Assembly: GCA_000182565.2 (NCBI GenBank)
Contig: KQ257454.1
Source: Spizellomyces punctatus DAOM BR117
Taxonomy: Eukaryota
Direction: 5' to 3' (one strand)
DNA: 64,000 bases
Below the pieces are notes generated by a model. That model made no database searches. It was not told the origin of the DNA and saw nothing but the letters and a program-made list of their open reading frames with translations. Shown in pieces: positions 1 through 64,000 of the stretch. Made by a program: the position numbers and the translations under genes. Numbering within the stretch: the stretch's first letter is position 1; each line of letters opens with the position of its first letter.

Positions 1-3000
1 AGGTGCACTATCTCTCGGAACAACTTACGCAGTTGCAACAACAAATGGATTCGGTACTGGACGTAACGAGTTCAATGCGTGCGCCAACTCAACAGCGGCC
101 GCAGGCAGATGTCAGCCAGATGGAGAACCTGTACAATGAGGTCCGCAATATGATCGGAAAAGCGCAGTCCCTTAAGTTAGACGGAGGACCTACGAGTTTC
201 CAAAATCGATCGACGGGATCTTCGATATCACCAGACCGTCTTACACGGCTTGAAAAGCAGATGGAAAGATTAATGGAATGCATAACGTCACTCAATAGAG
301 ATGACCAATCGCATCGAAAAAGAGACGGTCAGCGCGCGTCTCCTAAAATGCGCAGAGAATCTGGTGCCGATGCCGTAAACTATGACGTTGAGCGTCAGGA
401 TGATATCGTCTCGACATCCTCAAGCCCTGGCGCTGGCGAGAACAGGTTGGAACGCCAATACAGATATACTGATGTCTGAATGTGCGTCCTATTAATATCC
501 AAATATTGCAGCGATGAGTCAGAGTACACAACATTACCAACGAGGATCCCGGCGTCTAAGGTGCGCTTTCTTGTTTGCTCCCAAGTTAAGTACTGGATTG
601 ACAGATAGATTTATCAGAATGGCAAGCGTCAGACCCTTGTGTGGCGCGAGCAAAAACCAATGCATTCACGGGAAGGACGATATCGGGCAGAAAAGAAGCC
701 GCTGAGTTGTAATTCATTCAATATCAAAACCGACGAAAATAGTCCTGAGAGGTAAGGCAAATTATGAAACAGTAGGCAAACGGGGCTATGCTCAGTTCTG
801 TACAGTAGTAAAGGAAAGCCAACGTCTTCTGACATGCAAGGCGGTTCGGCTGTGGCGCTAGCAGCCAACGCAAAACTCATCCGTGCCTTAGAAGAGGAAG
901 AGAAGCGTCTGCGTGCCAATGAGAAAACGTATGCGGATGAAATAAAAAAGCTCACAGGAGAGTTGAGCGAGGAGCGAAGTCGACGCCAGAAGGCCGAAGA
1001 TGAATGCATGGCCCTAAAGAAACAGGTAAAACACCCTCTCTAATTAGCCGTGTATTTGACATGATTAAATCATGATAACCTTAACTGTCAAGGCAACGGG
1101 GCAAGCTGAGGCAGCGGGTGCAGACAAAGATAAATTAAATGCTTTAGCGGACGAAAACTCCAGACTGAAGACTCGGCTGCAAGAGGCAGATTCAAGCTGT
1201 CAGTCCATAGCTAGTGAGCTGTCTTCAGTAAAGGTGAGCTGCACTGGCCTGGAGGATTGTGATTTTGGTTAAAAGCGATCCGTTTATAAGGCCGACTTAA
1301 ACGATATAAGACTGAAATACGACCAACTCTTGGCTGAGAGCGCGGAATGTAAAACTCACCTACTGACACAAGAAAAAGAGCTAAAGAACGTAAAAACAAC
1401 TGAACAAGAGATCAAGGTACGGCGAAGGTGTAGATATTCGCCTTACAAGAACCCATTTGTAAAAGGATGAATAGGTGTCTGCTGCAGAGCTAGAATGCCA
1501 ATTAAAACTATGCGAGGAAGAAAAGGCTCGTTTATCCGTCCGGCTAGTAAAAGATCGGGAGCAGTCGAGAGTCAAGGTTGCGGAGGTAATGTTTCTATTT
1601 AGTCCGCCATTGACCATAATTCCAGCTCATGTGTGAATGCTCCAGGTCAAGAAAGAAAATGAAATTTACAAAGCTACCATCAGGCAATTGCAAAAGGAGA
1701 ACAGTGCATTACAGCAAAATTTAAGTTCTCGAGATTTTGACGCCCGCCAGCAGTTAAACGACCTCGCAGCGTACGTGTTGTCCTTTACTGTGCGAAAGCG
1801 ACAAACACACTTCATGGTGACATTTATGTAGGATGCGGAGTTCTGAATTAAAACAGGCTATATCGGAGACTACCAACCAGTTGCTCGAAAGGCACAAAGT
1901 TGAGTACGATGCAGTATCCCACCAGCTTACGAGGACCCAACATGCCTATGCCGCTTTGGAGGAAGAATTCCGAAAAGGCATGAAAGGTAGCTCATTTCAA
2001 CTGGGTGAATTTTCGACTACGATGGACGCTGAATTGTTTTCTAGAGGAGCAGGGTCGTTTTGCGCAATTGCGGCATGCTTACACAGAGCTCTTGCAGCAG
2101 TTTACTGCGCAGGCAAAAGTAAGGACCTGCTTGTACTAGGTACCCTAATTCTGCATGGACCTCTTACCGTTTTTCAAGGCTCTTGAAACGGCGTCTGGAA
2201 AAGAAAAAGAGATGGCGTCTGTAATCAAAGAGCTCACTGACATGGTGAAAGAGCAGAAGGCAAGAATAGCCGACTTGGCGGAGAAGCATCAAATGACCTT
2301 CACCATTTTTGAGGTGGGCAAGGCGAATTCGCATAAACCGATTGCACATGATTGACAATCAGCATAGGACAAAGTCCATGCCCTTGAGGACCGCCTCAAA
2401 GCTTCTCAAAAGATGCGACATGATTTCAAATCTTTGCAATCCGACTACAACATGAAGCAAGCACTTGCCAATGACCTGACTGCTGAACTTCAAAGGACAA
2501 AAGCAGAGCTTGCCCAGCAGGTATATGAGTTATTAATCACATACACTGGAAGTGCTGAGCGCAGAGAGTTCCTAACTTCAACCCATGCAACGGCAGACAA
2601 CGGTCTTTCAGCAAGAAAGAATACGCCTCGATTCAGAAAATGCGCGATTACAAGCCGATCTTGACAGATTCCGCGATGGACAGGATCAGGTAACCTTGAG
2701 AGAAATATGCAATAGATTCGTGACACGCACTTAACGCCATCATTCTACAGGCTATACGAGTGAAGAATAAAATGCTCGAAGATCAGAATGAAACAATTAA
2801 GAATCTTAAACAGAACCTGGAAAATAAGGTACGGTGTTCCCTCTGGGTCTTCAAATTTGATATCGCCGTAAGGATTTCGACCTCATCGTCTTTTGGCAGT
2901 GTCGTGAGCATCAGGCACTCCTTACGGATATTGAAAAAAGAGAAGATTCATTAGAGGATCGCTTAGAGCTTGAAAAGCAGACAAATAAGGACTTGCAGCA

Positions 3001-3657
3001 GGAGGTACTACTCATTCGGGGTACCTGTTTGATATCATGTCATTGCATTCTCACAAAATGACATAGCTCGAATCACAAACCCAAGAGATATACCATCTGC
3101 AGTCAATTATAGACGAGTACCGAGAGGAGCGGAACACTCTCAGAAAGGATCTGGCGGAGGCCTCAAAAAAATTGAAAGAGCGGAATGAGAGTATTCATAT
3201 GATCGAAGACGAGGTCGCGAAGATCCGGAAAGTTTTCAAAGCCAAAGAAGAGCGTTGGCTCCAGGAGAAAGAGGAGGCTTTGAAATCTCAAGAGCTTGCA
3301 AACCTGGAACTCAAAAGCACATACGAGGTAAAAGGCAAGCCGCTAAATACCAATGTGAGGCATTGGCTAAGCGATTCTTCGCAGAATCAGACAGGAAGGC
3401 TCGCGTTTTTAGAACGGGAACGTGATGTGATGTTGCAAACAATCAGAAAGCTACAAAAAGAAATAGAAGAGGCTTCAAATCAGGTAGGTGTAAGGTACTT
3501 TCGCTTATCTCAAATGTTATTGTCCAATTGTAATACCACTGGCAGAGAGACCAACATGAGGCTGAGATGCGCATTGTGTTAACCGAAATGGATCGACAAA
3601 AGCAGAGGATGAACGAGAAGATGGAAAAACTCAAAGCCGCCTTTGCAGAAGCATAAG
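1..3657 (+). CDS. LRRCC1: C-terminal part of a multi-exon coiled-coil protein, LRRCC1/VFL1-like centriolar protein (5' end outside window)
   Basis: Spliced exons give YAALEEEFRKGMKEEQGRF, IRVKNKMLEDQNETIKNLKQNL, IEDEVAKIRKVFKAKEERW and HEAEMRIVLTEMDRQKQRMNEKMEKLKAAFAEA*. These follow the order and character of the LRRCC1 C-terminal coiled coil as I recall it. The LRR N-terminus is not in the window. Confidence 0.6.
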
Positions 3658-3807
3658 TTGGTGCGACAGAGAGCGCTGGCGCTCCCATAATGCTCAAGCA
3701 TCAAAACATCTTGTACATAGTATATCTGTGTCGTCTCTATATAGATGGCAATGTACAGTATTGTATATTTATTATAGATAACGGAGTCGTCGCATTATTG
3801 GCTCAGC

Positions 3808-5868
3808 TCAATGAAAACGTGCCGACATATTGAGGTTTGGTGCCATCTTTCGCAAAATCCCTAACGTCTCGTAGTGAACTCCAGGGCAGTTATCGATTAG
3901 AAGAGTTTCAAGCTGTTTTCCAGGCTTGCTTGTAACTATCGCTCGAATGCCAATACCGGTAACTTTCGGACAACCGTTCATCGCGAGAGTTACAAGCTGC
4001 GTTCCATGTTGTGTAAGAGCTTCAAGTGAACGATCTGATATGCTTTGGTTGTTTGAGACATCTAGATGGTGTAATTCCTTTGCGTTCTGGGCTAGAAAAA
4101 TGATACCCATATCCGTAATGCGAGGACAAGTAGCGATGAGGACACGGGAAAGAGCGGGGCAATGGGTAGCGAGGCTGCGTAGGGCCGAGTCGGTAATAGT
4201 CGCACACTGTGTGAAATCGATTTCATAAAGATGTGTGCAGAATCCTGCCAGGTATTCCACCGATGTGTCCGACACCCGCGGGCATGATGCTAAGACAAAT
4301 TGACGTAACTGGTTGCAGCCTTCGGCAAATGCAAGGAGGGCATCCTCGAAACTGATGGCTGCGGGTTCGTTCATAGCAGTTCCCGTTAAGACAAGGCTCT
4401 CTATTCCGCTGCAGTGAGCCATGTTGACGAGCGTGCTTTTGGTTATCCTCGAGCACTGTGAAACGTTTACTTCCCTGAGAGACGGACAAGATTGCGATAA
4501 AAGGAAGGTAGTACGATCAGAAACGGCGCAGGAAGAGAGCTGTAGCTTTTGTAGGGCCATTGGGATACCCCGTTTCTTGAAATTTAAACTGATCTCGAAA
4601 GCAGCATCTGTGACGCCAGGACATTCCGACAGATCCAGATCACTCAGAGCTCGACAACTGTCGAGAATGCTGCGTATAGATATATCGTTGACTTTCGTGT
4701 TGGCTAACCTCAAACGAGTGAGCTGAGATCCGATTGATTTCATCGTCTCAGCCAATGCTTGACCAGTCACCTTCGAGTTGTTAGTCAGTTCGAAAGTCGT
4801 CAGAGAGGTACAACGCTGTGCCAAAAGGCTCTTTAAGCCTGTATTCGTGATGTTCGTGCAACCGGGTACTATGAGCTTTCTAAGTAATCGACCACTTCTA
4901 CACACTATGGCGTGTACCACGGTATTGGAAACCTTCCGACTGTACGGAGTCAGGTCAACGTCCGTCCAAAGCAAACTATTGCCATTGACTGATGCCCGCC
5001 AATTTCGCGACACTTGCGCACATCGATTCAAAGTTGGCATTGGAAGATAGTGGAAAATGGCCGTCATGAGCTCCAATGGCAGGGCGTAAGAACCAAAATT
5101 GCCAGTCCAATTGGAAGCCGCAGCATTACTGCTGAGTAGTGTTTCCGCAGCTGTCGCAGCTGGAAAATCCTGCTTTGCTCTTTTGGCCACAGAGATTAAC
5201 TTGTCTCCTTCGGCGCAATTGCTAAGGCTTGTCTGGGGTGCACTTCTCACTGCCAATGGAATTGTCGATATGCTGGTACGGGAATTCTTCACATTTCCTG
5301 TATATTCCAATAGTTCAGTGTAGCTCTTCTCAATGCTCTAATGATAACCATGTAGTGAACTTATGATGAGGGAATGACACAACTGCATGAATGAATACTT
5401 TGAGGCTTACCGAATAGCGAGGATGACTCTTCGAAACCTTTTTCCTTGCAATACGATAAATGCAAAGGGCGCTGTCAGTTTTCCCTAGTAATTGAAAAGC
5501 TTTACCCGCATGGATGTAGCCCTGTATGCGATGTAGGGAGACTTTAGTGAGCGGTCACCCACGTAGTTCAGAGCTTCAGCAAACCTTCGGATTCACAGGG
5601 TCCAGCTTTACAAGTCGTTCGGCATCGCTGAGTGCATCATCAAACCTTCCAGAGTTCAGAAAAGCAAGGGCACGACAATCGTAGAGCTTAGAGTTTGACT
5701 GATCCTGCAGTATGCCCTAAGAACGACGTTAGCACCCTCGAAGGAGTATATTGGGCCACTTGAACCTACTTTTGTCAAGAGTCGAATTGCCTTCTCATAC
5801 TCTGAACGCTTGAAAGCAGCTACAGCAGCTTGCAGAAGCGTGTCTGACGACACTGTTGGGTTATTCAT
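3808..5868 (-). CDS. TPR + F-box + leucine-rich repeat protein (Dia2/Pof3-like SCF substrate adaptor)
   Basis: N-terminal exons encode TPRs (AVAAFKRSEYEKAIRLLTK...YDCRALAFLNSGRFDDALSDAERLVKLDPVNPKGY). The large exon has an F-box (LPLELMTAIFHYLPMPTLNRCAQVSRNWR) followed by many Cys-containing LRRs (LDLSECPGVTD, VNVSQCSRIT). Confidence 0.85.
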
Positions 5869-6011
5869 CGCCAAAAGGATTGGGGAGGGAAGCGAGGATG
5901 ATGGCAGATGGAAAATGCGACGTGTCCAGATGGTCGGACGAAATGCGTGACTTTGCACCAGTCGCGTGGCTAACCCAACGCTGAGGAGAGCTTGTCGAGA
6001 TCTCCGCGGCC

Positions 6012-9000
6012 ATGGTCGGTTCGCGACAAAACCTGGCAGGACCCGCTACTACGCTGAGTGGCCCTCCGCATTTTCCTATTGACACCTTGGAAAGGAGCTT
6101 GAAAAATGCAACGGAATTGCTTTACAGAGCGAGAGCCCACCAAAGGGAGACCGTCTCTGCTACCACAGGACCGAGCTCCTTCCCAATACAGGACGAGATA
6201 GGCCTTTATGTTCGACACGAAAAGCAAGCATCGGCCAGAAATGTAAACGAAGTGGATGCTCGGCGTATGCAGACCCACACGAATTCGCCTTCGGTGAGAG
6301 TTGTAACAGAATTGATAGGCCAAACTCCTCAAGCTTCCAAAATAAGCAACAAGGAGGTGGGGGCCTCATCCCTTTTGCAAGCTTCCATAGAGCAGTTTCG
6401 GAAGCACCTCAGCGAGCAGGTAGTACTTACGGACGACACCATTCGTTCTGATAAAGAGAGTGTTCAGGAACACGATACGTCACAGTCGGCTGATCCGGAT
6501 ACAATCCCGCAGTCAGCACCCACGGACGACATCATACGTTCTGAGAAAGAGCGTGTGCAGGAACACGATACGTCACAGTCGGCTCATCCCGATACAATCC
6601 CGCAGTCAGCAGACGTGTTAATATCAACAATACCATCGTTTAACTGGAAGGACGCACTTGTGTTAATGAATGAATTAAAAGTGCAACTTGGTGCCCTCAA
6701 TCATGATTTCAGGGAGTTTCTTAATGGGATTCGTATGTCAGACCACAATTTGGATCCGCCTCCAGAGATGGGCACGGGTGCAAAAAGGGAGAAGCAAAGC
6801 ACAGTCGTAAGCGCTGCAGAATCACGCAAAATGCACTTGTTGGAGCGTATCGAGGATGCTCTGCATGATTTTGCTCAGATGAAGACGAGAATGGGTTGGT
6901 CACAACTGGACGATGTCGCTGCAACGAGAGCGTCAGGCCAAGAGAGTGTTCAGGAACCTGATACGTCACATTCGGCTCATCCCGATACAATACCGCAGTC
7001 AGCAGACGTGCCAGTATCAACAATACCATCGTCAAACTGGAAGGATGCACTCGTGTTAATGAACGAATTAAAAATGCAACTCGGTGCCCTCCATCGGGAT
7101 TTCAGAGAGTTTCTAAATGGGACTCATATATCAGACCACAATTTGGATCCGCCTCCAGAGATGGGCACGGGTGCGAAGCAAAACACGGTAACAAGCCAAC
7201 CCGGTGTTGCGGCATCACACAAAACGCAGTTTTTGGAGCGTATCGAGGATGCTCTGTACGATTTTGCTCAGATGAAGAGAAGAATGGGTTGGTCACCATT
7301 GGACGATGTCGCTGCAACGAGAGCGTCAGGCAAGCAAGTCGTAAGACCATCGTCGGATAGCTCCCCTACATCAGATTTGCTAGCTGACCAACAAGACCTT
7401 GAAGCAAATGGAAAGAGTAAACGCATGCACACTTCTGTCGCTTTTGGTGAGAACTCTTCCAGCAAGCGTTTGAGAGCATCTCCGACACAGACCTTCTCCT
7501 ACTCTGGTGTTACAAAAGCTCTTCGTGAAATTCGTGAGAAAACGAGCCTTGTGATGGGGAATATGGTCGAGTCGGAAGTGTCTAGCACATCACTGCGGCC
7601 AACTTACTTCAATTTTTCGGACCTCTTGGATGAAGATAGTTTTTCAGACGTGTTCAATCATGACCGCATCAAAGCGGTGGTGACACGGAAAATCGAGGAG
7701 CTTGCCATTCCTGAGGTACGGAAAGGGAGTGATCATTCCTCAGCCATGTCCTTGTTCAGAATAACTGAATGCATCCTAGTTGTCTGGAGCAGGCCGTTCT
7801 AGACAAATTCTGTCAGAAACATATCCCCGTCCGATGGTAAACGTCCCCATTCTTCAGCCGAAACATCGGCAGCCCACAAACGTCAAAATATTTGATAAAA
7901 CTGCGAACAGGAAGACTTCAGCACCAGTCAAACGCCCCTTATATGAGCCGACTAAACCTCGTACCAAGACTCAAGAAAACGTAGTACTTCGAGCTAGAAA
8001 AAACGAGGGCAAATTAAGGTATGGCATTTTGCCAAAATACTGGGGAATTATACTCATTTGGCGCCACACTAAAGGCCTGCACAAGAGAACTTGCCACCGA
8101 AACGGTCGCTGGTTTCGTTCCCTCCATCTCAACGGGAAATGGCATCTACTTCAGACCCAGCTTTCTCCGGTAACAAGCGCGTAGTTACCCCGCAAGACAT
8201 CACCACCGGACGAGAAATACTCGCTCGACATGGCTCCGCGCAACGGCCACTGAACTTGCTCAATGTGAGAGTACCCAATTCGCCCGTCTTTTTACGACCT
8301 ACGTCCATTCGTCCACCGAATGCGGCATTTACTGCGAAATCGCGTGAAATGACGCCGCCCCGCCCATCTCAACCTACCGTATTGAAACAGTCGGCCCCTC
8401 AAATAACCCCGATAAATTTCCCATCAATTTCGGAAATAAATGGCATGAGCAACTTTTGTTCAATCTCCCACCCTCCTCCCACTAATCATTGTGATTTGAC
8501 AGTTGACGATGACCTAGCCGGTAGGAGTCCTTCGGGCGTGGAACTCTCTCACTCGCGGTCTCCATCGATCGTGAGTCCGAAGGTATTGGCTAAAACACCA
8601 GTGAGCGTTGAATCCGACTTCAGTGGGACTGTTCAAGCTTTTAACCACTCCTAAATACTAGAAAACTATCGGCGTTCAGTATGTCACTCCACCCAAGGTA
8701 CATGGTACACTGGATACATATCATCACTGGTGTTATATGTTGATAATGCTACTTAAATCAGGATGTCTCAATTCAGTATCAAACTCCGGAAGGAACGGTA
8801 TGCCTTGACGAACCCCAGACTTGCATTTATGACTATTCCGAAGCTTGAAGTTTCTGCTAACACAACATATCAGAGTCCATCTTCAAGTCTGATGAATGTG
8901 CGTATGCCTACGGTAGCAGAGACCCGGCGAGCGATGCGCAAGATCGTGAAAGAGGAGCTAACCCATAGGAAAGAGGAAGCCTTGCGCGGTTACAGGTACA

Positions 9001-11665
9001 CCCCACGTCCAAGGCACAGATTCCCTTCAGATGGCTTATAGATGAGTTACTCGGGTTCTAGATCTGCCGCTACTAGTCCTCCGCCGTCCGGGCGTCTGGG
9101 AACATTTGAACAGAAGCTTGCAGAGTGGGTCCAAGCGGAGGTGCTAACCTTAGCAGCCAAACCAATACCAGCCAGGCCATTACCATCGCGACAAGGTGAG
9201 AGCACTTGTACCAGTTTAAGTTGTTATCGGCAAAGTGGCTCAATTGCCGATATGTACGCAGATGCCCAGACAATGGCCGAATTGCAGCAACCAGCGAGCC
9301 TTCCGAATACTCTTTACGCTGCAGAGAAGATAGCAGACAAGATTCTGCAGGAAGTCATCTCCGCAGAGGGACGGAACGTTGCATTTCAAACGGTTATTGA
9401 TGTCATGGAAAGTCGTGTCACCGCGGCGACGCAACAACAGTTAAAACAGCAGCAGCAACAACAACAAGATTCCAAAGCCGAAGGAAATCGTGATTCATTA
9501 ACTCCCCGAAACACAGAGAGTTCCGAGTCTCTGGCGGTTCTTAATGAGCTGAAGCTGCTCAGGAAAGCAGCAGAAGAGGACAAAAGGAACTCCATAAACG
9601 AGGACGAGCAATGGCGACGCCAACAAGAAGAGCGACTTCGGGCTATGGAGCAGCAGATCAACAAGGTGCAGGCCTCACCTATCCGACGGCGTGATCGTGT
9701 GGAGAGTGCCCCATTGCTATTACCCAGTGTTCCAAAGGTGCAGGTACACGTGCCTGCCGCTCACGAAGTACGCAAAATGGACGAAGCTTATAGCAGGGCC
9801 AAGCTGGAAGCAGAGGAGGAGCGCAGGAAACGCAGAATGGAAACAGAGGAACACCGGAGAAGACGCAGATTGGAAGAGGAAGAGGAGAGGATAAAATTGG
9901 AACAGTTACGACAGGAGCGGCGAGCTGACGAGGCCCGGAAAGAGCTCGACAGACGTAAGCGGCAACTGGAGGAAGAAGAGCGCCTGCACGAAGAGAAACT
10001 GCTTGAAATAGATCGACTACATCGTGAGAAACTGCAAGAAATGGAGCGTATTGCAGAAGCAGAGCGTAAGAAAAGAGAACAAGATCTAGAAGACAGACTG
10101 CATCGTGAGAAGTTGGACGCCATTGAACGTAGCGCCGAAGAGAATCGCAAGAAATTGGAAAGAGTATTGGAAGAAAAGCTCTCACAGGAGCGAAAGGAAC
10201 AGGAAGAAAAAAGAGCTGCAGAGGAAGAGGAAAGACGGCGGGGGGTGCAGTTCGACGAATTGAGACTTAAGGCTTTTTTGGATAATGAAGAGCAAAAGCG
10301 AAATTGGCCAGAAGGAGAAATCGTGCAACGAGTGAATCTGGCTGCGGAAGAGGCTCTGAGGAAGATAAAGTTAGAAAAGGAAGATTTTCAGCGAAGGCAA
10401 AAGCTTGCTATCGAAGAGACTGAGAGGAAGCGAAAGTTAGAAGAAGAAGAAGAATTCCAACGAAGGCAACAGTTCGCTAGGGAAGAGGCCGAAAGGAAAC
10501 AGAAACTTGAGGAAGAGCAGCAACCGCTCAATGAAGAACGAAAATTGCTACAGCAAGCGCTCCATGAGTCTGCTAACAACATGCAACGTGGTGAGGAAAA
10601 AGTAGGGCAAAATACCGAACCTGCTGGGAGCGGTGTAGAAAGACAGGAAATCACGAAGGCAGAGCAATCAACCAAAGCCGTGCAGACGTTTGGTTTTCAG
10701 GAAGATATAGCCACGTCCAAACGACCGGTAAGACTGAAAGTCTAAAGTCTTGGACAAATCCAAGTTAACTTTTGAATTGTTTAACTATATAGACGCAACG
10801 TCAACAATTGCATCCCGTCGAGTCCTCCCGAAAGGAAATTGCCGTTGTGGCATCTAGCGATACCAGCTCTGTCGGGCTTACCACACTTTCACTGATGTTG
10901 TCTGAAGGAGAAGTCCGTACTCAGCTTTTCAGGTAACACCATTATCTCGGACATAATTTCTCGTGGCTCTAAAACAGACCCTGAATCATTGCAATAAATA
11001 GTGAAGGGGAAGTCGCACATCCGATTTCTCAAAGGTTCTTTCGAACAGCGAGGGCGCTCTCCGGTGACGAAGAATCAGAGGGTTCATCCACATCCCGGGA
11101 CGCTCTCAGCTTTGTAAGCCTGCCAGGCCAGATCCCGCCTATTCCCATCTCGATGAGGAGCACTCGCATCCAGGAGGGTCACAACATGGAACCACGTCGC
11201 CTTCCAAACCAACGATTTAATCGGGATGGTGACATATCTTCGGGTGAACTCACCCAGTCCTTGCAATCTGATTTGGTACCTAACCCAGCTGCAATCGAAG
11301 TATTGTCCTATCCGCGAACCCTACCACAAGGGAGAGAAAAAAGCATCCAAGTCTCCGATGGTGAACTGAGCGCTTCGGAAGGCGAGCTCCAGTCACAGAC
11401 AGATAGGTGGGAGCCACGGAGCGTCATGTCAAAGGGTGAAATCGGGGCTACAGATGCTGTGGAAACACTTCATACATCTTTCGGGGAGAATCTCCCCAGC
11501 AGAAAGTCCGTCTCCTTAATCAGAGATGTGCCAAGCGGAGGTGATCAGAGCACATCGGACGTCGATTATGGAAGTCCAGCGGTGTCGCACACCGACATAC
11601 AAGGATACAGACGGTCAAAACTACCCGTTCCCGCAACATCACCGGCTACAAAATTGAGAAAATGA
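6012..11665 (+). CDS. Large multi-exon low-complexity/coiled-coil protein, tentatively TALPID3 (KIAA0586)-like
   Basis: Consecutive + strand exons joined by GT-AG introns (e.g. 8996-9061). Contains KLAEWVQAEVL, an E/R/K-rich helix, and repeated SEGE-type motifs near the C-terminus (TLSLMLSEGEV, SEGEV, SSGEL, SDGELSASEGEL, SKGEI). The gene is well supported; the family assignment is tentative. Confidence 0.5.
6429..6614 (+). repeat. 93-bp (31-aa) in-frame tandem repeat, 2 copies
   Basis: acggacgac...cagtcagca begins at 6429 and again at 6522. Confidence 0.95.
6549..7331 (+). repeat. 393-bp (131-aa) in-frame tandem duplication, 2 copies
   Basis: Copy 1 starts at 6549 and copy 2 at 6942. The shared end cgtcaggc lies at 6931-6938 and 7324-7331. 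The motifs NWKDALVLMNELK and LERIEDAL each occur twice. Confidence 0.95.
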
Positions 11666-11795
11666 ACATCGTCCTGAATCATCTTTGTACATATTATGCG
11701 AGCTCAATTAAGCCCGTAATGCTTAAGCTATTTGTACAGTGAAATGTGCCTATCTACATGTTAAATACGGAATCACACACTGTCCGGTCATGAAA

Positions 11796-14072
11796 TTACA
11801 GTCGCTCCTGTGCTTCTCGGTCATCCAGAAACGGATGTTTAACGGCCTCCTCTGAGGTTATTCGCTGTTCCGGGTTTAAGGTTAGCAACTTCCGCAATAG
11901 GTCAAATCCCTCTGGCGGGATTTCCATTGCTCGCTTGCTGTGAAGCTTCCAACACATGTCTTCAAAGGACATGGCTTGACCAACCGAAGGAATGTTCGTT
12001 TCAAAGCGCCGTTCTGTGCAGAAATTGTTAAGCCCTACCGCTCTGCTGACAGTTCGCAAGATGCAACGTACTGAAGTAAGTCGCGACTTCTTTCAACGCA
12101 ACTTTGCCAAATATGTGTGCTATCTCCAGTAGCGCCTCCTGGTCTTCATTGGATTGGAAAAAAGGGAAATGGCCCGTAAATATACAGAGGAGTATGACGC
12201 CTGCAGACCACATATCAATGGCTGTTGTAGCCACAGATAATTTTTCGTCAGGACTGAGTCATTTTGCAGAAAAACTATACCACTCGTATGATCTTACCAC
12301 ATGTTTGATTGACGACCTTGAACAAAACCTCCGGAGCTCTAAATCCTCTTGTGCCCGCACGGTTTGCCCGCACACTTGGGCTGCCGCGGTTTTCAAAGTG
12401 TCGTCAATCACCATCATATAAACTTCAGTAAATGAATAGCTCATATCATACCCACCGTGGATCGTTTACAATGTACCCGAGTGGTCGACTGCCTCTCGAT
12501 CTGGGGACGACTGGCTTATCCTTGGTCGCTCCATCATTCTTACCCTTCGCGCGCGTCTCTTCTTTCTGAATGCCGTCCATGAACATCTTAAGAGCAGATG
12601 CTGCAGCAGCCTCTCTGGTAACATACCTGCGCTAGTCCGAAATCTACTAGAACCCCAGTGCCAAGCTTTGGGTGATACAGGAAATTACTGGGCTTCACGT
12701 CGCGGTGAATGATTTTATGTTTATGAACGTGTTCCAACGCTCGTAATAAACAGCGCATGTAGTCTCGGATTTGATCCATGGTCATCGTCAAATAGTAATC
12801 CTGAAATATGAGTAACTCAAACTCAGAAGAGTGTATTATTTAGCATAGAAACAGCAAGAACTCACGCGAAAATCAAGATGACGAAAGTAAGGCAGACTGA
12901 ATTGGAAATTAACATCGCACAAACAGATGCTGCCCTAAAGGAATGCTGGCACTCACACGGCGACCACCTAATATACCATCATGCATGCTCGTCAGTATTT
13001 GAATTATCTTGCTCGGAACAATATTCATACCTGGTCTTCATGCCTCATCGCCGTGATGATCGGAACTATATTCGGATGTCCACTATGAACAGCAATCAGC
13101 AACAGGCCTGAGGGAATCCACATGACGAGTGCTTGCACCGACCTCAGGATATGCAAGATCTTAATTTCGTTAAAAATTCGCTGAGGGCTGCTTGTCACAT
13201 AAATCCGCTTCAGGGCGACGGCAGGTACTCTTCGTCTCTGCTGTTTTGTATCGCCGTCATCGTCTTCGGAATCCGCCAAAGCTTGATACGTCGCCCATCG
13301 ACTATTATCGTACGCACAATGTTGCAAGTCAAGGGCTTTATACACAGAGCTAAACGTTCCTATGGTCAAGACATATGATTTTAAGTTGGCAGCTACCTTG
13401 GGAGGTATTCTGGCCGTCTCGCAAACCTTCTCCAATTTTATTAACTAGCCGATAATTCTCCCACAGCTTGGGGAAGACGCGATAGAAGTCCTCCATCTCT
13501 TCCTTAGTTTCTTGATCGATGGCGTTGTAATGTGGGCTTTGCGACTGAAGTCTCGTCTTCTTGGTTGTTGGGGCTTCAGCGAGGTACGAGCGGCGTTTTG
13601 CGACAGTTCCCTTTGGAGGATCTGGCAATGTCCCTGTGCCGGATTCGCCTCGCGCTCCCTGCGTGCTATCTTCTACCGCTGGTTCAGTCTCCTGTTCGGT
13701 ACCGTCTTCCATTGGGCTATCGTCTTGAACCGTTGTTGTCTCGCCCGGGTCGTCCTTCACTTCACCATCATCATCTACGGTTATGGCTTGGGAGGACTCC
13801 TCTCCAGAAACATCTTCCGTCTCAATTCTCTCAGTATGCACCGCTCCCATCTCAGCGTCACCCAGACTTTCCGTGCTGGCATCCTGCACAGAGCTAAGAG
13901 AACTCAATTCGGAGCTGGTCAGACTTTGCTTCCTTGGAGGTGAAGCTTCAGATTCACTTCCAGGGTCATACACCTGGTCGAGACATATTCCTGGATTCGC
14001 GCGACGATGTTGCTGTATGGGGGGCGCGGCCTTGTCTGGGGAGCCGCTGTGGACAGAGTAGATGGTCGCCAT
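11796..14072 (-). CDS. CDC7: Cdc7 (DDK catalytic subunit) Ser/Thr kinase
   Basis: KIGEGTFSSVYKA, VALKRIYVTSSPQRIFNEI, IIHRDVKPSNFL, LVDFGLA, AGTRGFRAPEV, IDMWSAGVILL, PFFQSNED; long acidic N-terminal extension. Confidence 0.93.
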
Positions 14073-14215
14073 GAGAAGCGGCGGGGACGGGAAGAAGCGC
14101 GCGTTCGGACTTCGGACAGCATCTACTGACTAACCAATCATGAGTCATGCAATCTAACCATAAACGTCTTTTATGAATGGCAATAGAGCTATATCACAGA
14201 TAGCTTTGGCTGCCT

Positions 14216-14924
14216 TTATTTTCTATCTTCAACCATGATAATATGATAACCAAACTGGGTTTTGACTGGAGGGTCTGTGTAAATGGGGCTGCCAACTGTG
14301 CTCGGCTGAAGGGCAAACGCAGCGTCTTGGAAAGCTCCAACCATTGAGCCTGATCGGAAGTCAATGAGGTTCCATTACGTTGGAAAGAAAACTCTAATCG
14401 TTGCCACACGTACCTCTCACCATCCATCCCAGTGAGCCGCCTTGTTTTGCTTTGTCTTCAGAGTATTGCTCCGCAACCTATCCAATTCTGTCAGCTTGGT
14501 CCATGTTCTGCAGGTATCTTGATATGGCAAGAACCTTATCGAAAGGCTGCTTCTCTTTTAATTTCGCCATCGCTTCCATGCACTTTGAGAAACCACGAAA
14601 GTCAGTGCCGGGTAACCTCAAAAATCCACAGCACAAATGGTACCTTTCCGTGTTTTTCACACAGTATATGCCGTACCTATGATGTTCACAATCACATATA
14701 AGGTTTCACTGTGTTACTACAATGGAGCTCCATCATGTTCAAAGTACTTTTATTGAGTTGGCTGCTTTTAGCTTTGTTGGCTTTGACGATCCACTATCGT
14801 CTGCGTCCGTATGTTAAAAGTGCTTAGAGGTGACGAACATAAAGACGCCAGGGCTTTGATTACCGTCGCCTGCTCCCCCCTTTCCCTTGGCGCCCTTGCC
14901 CCCCGCTGCTGGTTTCTTGGGCAT
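14216..14924 (-). CDS. PIN4: Parvulin-type peptidyl-prolyl isomerase Par14/PIN4
   Basis: Hand-spliced product: [17 protein letters not shown]...[26 protein letters not shown]...YSEDKAR...[12 protein letters not shown]...[20 protein letters not shown]. Confidence 0.92.
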
Positions 14925-15108
14925 GACCTTTATACTCGTCTTGAATGATCTGCAATCGAGATTTGCAACGACTCGCTTTCACCGTGATCTGATCACGTGC
15001 TGGCCTGGCGATCGGACTGACTCAGCTGCTTACCAGCTTGGACGGCTAATCCCAATCCCGTCGTGTTCCAACCTCGTTCACCATCTTTAAGATAATTGCA
15101 ACCTAATC

Positions 15109-16391
15109 ATGTCATATCAAGATTTGGAAGTGCGTGTGGAGGGAGGCATTGGTACAATTACATTGTCTAGGGAGGAGGTAGGTCCCGCAAGTACATCATC
15201 CCACCGCGAAACGATCGATTAAGCACGTTAAAATCCCGTTAGAAATTCAACAGTTTCAGGCAAGGAACTTACTCAGCATTGCAGCAAGCATTGCAAGACT
15301 TGGCGGAGCGAGATGATGTCAGTATAACGGTGCTGACTGGAAAGGGCAAGTTCTTCAGTAGGTGAGCGGCCTGTGCCCTTTTTCTGGTATTTGATATTGT
15401 CCAATGGCTCAACCAGCAAACGTCGGTATCCAGTGGTGCAGACTTCACAGAGGAAAGGGAAGCTCCAAAATCCAAACATGAAGCTTGGGTCAAGTTTAGA
15501 ACTGTCCTCGAATTTGCTACCGCGGCAGTCACACGGGCGGTAATTGACCACCCAAAGCCATTGGTAGTGCTGTTGAATGGTGACTATCTATTACAAGGCT
15601 GCCACATTGTGACACACTTACAGATTGTTCTACTTGTTACCAGGGCCGGTGATTGGATATCCCGCTGGCGTCATTGCGAATGCGGATATCATCTATGCTG
15701 CCGAGTCTGCATACCTTTCTTGCCCATTCTCCTCCCTTGGACTTTGCGCGGAAGGTGTGTATCTGTGAAAGACCTGGTTTACACTGGTTTATCTTAGCGT
15801 TTCGGAGTTCTAAAAGTAGCATGACGTCATTATAGGAAACTCATCGTTGGCGTTCGTGCAAAGAATGGGGCTGGGCCCGGCGCAGGAAGCACTGGTAGGC
15901 AGGCAGATACCCGAATTCTCAGCCAAAAGGAAGGCTTACGATTCGCATTATTTAGCTGTTTGGCAAACGCTTCACTGCACGGGAGCTAGAGAAAGTCGGG
16001 TTTGTCAAGTACGTTGGCCTTTCATCGTCATTGCCCGTTGAGCTCCAGGTGTTGATATTCGCTTCCCGCTGTAGCCGAGTGTTCAGCAATGAGGAGTTCG
16101 CTTCCGAAACGACTAAATTACTACAAGGAGCAGTGAAGACATGCCACCCAACTTCCATGCTAGTGACAAAACGGCTCATTCGATCTGCTTTCAAGGACCA
16201 ACAATATAAGACCCTCATGCATGAAACAGATGCCCTTACAGAACGGTATATGTCTGGTGACCCCGCGATAGCATTCAAGAAGCTGATGGAGCGTAATGGT
16301 AAGCGACACTCGAATATACGCCGTGCGCACCATTTGATCCTTTTCCCGTCAATCCTATTTAGCTGCTAAATCTCGTGGTAGCAAGCTCTAA
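15109..16391 (+). CDS. Peroxisomal crotonase-family enzyme, probably delta3,delta2-enoyl-CoA isomerase (ECI1/ECI2-like)
   Basis: ITVLTGKGKFFSSGADF, DHPKPLVVLLNGPVIG, PFSSLGLCAEG; ends AKSRGSKL* (PTS1). Confidence 0.85.
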
Positions 16392-16709
16392 TTTCGGTAT
16401 TGAGCAGTACCTCCCTTAGCGCTGTAAAGCTATAAATAAACTCATTCAGTTTTGACTTCCAAAATGCGTAAGAATTGTTTCAAAATCATCTCAATTTACA
16501 TATGTACAAAAGAAGGCCATGCTCAATTTTCTGCATAATAATTGCTCAAGTCGCCAATGTTCTCCACATCGCTAAAGACAAAACGGACCCGCATTGGACC
16601 GACTTTGATCCTTTAGAGAAAGCAAAAGGAATTTCTCATGGCAAGCATCCGCCTATCACATCCCGAGTTTATATGTGATGTCTACAGCATACTCTTCTCT
16701 CAAAGATTG

Positions 16710-17275
16710 CTACTGATCGAACCCGTACAAAGTACGGCCTTGCCTGTATTGAGATATGTCAAAGCAGAACCAAACACAAAAAGAATATGAGTTATACCTT
16801 TTGAGGGCATACACCACGTCCATGGCGTTGACAGTCTTTGCACGGCGGTGCTCCGTATATGCAATAGAATCTGATGTCGTCATGTTAATGATAGCCAACC
16901 CGCATACTCTTACGAGGCCCAAGCCCGTACCTTTAAGAACGCCGGTAAGAAATTTCTTAAGAACGATGCGGACCTCTGTTTTTATGGCAAGCTGATTAGC
17001 CAAGTTCATTTCGCACAGGACGGCGTGCGGGCCATTATCTCACCTTCATAAATGGTCAGCGACATTCTCTTCACACCACCTCTTCGTGCAAGCCGTCTGA
17101 TCGCCGGTTTTGTAATTCCTTTCAAATTATCTCTGAGGACCAGTCTATGCCGCTTCGGTGTGCCATAATTTGACAAGTTGATGCCAGACGGTCCCTTTCG
17201 TTTTATACCCTTTCCTTTGCCTTTACCGCCAATACCAACACCCAAACCCTTTCCTCCTGCACCTCGTCCACTCAT
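16710..17275 (-). CDS. Divergent histone H4 variant, 127 aa, 4 exons (17044-17275, 16931-16975, 16798-16870, 16710-16743)
   Basis: Three GT-AG introns splice to [127 protein letters not shown]. Confidence 0.93.
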
Positions 17276-17718
17276 GATGTGACGATGGGAATGTGCTTCT
17301 GGAATGCGCAAGCTTTTGACAGGAAGGCTGTCAAGGACCCATCCATATTACGTAAACATCAAGTGATCTGTCGCCGAATGACTCACAACATCCCAACATC
17401 CGCTCGACAGGCGAACCCTAAACCATTCTGATAGCAGGGAATAACGTCAGTCAAGCTGAAGCAGCTCCCAGTCGATGAGAAAAGTGTCATCTGTCACTTG
17501 TAGCTTGTGTGTTTGCTGGATGCCTATCTGCCCGTGCATGGGTTGACATACTGAGACTGCTTAAATTACGGGTCCCAACCATGCACTCTTTTCGATCATA
17601 TCACTACGAAAACCTGATTGACACCGCTGGTTAGGAAAACTGAAATACAAACCTGTCAGCAACATTCAAAATCAAATAATATTACACACTTTCAAAGAAA
17701 TTCTATCTAAATAGTCAG

Positions 17719-19566
17719 TCATGAACAAATGTCCCCTAATATGCACTCATCATGTATCGCCCTCAACGCCGTCTCTGCCCTCTCTTCTTCAATGACACAG
17801 GAAATATTTATCTCAGACGCTCCCTGCGATATCATTTCAATATTCACGTTGTGCTTCGCTAATGTCTCAAACATGAGACCCGCTATCCCGACCATATTTC
17901 GCATCTGCTTCCCTACGAGGGAGAGAATCGCCATGTTCCGAATCACATCCACCTGCGGAGAAAGACATTTCGTGTTAACTCACGTTGCATTAAAGACGTA
18001 CAGGCACTGCCCAAAGTGCTTACCGTTCCATATTTTCGTAGCTCAACCAAAGCCCGTTCCAGTTTGCTTTCCTTTACATTCGGGCTTAATGCCATGCTTA
18101 CATGAACCTCAGAGGTGGATATGAGATCGACTACAATGCCATATCGGTCGAGGGCCAGGAATATGTGAGCAAAGAAACCATGCGACACGGACTTGCGATT
18201 AGAATGGACGTTGAGGACAATGACATGATCTTTGATGGTGACAGCTGTTGGTCGTTTTTGGTCCTCCGATAAGGCCAGGCCGTTTCCATTGGGTGTTTTG
18301 CTGCCAAGGTAATCCTCTCCAAGTTTGGGTATCCGTGTGCCTCCAGGTGTGAGGCATTCAATGGACTCGGCGTGTTGAGGCGGCACCCAACCTTCTGGTA
18401 TAATTACAGTACCGTCTCCATCTGGTTTGAAGGTATTTTTGATCCTGATGGGAATGCTGGCCCGGATGACCTGTTCCATAGTGAATGGATGAATGACTTC
18501 CGAGCCATAGTACGTCAACTCAGCAGCTTCTTCTGGGGAGATGGAAGCAAGTAAAAGCGCCTTAGGCGCCTTTCGAGGGTCGGCCGTGAATATGCCGTCA
18601 ACCTCTTTCCAGATCTGCAGCTCCCGTGCAGCCACTCCAACCGCAATCAAAGCAGCGGTCAAGTCCGTATAACCTCGCCCAATGGTCGACAAGATACTTC
18701 CTGGGACAGGTCCCAGGTAGCCCGTTACAACAGGAACTGTGTTTTCCCCACAACCCTCAATGACCACTGCAAGCCGTTGTGTTAGATAATCATAAAAGGT
18801 TTGGTCGATCGCCTTTTCATCAAATTGTGCTTCAATAAGTTTTTCCAGATTCACGTAAACGGCGTCTACACCCTGACATGGACATGTTGATCAGATGGTC
18901 AGAGCCATGAAAGCGAAACGTAGACAGCGAATATTTTCAGTTACAAACCTGGCTTTGCAACAAGGCGGCAAAGATACGTGCTGACAGTTTCTCGCCTGTA
19001 CTGATCATGACATCTCTGGACCGTGGAGATATTTCATCGATCACTTCGGCGGCCGCCATAAACGATCGCAAGCGAGAACATTCGGCCTTTACATCTCGCT
19101 CCGCCTCAGCCCGTGCGGGACCTTCAGCGACCGCATTTTCTATTGTTTTCAGATGCCCCTCTTCGATGATGTTCACAATATCGAGGTATCGTTGTGAATT
19201 CGGCTTTAGCACCTCCTTTGCTGCCTCGAGGAGTCTATCCAAAGGTACATTACAGTGAGATATGCGACCAACATACGTGAATCCACCAGGACTTATTACC
19301 GGCTAGTGGTTCCCTCAGCCTTTTTGTGGCTGCTCATGGCAGAGAGAACGACAATGACACGGTTTGATTTGAGGTTGGACCTGCACGCAAAAGTGTTTGA
19401 GACAACGCATCATCAATACCACAGAGAAACCAGGAGTAGGGAAAGTAGGGAAAGTAGGGATCCGCACATACTTTACAATCTCCGCCACTTCCAGCATGCG
19501 CTCGGCACTTCCGACGCTGGTTCCCCCATACTTTTGAACAACTATCGGGAGCGCAGGTTTCGCCAT
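17719..19566 (-). CDS. HOM3: Aspartokinase with two C-terminal ACT domains
   Basis: VVQKYGGTSVG, GEKLSA, IGRGYTDLTAAL, WKEVDGIFTADPRK, EAAELTYYGSEVIHP, VDLISTSEV, NIEMISQGASEINIS. Confidence 0.96.
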
Positions 19567-20078
19567 GATCTGCGACTGCGCCAGTGTGGGAGTTCCAATG
19601 GGTATCAAACGTAGAGCGTTCTCAAAGGCCCTTTGTCTGGTATCACGCCTTTAGGCCAATCTGCTCGCCAAACGGTAATGTCAAAAGCACAAGTGTGTCG
19701 CCTTGATATCGATTTTTTTGAGATCATCAATGGTCACACAAGATACAAATCGGTGGCACAGTCACAGCGAGGCTGTTCGCGCTCCGAACATTAGAGAAAC
19801 GCGACGGCTGGGTTCCAAAATGGACACTGATGGAAACAAGCATGCAGATCAAATCAAATGATGGCAGCGTCCGTGCAGCACAGTAGCTTATGGCACACAC
19901 GAGATGCAACAGGAAAAATCAAAAAGATGCCAGTTCGAGCCGAAATATGATCGTCTATTAAAGGACTAACAAAAGAACGACCACACATTTGCCACAGGGA
20001 TCCAATGATCCTTGCAGGAACAACGAGTTCCGCAGCCGCAGCAATAGACCAACTCTTGTGAAACATCGACACGAAAGC

Positions 20079-20793
20079 TTACGCAACGAGAGCAGACGCG
20101 GTGGAGGACTCGCTACAGATTGGCAAGGAAGAATCGGTAAGCATTTTGAAGACGACGATTAAGGAGCAATACAACACAACAATTGATCCCCCTCACGGGT
20201 TGCAATTGGAACATTGTAAAACCCGCATAATGTCCCGGCATGTGACACCATCTGGTGGTGACCATGTTGGAATTGACAAAACAGATATCAGATACGTACT
20301 ACTTCCAGTTGGGGGCAAGCTGGCCAGACTTCTTGTAGTAACGAGCAAGACGGTGAATACGGGACTCGATCAAGATAAGACGGAACTTGGAGTCAGCGTC
20401 CTTCCTGTTGCGCTCAAGGTGCTTGCGGACAGCAACAGCCTTCTTGATCAAGTGGTAAAGATCTTCGGGGATCTCAGGGGCGAGACCGTTGGACTTGAGA
20501 ATACGGAGAATCTTGTTACCGGTCACATTCTTGACCTGAGCAATACCGTGCTGATCCCTGTATTATAATACAAGAGTACAACTCTGTCAGTGGGAAGGCC
20601 GGAAAATGGTCAATGAGGATCTTACGAACCTGAGGATCACACCAATCTGGGAGGGAGTGAGACCCTTCTTGGCAAACTTGCCAATCATCTCAATGACTTC
20701 CTCAGGGGTGGTCTTGAGCCATGAAGGGGGAGTACGGCGGTAGGGGAGAGCCGAGGAGGCAATACCCTTTCCAGGAGCGTGCATACGACCCAT
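20079..20793 (-). CDS. RPS13: 40S ribosomal protein S13 (uS15); additional intron in the 5' UTR (about 20800-20877)
   Basis: [78 protein letters not shown]. Confidence 0.98.
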
Positions 20794-21406
20794 TTTGAAC
20801 TGCAAAACAAAAACGCGATAAGGACATGAGTCTCTTTCCTCCTGTACAAGGCCATCCTCTCCACTCTAAATACGTACTGCTGTGTCTGTGACTTGACAAG
20901 AGGGACAAGATTAGTTCGGCTCGTTCTACCGAGATTGGAGAAGAGATGCGAAGAAGAGGAAGGTCCAACTAATTCTGGGGCTGCTGCTGCTTTTCATCGC
21001 CCATTTCTTTTTTCAATTCCAACCAATCAGACAAGATCATGTGAATGCCATGCCAACCAGCGGCACAGCAAGCTTCTTCAAGTTTTGTTTACGTCAAAAG
21101 CCAATGTCTATTGAGATGTTGGAGCTCGTCGCTGGGATACGCCGCACAACACTGCGAGATCCACGCCTTTTGCTGCTCCTGAAGTTACTCTTCTCCTGCA
21201 CGTTCCATGTCTTGCGCACAATGCACTCTTGTAGGAAACATGGGTTTGGCTGGGAGTTAACAAACTGAAATGCCATCAACGCGTTCCAAGAAAATGGGAT
21301 GGCCAATGTGGCACAGCAGAATGACTCATTCAGCAGATTGGCAGTTTGTGAGCTCTCCGACATTGGAGGACTGAAGGGCCTCTCCATCTTGAAGCCAGGC
21401 AACCTA

Positions 21407-24400
21407 ATGAGTGGACTCAAAAAGCTCTTGAAAAGCGCCCGAGAAGAGTTACAAGGCAAGAACTACGAGGCCGCGAAGGAATATTGCGTCCAGATCTTGG
21501 ACGAGGACGAGACAAATTACAATGCTCTCGTCTTCTTGGGGCTCGCTGAACAAAACTTGAGAAACGTTGCTGAAAGCGAAAGAGCATATCAGAAGGCAGC
21601 AAAGCTTGCTCCTTCAAATCCTCTTGCTTGGCAGGTTTGGAGATAATGTATTTTGGCTTATGGCGATAATTGCCATGCTCATGTTCCCAAATGTCGGCAG
21701 GGACTTGTCAACCTTTATGGTGAGACGGATAATAATTCGCGGCTAGCAGAGGCGTTGGATGCGTTGAGAAGATTGTATTTGGAGAGGTGCGTCTAATGCG
21801 TTTGCATCATGCGCTCTGTCCTGGCTTATTCAAAAGCTTTCTCTTGATAGTAAAGAAGGACAGAAATGTCTTGAAACAACAAATAAGCTCATCGACCTTT
21901 TCGAGCGTACGAATCAGAGATTGAAGGTAGGAAGATATAACAATTAGTGGAGGAGCTGCATAATGCCGCAACTGAGCAAATGCTGTTTCAGGCTATTGCC
22001 GTGCTGAAAAGCCTTGCTCCGGGAACAGAATACAACGATCTCTGCGCGAACCTTGACCTTCCCTCCCCGTTAGTACTATGGCAGCGCATTGCAGATCTGC
22101 AGGAGCAGCATGATACCGAATTGCGAAGTAAGGAAGTGGAAACGCGACGACGCCGATTAGGTGCGGATAGCTTAGAAGTCATCAGGGAGAATGTGGACAA
22201 GGAGGTCATCATTACATCGCAGGTAGTTTCAATATTCACATTTTAGCCTAGTCGGCACACTGGCCATAGTTCCTAAGCGCCTACTCTCCAATGCACTGCA
22301 GCTCGAAGAGATCTATGATATACTCCTCGATATTGCGAAGCAGCACACTGAGGAAAACCAGGTTTATTTGGAAATAGGACAGAGATTTGTCGAGTTTATG
22401 TCCAAAAAGCTTCCATATGTGGCATCAGAAGAGAAGGGCAAGGTAATCGCTCGAAACAAATGCCCGCACAGTTAAATTTCTAACAGCGCTCTAGTTGCAT
22501 GCCAAAATGCTCTCCCTTGCCCGCGCCATAATCGACCAAGGATCTCGAGCCCCTCTTTCATTCGAGACTATTATCGACAGCCAGGATGTTGCCGTAGGTA
22601 AGTTAAAGGTTTGGAACCCCTTTTGCATATGACTCAAACTCATGAGCGAGTGAATTTGTAGCCGACTATGACGTGGGATTCTTTAACTTGATTCGAAATG
22701 AGCTCGGCGATTCCTATCTTGTACGATTGGCGAGTGGCTATTTAGCGTGGCGAGCGTCAACGGATAATGTCGATCCTCTAAATGATCTTCTAGTGAGTGT
22801 CAAACAATTGACATGCAAATGGTGTGACAATCTTCTCTAACACCGTCGTGTAGCAAGGGCTGCAGGAGAACCCATCCTCTTTTTTCGGCTATCGAGTACT
22901 CGGGGAGGTGTACGTGGATCGTCGTGATTACGACGCTGCGGTGGAATGTCTGAACAAAGCTCAAGAACTCTATACACAAATCACGGAGCGGACCACGCAG
23001 AATCTTACAAAGTAAGGTCGCAGAATCTTTACAGTTACTGATCCCAACGTATATGTCTCACGGTTACTATTAGCGTTGCTGTGTCACTAGAATTGTCGTT
23101 AGCTCGCGCGTATCTACTGCTGGGGAGTAAAACTTTACCGAATGCTTTGAAGCTTTACAAGGGCATTCTGCAACGAAGTTCCAATAACATAATGGGACTA
23201 CAGGTAACCATTCAAAGCGGAAGCCTCCTTTTCGTTTGCACAGAGTGCTGACTATGAGAAAAGGGCTTGGGGATGACTCTTAGTGCAATGCAAAAATTTG
23301 ACGAGGCACAACGATGCTTCGAGAAAGTACTGCAACTGGATAACGAAAATGACACTGCCAAGGCGGAACTGGGATGGATATACTACCAAAAGGGAAACTA
23401 TATTGAAGCTTTACGCCTTCTTCGTGAGGCCATTGGCAAACGAGAGGATGCTGTGCATCTGTGTTGGCTGGGTAAAGTTTATTGGGCAATGGGCGGTGAG
23501 TGTGTAGCGCTGAAGCTAAATGGCTTGACCCACGGCACTTACTATCATGCAAATCAAAGATGTGTATCGCACTGATAAGCAGTTTGCACATGCAAATTGG
23601 CTGGGTGCTGCCAAGCGTGACCCAAACTATGCCCCGGCTTTTGCATGTCTTGGTCAGTTCTATGCCGAAATTGAGCAAGATCGCGTTCGCGCAGTGCGGT
23701 GTTATACGCGAGCAGTTGCATTGGATGCAGGCAATGAACAAGCGGCCAAAGCATTAAGCCGAATGCTTCTTGAAGATGGGCAGTCAACTTCCGCCAAGGG
23801 CGTTCTAAACGCATTTGTGTCGAAAGCACAGCGTGCCGCGTGGGCCTACAAACAGCTCGGTTTTATTGCCTTGGTATGTGCAGAATTGACGTAGCCTGTA
23901 CAGTCGGCCTCAAATTGACCCTTTCTCGATGGCAGGCAAATAAGGAGCACATTGAGGCAATGGGGCACTTTCAGACTGCCCTTCGAATCAACTCTAAGGA
24001 TACGCACTGCTGGGAGGGTTTGGGAGAGGCCTATATGACGGATGGAAAGTACATGGCTGCATTGAAGGCGTTCGGTCGAGGCCTCGAATTAGAAGCAGGT
24101 TCGGTCAGCTTGAATTACCAAGTGGCTGCACTGAAACAACAGCTTGGGCTGTACGGTGAAGCTGTGCAAGCCTACCGTCAAAGTCTAGACTTGATTGCTG
24201 CTACCAACCGTGAAAGCATGAGAGCACATATCCCTACCCTCAAGGGACTCTGTGAAAGTCTGCTTCTGGAGGCGCGGCAAAGCTTTGAGGGTGGCGCTCA
24301 TGGACTGTGTGCACAGCTATTGGGCGAGGCTCTCGAAACAACATTGAATGCAATGAAAACAACGCAGCTGCATTCGCTTGCCAAAATACTTGGCGACACG

Positions 24401-27355
24401 AGTCTAGCGTACAAGTTACTCATTCCAGCATATGCAAAGAAGGCTTCCGTTCAGGTTGTACGAGACGCGATTGACTACCTGGAAGCGAGCCTTTCTGCGT
24501 CTGGACAAAGCAATGTCGCAGACGGGGATAGTACGGAAGGCGTAGATCTCCTCTTGCGCTGCGCCACCGCAGCGTATAAACTGGCTATCCAACTTTGCGC
24601 ACGGAAAGGCTCCAAGGAAGCTCTTGACCTTAGCGCAGGGTACTGGCATGACCTGGCTTTGACATATTTCTATCGCCACCATGAGCTGTTTGCGAAAGAT
24701 CCCGAAGGAGCCCGACGAGAGAGGTTTTCTTCCTATGCAGTCGCATGTGAGAAGAAAGCAATTAAGAAGCACCCCTTGAATGATGCCTACTGGAATGCAT
24801 TAGGAGTGTACACACTTTTGGAGGATGCACGTGTTAGTCAACATGCATTGATAAAAGCTCTTGAGAGCAACGCCGAGGTATGAACCGGTAGCTATGGAAG
24901 ATGACGTCGTTTGCTACGACTTCTGCTAAATGATTTTGGTCTAGAATCCTGCGTCATGGGCCAATCTTGGCTTATTGTATTTGCTTCAAGAAGACCTTGA
25001 CCTGGCACGACAGGCGTTCTCCAGGGTTCAATTTGCAGACCCGGAATGGCCTATGGGCTGGTTTGGACTAGCAATCATTGCGGAACGCGCCGGCAAGGAT
25101 GCGCTTGAGTTCTTCGAGCAGGCTTACGAGTTAGGTGGCACTGCTGTGGTGAGTAGGGCATTACGAGTGACGAATGAATGCACACAACACTCAGGCAAGC
25201 CTCTTAAAAGTTAGAGGTCAACTACATATACGCAAACTATATATATCGCCATGCCACAAGGCATCGCCGTCGGGATTCCGCATCATACAGTACAGCCACG
25301 CTTTGTCTGCTCAAGATCACGCAACAGCGACCCGATGACTGGGGTCCACTTAACCTCCTTGGACTGGTGCTAGAGAGACAAGGCATTTACTCCAAGGCCC
25401 TCGATGCCTTTGATGACGCTATGCGGGCGCTTCAAAGCTCAAACATAGCGCGTCTGCCAGCTGACGAACGCAAGACATCCCTACGGCTCATCACGGAAAA
25501 TCGGGCTCGTGTGTTATGTTCAATGGGGCGCTTTTCCGATTCGACAGCTGCCTACAGCGAAGTATTGAATACAGCTGTTGGTGACGTCTATACGCAGATT
25601 GGAAACGGCTTGGCGCTGTCCTTTGAAGAACGACTACCGGCAAGCCTGGAATCGTTTGAGAAGGCGTTCCAAATTGCGGCTGACGCAACCGGCGAGGATG
25701 GGACGACAACCTTGCCGAACGATGTAACGCTGATTCTGAGCCAAGTCCTCTACGCACTGGGTAGCGAGCAGCACCAGGAACTGGCCAAGCAGCAACTTCT
25801 ATCCTGGTAAGTATATCAATTGCGTCCTGGAGGGTTTGATGTCGATTGACCAATTGTTACTCAGTGTCGCTCGAGACCCTCGTAACATGAAGGCCCTGAT
25901 TGGACTCTGTGCATTTGGGTTGATTCGGCAAGACTTCGCTCTAGCGCAAAGCGCTGCGGCCGAGATTATCAAGATCCCACCAGATGGGCTTGGGGAATTG
26001 GACGTCGACGCCGACGACGTGTTGAGTCGCCTGTTTATGCTTCAGGTAATACCTGTGTACATCGTGCGCGTAAAGTACCCAAAAGTGCTAAAGAAATTTT
26101 CTCTGAAACAGGGTAATCTGAAAGCAAGCAAAGGCTTCCTCAGTAAAGCGGTACATCGATATCCGTGGAAAGCCGAACGGTGGCGAACGCTAGCTGAGTT
26201 TCTATACCGGTATGTTTCAATGGGTGAAACCCGTGAACCGTATGCTAAGATTATGAATCCTTATGTTTGCAGTCATGCACCGGGCGATACCTCGACTTTA
26301 AAGACCGCCGATGCGGCAGTCGTCCTTCCAGCCGCCCCGACTTCGGCAGCTCGCTCGTCGGTCAACATGACACTTGGATTGACATCGCTGGCAGCGGGCG
26401 AAGCTGGTTCTGGAACTTCTTTGACTACGCAATCCCGGAAAAGGCAGAGAGCGTTACAGAGGGCCATTCGAATATCGCCTGGAAATGCAGTGGCGTGGAT
26501 AGCGCTTGCATTGCAAATACGTGCAGATGCCGCAGTAGATGTGAGCGTCTCTGAGAACAATCCCTCAGAGTCCGTTTTGCGATTCCGCACGAGGTGTAAG
26601 ACCGTTCAAAGAATAGCAGAGCAAGCAGCGAGCGTGGCAACATTCGAACAACAGGGTAATTTACTATCCGGTTCTGTCAATCATGCCCATAGAAGAAGCC
26701 ATTTGTCTTCCGCCATAGCGTGGTCTACGTTAGTGGTGGCGGAATCAGGGATTGCCAGAGGGGAAGCTGATGGCCACACCATGGACGACTTGCGAATAGG
26801 GACGCAGTTAGCTTCAAATGTAGTAGAGCAAGGTCATCCGCGTCTTCAAGGGTACGCTTATGCCGTGATTGGCAGGGGATTGCAGGCCACGGCAGATGCG
26901 GTAGGGGCGACTTTATCATACAAGAAGGCCGCTATTACAGGCTTGGGTTCGGCTCTGGAGGTAAGTACTCAAGTCACAGTATCCTGAACATGACAATTTC
27001 GGTAACAATTGTCTTCTGTTAGGATTTGGCTCAGCTCTACCAATCACTGCTTTTACATCCAGCCTCAGAACTCTGTTATCGTCAAAGTCTGCTAATGAAA
27101 CCATCGTCTTACCTGCGACTGAGGTTCTCGTCACTATTGCGATTGACAAAACTTGCCCTCACAATAGCCAATATTCCCCTGGCAAATGAAGCAATAAATG
27201 AAGCCCTGAAGCTCAATGCTACCTCACTAGCTGGAAGGTGCTTGCAAGCCCTAATGTACTTCCGAAGTGGAGAAGCGGGGAAAGCGAATAAAGTTTTGCG
27301 GGGACTCGATCAAGCACATCCATACGTCAAATTGGTGACAGATTCATTGGGTTAA
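21407..27355 (+). CDS. SKI3: Superkiller complex TPR subunit Ski3 (TTC37)
   Basis: N-terminus MSGLKKLLKSAREEL...DETNYNALVFLGLA; DPNYAPAFACLGQFY; FQTALRINSKDTHCWEGLGEAYMTDGKYMAALKAF; SQHALIKALE; WANLGLLYL; many TPR-encoding exons. Confidence 0.9.
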
Positions 27356-27468
27356 GAATTGTAGATATGTTACAATATGTGGAATAAATAGATACTACGC
27401 TGCAATAAGGATGCTAGATAGGTACTATATAGCCAGAATTGCACCCAGCGATTATTTCAAGTCTATCT

Positions 27469-30400
27469 CTACGCCGCAAAGTTGACAACCTTCCATTCCT
27501 TCTGCGAGTTTTGAATTAGCCGGTTGCCCTCCTCTTCGCCACCCAGCACTGCAACAGCACTAGGGCGTTGAGCAAGGTATTTAGCTGCAGCATCTTTCAC
27601 ATCGGACAACGTAACAGCAAAGAGGCGCTCCCGTCGTCTATGGATGGATATCACATATCAGTTTTGTCATAAGTACACCAGAAAAGAGGTTGTAGCTTAC
27701 GCCTGTTGCATCTCAAATGTAATGCCGGTTCGGAAGCGAAGCATGCCCTGAACACGAGAACATACGATTTAGAAATCAACTAGATATTATGCTCGGTTGA
27801 ACCCGCGCATTACCTCTCCAGCAGCACTGATAGGAGCATCAACATTCTGAAATATCGAGAGCTTGGCCTCGTCCAGCTCTTGCTGGCCTAGATGCCGGTT
27901 GATATCCAGCGCCCATTCCACGGCTCTATCATAAGCCTGAAGAGTTCTCTCCAAGCCACCCGCGGGATCCCGGTAGGACCAGAATGAAAGGGTGCCATCA
28001 AGGTTCGAGTATGAAGCCCCTCCACCGTATGCGCCACCTTTTTCGCGGATTTCACGGTGAAGGAAGCGGTGCGTCATAAGCGAAGCGAGTACCTTTTGAG
28101 AACGATGCAGTCAGCATTTGGCATTTTAGCCACATTTAGGAACTAGATTGGTGTGCACCTGCAAGGCTGCCGAATCGGGATGCGTGTATGGTACTCCCAA
28201 GTAGCTTTTGGCGCTGAAGTTGACCGCCACAGGGAGAGGTACAAATGTACGTCCATAAGTCGGCACATACTCTTCAGATGTCCCAGAACGATTTGCACGA
28301 GTTCCCTGCCAACCCAACGTATCCACAAGACGACTTATGCCTTGCTGATGAGCGTCCCGAGCGCTGTCCACTGTAATAACAGCTCCCTTCGAGGATGTCT
28401 GTTCTTTAGCAATGAAGTTGGCAATTTCCTAAACAACAAATTATTCAGTTAGGACGCGACAATCCGGTTGCGGTGGACACCCTCGCATATCTACCTGCAA
28501 TTTTTCAGATATTTGCTGAATGCTATCTACGCCATTCCTCGCAAGCCGTCCCAAAAATCCTACTTGAGTCAAACCCCCCAAAACTTCTGACTGGTTCATT
28601 GCCTTGGTGACTTCTGCACCAGCCGCCAACATTGCATAACGATGCCCGCTTTGTACGACACCCTGGCTGGCGTCGCTCGCTGCTGTTAGAACCACTGTAC
28701 GCAGCCGTTCCAAGTCCTCCCAGGCAGCCTCAGAAGCGATTTCCGACATCAACTCATACATAGGAGAAATGTTTTTATCAAGGCACGAGGAGGAAAGGGT
28801 TAGAGAGGCGCGAGCCTCGGACAGGGAGGCAGGATCGGTTCTGATGGAGACTGCCGCTGAGATTCCCCCCGTAAACATACGAACGGCTTCATCGAGAACC
28901 GGAAGAGATTTTCTTTGTGTCCCAATGGACGGAAGGGACTAATCCACAGTGGGATACGTCAAAGATTAGCAGACGAGTTCATCTATCCTACACTGCTATC
29001 ATGGCATTACTCACGCTGGAGAAGAGTGGCAGATACTCTTTGAGTTCCTGAGGAAGTTTTTCAATGGCTTTTACGATTGATACATATGACACACCGTTTG
29101 TGGCTGTCGTTCGCCATTGCACCGGGAACGCGCTGGATCCGACAGGTGCGTCTACCACGGGATACTGCTTTCCTTCCTGTGCAATATCAGCAATTGTTAG
29201 GGTAGGTAGAGATGACACATCTGTGCACAGATAGTATATGGTAAATGAGAAACTGCGGATAAAAAATTGACGACGGAATGCTGATACTCACCCTCGGTCG
29301 CCTCCTGGCTCCGCGTCAACTTGACGCCATCTTCCAAGATCTTTTGCTTTTCTGTTGGACTCAAATTATTGACCATTTTGTCCAATTTTTTCCGTTCTGT
29401 CTCCGCCAGTTCCTCGCTGAATCTCTCATCAGGTTCCATTATGAATACCATGCGATGTTGATTGTTCAAAAAATATTTTTCAATCATCGATTCGAAAAAT
29501 TTGGGTTTTGCAAGAGAAGCGCGGAGCTGCTGGATGTGCTTTGCGACCTCCAAAAATTCCAATGGATCACCCCCATGCACCCAGTGGCTCATAACTTGTT
29601 GTCCCACCATCATTCCGAAGTTCGCATTCCGATGCTTGAGGCCAAGCTCCGTCTGATGAATAATGCTCTCCACCCTTTCTGGATCGAAACCCGTACGAGC
29701 AGCATCTCTAAGGACGTCCATAATTTTCCCCTCGACCATGTCCACATCCTCAGACCTGATCCCCTGCAGCCCAAATGACACATTCGTCATTTTTGTATGC
29801 TGGTTGTATCCAGTGGTTACAGAGTAGTCCGACCCTATATTCGGTTCTATCAGTGCCTTAAACATAGGAGACGCGGCACCGTCCATAAGAAGCGATGTCA
29901 GGACCCTCATCGCAAACGACTCAAAGACGTCTGTGTCCTTGTTCGACAGAAAGGCTACTGCCATTTTGGTTTGTTTGTCCGGCTCACCCATTGGGTCTGG
30001 AGGACAAGTCACACGAATGCGTTTGGGTTCTGCAAACGATTTCATTTCCGGATCCTGAGGTGGCGGGATCGGTGCAAATCGCGCGATCCGGTCGTCAATA
30101 GCTTTCAAATGTTCTTCTAACGGGAATGTGCCGTAGGTAAAAAACCGTGCATTACTCGGATGATAGTGCGTTTTATGGAATTCGACCAACTGTGAATGAG
30201 TTAGATCCGTGATAGCCATTGGATCTCCGCCGCTCACATGACTATATGTTGTTCCAGGATAGAAGTGTTGCTGAGCCCGGATCGCGAATAGGCTTCCTAC
30301 GTCCGAAAGAACTCCCTTCATCTCGTTGTATACGACTCCCTTAAATATGATGGGAGTGGAAGGATCTTTAGGATCTTCATGTTCCAGCCGCCACCCTTCT

Positions 30401-31003
30401 TGTTTAAAGTCTAGCTCTCTCAACAGTGGCGCAAAGGTGGAATCCATATATACATCCATGAGGTTGCGAAAATCTACAGGGTTCTCGGTAGAAAAGGGAT
30501 ACATGGTATAGTCGTTCCCCGTCAAAGCATTCATGAACGTTGCCATACTCCGGTTCAGCATTTTGAAAAATGGGTCACGGACGGGGAAGCGCTTGCTACC
30601 GCAGAGGGTTGTATGCTCCAGAATATGCGGCACTCCCGTGCTATCATTCACAGGAGTGTGAAATCCAACGTTGAATACATTGTTCGAATCGTCCTTAAAA
30701 ACATGCAAATAGCCAGCCCCCGTCTTTTCATGCTTGAGTTGAATGGCGGTCAAGTCAAACTCGGGCACTTTGCGAACGTTTTGAACTTTGAATCCATGAA
30801 CGACGTGACCTGGCTGATACTTTTCCGACACTACACCGAAAGCATTGCACATTAGGCTCGCCAAAGCAGAACTAGCATGTAAAACTGCAAACCTGCAAAC
30901 CTTCGGTGAGTGTCGCCATTCCTGCTCTTGTGGGCCATCTGTTCAGATGCAATGGCCGGCCTCCAGCCACGGAGCGCAGCAGCAGTTGCCGTGGCAGTGG
31001 CAT
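27469..31003 (-). CDS. CYM1: Mitochondrial presequence protease (M16C, Cym1/PITRM1)
   Basis: Arg-rich N-terminal targeting peptide; STGVPHILEHTTLCGS (HxxEH); RDPFFKML; FKQEGWRLE; GVVYNEMKG; LHREIREKGGAYGGG; SYRDP. Confidence 0.96.
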
Positions 31004-31520
31004 TTGTGTCAAAGGCTTGAAACGTGCAATCTGGCTAGAGGGAATCTACGCTTTCCTGTGGTGATCTCGTTGAGAGGCGAGCAACTTCATTTAGCACTGA
31101 GTCACGGGTTTGATTCAGCGTTGAAAGGCCTTTCGAACCAACTCCAGAGTTGGGCTTTCAAACAAAAAGCTCAACGAAAACTCGCGACCGACTTTCAAGA
31201 GATCAGTTCACCTTTTTCTACTCTGCATTCCGCTTGTTTTCTCAACGCATATCTACGAAAAGCTTTTTGGGCTGCTGCGGATACCTTCTGCAAACTTGTT
31301 GCGCGGAGTGCGGAGTTGCTAAAACTTCAGAATTTGTCACGCTCGCTCGCATTCTGCCCGCCAGTGTGGCTGTACAAACCCATTTCCTGCTGCCTTCTTA
31401 TACCAGGAGTATTGATACAAGCTCCTTGCAGCGTACCGTATCAAATTACCTGTGTAGGGCCCATTGCCGAAGGTATTCCGGCGTGCACGCCCGCTCATTG
31501 ACAGACCACCTGGGACAAGA

Positions 31521-33321
31521 ATGGCGGACGTCGTGACCGGCAGCGAGTCGGAACTCGTGACGACAATGGACGGGAACCAAGATGCAACAGATTCTGATGC
31601 CGAGTTGGCCCGACTGAAAGAAGAGGCGGGAGAGCTCTCCGACGACGAGGATGACGACGAGAACGACGAGGATCTTCTGACTGGCAACTCACTCCCTCAA
31701 ACTCAGAAGCAAGAAGGCTCACCACACACTCCGGATCGAAGAGAACAGCAGCCAACAATGCCGATCCACTCACCACCCCCGCAATCACCATCACCGTCAC
31801 TCGTCGAGCTAGAGACAGCCGCAAAGTCCAGTAAACGTATTAAGCAAGATCGAAGTAAGCCAGGAAACTCACGATCTACGGAAATAGGACCTGAAGGTAT
31901 GGCGCTTCTGGATACTTTTGGTTTTGCACGTATCGATACGATTGAATGCTGTTCAATTGGCTTAGATGATGAACACGAGGTCTTCCGAAAAGAGGCGCTG
32001 AAGGCGCTGACAGATATTGAACACGAATTTGCAAGATTTCGAGAAAAGTAAGATTGACCATATACCTGTGTTGGGTCTTCTCATTGCGACCCAACCATCG
32101 GTCAACTGACAATTGTGATATCTTTTGATTTGCAGAATGTATCAGGAGAAAATCGCGGAACTGGAGCGAGAGGACGCCGCAATACGAAATGGTAGCATAA
32201 CCATGGCCTTGCTGCAACGTTCAATACATAACCTGTGTTATTATCTACATCAGGCACCCACCCGGTCTTAGTAAGTCAAATGCGACACATCGAGCAAAAG
32301 AGGGTGGATAGGTTGAATGCAGCGGAGGCGCGGCTTCGATTGGAGCGAATAAGTTTCCAAAGGCAATTCGAAGCTGCTGTTTCGCAAGCGAGAACCGATT
32401 TTATTGTGGGTATCTCCCGTGGTTGCCGTATAAACTAATCTTCAATTGCCATTTCTCATGACCTGAGTTTTGCAGTGTAAGAGAGGGGAACTTAGAAGAC
32501 AAATGATAGCAGAGATTGAGCATAAGCGATGGAAGATGTACGATGAAAAGCGCAAGCTGGAGTCGTCAGATTCAGGTACGTGCAGTGCCCCGAGGTCCCA
32601 GATACACTCGGGAAGGACTAAAACGGTTTCTCATCAGGGCACCCGTCGTCTACAGTTCCTGACAGGGCAGCGTGCGTAAAGCGACGAAAGGCGCTCAAAG
32701 CAGAGTTGAGCGAATGGAGAGCGATTATAGCCAGCGGTGGTTTTCCAGCTGCGACAATATCAGGTCTTTCAAAAAATGAAATAAATGAAGACCTAGAATC
32801 AATAGGGGTAAGGTCGCCGATTCATCTCATCGCTGCTGCAAGATGCGCGATGCATATGCTCATATTTGCATCCCCTCAGATTCAAACCGCTAGATCGCAT
32901 AGTGGAGGTAAGAAAACATCTTGTTGTATCAATCACCCGCCAGTACCATATCTCTAAGATTATTAGGACAGCTGCGGGACGCAGTAAAAAGCACGGGATT
33001 CACAACGGCAAAGCAACTCCCGACATTAGCACATCAGCACCTCCATCTGACAGCATAACGGAAGCAATGAAAAGAGCGAATGACACGTCACCATCATACG
33101 AAGTTCGCTCAGAACTAGAACTGCTGCGATACCAAGGCACTACTTTTCGAAGAAATGATAAGGCCTATCTCTACGACAGTGGCTCGAAATATTCTGTAAA
33201 AATCATTGGATTCACATCATCAGAGCTGCTCGTCCAGCGAACAGACGGATCAAAAACAAAAATACCCATAGAACAGCTTGAGGACGGTCGCATGCAACTC
33301 CAACCAAAGGGACAAGGGTAA
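31521..33321 (+). CDS. Sds3/SUDS3-family subunit of the Sin3-Rpd3L HDAC complex
   Basis: EALKALTDIEHEFARFREKMYQEKIAELEREDAAIRNGTHP (Sds3 coiled coil) and GLSKNEINEDLESI; the C-terminal beta domain resembles that of SUDS3. Confidence 0.8.
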
Positions 33322-33465
33322 AATGGAATATGTATCATATTCACAGCACACAACAAGGGGAACCACAGTAGAGGATTTGTAATATATGGAGAACGCTGAT
33401 TGACAAAACACAATTGTGCCCACCAGGCATAATGAACGGCAGGAGAATACTGTCATATCCACTCG

Positions 33466-35175
33466 TTACACGTTTAAGGGAGATGGAAACAATATGTCCA
33501 TCAGATTTGCCCATGGGCCGCCATGGTAGATGTTTTTGATTTGTGCAATGGACTTGATAGATACATAGTCGTCGCGTTCCTGATCGTGGCTTTTCTCGTT
33601 GCCCTTTCGCCCTTTCCGCCGTGTCGCCGTTGTGTTCCCTTTGGCGCGAGTAGTGCTTTGGTCTTCCTCGTGCCTCCCATGGTTGAAATCGTATAGTTCT
33701 CGCGGCATTCGCAATTGCCCTTTACGTATGTCGTAATCTATATCATCCCACTTGAACGACTCATTGGCTATATCAAGGTAACGGTAAGAGCGAGTCAAAC
33801 TACATGATTTGTCTCTGTACGTACTGGTCACTCCGCGAAAGACGAGGGAAAGTTGATAACAGATGAACGCAAGAACGACGATGCCACCTAATGCGGCAAA
33901 TATCCCCAAGGCTGCCAGCATCATTTCATGGTGGATCATATACTAAGCAACCAGCCACCATGTCAATTGGCAGAATCAAGTATTTTGCGAGACAGACGCT
34001 TACAAGCCACTTTTGTTTAAACGAGATCCGGCTACGTTCCTGAGTGATGCGATCCATGACCCACAGATCGTGGATCTGTCGCTTGTCCATTTCCGCACGG
34101 AAAATCTGCAAGACCAAGTAAGATCCATAGAATGCTATCCCGCAGGTCGTGAAAAGGAATAGCAAGAACCATCGGTAATTGAGGTGACCGACGCAATTAT
34201 TGACTAGAAGGGGATTCCCGTGAGAATCATAACCATCGCTCAAGCTTATTTTCTCAAACTCACTCCAGGCACAGTGGTGGCTGCAATTGAAACCAGATTA
34301 ATGTTACCCACTGGCTCTGATTTGAAGGAAAGCTGATCAATGTATGATATACTCACTCACTCTTCGCAATACATGCTTTACATATAGAGCAATGTTTCGA
34401 TCGAGCGGGTCTGAGGTAGAAGAAGAGTAAGCGGCTGCTGAAGAGAAAGTGCCTGAACCAGATAGGAGATGTCCATACTTTTGGAACTGACATGTTCGGC
34501 ACATTTTTGGGGTAAATATGATGTGATCATATTCCCATATACTAAGTGCTCGATCATTATTTTCCCGGGTGAGGACGCCCGGGTTACTCCAGCTTGCCAA
34601 AATAAAACTTCCATAAACACTAGCAATCATTAAGGGAACCGTATACCTATTAGAACAGTACAGCATGAGCGGTGATCAATCTGGCGGGTGCATTCTTCAA
34701 CTTTTTCCACATACACATGAATTTTGCCTACGTGGCTATTTGGTATTGCGGGCCAGGCGTTTTGCCAGAATATGAATATGCATCCAGTAATAAGGCTAAG
34801 ATAAAATATCTAACGACTCATTCAATTCTCGGTCCGTTGGCAACAAACAAGGCTTTTACGTACTTGCAATAAGGGGTGACGGCTCTCGAGGAGATATTTG
34901 GAGCCAGAATCCAACTTTCTAACTACACGTTGACCACATATCATCAGAAGGGTTTTGCTACCATGATAAAATTAAAAAAAAACATATCGAGTGATGACTA
35001 GCCCAATTGCGGCCAAAGGTGCCTACTGCAAATAGTGGGGAAAAGAGTCCGTTAAACCCCGGTGCATCCTTCCAATGAACCCATCCCGAAAGAAACTCGC
35101 TTCCCCAAACAAGAGAATAAAGACCAAACAAGCGAAGAGGGTTACATAGATGATAACTAATGTAACCACATCCAT
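33466..35175 (-). CDS. SWF1: DHHC palmitoyltransferase, Swf1/ZDHHC4-like
   Basis: Spliced [48 protein letters not shown]; N-terminal TM ending FILLFG; NESFKW; NIYHGG. Confidence 0.85.
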
Positions 35176-35381
35176 CTCGCCGTCCCTCTCGAGAAAATTG
35201 GGCGAAAAAGATCAACGGAAAGGCCTTTTGGCTGTTGTGACTACCCGCGTCTGTCACGTGCCTCCTTCGGTAAGCGTCTTCCGTCCAGCTTTTGTTTTGA
35301 TTATTGACGAGGGTATCCCATCGAACAGCGAAGGTTGGGTCAGAGTTTTAGCATAGCTGCACCGATATCGGAAGGCATGAA

Positions 35382-38300
35382 ATGCCTACTCAAGTCCCAA
35401 GAACCCTGATAGTTGCGCTCACAGCTGCTCTACTTGTCATATTGCTCCTTCAACCCGCTGATGCTGAGCAAAACAACAAACCAGAGCGTCAGCAATGGGC
35501 AGTCCAACTTCATGATCCTGTGACTTACCGGCCATTTACGCTGGCTGAGGCCGAGGCCTATGCCGCAGAGCATGAGTTTACATTTCTGGGACAAGTGGGG
35601 CTGTTGGATGGATATTACCTGTTTGAAGTGGACATTTGCACGTCAACGGAAAAAGAACATGATCAGTGTGGGAAGGGAAAGCTACAAAAGAGAATGCCAG
35701 ACGAGGTGCATGGACTACTGATTGAATCAGAGCATGTAAAGTGGTTTGAGATGCAAACGCCAAAAAAGCGATACAAACGAGAATTGGATTTTCAAAAGTT
35801 CAAGGACCCCCGCTTCCCTGAGCAGTGGCATTTGGTAAGACATCTTGAAAATGCCCGGAAAATGTTTGCGGTCAATTGAGCTTACCTGTATCTACTTGGA
35901 GTAGTATAATGATGGTGTAAACGGCGTGTATCAAAACAACGACATTAATGTCATGCCGGTGGGTTTCATGAGTTAGTATCACATCAATACTCATGGTCTC
36001 GCTCAACGTCAGCACCTTCTATTGTAGGTATGGGTTCGAGGAATCAACGGAAGTGGTGTGACGGTATCTGTTATTGATGATGGCGTACAGTATATGCACC
36101 CAGACTTGGCAGAGAACTGGGTTCGTCTTGCGATTTACTGGTGCCCCAAAGTGACTTGTGTTTGTAATGTTCTGCTCACTATTCAGAACGAAGCGGTCAG
36201 CTACGATTTCAATGAACGTACAAATACTCCTCTTCCCCAGGCACCAGAAGACGTCCATGGCACGCGGTGTGCTGGCGAGATTGCGGCTGTGGCCAACAAT
36301 GTGTGTGGAGTTGGCGTCGCATATGGAGCAACTTTAGCAGGTGAGATATTGCTCGTAAAGAAAGGACATCAGCTCCTCAAGCAGTTGTTCATCGAAAGGT
36401 TGACACAGGGGAGCGCTTAATCGCAAACACAACCACCGATGCCGTTGAAGCTCAAGCACTCAATCACCAATTTCAGATCATTGACATTTATTCTTCCTCA
36501 TGGGGACCTAACGACGATGGGATGGCGTTGGATGGGCCAGGATATCTAGCACAAGCAGCACTGGCAGCGGGAGTCCGCAAGGGCCGACGAGGCTTCGGCA
36601 ACATATATGTTTTTGCTTCCGGAAATGGTGGCCTCGAAGGTGACAATTGCAACTTTGATAGCTACGCAAATGCTATCGAAACAGTAGCCATCGGAGCCGT
36701 GACAAATAAGGGAACAATGCCGTTCTACGGCGAACTTTGCAGTGCCCATTTGGCTGTTTCATACAGTGGGGGGAATGGACTGGGTATTGTAAGTATGGGA
36801 GTACGCCCCCTTGCAGCCTTTTTAGAAGGGACGTCAAAAAGGGACTGTATATTGATTGACACTATGCATCGCTACTAGGTCACGACTGATGTTAAACAAT
36901 GCACTGCCAGTCATTCTGGAACATCCGCGGCGGCTCCTCTGGCCTCCGGGATGATTGCATTAATGCTCTCCGTGAGGTATTTTTGATACTGTCATGCACT
37001 TTGCAGACATTTGGCGTCTAACGACATCACACAGGCCCGACCTTGGCTGGCGTGATATCCAGCATCTCATTGTGACAACTGCCAAGAAGAATGACCCGAC
37101 GGATGCTGACTGGCACACTAACGGAGCAGGGCGTCATGTCAGTCATAAATATGGCTTTGGAGTAATGGATGCAACTCTGCTGGTGGAGGCCGCCGAAAAA
37201 CATACGCTTCTTCCATCTCCGGCAATAACACTTACCAAACACAGCTACAAGCACATACGACTCCTCGCCGGGACTCAGGAGACGGATACGATTGATGTGC
37301 TCGCGCAGGACGTTGCAGGGATGGCAGCCATAGAGCATGTGCAAGTGACCGTTCGCATCAGACATCCTGACAGAAAATTCCTGACAATCAAGCTGGTGAG
37401 CCCGCAGCTCACCGAGAGCATCCTGGCTGCTCCTCGCTTCAAAGATGATTCCGATCAGGGGTACAATCCATGGACTTTTATGACTGTTCATTCCTGGGGA
37501 GAAAAGGCTCTGGGCACCTGGAAACTGTTGATTGAGGACGTTCGAATGGGTGAGATAGATCCGTACACTGGGGCTCCCTTTTCAACCGGCGATTTGCTGG
37601 ACTGGTCTCTCACCATTCATGGAACATGTGGGGAGGAGGACGTTCTAATCGATCCCGATCAAATACAAGCCAATGGGCGAACGTGCTCCCACACCGTAGC
37701 AGAAGCACGACGCCAGAAGCGAACGGTCATAGTAGGAGCACTGCTAATAACCTCCGCGATAATTCTCATGGCTGCCGGCTATGTCTTTTACAAGAGGGTA
37801 TATGCCAAAAACGACCAGGCATGGAGGCAGCTGACGATAAATACGTCCTTTGATAGCCATGGTGACGTCGAAAGCCCGTCCGGAAAGGAGTTCTTCAAGT
37901 ACCCCAAATCACCGATTGATATAGAAAGTCCACATCCTGGAAATGACACCCGGAGCCTTAAGCAGCCCAGCAGTTCCGGGTTCAAACGCTCTGTTTCCCT
38001 CGAGCTGCTGGCGGTTAGAAGTGTACGTGTAGGCGAGGGTGAACTATCACCCCAAGTCGCAGTTAACGTCAATAGTAGCGACGACTCAGAAAGTGACAGC
38101 GACAATGATTCAGATACGAGTCATCTTACGGGGAGCGAAAGGGCCAGTAGAGTGGGGAGACGTATAGAAAACCTTCGAAATGAGTTTATAAAGCGAGGCA
38201 CGTCACCTCTAACCAAGGCGCACAGCACCAGCAGCCTAAATATTGGCTCACAAGGAAGCCCATCCATACCGAGCCGTAACATCTCAAAGACACCTCCACC

Positions 38301-38406
38301 GAATCTCGAAATATCCAGTCCCAGGCCGCTGAGTAGGAGCAGCAGCACCGCAAGCCTTCTGAAACGCAGCGCCAGCCAAGAGCAGCTGAAAAAGTTCACT
38401 GACTGA
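35382..38406 (+). CDS. KEX2: Kexin/furin-type proprotein convertase
   Basis: Signal peptide; prodomain ending KKRYKR; catalytic IDDG, HGTRCAGEI, FASGNGG and HSGTSAAAP; P domain (EHVQV, WTFMTVHSWGE); TM helix and long Ser-rich cytosolic tail. Confidence 0.95.
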
Positions 38407-38754
38407 TGTGCCGACCACAGCGACATAAGAAATGTATCTTAATATTATAATAGTTTACGTATTTAAGGGGACTATCGTGCCCCCATCAGAAGAGGATAAC
38501 TAGGTCACTGGGAATGCTTTCTGTCATATCAAAACGTCAATGCCGTTCCTGCTGACCTGAAAGGTTTTAAAACATGCATCGCGTCTGTATCCTCGCAATG
38601 GACGCTCGTTGGAATGCAAGACTGCCTAGAGTGTACATATATTGAACGAATCATCCATACTTTGCTCGATATTGAACTGCTGGTTACGAAATAGCTTTGT
38701 TTTCTCATGTCGCATACTAGTTCGTATATCATGTCCAGGTCGTTACTTTCCACG

Positions 38755-39586
38755 TTAGCTGGCGAGCTGATTGAAGATCACGGACAGGGAGTGGCCAGCG
38801 AAACTTCCAAAAAAGGCCCCGCAAACGATTGGGACTGGCCATTTCTGTCCGATGTGTTGGCTTTCTCGTCTTTGAAACGGGCATAACGGCAACTCACCTG
38901 CCAGTCCCTCTGCCAGTCCAGCGGTATCACAAATCCTCCAAACCATGCACCTACGACGGACATCACCAACGGATAATACACCATCCTTTCAACTGCGGTT
39001 TCAAGACTTATGACCGTGTGAGAATGAAATCTCCTAGAAGGCGGTGAAAAGTTCAAGCAACACACCGGCCAGTTGAGGAAATAAGTCTTATCCATGCCGA
39101 AGTGTTCGATTTTAGGGCGGCTCCAGTCGGGAAGACAGCCAATACTGATAGATAGGCAGCTGCAAGCCAAGTTTTTTCCACAAGCCTGACCCACAAATCT
39201 TCAGTATACTACTTTCGGCTAGCCCTTAACGAGGTGCTGACTCCAACTTACTCAAAAACTGGAGCACCAAACAGCACCGCGATCAGCCAGAACGTGATTG
39301 TTCCGAACACAGTCCACCAGATCCCATACATCACAGATGAAATCCAAGGCCATCGTGGTTCTATAACCTGCTGTTTTCGGTTCTTTTGCTTTCCTTCGGG
39401 TTTTAGATCCGTGGCGCTGTCCCAGGCTCCAACTATCGCGAGAACGATCTGGCAGAGAAACAGCGAGGTAATGGCTGTGGGTAATGCGTTCGCTGGATTA
39501 TCGAGTAGCGCAGTTGACGGGAAACGCCACAGGCATAGGTATGATATCAATGCCGACACCAGTGCGGTCGCCAGCGGATGGAACAT
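38755..39586 (-). CDS. GPI11: GPI anchor biosynthesis protein Gpi11/PIG-F
   Basis: Multi-TM protein with AVLFGAP and [25 protein letters not shown]. The start codon is inferred. Confidence 0.9.
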
Positions 39587-39818
39587 TCGTGTTTTGTCCA
39601 AGGGAGGATCTGACCTTCCGCGTGAGTCACGGCATCATATATAAACTAAGGAGGTCTTTCTTCATTATAAAACACTCATGCAACGTCTTGTATCTCATAT
39701 TCATGTCATTAACAATACACCCCCTCTACCTCCCATCCGTGATATCCTAGCACCATCCCACCCCAGCATATTGCAGTCTGTGATTTTGGGACCACATTGC
39801 AGCTCCAAACTACTTGTT

Positions 39819-41666
39819 TTACCGATCGATCTCACCTAATTGTAAGAGAAGAGGGCCGCCACATTAGATGGCTTCAGCCTGTGTCTACAAAACGCATTAC
39901 ATGACATACCGAACACGACATCCAAAGTTCCAATGATAGTGACGGCGTCCGCAAGGTAGTGCCCTCGTCCAATGAAATCTACTCCAGCCAGATGGGGGAA
40001 ACCGGGTGCACGTATCTTGCACCGGTATGGACGACTAGAACCGTCAGATACAAGGTATACACCAAACTCGCCTAGTTTAAACATGTCACACAAGACATTC
40101 TGACCGAACATAGAGCGTAAAGTCTGATGCACATACCTTTAGGTGCCTCAATAACAGTGTAAGTTTCTCCAGGAGGTACTGAGTATCCCTCTGAGTACAG
40201 CTTGAAGTGGTGAATCAAAGCCTCCATACTTTCCTTCATGGTGGCGCGCGGTGGAGGGGCGATCTTTGCATCCTCTACTTTAACGGGTCCTGGAGGCATC
40301 TTGTTCAGGCATTGCGCAATGATGCGCAAACTCTGCCTCATTTCTTCCACACGGCACAAGTAGCGGTCGTAGCAATCTCCGTTGGTTCCCACCGGGATAT
40401 CAAACTCCATATCCTCGTAAGCATCATATGGCTGTTCTTTACGCAAATCCCAGGCAACACCAGAACCACGTAGCATGACTCCAGAGAAAGAATAATCAAT
40501 AGCCTCCTTGGCAGTAACTTTGCCAACGTCAATCAACCGATTTTTCCAGACACGGTTATTTGAGAGTGCTTCCTCAGTCTCATCGATACGAGCATTAAAC
40601 TGCTCAGCCCACTTAAAGATATCTTCCATTAAACCCACGGGCATGTCGAGCGCCACACCTCCAGGGCGCACGTACGCAGCGTGCATACGCGCTCCTGACA
40701 CCCGTTCGTAAAACTCCATCAATTTTTCACGCTCCTCAAACATCCACAAGAAGGGTGTCAAAGCACCGACATCCAAGGCGTGGGTAGTAACGGCCATAAT
40801 ATGGTTCAAGATGCGTGTAATCTCGGCAAACATGGTACGAATGTACTTTGCACGAGGAGGAATGTCAATGTTGAGAAGTTTCTCCACTGCAAGAGAGTAT
40901 GCTTGCTCGTTCGTCATCATGGATACTGCAAAAACATAATATTAGTTGGTTCATGCCGAGAGATATTTGAGGTTTTGAAAATCTACCATAATCCAATCGA
41001 TCAAAGTACGGTAACGATTGAAGGTACGTCTTGTATTCGATGAGTTTTTCAGTACCACGGTGCAACAAACCAATATGGGGATCGGCGCGAACGATAATTT
41101 CACCCTTCAATTCCAAGATCAGACGAAGTACACCGTGTGCAGCCGGGTGCTGGGGTCCAAAGTTAATTGTGAAGGTTTCAAGACTAGCGTCTTCACCTTC
41201 ATAATATGGCACCTCTATAAAGTTGCGTAGAATGGTGTTTTTAGTAATTATTCATTGTCCTCCCTTCTAGGTATAAAGTTAGTACCACATACCGACGTAT
41301 TCTGCAGTCTGACGCACTTTTGGTGGAACAAACCAACGACTAGAAACGCCGAATGTCTCGGGTCGCATTACTTTGCCGCCAGTGACCTTCTTGGCTGTAA
41401 GTAATCAAGATAGAGAAAGTTAACAAAGCACCAGCAATATTGCTTCCACTCTGTCGGAAACTTTAAAATCTCGACACGCCATTTGTCCATCCCATACCTC
41501 CGCGCTTTGCCTGCAAGTCCGGTACAGCAGGGACCGACGGACGGTTTCCACGCAACATCTGAGATGCCGATCCCACCGCCGGGGCAGTCAGTGACGAAAG
41601 CTGGCGAGCGCCAGACGTGCGAGTGGCGAGAGATAGAACAGAGCGAGAGAAAGCGGTAGACGACAT
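39819..41666 (-). CDS. NDUFS2: Complex I 49-kDa subunit (Nad7 homologue), nuclear-encoded
   Basis: Mitochondrial presequence; [60 protein letters not shown]. Confidence 0.98.
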
Positions 41667-42054
41667 TGTGGTATTACTTCTTCAGTGGGCAAATCTCGTG
41701 GGTAGGGCACAGTGAATGAGGACAAGATATGTACAATAGCAACTTCCAGCTTCGCAAGATAGAATCAGATACCACCAAGATTCACGTAGGGAATCTGCCG
41801 GATGATGGCGTTGTCGCTAGCCACCGCCTGCTTCTCTACCCGTTGCTTCTTCGTTGGGAGTTGGGTTCAAATTAATTTTATCAGCTGTGCCATTGGCATT
41901 ATATGACTTTGCCAAAACACGGTGGCACAGTTGGAAGCAAGTGATTATGTGCGGAAAGTCCAGTTCACTATATAAAAAAGAGAGCAAGACGTTGAAAAGC
42001 AAGCAATAAACTATTACCGTCGCAGAGATCTATCTAAAACTATCATACAAAGGG

Positions 42055-43617
42055 TCATCGACTGGAATATCTTTCCAGTCGACTTTTCATAACTCGCGCC
42101 CAGTGCCTGTCCATGTCCGATTTCCGAATTGTCTCCCAAGTTTTGGTCGCAAACTTTAGCCAGTCACGCTCTGACATCCCATACCACCGCCGCACCATCG
42201 GATTCTTTTCCGTTAAAGTGCATCGAGGGGTCTCGAAAACCTGATTTCTTAGCTCCTTCATCATTACTTCGTATCTAGCAGGGATGCCAAATCCGATCAA
42301 TCGATCCAGTATGGGGGGCCCACCTGGCTTACCCACCGGAGACGGATTTGGGTCGCTCGAAGCATTGCTTACAACCGGTGCACGAGGAAGCAGAAAGATA
42401 TTTGGCTCACGGACCAGCGTCCCTGATCGAGGATCGGATGGCTTTGGAGATGTCATAACACTCAGTGGCGACACTGGAGAACTCCTCGGATCAGCAACCT
42501 CCCCATTGCTTGAACGTGAAGCTTTCTTGCCCAGTTTTGGCTTTCCGCCTTTCCGATCATCGTCGCTGCCTAGTCCGGAATACTGTCCATACCTCTTCCC
42601 CATGCTTACACTCCCGCCAAGCACGCCAATACGCGTGCCTCGAAACCATGACAGAAAGTCTGTTGCCATATTCGCATAAGATTCAACAAAAAACGAATCA
42701 CTTGTGCACTTGGTGGAAACATATACCAAATCTGGTCGATGTTCATCGCTTTGTTGCTCCTCCTTCGACAAAGGGATGATGCGGTGTCGAACAGCTTCCA
42801 TAGTTCTTACAAAATGAAGAAGATCTGCATCAAGCTCATGTGTGTCCGACACAAGTAGCACTACATGACAGACGGAAAGTATGAAACAAGCCAGTCGCAT
42901 TGTTTGCAATGCTTCATCGTGCGGTGCCCGGCCGCCAGGTAAAAGTAGTGCTTGAGTATCCAGCAGTATGACACGTTCTGGCGTGACGTGTAGATCAATG
43001 CCGTTGGTCCTTGTTTGACCAGAAGGGAACGTTGTCAAGGACGTTGAGAAATGTGCTAGAATTGTGGATTTTCCTGTACCTCGCCGACCTATGGCCCCAA
43101 CGACAAAGCATCCCGGAAGCTCAGATAGAGCGCGATGCACTGTTTCCGTTGGCTGGAAGCGGAGATGTTGGTCAAGAATCTTATGAATCCGCGGTAGAGG
43201 CAGGGTCACTCCTGCGGCTTGGACAGCGAGTTCAGGCGTAGTAGCACTAGTTCCTCGGTCAAGATTCCTTTCAATCGTTTTTGTCGGGGTTGTTCCAGCA
43301 GGTGGATTTCGCAGCAACAGTCCCTTAGGTACTGGGCCTTCCGGCTTTTGAGGAACGGGCCGTCGCTCAAGGATGACCGGCGCTCGGACTTGAGATCCTT
43401 CTGACGGCTGCCTGTAGAGCTCTCTAGCCTCTTCTCTTCGACCAGAGGGTGGTCGGGGTTCTCTTCGCCTGCGCGAGTTCGCATGAGAATCCTCGCCGCT
43501 GCCCGTGCTCCTAGCGTCTCCTTCCCCAGGTGTCGGGCCGCGTCGTTGACCTCTCCTGCCCGATGCGCGAGGAGAGGCAGAGGTTCGAGGAATATGAGCT
43601 GCAGGTGGTGATGACAT
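42055..43617 (-). CDS. SMG9: Nonsense-mediated decay factor SMG9 homologue (G-domain), intronless
   Basis: Low-complexity N-terminus; P-loop VVGAIGRRGTGKSTIL; TNGIDLHVTPERVILLDTQ; FILSVCHVVLLV; C-terminal SERDWLKFATKTWETIRKS. These match the metazoan SMG9 motifs as I recall them (GIDFFITQERIVFLDTQ, FLFTVCHVVIVV, TEKNWFHYAARIWDGVRKS). Confidence 0.85.
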   Translation of the reverse strand: MSSPPAAHIPRTSASPRASGRRGQRRGPTPGEGDARSTGSGEDSHANSRRRREPRPPSGRREEARELYRQPSEGSQVRAPVILERRPVPQKPEGPVPKGLLLRNPPAGTTPTKTIERNLDRGTSATTPELAVQAAGVTLPLPRIHKILDQHLRFQPTETVHRALSELPGCFVVGAIGRRGTGKSTILAHFSTSLTTFPSGQTRTNGIDLHVTPERVILLDTQALLLPGGRAPHDEALQTMRLACFILSVCHVVLLVSDTHELDADLLHFVRTMEAVRHRIIPLSKEEQQSDEHRPDLVYVSTKCTSDSFFVESYANMATDFLSWFRGTRIGVLGGSVSMGKRYGQYSGLGSDDDRKGGKPKLGKKASRSSNGEVADPRSSPVSPLSVMTSPKPSDPRSGTLVREPNIFLLPRAPVVSNASSDPNPSPVGKPGGPPILDRLIGFGIPARYEVMMKELRNQVFETPRCTLTEKNPMVRRWYGMSERDWLKFATKTWETIRKSDMDRHWARVMKSRLERYSSR

Positions 43618-43969
43618 TTGGTCCGAATGAGATGACACGGACTGTAACATACAAGCGAGGATTAAAATAGGTGATAAAAACGATACACCTGCAAGCGAAG
43701 CCGTACCTCCAGCTATCACACCAGATATTTACTAAGCTGAAGTCTGTAAGAGCTCCCACCACAGAGTAAGGTTTCCATCGCCGCCCCAAGAGGCTGATTG
43801 TCCATGGTATTCAACGTGGTTTCTCGCACCAGCCCGAAATTAACAGATCTGGAACCAGTGGCGAAAAGGGTTTCTTTGACGTTTAGCTGTCGCTGGCTGT
43901 GGTCACGTGATGCAGTCGTTGCTCTGGCGGGAGGGGCGGGCGAGCTTTCACCTCGAAGACCAGACAGCC

Positions 43970-44568
43970 ATGTCACTCTTGCAGCCAGAGGCACATGTTC
44001 CTGGATTCAAGGTCTATCAGCTCACGGAAACCCATGATAGCCATACCTTGTGCTTCCAATTTACCGTGATGGAATCTTCCGTCTTTGCGTGGGTTGGAAC
44101 TCCTGGATCTGGGGCGGGCGAAGGTAGTACCACCGCAACTGGGCGACTGGACGGACTTGCAGTGGCAATGCCCACTCGATTTGTATGTCATGCTGCCTTT
44201 CTCCAATCCTGATGTGCCTTTTTGAAGATTGAGAGATAACATTGTATGGAAATGGTTGAAAGGACAAAACGGCAACATCAACATCACTTCTCCCCACTTC
44301 TGCTGACGATGTTAGTGAGCGGATAGCTAGACGCTTAGGTAGAGTTCCGAACAAACCTGGATGGAAGCAGGTTCAGTACACTAATAGGCTTACTTCCCAC
44401 GGAACAGCCACAAAGCTTGGCATACAAGTGTTCGTGTCCTTCAATGTGCCAACCACTAATGAAGAGCTTGCCTTGATAGCGGAGCGTAGGTTGGCGGTAC
44501 TGATAAAAGAAACCTTGGCGAAAGCGGCTTCAAATCAACAGGAAGATGAGCCTATCCCAGTCAGATGA
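43970..44568 (+). CDS. PSMG4: Proteasome assembly chaperone 4 (PAC4)
   Basis: Three exons: FQFTVMESSVFAWVG...LAVAMP...TSTSLL...SERIARRLATKLGIQVFVSFNVP...AERRL. Confidence 0.85.
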
Positions 44569-44658
44569 ATACAAACCAACCCTTTCTCTTTCGCATCGTG
44601 CAATCTCTGTTAATTAATCCTTTTTCCACCATCCAATGAACCCAAGCCCCAAAATCCC

Positions 44659-45950
44659 CTATGATATATATAACCGATGAATACTGTTCTTCCCTTTCAG
44701 TGGCCGCCTGCACATTGGACACTCTTTTTTGACCTTGAGCACGTCTTTTATGCAGTCCTCGCAGTATATATGACCGCAAATGGTTGCACTCAGGTTTGTA
44801 TTCACGCTGAAAGTCCCCAGGCAAATGGCGCATTTCAATGCAGCCGGGTTTTCGGGCTCTGGGGGAGGCGGTGGAGGCTGAGGGCGGGCTACCGTGGTGC
44901 GGAGGTTGTCTTGTAGCTCATTGAACGACGGGAGACGAGGACGAATGGAACGGATGCTCTGCGGTTGCAGTGGACTCTGTCCCCCAACTTCATGCAAATT
45001 GTCATTTGGTACGGATCTCGATCCTGTTCCCAACATCCGACTGAAAGCGCCTGGATCGGTCGGTGTTAAATAAGCATGACAAAGGCATATGGGATGATAG
45101 CAGCGTACTTACTTTCTATCCAAGCCCGCACGGATCCTCCAGCTTCAGGGCTGCTTAGTGTATCTGCACCAAGTTCTAACATTCCGCTAGTGAAAGCCCG
45201 AGGTACAGATGGAAGTCGCACTCCAGGGATATGATGTAGGACTTGCAAATCATCGTCTTCCTCCTGAGTCAGGTCGAATACAGCTTCAGAAGAGGGTGAT
45301 CTCTGTACAGGGTTTCTAATCTGGCTGACAACCGGTGTACTTAGGTCGATAATGTGTGCCATGCGGGTTGTGTCTGTGTGGGTTGAGTTTGGGAGTGTAG
45401 TGGTATCGGAAGTGAGGTCTATAATGGCGGATGGAGAAGTTGATACATCACTCGGAGCACGGGCGTCAACCTCAAGAACACCTGAATCCCTATCGCTAAG
45501 GGACTCATCATCTGCGAGAGTAATGTGATAGCCTTCGGATTCTACACCGCTCCCTTCTCCTCCAATATCTTCCCCCCATGCATCGGTCCGTTGTCTCTTT
45601 AGACTGCCCGGGGTAACTTCCTCCCGCAAACTGTCAACCTTTGGAAATTCGTCATCCAACATTGAAGTAGTGTCGTGAGACGCTCCGCGAACACGCTTTC
45701 TGGGCTGAGCTTGGGGTACGTTTGTTGCTATCGCCTCGCTTTGAGTGTCATTGTGAGCATTGTCTGCTCCCCTGGCCGGATGTGGGGTTTGCCGTCGCGA
45801 ACGTCTTAAAACAGGCGTCTCAGGTGCATCTAAGTCACCTTCCATGACTCTGTTGGATCGTCTTCTGCGTCTCTGAAGCGATTCCTCGGGCTGTGCAGGT
45901 GTCTTTTGTCGTCGGTCCAATACGGGTGTCGTACTTCGATTTTTGGTCAT
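44659..45950 (-). CDS. SUMO-targeted RING E3 ligase, RNF4/Slx8-like
   Basis: SIM-like motifs VLEVD, IIDLT, IIDLS, VFDLT. C-terminal C3HC4 RING: CAIC...ATICGHIYCEDC...CPMCRR...IHRLYIS*. Confidence 0.8.
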
Positions 45951-46731
45951 TTATTCCACTTAAAGTCTGGATGTCGACACTTGTCTTTTGTGTGAGCAGT
46001 GGTGGTGAGAGTAGGAGTGCAAGAAGAGAATGGTGGTCGGGATTTCAAAAAGTCTAATGGGCAGTGTGTGAAAAGCTACCAAAGGAAGCGAAGACGCTGG
46101 TCCAAAGCAATGTCACGTGCCATGCTTTTGTAATGAACTTTCGCGTTCCAAACAACTTTAAGCACAAAGGACAGCGATTCCACCCAATGACTCGAGTTTG
46201 AATAAAGGAGACTAGCGAGTATCTCCATCCTGCTTGCGTTCAGCCTTTTGCTTGCGTTGAGACCGAGTGCCCCATTTAGCAAGCACATGAAAGGCTCGAG
46301 CCTGGAATTGCATTCAATTGAACTGGCGTGTTTTCGACAAATGCATAGCTGACTGACTTGCGCTTCCAAAACCCATCCACGAGCTGCTTTAAAATTATAA
46401 CGCATATCCTGACTGGAAAGTGTAAATGCTCCATAGAGCATTTGTCCCGGACACACATGAAGACAGCTTGGCACTAGCTTCTCGTCACCTTGCCATGTTC
46501 ATTGCATCCAGCACAATTTCAGGCGTCTCGTTTCCAGATCTGGAGCTATTTCCATGGCAACAGGCACTGTCGATCGGTTACGTACACAGGCTGGGGACCG
46601 TGCATTTTTTGACCAAAGCAATCTCTCCGCTGCTGGAGGGAGCTTCTGCAGGTGCTCGCTGCACGCAGCCTCCTCCATTGTGTTCCCTCCATATTTCACG
46701 ATTCCCGAGTGTTCATAGCAAGTCTGCAGCT

Positions 46732-47364
46732 ATGCTTCTCCTGTACCGTACCACACTGGGTCGGACACGAGCAAGTGTGTGCCGTCATAGGCGAGTCTAC
46801 TCGGTTTCCTCAAACTCTACTACTCAAACTCCTACTACCAACGACAGTAAACGGCTCAGCGCACCCACTATCTCGACTACAGGACTCTCAACTTCGCTGA
46901 CACAAAAGAGCGTAAAAAAGGGTTTTAAGGCGCTTCTGCGGGAGTTTGGGGCATACGCTGTCATTACGTATTCTGCAGTGTCTGCCATATCTTTTTTTTC
47001 ATGGTTTGCGGCGTTTCGATTCGGTGTTGACGCTAGTATGGTGACAGAGACGGTCCTGAGTATGAAGTCCTGGTGGTCGGGCGACAATGACTGTGTTGTG
47101 GCAGGACTTGGTCAGCAGCAATCATCGACACTGGCAGTTGGGGACACACTTACTCCGGCTAGCAATGTGGCGCTTTTAGGTGGGGCAGTTAGCAACATCT
47201 GTGGAGAGTTCGGGTTGACATGCTTGATGGCTCACGCAGCGAATCAGTTGGTCCTTCCCATCAGGCTTGGCCTGACAGCTTTCATGACTCCGCTGTTGGC
47301 TCGAAGGATGCGTTCGCGAGGATGGGATAACTGGTTAAAGAAGAGAGGCTGGGTCAAGGTTTAG
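46732..47364 (+). CDS. FAM210/DUF1279-family mitochondrial membrane protein
   Basis: Presequence-like start MLLLYRTTLGRTR; FKALLREFGAYAVITYSAVS...FGVD; AHAANQLVLPIRLGLTAFMTPLLARRM. Confidence 0.75.
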   Translation: MLLLYRTTLGRTRASVCRHRRVYSVSSNSTTQTPTTNDSKRLSAPTISTTGLSTSLTQKSVKKGFKALLREFGAYAVITYSAVSAISFFSWFAAFRFGVDASMVTETVLSMKSWWSGDNDCVVAGLGQQQSSTLAVGDTLTPASNVALLGGAVSNICGEFGLTCLMAHAANQLVLPIRLGLTAFMTPLLARRMRSRGWDNWLKKRGWVKV

Positions 47365-47571
47365 ACAACTATTTAAGTGTTTTGGTCATTGTACATTGAA
47401 ATTTATTTAACGCATTCCATATGGTACCGACTGTAATGTAACGGAACGTTTACTGTCGACCGTTCGGTCCTCCCAGTTCGGCTCCATTTGTCAAGAGAGC
47501 TCTTGAATTCCAGCGCGCATTCTATATGTGATGTTGTAATTTACAAATGCAATCAACTCTCCCGAGGAAGT

Positions 47572-48812
47572 CTACTGTTCCTCTTCTAACCACCGCTCGC
47601 AATCTAGCGCCGCCATGCAGCCAGAGCCTGCCGCCGTGACCGCCTGGCGGTAGCGTCTGTCCTGGACGTCACCAGCTGCAAACACTCCCTCACGGCTGGT
47701 CAACGATGTACCGGGCTTCGTGATAATGTAACCATCCCGATCAAGTTGAAGTTGGGGACCTCTACCATCTGGCCCACCTCCTGTTGCCACAATACCGGTA
47801 TTGGGTGTATGCCCAATAGCGTAAAAGAGGCCATTCACAGGTAATTCTCGTGTCTCTGAAGTTTTGGTATCCTTCAAAATCAAGCTTTTCAGCAGCTTCC
47901 CATCTCCTTTTGCCTCAATCGGCACCGTGTTCCATAGAACTTCGATCTTTGGGTTACGCAACAGACGGTCTGCCATAGTTTTAGAGGCTCGTAGCTTGTC
48001 CCTTCTGACTAAGACGTACACCTTGCTGGCGTACTTTGTGAGAAATGTTGCCTCCTCAGCAGCTGAGTCTCCGCCACCAACCACTGCAAGTGGTTTACGT
48101 CTAAATATTGGAACTGCGCCATCGCAAACAGCACATGCGGATATTCCCGCCTGCCAGTAGGTCTCTTCACCTGGAATGCGCATCTGAAGAAAGGAACCGA
48201 AATATTAGCAACCACGTCTCGCTAGCGATTTCAGATGGAGATTCTTACTCTCTTCGCGGTCGCCCCCGTAGCGATTATGACACTCCGCGCCAAGATCGGT
48301 TCTTGATCTTCTTTATTCTCCACCCACAATTTGAACGGCCTGCTCGACAAGTCCACTTTGGATATCGTCTCTGTGTGAATTTTTGTACCAAATCGCGCAC
48401 TCTGCTGCCGAAAGCGATCCATTAGATCTGTCCCAGAGATTCCTTCTGGGAATCCAGGGTAGTTCTCAACATCTGTTGTGGTCGTCAATTGACCGCCGGG
48501 AGCAATTCCTCCAGCCATGTACCCCTCGTACAAAACAGGCTCCAAATTTGCGCGGGCAAGATAAATCGCTGCGGTGTGTCCCGCTGGTCCGCTTCCGACG
48601 ACGACGCAAGGGTGGGGTGCTGCCGAGGCAGTTGAGGTGGAGGACAGCCGGGTAGATGGAAGAGAGCTGGCACATACTGCACTAGCTGTGACTCGCGGTG
48701 TAATGAAGTTCACTGCTTGCAGTGCGTGCGAGGTGGCATATCCCAACCATGTGGGGCGAGTCTCAACCCATCGCAGAGCGAGTTGACGTCCCACATGAGC
48801 AACAGCAGTCAT
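47572..48812 (-). CDS. TRR: Low-MW (bacterial/fungal type) thioredoxin reductase with N-terminal mitochondrial-type presequence
   Basis: [79 protein letters not shown]; one intron at about 48185-48248. Confidence 0.96.
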
Positions 48813-49026
48813 TTTTCCAGCAGCTCAGTTGGTGAGTTGCCTTCCAGCGAGCTGCTTCTTGTCATATAACTGCGCCACCATATTGGCACAGTCATACAGG
48901 GAGTCAACGATCGAACTCTCATCATAATCCACAGTCTGCCATCACGAACCGACGAACCTCCAACAGATCGGCCCTTCGAGCACGCAGCCCCCAGCAACAG
49001 TATCTTTGCGTCTATTCTGGCTCCAA

Positions 49027-50455
49027 ATGAGTAATCTCTTGGGACTCGCGTATGGAGAGAGTGACGACGAAGACAAAAGTGAAGCAGGAAGTCCCGTTCA
49101 AAATGGCTCACAAGAGGCCCTGTTAAACGCTACTGCGACAGGTGAGCTGGGAAAAGGACGCTCTTGATAGATGATAGTTCTCATCTGTTGGATGTACTCT
49201 GGTAGATTCTTCTCCCTCTACCAAACCAAACCAAACACCTCACCGATCATCCGCCGGACAGGTACGCCGCGATTCGTTCCTGACGTTTTAAATACACAGT
49301 ATAGCCTTATCAAACATGTGGACTGCAGCCCATAACTATATGTATGTCTAATTTCACAAAGGTTAACTTTGGTAAGTTTCTGGCAATTGTGCTCCAGAAC
49401 GCTTTTGGGGCAAGAATAACACATCTGTGTCGTTTCTATTAGCATGTCAACTGACGTTGAATGGTGATATCTCAATAAGCAAACCAAAACCTTCCGACAA
49501 CACCACAGCCATTAAGTAATTTGATACGACGTCGACCCCCATCCGGAACGGCATCGGCAGGCGTCAGCCCATCCGTCTCACCCTCAAGATCGGGCTCCAG
49601 ATTTCAATCACCATATCTCCCCTCAAATTCCCCGCACTCTCAGGCATCTACGACACCTCGTGTATCAGGAGAGCGACTAGCCACTGGTTTACATCAGGGT
49701 ATAACTGAACCAGTGGATGACATTGCGATAGCAGAGGCCGAAGCGAAATTGCGCCAACTTTTAAAGCCCCCACCAATCGAAGGCGAAGAAAACTCTGGCA
49801 TTCCCCCAGAGCCGGATGATGAAGCCGATGAGGCGACCCAGGTTCGAACAGCACTTCTGGCATTTGGTAGTAGTTTACAAGCTAACTACACGATCTCCAG
49901 GCGAAGATCGCGAAATGGCTGGATTTGAAAGGCTCAGGCATGCACTTTAACGCACGGCTCGAACAAACTCACGCATTCCGCAACCCATCAATCATGAGTA
50001 AGCTCATCGAGTACCTTGGATTGGATGAAACTGGGTCCAATTATCCAAAAGAGATTTACGATCCACACGGATTCCCTGAAGAAGCATTTTTCGATCGCAT
50101 TGGTATGGTACGAGCCCTACGAGCAATCAGATAGCAGTAACCTCACAAAGGATCACCTTCTGCCCAGCCCACAAACAGGCTACCGAAAGACCACCACCAC
50201 CGACAGTTGCCAGCAACTTGAATCCACAGCTCGCTGCCGCTGTGCAGAAAGCTCAACAGCGAGCGATTCAGTTTGTATCAAATTTGAACAAAGGCGCAGT
50301 TGGAGGCGCGTCCGTTCAACCCGCACCAGCCTCAGGTGAGTGTGTTCCGTGCAATGATGTACGCTGAGGTGCATTTTGTAAACACTCGAATTGCCATAGG
50401 ACGCAAGAGAAGCAAATGGGATGAACCCTCAGATCCTGCTGCCAAACGTCGATAA
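49027..50455 (+). CDS. SAP30BP: SAP30-binding protein / HCNGP family
   Basis: MSNLLGLAYGESDDED; HFNARLEQTHAFRNPSIMSKLIEYLGLDETGSNYPKEIYDPHGF; C-terminal RKRSKWD. Confidence 0.88.
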
Positions 50456-50708
50456 TGCAGACATGTTGCCGTTGCTTTTGCGCTACATTGTAGTGGACAA
50501 TAGATTTGGCTCTACCTTGTAGGTCACGACCATCTCCTCCCTTTACCGCACAGACGTACCTCTTGGACCCGATCAGGTTTTGGTGTCTTAATCCACCTTA
50601 GCAACTGTGTTGTCAAGTACGGTAGAGTACCAAGGCGCAGTCAACCCACCGATGCCGTATGTTGCTTTTCCACGCCTCCGGTGTGCGCACTGCGCAGTCG
50701 CCGCTGTC

Positions 50709-50716
50709 TATAAAAA
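50709..50716 (+). promoter_or_regulatory. TATA box upstream of U1 snRNA
   Basis: tataaaaa begins 39 nt upstream of the U1 5' end. Confidence 0.6.
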
Positions 50717-50747
50717 GGAGAGGTCCCCAGCACCCCCGCTGTTCTGC

Positions 50748-50914
50748 ATACTTACCTGCTACGAGGTTCGCTGTGATCAGGAAGGCAGCGCCTGTTTGGG
50801 ATTCTCGACAATGCACGCCTGCTTCGAGAGCTTCAGATTCCCTGACCTTTGGGGTCAGAGGAGGTGGATAATTTTTGTTTGTGGGAGGGATCTGCGTTCG
50901 CGCTGTCCGCTCCC
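50748..50914 (+). ncRNA. U1: U1 spliceosomal snRNA (about 167 nt)
   Basis: 5' ATACTTACCTG; SL I cgctgt-GATCAGGAAG-gcagcg; SL II ttctcga-cAATGCAC...-tcgagag; SL III ctgacc...ggtcag; Sm site ATAATTTTTG; SL IV with gcgTTCGcgc closed by gggag/ctccc. Confidence 0.97.
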
Positions 50915-51310
50915 TATTCTCATGATTTAGGAAGAAAAGAAATGATGTTCGCTACATTTGCCATTTGCAGGCTGATTGATGAAAGGCATTCCAGCAGCAT
51001 TTAATTCATGCCATTCAAGCGTAGCATGTAGCCAAGCAAGCGAATTCCATGGATATGGGACATTGTGGTTGCAGTTCTAGTTGGTTTTGCCCTGGAGGAA
51101 CCAACTGTCGTGTCGAAGGGATGAATCAACGACCGTCACATCTTTTGCGTTAGACTTTACTATTGCATTGACTATATACACAGCGTTGCTGACGAAAACC
51201 ACCTTAAATCATGCCCGATCCCAGTCATACGCATTTTATCCGCCCCGATAATGTATTATGCAAACCCCTCCCCATCTAGTATGCCTAACCATCCTACTCT
51301 GCCAGTCGAT

Positions 51311-51798
51311 CTATTTGCCAGGAGGTCCTCGACGGTGGTGAACAACACTTGGAGTCCATCTTCTGCCATGTGGAACTTTTGTCCAGTGAGGCACCCAGTG
51401 TATAGGCTTGATTCCATTTCGATACCGTTTGGAGGCTACCCAATACTTTTCCAACGGACTCATTTCGCTCTCCTTTGGCGCCCTTCGTGCCAATTCCTGG
51501 TGCACGAGTCGCAAATTAGCAACCTCTCAGGACTTTGCATCAGCCAAACGAACGAATTCATAAATTCACTCACCAGAGCCCGCAGTTTTACTCCACTCTC
51601 TACCAGCGTATCTACAACTTCGTCTACTGCCCTTAGCCTCTTTCTGTGGCGATATTTTTGGGTATCTGTCAGGCGGAAACGTCGCTTCCTGGAAATCCAA
51701 CTTGAGTTTCATCTCGCCCAGGTTGTATCAGACCCTTTCTTGACATACCATACAAGACCGCCCAGAGTCGCAATGGTAGATCGGAATGCACCAAACAT
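51311..51798 (-). CDS. MRPL31: Mitochondrial large-subunit ribosomal protein mL60 (fungal MRPL31)
   Basis: Spliced product: MFGAFRSTIATLGGLVWKRRFRLTDTQKYRHRKRLRAVDEVV...PKESEMSPLEKYW...IHWVPHWTK. Confidence 0.9.
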
Positions 51799-51981
51799 GG
51801 TTTGCCTTTTTGTGCTTTCTGTTCGCTTTCCAAACCGTTTGAAGGTCGCAAATGCTGTGAGTTGGCCGATCTTGCGTTGCCATGGTACCGAAATGCGCGG
51901 ATGGCACAGCAGACGATTGAGTCATCGCGCGGTGTTGGATGGTCTTCACCAACTCGCATTGCAACCTGTTTGTTGAGCACG

Positions 51982-53615
51982 ATGAGTTGGTCAAAGCGTA
52001 TACCAACAGCTACTCCGCGGATGGCATGCTTTCATAAGAGATCCTTAAATACTGTGCCAAGTCCTGTGTGTGTGGGCTATCTGCGGAAAAGCTCCACATT
52101 CGCTCGCTCGCCTGCCATAGCCTTGACATATTCACAATATGGACCGCCGGAGAAGGTTTTAAAGTATGGGCGAGCAGTGCAATGCGAATTTGTTAATATC
52201 ACAAACGAATTCTGAATTTATAACATGTATCCAGCATAACAAAGGTCCCACTTCCGCCGCTGACAAGGTCCACAGTCCATATTCGCTTTGTTGCGGCGCC
52301 TATCAACCCAGCGGATATCAACCAGATCCAGGGTAGGAACGCCTCAAATATCTGCCTAGTTACTGCTGGATAGCTTACCCTCCGTGGAAATATCAGGAAC
52401 ATACCCGGTAAAGCCACAGTTCAAAGACGGGCTTGGAGCCGTTGGTGGCAATGAAGGGTTAGCGGAGGTCATAGCCACTGGAGATGACGTTACAGACTTG
52501 AAAGTGGGTGACTGGGTGATACCAACAGCAAGCGGGTTCGGTGCGTAAGTTTGTCGATTCGCCGATCTACAGTAAATTTTCAGTTATCGCTGATCTTCGT
52601 TATGCTACGTTAGGTACTTGGCGGAAGCACGCTAGCTGCAAACCAGATGAGCTGTTGAAGCTCAATAAGCACGGGGTCTCACCACTGATAGCAGCAACGA
52701 TCAGTGTCAATCCCTGTACAGGTATCGTCAAGTTCTCTGCGCCTTTAATACACCGGGGCGTTTGCTGATGCGTTCGCGCTTTTGTCAGCGTACCGTATGC
52801 TGCGCGATTTCGTCTCGCTCAAGCCTGGTAAAATCGCGAACTTCGATAAATGTGATTTTGATTGCACTTTATTAACATTGTGATGACGTGGCAAAAAGGT
52901 GACGTTGTGGTACAAAATGGTGGTAATTCCGGTGTTGGCCAGTCCGTTATTCAGCTCGCAAAGGCCTGGAATATCAAAACTGTGAACGTTATCCGAAATA
53001 GGTTAGTCTCAACTCGTGCCTGCGGATCCATTCGAGCAAGAAACACGTACTTAGTAAGATCAGACCCAATTTTGATGAAATCGCAGAAAACTTGCAAGAC
53101 ATTGGAGCGGATATGGTGATATCGGAAGAGGATGCGCGAAAGCCAGAGGTTGCCGCGAAGGTTAAAAATTTGGGGCCACCGCCGCGGTTGGCGCTCAATT
53201 GCGTCGGCGGCAAGAGTGCTACAAATATTGCTCGTTTGCTAGGGTGAGTCGCGGTGAACAAGTCTATAATCGCTGTTAAACTCATAGAAACGAATGCAGA
53301 CATGATGGTCATCTGGTAACATACGGTGGAATGTCCAAGGAGCCACTCATCCTACCTACTTCACTGTTTATCTTCAAAAATCTAACGAGCCAAGGGTTCT
53401 GGATGACCAGATGGTATGAGACGCATTCTAAAGCGGAGCGAGCAACCATGCTCGACGAACTGTTCCAGCTGGCACAAGCGGGTAAACTGCGGGAACCTTG
53501 GCATGATACAACCTCTCTGCGCGATGCACCAAACATACAGGAAACAGCTATCGCGAGTATCCGCAAGGCCATGAGTGGGTTCAGCGGTGGAAAGCAGATA
53601 TTTGTGATGGATTAA
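51982..53615 (+). CDS. ETR1: Mitochondrial enoyl-ACP (2-enoyl thioester) reductase
   Basis: [82 protein letters not shown]. Confidence 0.94.
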
Positions 53616-53937
53616 ATATCCCAACACGATGGAATGTGCACAGTGTGGCTAATAAATCATCAAGTACGCATTTTGTTTAGACACAATGGCATATATTGCC
53701 AAATTATATTTTATTGAATAGCTTGACACGCCAAGAAGGTAGAACTTTGTACATTGCCATCGTCCGACAAGTGTTTCGGGTTGGCAAAACGGAGGGAATA
53801 CGTCCACTGTACCGGAACCAGCCCATTTTAACGGATTTAAAGTCTGTTCAATGCGGCGATCCCCCTCTATAATGGATGGTACGATCGGGGTCCACTGAGT
53901 TTGCAATGTCTCATGTAGTGAGGAGAGGATGTTGATT

Positions 53938-54945
53938 TTACGGTTTACGGAATTCTGCAAAGCGAAGGATACCAATCTAGTGTCGGCAAGGAGGTGTTTA
54001 ATCACCTCCAAGATATACATACCAGTTAGCACAGGGAATATGTTTTCAAATGCTGCGTAGATTTCATCGCGGACCTATCATGGACGTTAGTTTTAAATTT
54101 GAACATGTTGACCACCCATACCAAGACCTTACCTTTGCGCCAGTTAGTACAATCTTGCCTGAGACGAAAATAAGTAGTACAATCTTCGGTCGCAACATGC
54201 GGTATATAAGTCCAGGAAAGAGCTCAGGCTCGTACTAGCGATTAAACCGTCCCCAGGTTTAGCGTCAAAGAACTCAAAAACGACCTACACGGATGAATAT
54301 TGTGATCGAGCATACTTACACTACAGAAAGAACCGTGGTTCAAAGCCAGTCCTTCAAGACGGATGGGGAATTTGACGTCACAGGATCCAACAATATTTTG
54401 TATTTTGAAATCAGTGAATTTTGCTTGGAAACCGAGCTTCTGAATGATACGAGCGTATTTGCGAGCCGCCAATTTTGACATTTCCTCGCTCTTTGCGCCA
54501 GTAACGACCATTTTCCCCGAAGCGAAGATTAGGGCTGTGGTTTTAGGTTCACGTATACGCATGATCACGGCAGCGAAACGCTTTGGGTTGTATTCGGCGT
54601 TACGAGCATGAAGGGCGATGGTTTTGAGGTCCAACCGACAGTCTAGGTTGACTGTTGCCACAATATTTCTTCATTGAAAAAAGCGTAACAAAATTTCAAA
54701 AGAGGTGAGCAATGCTGTATGAGAAACAAGAGAAAAGCCAACGGGGTACGAGCAAAGACAAACAGCTAAGAAAACTATAAACAAGCTTCTTCTTCCCTCT
54801 GCAAACGGGACCCTCCTGCCGCCAGCAACATCTTTAGGGCGAGGATATGGGACACTCACTGCAGTGTAGGGACAATCCCAGATGCGGATGGAGGCTTCAC
54901 ATGGGCATCCGTCATAATCTGGTCAGCGGCTACGGAGTGGGACAT
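53938..54945 (-). CDS. SPT15: TATA-binding protein
   Basis: [77 protein letters not shown]. Confidence 0.98.
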
Positions 54946-55168
54946 TATGGATCTCAGTGGAATTTGTTGGAATCAAAGCAAGCACCCTGTGTGAACACAA
55001 CGCGGATTCAACGGATTGGAGGGATAGCGAGAACAGGAGAGAGAGAGAATCGAGTGTTGTTGTATTCCGCGCGGATGTCAAGGGAAATTCGCGAACGCCT
55101 CTATTCAGCAAACTCTCGCAGTCCTGCCAAAACTTGGAGACTGATGGGAGAGTGGGGGCAACTCCTCC

Positions 55169-55175
55169 TTTTATA
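55169..55175 (-). promoter_or_regulatory. Candidate TATA box of the TBP gene
   Basis: TATAAAA on the minus strand, about 225 nt upstream of the TBP ATG. Confidence 0.4.
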
Positions 55176-55531
55176 GTTGTGGTGTTTGGAATGCCGCGCC
55201 ACATGACAGAGGCTTAGTAACGCTGTAGTGCTGACGTAATACTATCGGACACCCGGAGTTGTTGGATGGACATGGCATGCATTGGCGATGGGCCATATAT
55301 TAGTTGGTTCGCAGAATGGAACATTTGTAGGGCAGGCTCATGCTTTACGGGTGTTATTTTGCAATTTTCAACCGATTAAATTACTCTTGTCCATCACATC
55401 AACAATAAAAGATTCACACCAATTAAAAATAAAATCGGGGATCCCGCAACGTTTCCTGCAGGCTCCTCATTCGGCCACTTCTCATATCTATCTGCTTCAG
55501 CCTCTCTCCAAACTTGACACAAGAAATAATC

Positions 55532-58500
55532 TCACGCTGCTATTTGACCAGCTTTCTTTCCCTTATTTTTGATTACGACATCAGTAATGATTGACTTGGG
55601 TGAACCAATTTTAAAAGGTTTACATTACCTTCCCTTTCTTCGCTTTAACTTGCTCCTCCTTGAGCTTCAAGCGGTTGGCCTTCTCCTGGGCCTTGCGTTG
55701 CTTTTCGGCTTCCCGTTGGGCTTTAAGGGCCGGGTCAGGACCCTTCTTTTTCTTTTTGGGAGGTTCATCTCCACCCCCGCCTCCTGCGCTTCGCTTCCGG
55801 CCGACTTTGGCCTGACTGAGGTGGATCTTAGCCCTAGAGGGCCCAGCTTGTTCTTTGAACTCATCCTATGGATTGATTGTCATTATCGCTTCGCTCCACG
55901 ATGTAGTTTTGAACAATAACACGTACCTCTATCATGTCACCAGCTGCTCTCTTTCTATCATAGAAAGGTCGTAGCAAGCCAATGACTTTGTGAATGTCGA
56001 CGGGTCTCCAAGGTATCGTAGATGGCTTGCCAACTGCCTCTTCAATTGGGGCTGTCCCGGCAAGCAACGACCGTTATGATTGGCGTCGACGGTAACCTCA
56101 ATGCATAGTATTCATACCATTTTCTTCCTCCCTCTGTGGCGCTTGCCGTCGAACTCGTGCTCTTATTGGTCGGTCTGCTTTTTTGCTCCAAAGTTCTCGT
56201 GGAATCTGTCATGCGGAATGATTTCAGTGTCTTCAGCATATACAAAAGGGGATACAACTGTCTACTCACGCTGGTGATCCCTTCGATGCCGAGCTCCCGC
56301 AAGCTGAGCATGTCCAAATCGCCAAAGAAGTTGCCACTGTGGTAACATCCATTAGGACACGACATTTAAGCTGTTTTCTCTCTTTATTATCATGCTCACC
56401 TCATGAAATCATCGGCGGCCTCCTCCACATCAATATCGTCTTCCTCGAGTTCACCGTCAGCTCGCTGGACACGCAATGATTAGACATCGAAGTGCAGCTT
56501 GATGGCAGCATCGAGATTCCAAGCCAACCTTAACCATATCCTTGTATGCATAAGACATCTTCCTGCGAAGATCATATAACTTATCCCCATATCTTTCAAT
56601 GTCATGCCGAATATACGTGTCGAGTTGGTTCACATTCTCAACGCCATTCTCTTGCAGTGCATGGAGCAAGAGGTCCTTCGTATCCAATATTAAATATACG
56701 GCAGAATAAATCTTTGCGCCAAAGCTCACCTCAGGGGACATTGTTTTAGAGAATTTATCCATATAAAGGCGCAGTGTTTTCCCGATGTTGTGAAAATAAT
56801 CCAGGAAAGTATCGGTCAGAGTGCACAAAGCGGACTCGGACGCAACTAGGGAGAGCAGACTTGTAAGCTATTTGCAAAAGATATGGTCCCACGAGAGGAA
56901 TAAACCAACCATCGAAGCCAGAATGCATCAGCAATTTTGCTACGCTCTGCTTTGCCACATCGGCGGCTGCGGCGCTGTTCAGGGTGAACGGTGGTAGTGA
57001 CGTTTCGCTGCAGCAAGGTTGATAAGGTTTGACGAGCGACCTCCACGGAGTCTCGTCTGTCACTCCCGACTATCGCAAAGAGTTGAGAGATATCAGCACC
57101 TACCGCGTACATGCCATTTCCAAAAAGAAAATGTCCTACCTCACGACCCAGGATCTTCGCGTGAATTTCCTTCACTTTTTGAAGGTCCTTTATATTTCGA
57201 TCAATTTGACTATTCAGTATTCCTTTTCGCTTCGGTCGGATTTCAGGGAAATCCGATAAGGATGGCTGCGTGCGCAACAGCTCACTTTACGCAGCATTCA
57301 GTACTCTGTATATAGGAGTAAATAGTTAAGCAGGGTCATACCTCGGATCTTCAAAGAGCTGTGACGGGTCGACTACGCGATTGCCAATTTTAAAGGGTGG
57401 ATAGGGTAAGGAAGGCACACAGCCAGAAGTGTATTTTAGCTCCGGAAGAAAGCTTTCCTCCAGAGCGATTTCAAGCTCCTCATCCTCTGAAAGGTTCATG
57501 GCAGAGTCTCTTCGTTTGCAAGGATCCTTGAATTTAGAATATGCGAGTTTGCGTCGCTTGTTACGACGCACGTATTCCCTCTCGTCGTCCACTGATGCCC
57601 CCAAACTTTCCCTCGTGGGTACTATCGCTTGACGCTCAGGAAAGGGTCTTTTCAATTGAGCTCTGCGTTTGCTCTGATGATTCAAATTTTGCCATATTCA
57701 ATACCATGTGAATCACCTTCGAGCCAACATTCACGAACTTACGCATAGTTCGTAACGGTACTGCATGGTCACATCTTTCCACCGTCTCTCTTGAATATTG
57801 CCTTCATCAATGGCCTCCTCAGTCGTCTCATCCGGCGGGGCGGGGGTCATTGTATCTGGAAAGTGTGCACTGTCATTGGCAAGTGCCGCCTCATGTTCCT
57901 CCACTGCGGGCGATCCAGCGTACTCAGGAATCTCAGACAGTACAGACGCCTGAATAGAACGATGACCGTAAGCATTTGAAGAGCACTACGAATCCCAAGT
58001 ACTTACCGATCGCTTTTCATCCACCTGTGCAGGTCGATCTTGCTCGGTGGTTACCGAGATTCCATTTTCATTTGAGGTATCATTTGCAACTCCATTGGGG
58101 GTTTCTACAATTGTACTGGGTTAGCGACCCGAAAAGTGGTCGGTGCACCAGCTTGAGAGCCCACCTTCTTCATCATCCGAGTCTTCTTCATCAGCTCGGG
58201 ATTTGATGATCGTGATATCAGGAACCTTCTTTAAAAGGTCAGTTGTTTTCCGTCGCATTGCCGTCGCATGACGTCGATAAATATTATCCTTGAGGCAATT
58301 CAGGCGAAGTTACAATGAGAAAAATGAGTCTCTGTCGCAGTACTACTTACTGGTGGTATCGTGTTGTACAGCATACAGTTTGACCATATTAAGTATAGAT
58401 CCTCTGAGAATTGTGCTTTGCTCTGATATTGGTGATTATTCAACTTTGTTGTCATCTACCGAATGGAATTGGTAATCTGTAGGTTGGAAAGCAAGTTCTG

Positions 58501-59966
58501 ACTGTAAGGCACTTTACCGTTCCGAGGTCCATCGGGTGTTTGATGACTGTAAAGCACGAGGTTGAGATTTGATTGATGAGGGAAGTCAGGCATGCTCTGC
58601 AGATTCAACGAACCGTCATAATAGTCAGGAGCCTCACGTTTCGCAACCGGTTTCAAAAATGGAAATGAATGGGCCTGCAATGTCAAAAACTGAGCACATC
58701 TATTGAAAAAGAACGTGACGACCAAGGAAGCCTCGACGTACCGTATAATTCTTCAAATCATTCAAAACCTTCTCTAATGCCGCGTAAAGCTCCTCTTGTC
58801 CAATATTCTCACTGTGCTGTAGCTTTCATTAGACAAAGACATAATTAACTGGTGACGTGACACTGGCTTACACCCACCCATTTTGATCTGCTCGGTCTAA
58901 CTTCATCTAACAATGTTTTTATATTTTGAAGGCGTTCTGGTTCGGCTTGCTTGTTCACAACCATAAACAGGTACTGGATAAATGAACGCTCTATATCAGT
59001 TGCCCGCGTAGGACTCGTCAGGTCGACATCATACATTACCTTTAGGCTGGAATGGACCTCTTTTGTCATTTCGTCCTGTAAAATGATGGAGACGTAAGCT
59101 CCTTTCCGCAAGATGCTTCCTTTGAAATATTAAAACTTACAGCCTCTGTCTTGTCATTTTCGTGGTCAAATAATTCTAGTTCTTCTCGAGAAACGCGCTC
59201 CTGTCGATGGAATGTGAGGAATATCAAGCAGATAATCCCATTTCAAGTGTTCCGTACATTGAGCGATGTCATGTAATCCATAGCTTCCACATCGTAATCA
59301 TAGCTATAGTACATATCGTCGATAGGGATATCCATTTTCACATCCACTTCCTCGGTCAGAGTGCTAAATGCAGGCACCTTTTGTCGCTGTTGATCACCAT
59401 CAGACCCAACATCTGCAACGGGGCAAGAGAATCAGACATCGACAATTTCAAAGCGCTGAGATCTATAAGACGGTACCAGAATTCTCATCATATTCGTCGT
59501 CGACATCCGTCTGCTTTCGAATCCCATTGCCATTTGATAGAGATTTCAAAGTATTGGCTAGCAGGATGTCGTTGATGGAGTCCCTGTCGACGAGTGCCGT
59601 GGTAAAATCCTTCCGATCTGGGTAGAGTTCCGGTATCAATTGCTCAAAAATCATCTCACGGATACGGAAGTTTGCAATGGTGGAAGAAGAAACGGAAGCG
59701 CCGCCAAAACGGCTTCCACCTTGCGAATGTTCCGGTTCTTCTACAACAGTGCATAAATGAAAGTAAGACACAGGTTCCAAGCGTCAAGACCAACTGGACA
59801 AACCTTTTGCACCGTCCGCAGACACTTGGGGTCCTTTCATAAACTCGGTCCATTTTGCCTGGTCCTTAGCTGCGTTGATGAATACTATTCCTTCCTCCGG
59901 AGACAGCCATAGTTTCCAGCGGTCGTTCAACAGCAGACTCTGAGCAATATCAAAGTAGTCCGCCAT
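55532..59966 (-). CDS. SPT7: SAGA subunit Spt7 (bromodomain + histone fold)
   Basis: RSKW...[60 protein letters not shown]; histone fold AKLLMHSGFD...LDYFHNIGKTL; GNFFGDLD. The last exon is uncertain (alternative stop at 55620). Confidence 0.92.
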
Positions 59967-60493
59967 TTGAAGACAATTCCGATAGCACACTCCGTAATAT
60001 GTACAATCCAATTATCGTGCTAAGGACTCCCTTACAACTACGTACGTCGTGAGATGGAAAGTTCCGTTGACATTAGCTGTTGTTCAAATTGTTTGGCTTT
60101 CAATGCTCGTAGCTCGAAAGGCGCTGAACCAACGCTGGGGTCGGCCTTTGCAACCCTCACGCGTCCTTACTAAGCCTCCTCATCCGGCACGTGATCATAT
60201 GCATGTCATGGCGGCCTTCATGGCGGATGACAGCGTCGGAATACGGACGGCCACGACGATTTCCGTCAAAACCCTTGAAATATCAGCCTGAACGCTGTGC
60301 ACTTACTTTTGCGCACGGCGTAACGTCGATACAGCCGGGCAGCGCTTATTCGAGTTGATAACGTCAAAGTGGATTGTCGTCAATCACGTGACCAGCCACC
60401 GCGTCCCCCTTCGATGATGGGAGCCTCGACAGCTGGTATGGCGGTTTGTAAATCGGCCATCTTTCACGTTTTACGCACACGTACAATTTACAA

Positions 60494-63266
60494 ATGGTAA
60501 GCATGAGGGGTCTGGGAATAGGAGATTATCATGATATCAACCTTGTGGACTCGGCGGACAACATGTGAAGACGTGGGATTCGTTTTGATGGATTGCAAAG
60601 AAAACCACACCAATTCAATCATCCTGCATCTTCTGCTGCCGCGTTCAGCTCACCAAATTCCCAACTCTACAGGCTGGAGCACTAGAAAATGCACAAAAGA
60701 TTCCCAAAATTCGGGATACCGAAGAGGAGAGCGCTTTCGGTTATGTCTACTCGGTGTCAGGTCCTGGTGAGTTCACACGAGGCAGTTTACGCGCAGTATC
60801 CCCTACCAGCAGTCAATGACACAAACCATCAAAGTGGTCGTGGCGGAGCAAATGATTGGGTGCGCTATGTTTGAATTGGTATGTACCAACTGGTGGTCGT
60901 AAGATTGTGGAGATGGTAGGCGTCCTCATATTGCTGGTCGCAGGTTCGCGTCGGACACTACGAATTGGTGGGAGAGGTGATTCGTATCGACGGTGATAAG
61001 GCTACCATTCAAGTGTACGAGGAGACATGTGGGTCTTGTGTAGGGTGATATTCTACATGATTAACGACGAATATTAATCTTTCCATTGCTAGCTGGAGTC
61101 ACTGTTGGTGACCCGGTGTTAAAGACACGAAAGCCATTGTCGGTGGAGCTGGGACCTGGTATGTGGAACAGGAACGGTTTTGAAGCGGGGCTATAAACCT
61201 AATTTATGGAACAGGAATCTGCAATAACATCTTTGACGGAATCCAGCGGCCATTGCAAGCTATTCAGGATGTGTCTCAAAGCATTTATATTCCCCGCGGG
61301 ATCAGCACTCCCGCACTTAATAAATCTCTTACTTGGGATTTCGAGCCTGTCAACTTCAAAGTGAGGAATATGTGATGGACTATATCTTCGACGAGTTGTT
61401 TGACCTTAGTGACAGGTCGGCGACCACATAACTGGGGGCGACATCTACGGAAAAGTTTACGAAAACAGTTTCATCACCAACCACGCTATTATGCTGCCTC
61501 CGAAAGCGGCAGGGACAATCACTTACATTGCCCCGAAGGGTCAATATGACTTGAACGTGAGCGACTGACGGGAGTTGCGCATTCATGGTTAGACGTAGGC
61601 TCATTTGACTCTCGTTAGCAAACTGTGTTGGAGACGGATTTCAACGGAGAGAAGACAAAGTACACAATGTTACAGACATGGCCTGTTCGAACTCCACGTC
61701 CCGTAACCGACAAGTTGGCTGCTGATTACCCGTTGCTCACTGGACAGCGAGTGCTCGATGCGCTTTTCCCGTGAGTATTGACCATTTGCGATCCCGTTCA
61801 GCATCAAAATAACGGTTGTTTTTGTGCAGATGCGTACAAGGGGGTACCACGGCCATCCCGGGCGCCTTCGGCTGTGGTAAAACCGTCATTTCCCAGGCTC
61901 TGTCCAAGTACTCAAACTCGGACGTCATTATTTACGTTGGATGTGGTGAGCGTGGAAACGAGATGGCTGAAGTCCTGATGGATTTCCCTGAGGTATTATC
62001 CTGTACCATGGACGTAAACGTAATAGGAACCTTAACTGCTGCACACTTTAGCTTTCCATCGAAGTGGACGGGAGGCAGGAGCCTATTATGAAGCGTACCA
62101 CACTTGTTGCCAACACTTCCAACATGCCTGTGGCAGCACGTGAGGCGTCGATTTACACCGGAATCACTCTTTCAGAGTATTTCCGTGATCAGGGTAAAAA
62201 CGTGGCCATGATGGCAGACTCAACATCTCGATGGGCTGAAGCGCTTCGTGAAATCTCTGGTCGTCTGGCTGAAATGCCTGCGGGTAAGGACCTAGTTGCT
62301 GTTGACACGTACAACACATTGCCTAATTTACGTTCTTTGCTGTTTACTAGACAGTGGATACCCCGCCTATTTGGGTGCTAAGCTTGCCTCGTTCTACGAG
62401 CGTGCCGGAAAGGTTGTGTGTCTTGGTAACCCGCAAAGGCAGGGTTCCGTCAGTATTGTGGGCGCGTATGTACTGCTTTCCAGCTGTATTTGCTGACGTG
62501 AGCTTACCATTGAATAATTCCAGCGTATCTCCCCCTGGAGGAGATTTCTCAGATCCTGTCACGCTCGCCACGCTCAGCATCGTGCAAGTTTTCTGGGGTT
62601 TAGATAAGAAGCTGGCTCAGCGCAAGCATTTCCCGTCTGTCAACTGGTCTGTCAGTTACTCAAAGTACATGAAGGCGTTGGACCCGTACTACGAACGCTT
62701 TGACCCAGAGTTTGTGAGCATCCGAACAAAGGCAAAAGAAGTCCTCCAGTCTGAGGAGGACTTGTCAGAAATTGTGCAACTCGTCGGAAAGGTGTGATCA
62801 TTGTGAATACTACATTTTTCCTGTCAATGACACGTTCTGATCGAATTGGTTTACAGAGTGCCCTCGCAGAGTCCGACAAGATCACTTTGGAGGTGGCCAA
62901 GCTTTTAAAGGACGACTTCCTCCAACAAAACGGATACTCCAACTACGATCGGTACTGTCCGTTCTACAAGACGGTCGGTATCTTGCGCAATATGATGTCC
63001 TTTTACGATTTGGCACGGCATACGGTAGAGGCTTCATCGAACCAAATCACTTGGGCAAAGATCCGTGAGCAAATGGGTGACATTATTTACAAGTTGAGCT
63101 CAATGAAGTTTGAGGTACGAAATGATGTGCGTCTTTCTTGTGAATTCAATTTTACAAATGCATTCTGTATATGTAGGACCCTGTTGATGGAGAGGAGGCT
63201 ATCAAGGAGCGGTACGCAAAATTGAACAAGGAGATGGAAGAGCGCTTTAGGAGTCTGTTGGACTAG
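60494..63266 (+). CDS. VMA1: V-ATPase catalytic subunit A (no intein)
   Basis: ATG-only first coding exon, then AGALENA...[68 protein letters not shown]. Confidence 0.98.
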
Positions 63267-63550
63267 ACGCTTCTCATCTCTTGGTATAGGAAGGAAAATA
63301 TTAGAATTTGTAACATCCGCTTCCGAATACAAAGACCGTATTTGTTAAACAAAAATCATGTCCAATCTCAACATCTATAGCCTTTCATGATAAAAAAAAA
63401 GAAGAAAATTGCAATGCTAAAGCGTCTGAAATATGAGAATCTACCCCTTGCACCCCATTGTGCTTTGCTACCCAACGCGTCCCCCAGCTATCCACCCAGC
63501 CGTAAACTACAATGGACACCATACAATGGCTACCAGCGCCTCTTACAGCT

Positions 63551-64000
63551 TTACCAACCGCGTTTGGCAAACTTTTGTTCCTCTGGCAACAAATCGCAGT
63601 TGATACCAACCATCGCCTCCCCCAAGTCTTCCGATACAGATGCCAAAACAGCAGGGTCATTGTAGTGGGTGACAGCCTGGACAATGGCCCTGGCCCGCTT
63701 GGCAGGGTCGCCCGACTTGAAGATGCCAGAGCCCACAAACACACCGTCCATGCCCAAGTGCATCATCATGGCAGCATCGGCGGGAGTTGCAACACCACCG
63801 GCGGCAAAGTTGACGACGGGCAAACGGCCCAATCGTGCGGTTTCTTTAAGAAGGTTGTAAGGGGCCTGGATTTCCTTTGCGTAAACGTAGAGCTCCTCCT
63901 CCGCCATGGCTTGGACTTTCCGGATCTCTCCCATAAGCTGACGTGCGTGTCGTACAGCTTCAACAACGTTACCCGTTCCAGCCTCTCCTTTTGTCCGGAT
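63551..64000 (-). CDS. PDX1: Pyridoxal 5'-phosphate synthase subunit Pdx1/Snz (3' part; 5' end outside window)
   Basis: [60 protein letters not shown]. Confidence 0.97.

Follow-up and report, generated by a model that had tools for sequence, protein, structure and literature searches.

SPPG_03268 of the chytrid Spizellomyces punctatus DAOM BR117 is probably a true variant gene of histone H4, kept by selection in the Spizellomycetaceae and probably in the Rhizophlyctidales too, whose product would serve as a nucleosomal replacement H4. The gene lies in the window analysed here, a 64-kb stretch (64,000 nucleotides) of contig KQ257454.1, to which all positions refer. Of the core histones H4 varies least, and few H4 variants are known. 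An earlier note on this DNA, made from its letters alone, had taken the gene to be a real variant and not a wreck. The evidence below bears this out: the gene is transcribed and spliced, it has orthologues in Spizellomyces, Gaertneriomyces and, for exon 1, Rhizophlyctis rosea, and its conservation is uneven along the protein. In the literature searched, an H4 variant of chytrids is described nowhere and 'SPPG_03268' occurs in 0 papers; the NCBI label of the gene is "uncharacterized protein".

A spliced and transcribed H4-like gene

The gene occupies positions 16710-17275 of the minus strand, with four exons, three GT-AG introns (68, 60 and 54 nt) and an intact frame. Its spliced coding sequence of 384 nt encodes a 127-aa H4-like protein that matches P0002 (XP_016609505.1/KND01466.1, SPPG_03268) letter for letter, confirming the 127-aa frame and three introns that had been read from the DNA. 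Exon 1 (17044-17275) starts with the ATG at 17275-17273 and ends after the first base of codon 78. Its 77 complete codons give a product identical to P0002 residues 1-77, which takes in the entire N-terminal tail, alpha1 and L1 and reaches into alpha2. Upstream of 17275 there is no in-frame ATG as far as the stop at 17348-17350. Intron 1 (16976-17043, 68 nt, phase 1) falls within the codon for canonical E53 and is followed by exon 2 (16931-16975, 45 nt). Intron 2 (16871-16930, 60 nt, phase 1) interrupts the codon for canonical D68, and exon 3 (16798-16870, 73 nt) is separated by intron 3 (16744-16797, 54 nt, phase 2, within the codon for canonical R92) from the coding part of exon 4 (16710-16743), where the protein ends in G-F-D-Q before a TAG stop at 16712-16710.

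Expression was read from one raw-read RNA run that carries the species label of the DNA data sets. In total, 1067 reads were placed, 889 with an identity of 99% or more. A neighbouring plus-strand gene yields plus-sense reads, indicating that the library reports strand. Minus-sense depth was 53-76 across 16469-16736, spanning the 3' UTR and exon 4, and dropped to 1-2 below 16469, which places a 3' UTR of about 240 nt at 16469-16709. Depth was 19 in exon 3 and thin in exon 1 (0.2-8). At the other end, minus-sense depth of 1.5 at 17273-17339 and 0 above it delimits a 5' UTR at 17276-17339, with an approximate upper limit. Splicing of intron 3 was directly visible: 8 reads with 7 different starts joined 16742 to 16797, skipping 54 nt bounded by CT..AC on the plus strand. 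A further 21 reads stopped at 16745, and the consensus of their loose letters starts with the exon 3 sequence 16800-16815. For introns 1 and 2 no splice joint was listed in this run, in which depth at intron 1 was low. Contigs from three other sequencing runs were unspliced and are therefore either DNA or pre-mRNA.

The earlier note had described the gene as solitary, and this holds for the 64-kb window: tblastn gave a single H4 match (n=1), and short motifs of H3, H2A and H2B were absent from its six frames. The gene is flanked by an amino-acid-kinase (aspartokinase-like) gene and by a convergent, unrelated plus-strand gene. An Rfam scan with E values up to 10 gave no match to the Histone3 stem-loop.

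A divergent core and an extended tail

Residues 38-125 align with residues 14-101 of solved H4 chains (E ~1e-37). Compared with the H4 part of P0320, our canonical reference, across 87 core columns, SPPG_03268 differs at 22 and is identical at 65 (~75%). The changes are K20L, I26L, Q27K, I46M, G48L, L49T, T54V, G56I, V60K, E63T, N64G, I66L, R67K, A69S, V70I, T71A, A76R, K77R, R78A, T82N, G101D and G102Q. The substitutions singled out from the DNA (Q27K, V60K, EN to TG and the GFDQ end) are all among these 22. The tail has A at position 5, V at position 12 and L at position 20, as had been claimed, the loss of K5 and K12 being dependent on the alignment. The alignments, in which solved H4 chains match from residue 38, also bear out an insertion before K16: 24 extra residues (14-37; codons at 17165-17236 on the minus strand, exact placement alignment-dependent) precede a G-T-P-K-R-H-R segment in which the R17-H18-R19 patch is retained. 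The insertion itself has G-K repeats that add five lysines. Ahead of the basic patch, the tail contains 6 K + 2 R in Spizellomyces versus 3 K + 1 R in P0121, which has a tail of canonical length; the same stretch in Gaertneriomyces contains 3 K + 1 R and 2 K + 1 R.

In an AlphaFold2 model, helices span residues 41-52, 56-64, 67-100 and 108-117, with pLDDT of 85-92 for residues 71-120 and below 50 for residues 5-40, a region that spans the insertion. An ESM Atlas model matched H4 clusters at TM 0.61-0.67. The protein is thus predicted to adopt the alpha1-L1-alpha2-L2-alpha3 histone fold with an H4-type sequence. Its Pfam PF15511 score (26.9 bits, E 5e-6) lies just below the cut-off of 28.1, and a precomputed database list assigns PF15511 to P0002. 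The variant shares with canonical H4 the fold, the core length, the R17-H18-R19 patch and identical G28-R45 and A83-F100 segments. However, it is not a canonical replication-coupled H4. Instead of a near-invariant sequence with its tail lysines, it has 22 core changes in 87 positions, 24 added tail residues and no K5, K12 or K20 at the aligned positions, and instead of linkage to H3 or a histone cluster it stands in a 64-kb window where neither was found, and no stem-loop was detected.

The insertion may have an intronic origin. A stretch of 56 nt at 17208-17153 starts with GTATAA, like the intron 3 donor, and ends with AAG right before the R17 codon. In other early fungi, canonical H4 models with a retained intron place it in the same tail region: between K16 and R17 for Gongronella and at K20 for a Lobulomycetales species. 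These likenesses are no more than suggestive of an exonised intron, and neither GC content nor GC3 gave a signal for such an origin.

We also considered whether the insertion is removed by a hidden intron in exon 1. The bin 17139-17205, within the insertion, had an RNA depth of 0.22 versus 8.09 and 2.01 in the adjacent bins, so the reads do not directly show the insertion in mature mRNA. Exon 1 contains 63 GT..AG pairs 40-120 nt apart, 23 of them in frame. On manual reading, none of the 23 gives a canonical tail, and we rejected a hidden intron that removes the insertion as the main form. The in-frame pair that fits the depth dip would remove the H4-homologous K-R-H-R-L-V-L-R segment, and all those across the low-depth bin would take away the basic patch; a hidden-intron form may exist as a minor isoform.

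Orthologues in Spizellomycetales and Rhizophlyctis

Five orthologue models (P0002, P0207, P0378, P0012 and P0010) were compared, and the frame is open in all five; three are truncated or mispredicted through annotation, not through stops. The insertion sits at one and the same site of the tail in all of them, for R. rosea as read from exon 1. P0207 of S. 'palustris' is identical to the S. punctatus protein at 108 of 112 exon-derived residues and differs at 2 of the 24 inserted positions. Its model translates intron 1 as a block of 25 residues, of which only the last 8 match the translation of the S. punctatus intron. Gaertneriomyces semiglobifer P0378 (116 aa, ending in G-F-D-V) and a second congener orthologue, Gaertneriomyces sp. 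P0012, carry an insertion with a homologous G-P..N-L..Y motif, and K16 is replaced by R. R. rosea P0010, whose orthology is based on a 74-aa model covering exon 1 only, has the same G-x-G-G-K-G-K-G insertion together with K12M, K20L and I46M. Across the five orthologues, position 20 reads L, L, R, R and L and thus K in none (0/5), a pattern that fits the earlier suggestion that the variant would escape K20 methylation. The note had further called the variant lineage-specific. A restricted group is indeed what we found, but not a single species: the range takes in the Spizellomycetaceae at least and probably two orders.

Conservation is concentrated in particular parts of the protein. G. semiglobifer differs from canonical H4 at 26 of the 87 core positions and from S. 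punctatus at only 11. The two share 15 derived states, located in alpha2, L2 and the C-terminus. By contrast, G28-R45 (alpha1-L1) and A83-F100 (alpha3 to the C-terminal strand) have 0 changes in 36 positions; the probabilities of leaving these segments unchanged by random placement are 7e-7 and 2e-8, for segments chosen post hoc. The three Spizellomycetales rows formed a starred clade (99/97). In a 32-row tree, R. rosea P0010 sat on a long branch next to an H4E-like row (91/64).

Wider searches were dominated by other H4s. The best 120 matches of the full-length protein search and of the profile search were each mostly tandem H4-H4 fusion models, with P0207 as the sole newcomer among the matches listed. 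A search of representatives gave 6594 matches, the best 150 of which were mostly canonical H4 with mispredicted extensions, and none of 12 sequences examined among those best 150 of 6594 was a named chytrid orthologue. Scanning metagenomes with exon 1 returned at least 590 pattern-matching stretches, 15 of them coding for a relative. By manual reading, the tail insertion was present in 0 of these 15, which are intronless protist-like H4s caught through the pattern R-R-G-G-V-K-R-M.

Relation to other H4 variants

The closest known system alongside canonical H4 is H4E/H4v of other fungi (A. nidulans hheA, AN12228; N. crassa NCU04338), a solitary, intron-rich paralogue beside canonical H4 (PMC10878826). 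Its reported range comprises Pezizomycotina, basal Taphrinomycotina and Glomeromycota (PMC10878826). In Neurospora, the one species in which this is known, H4v is deposited in a SAD-6-dependent manner and occurs complexed with H3 and ASF1, and it is reported to fill the replacement role that belongs to H3.3 in animals (bioRxiv 10.64898/2026.08.11.744009). The chytrid protein could be an early-branching member of this lineage with a function like that of Neurospora H4v, that is, bound to H3-ASF1, deposited independently of replication by SAD-6 (ATRX-like) at repeats, telomeres and tRNA/rDNA loci, and engaged in genome surveillance.

Several likenesses point in this direction. Both proteins have the histone fold and a divergent, longer N-tail with a recognisable basic patch (PMC10878826). 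In a tree with a protist H4 outgroup, the three Spizellomycetales rows were sister to nine H4E-like rows (82/65), and in the 32-row tree the canonical rows split from the variants plus the H4E-like rows (92/85). The H4E-like rows, which we assigned by names, taxa and extensions and which are all Sordariomycetes, with Glomeromycota, Taphrinomycotina and Eurotiomycetes unrepresented, share the chytrid derived states R76 (9/9), D101 (9/9), V54 (6/9) and A78 (4/9). As a lead only, some Atlas neighbours are 'Histone H4' clusters (139-149 aa) in which Ascomycota predominate. However, the joining branch was unstarred, long branches may attract one another, and a grouping of the chytrid variants with fungal canonical H4 survived the AU test (p 0.188). 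V54 is present too in a solved canonical H4 chain, 7xay_E. Moreover, H4E has seven introns in phases 2, 1, 2, 0, 0, 0 and 0 with a spacing of 29-32, 16, 88, 60, 18 and 21 nt (PMC10878826), unlike the three chytrid introns in phases 1, 1 and 2 that lie 45 and 73 nt apart; at most one position could coincide. Glomeromycota H4E genes also lack the characteristic arrangement (PMC10878826). The extra residues of the chytrid protein are an insertion before K16 and those of H4E an N-terminal extension; the chytrid C-terminus has canonical length (G-F-D-Q or G-F-D-V), whereas all nine complete H4E-like rows run past G-F-D; and the H4E-like rows keep K20, which the chytrid variant has lost. Chytrids receive 0 mentions in the H4E survey (PMC10878826). 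Taken together, the comparison suggests a possible kinship between the chytrid variant and ascomycete H4E/H4v, and we regard early-branching membership with an H4v-like function as rather unlikely.

A broader version would derive the chytrid gene and the ascomycete and glomeromycete H4E/H4v genes from one ancient duplication. A dedicated replacement H4 for genome surveillance, passed by ASF1 to an ATRX-like remodeller, would then have existed in the chytrid-Dikarya ancestor and been lost many times. Of the forms that survive, the one in Spizellomycetales would branch off earliest and would have been reshaped by the insertion in its tail, possibly an exonised intron. We consider this scenario quite unlikely.

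Trypanosome H4.V, rice H4.V and hominid H4G, with reported roles at transcription termination sites, in stress or development and in the nucleolus, respectively (bioRxiv 10.64898/2026.08.11.744009), belong to unrelated lineages and are set apart here by description only; their roles do not lead directly to one for the chytrid protein. Among H4-like proteins from metagenomes, position 20 is H in P0258, L in P0103, P0104 and P0040, and C in P0121; it is V in a second R. rosea protein, P0048. P0258 resembles the chytrid variant in its G-K repeat tail and in T63, S69, I70 and D101, but it and the other four metagenome proteins lack a tail insertion of the Spizellomycetales type. The trees joined none of these six proteins to the variant clade; the AU test left standing a union of that clade with either P0258 (p 0.17) or P0048 (p 0.18).

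Discussion

We favor the explanation that SPPG_03268 encodes a replacement H4. The variant would pair with H3 and stand in for canonical H4 in part of the nucleosomes, as expected from the unchanged regions that contact H3 and DNA. Judging from the aligned residues, nucleosomes containing it would carry neither lysine methylation at position 20 nor acetylation at position 12, and would additionally lose K5 in Spizellomyces and K16 in Gaertneriomyces. Their distal tail would be 13-24 residues longer and disordered, and the surface that faces H2A-H2B would be altered by T71A, A76R, R78A, T82N and G101D. These differences in tail and surface would change the modification state and probably the docking of the dimer. 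A lone gene with introns and a long 3' UTR without a stem-loop suggests a supply apart from bulk S-phase histone synthesis. Ordinary chytrid histone loci, however, can also have missing stem-loops and poly(A)-type ends (bioRxiv 10.64898/2026.10.14.759114), which weakens the argument for a replacement variant from the form of the gene.

Two further explanations have to be weighed. The protein might be a stage-specific packaging histone for the condensed zoospore nucleus, as the earlier note had supposed, or for another life stage, its longer basic tail aiding compaction. The 6 K + 2 R of the Spizellomyces tail would suit this role, as would the absence of K20 and a basic patch that, with K16 replaced by R in Gaertneriomyces, could not be acetylated there. 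But Gaertneriomyces does not share the extra charge, and a preprint reports, in passages that do not mention SPPG_03268, an enrichment of S. punctatus core histone genes in multinucleate stages over zoospores (bioRxiv 10.64898/2026.10.14.759114). A packaging role strikes us as very unlikely. Alternatively, the gene could be a dispensable duplicate drifting to loss, or its product a protein that keeps the histone fold but has dropped out of nucleosomes. Its rate of change far exceeds that of canonical H4 (22-26 of 87 core positions), it scores under the PF15511 cut-off, and G101D with G102Q or G102V alters its C-terminal end. Deletion of the conserved ascomycete H4E gene in A. nidulans is described as giving no phenotype (PMC10878826), so conservation is no guarantee of a measurable role. 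Against such decay stand a frame and required intron positions that are intact in S. punctatus, open frames in every orthologue model, near identity of exon-derived residues between congeners despite a diverged intron, the unchanged alpha1-L1 and alpha3 segments, and the transcription and intron 3 splicing seen in the RNA run. We judge drift or a non-nucleosomal fate most improbable.

If the replacement H4 explanation is true, SPPG_03268 would be a second fungal H4 variant, conserved and transcribed, in a lineage near the base of Fungi. It would amount to a natural experiment on how a nucleosome behaves when H4K20 and H4K12 are missing and the tail is 13-24 residues longer. S. punctatus is a genetically tractable chytrid, and its tractability would make tagging and localisation of the variant feasible. 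The gene would also bear on when the first replacement H4 arose in fungi.

A histone H4 variant with a lengthened tail

The exons of SPPG_03268 lie on the minus strand at 17275-17044, 16975-16931, 16870-16798 and 16743-16710. Taken from the reverse complement of 17400-16650 and joined by coordinates, they form a frame of 384 nt, comprising 127 codons and a TAG stop (16712-16710). The three introns (68, 60 and 54 nt; phases 1, 1 and 2) are all GT..AG, and the translation is identical at every residue to P0002, the deposited protein of Spizellomyces punctatus DAOM BR117 (XP_016609505.1/KND01466.1). The gene is thus already in public records, but annotated only as an uncharacterised protein: P0002 is an "uncharacterized protein" at NCBI and "Histone H4" in UniRef. 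A tblastn search across the 64-kb window returned a single H4 match, and short motifs of H3, H2A and H2B, sought in six frames of the window, were not found; the solitary H4 of the earlier note is therefore solitary on the scale of the window. The neighbours of SPPG_03268 are an aspartokinase-like amino-acid-kinase gene, likewise on the minus strand, and a convergent gene on the plus strand. The window also carries a U1 spliceosomal RNA gene at 50748-50915 on the plus strand (Rfam RF00003, 80.9 bits, E 2e-18).

Over residues 38-125 the protein aligns to solved H4 chains (their residues 14-101; E ~1e-37), and the Pfam family PF15511 scores 26.9 bits, just below its cut-off of 28.1. From K16 to the C-terminus, 22 of the 87 columns differ from the canonical H4 part of the reference protein P0320, with K20L, Q27K, V60K, E63T, N64G, G101D and G102Q among the changes. 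The tail has A at position 5, V at position 12 and extra residues at 14-37. Gene model, alignment and substitution list bear out the earlier sequence description in all its items. The reported loss of K5 and K12 holds at the aligned positions, with the qualification that the insertion itself supplies five lysines, arranged in G-K repeats.

With a 24-row alignment as input, AlphaFold2 placed helices at residues 41-52, 56-64, 67-100 and 108-117, with pLDDT below 50 over residues 5-40 and 85-92 over residues 71-120. The ESM Atlas model resembled H4 clusters (TM 0.61-0.67), the match starting at about residue 31-42. The predicted fold is thus the normal H4 fold, and the insertion lengthens the disordered tail at a site distal to the basic patch. 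Within the insertion, a 56-nt segment (17153-17208, minus strand) starts with GTATAA, like the intron 3 donor, and ends in AAG directly before the R17 codon; retained introns occur in the same tail region of the canonical H4 models P0018 (Gongronella) and P0029 (a Lobulomycetales species). The tail insertion might be an exonised intron.

Orthologues in other chytrids

Searching with exon 1 (77 aa) yielded 5639 proteins at E <=0.001 from 7386 candidates, and the best 120 were inspected. Five rows among these 120 were from named chytrids: P0002 itself; P0012 from Gaertneriomyces sp. JEL0708 (106 aa, without the last exon); P0010 (74 aa, exon 1 only) and P0048 (119 aa), both from Rhizophlyctis rosea; and a canonical H4 from Lobulomycetales whose model retains an intron. 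A full-length search added P0207 from Spizellomyces sp. 'palustris', and a cluster look-up added P0378, a complete 116-aa protein from G. semiglobifer. Orthologues were thus found in S. 'palustris', two Gaertneriomyces species and, for exon 1 only, R. rosea. In the NCBI taxonomy Spizellomyces and Gaertneriomyces belong to the same family and Rhizophlyctis to a different order. A profile search and a representatives search gave no more orthologues among the matches listed, which were mostly canonical H4 or fused H4-H4 models, and none of the 15 loci listed in a metagenome scan was orthologous to SPPG_03268. Matches listed for full-length H4 queries were dominated by gene models (160-520 aa) in which two H4 copies, or H4 and an adjacent gene, are fused, so that real divergent H4 paralogues are hidden further down.

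In P0207, a misprediction carries the model through intron 1. Of its 112 exon-derived residues 108 are identical to those of SPPG_03268, and only the last 8 residues of its 25-residue intron-derived block match the translated S. punctatus intron; kept exons beside a diverged intron are the pattern expected if purifying selection acts on the protein. Both Gaertneriomyces proteins carry an insertion of 13 residues at the same site, with a homologous G-P..(I/V)-N-L..Y...P motif, and R at positions 16 and 20; P0378 ends in G-F-D-V. The R. rosea exon shares the G-x-G-G-K-G-K-G insertion, K12M, K20L and I46M. As the earlier note had it, K20 is gone: position 20 is L in SPPG_03268, and none of the five orthologous proteins (P0002, P0207, P0378, P0012 and P0010) has lysine there.

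The G. semiglobifer core differs from canonical H4 in 26 of 87 columns (22 in S. punctatus), and the two variants differ from each other in 11. They have 15 derived states in common: I26L, Q27K, I46M, L49T, T54V, E63T, I66L, R67K, A69S, V70I, T71A, A76R, R78A, T82N and G101D. Two segments, G28-R45 and A83-F100, have zero changes (P = 7e-7 and 2e-8 if changes fell at random, for segments chosen after seeing the data).

P0048 is a second divergent R. rosea H4, with an N-terminal extension, V20, T63, L66 and A71, and it ends in G-F-G-S-T-L-D. Position 20 is H, L, L, L and C in the metagenome H4-like proteins P0258, P0103, P0104, P0040 and P0121, respectively; in P0258 the tail is long, with G-K repeats, and the C-terminus reads Y-G-Y-D-S. 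Loss of K20 recurs among uncharacterised H4 paralogues.

Transcription of the locus

About 6% of a raw RNA-read run (X5; species label the same as for the DNA runs) was read and mapped on 16000-18000, placing 1067 reads, 889 of them at least 99% alike. Plus-sense reads came from the plus-strand neighbour, indicating a strand-specific library. Minus-sense depth was 53-76 over the 3' UTR and exon 4 (16469-16736), 19 on exon 3 and 0.2-8 on exon 1. Eight reads with 7 starts contained a joint skipping 16743-16796/16744-16797 (54 nt; plus-strand borders CT..AC), and 21 further reads stopped at 16745, their loose letters starting with exon 3 sequence (16800-16815). SPPG_03268 is therefore sense-transcribed and its intron 3 spliced, and the silence that would have been one mark of a decaying paralogue was not seen in this run.

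Joints for introns 1 and 2 were sought among the X5 reads and none was listed (exon 1 depth 0.2-8). Inside the insertion, at 17139-17205 (minus strand), depth dipped to 0.22 vs 8.09 and 2.01 in adjacent bins, with no joint listed; in this mapping, depth dips in conserved genes do not count as findings. GT..AG pairs within exon 1 are in frame in 23 of 63 cases, and the in-frame pair that matches the dip, 17208..17131 (78 nt), would if used remove the H4-homologous basic patch K-R-H-R-L-V-L-R. Noise, read filtering and a minor isoform are all possible causes of the dip. That the insertion belongs to the mature message is suggested by its conservation as protein rather than directly by reads.

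Scanning against Rfam with an E limit of 10 gave no match to the histone 3' stem-loop at SPPG_03268. This negative weighs little because chytrid histone loci are described as mixed in this respect in bioRxiv 10.64898/2026.10.14.759114. At 16511, in the 3' UTR, 11 of 48 minus-sense reads (9 starts) carry C in place of the A of the DNA (plus-strand letters). Allelic variation, a strain difference or editing could account for this.

The convergent neighbour has a 64-nt GT..AG intron at 16298-16361 on the plus strand (9 reads from 7 starts), and its transcript stops at ~16468, abutting the 3' end of the variant; its last-exon ORF (15956-16369) had no Pfam match. Plus-sense reads at depth 6-32 also cover 17407-17741, between the 5' end of the variant and the 3' end of the amino-acid-kinase gene, and this transcription diverges from the H4 variant promoter. 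The stretch has no ORF above 51 aa and no Rfam match, and may be an unannotated divergent non-coding transcript.

Comparison with the fungal variant H4E/H4v

The fungal variant H4E/H4v (A. nidulans hheA, N. crassa NCU04338) is among the closest known systems. In Flipphi et al. 2024 (PMC10878826), H4E ranges over Pezizomycotina, basal Taphrinomycotina and Glomeromycota, and the words "chytrid" and "Spizellomyces" do not occur in the text. According to a 2026 preprint (10.64898/2026.08.11.744009), Neurospora H4v binds H3 and ASF1, and its deposition at repeats, telomeres, tRNA and rDNA loci is strictly SAD-6/ATRX-dependent. For comparison we used eleven Sordariomycete proteins from the exon 1 search, called H4E-like by name, taxon and extensions rather than by matching to the published H4E list.

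In a 32-row tree the three Spizellomycetales rows formed a starred clade. After removal of the R. rosea exon 1 row and two defective H4E-like rows, the 29-row tree supported this clade at 99/97 and placed the nine H4E-like rows as its sister at 82/65, not starred (P0207 was in neither tree). AU tests did not reject grouping the clade with fungal canonical rows (p 0.188), with P0048 (p 0.18) or with P0258 (p 0.17). The chytrid variant resembles the H4E-like rows in R76 and D101 (each in 9/9), V54 (6/9) and A78 (4/9), and V54 is present too in one solved canonical H4 chain. Unlike H4E, it lacks a C-terminal extension and has lost K20, its tail is longer through residues inserted internally, not added at the N-terminus, and its three introns (phases 1, 1, 2) contrast with seven at other spacings in H4E (phases 2, 1, 2, 0, 0, 0, 0). 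Two defining features of H4E were tested and found absent, and given the 82/65 placement with its unrejected alternatives, membership of SPPG_03268 in H4E/H4v is therefore not established; we consider a common origin of the two unlikely. Literature searches turned up neither an account of an H4 variant in chytrids nor any paper mentioning the locus tag.

Discussion

SPPG_03268 is an intact, transcribed gene, conserved over at least two genera, in which frozen and re-set positions form a mosaic. In H4, alpha1-L1 and the stretch from alpha3 to the C-terminal strand bear most H3 and DNA contacts. As these segments are unchanged, the SPPG_03268 protein is expected to pair with H3 and to be built into nucleosomes. 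T71, A76-K79 and T82 lie near the H4-H2B four-helix bundle and the L2 DNA-binding loop, and the last H4 residues pair with the H2A docking domain and with ASF1. From these positions, the fixed changes T71A, A76R, R78A, T82N and G101D point to altered dimer docking or a different choice of chaperone.

Two reports hint indirectly at a canonical H4 in the same organism: bioRxiv 10.64898/2026.10.14.759114 gives "seven core histones CDS" for S. punctatus, and a study that cultured DAOM BR117 describes pan-eukaryotic H4 K5/K8/K12/K16 acetylation (bioRxiv 10.1101/2021.11.30.470311).

The tail of SPPG_03268 retains R17-H18-R19. It would allow no lysine methylation at position 20 and no acetylation at position 12; K5 is absent as well in Spizellomyces, and K16 in Gaertneriomyces. 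That SPPG_03268 encodes a functional variant is the part we hold with greater confidence. Taken as a whole, we somewhat favor the reading that it is a replacement-type H4, which would mark a subset of nucleosomes with a different and largely unmodifiable proximal tail.
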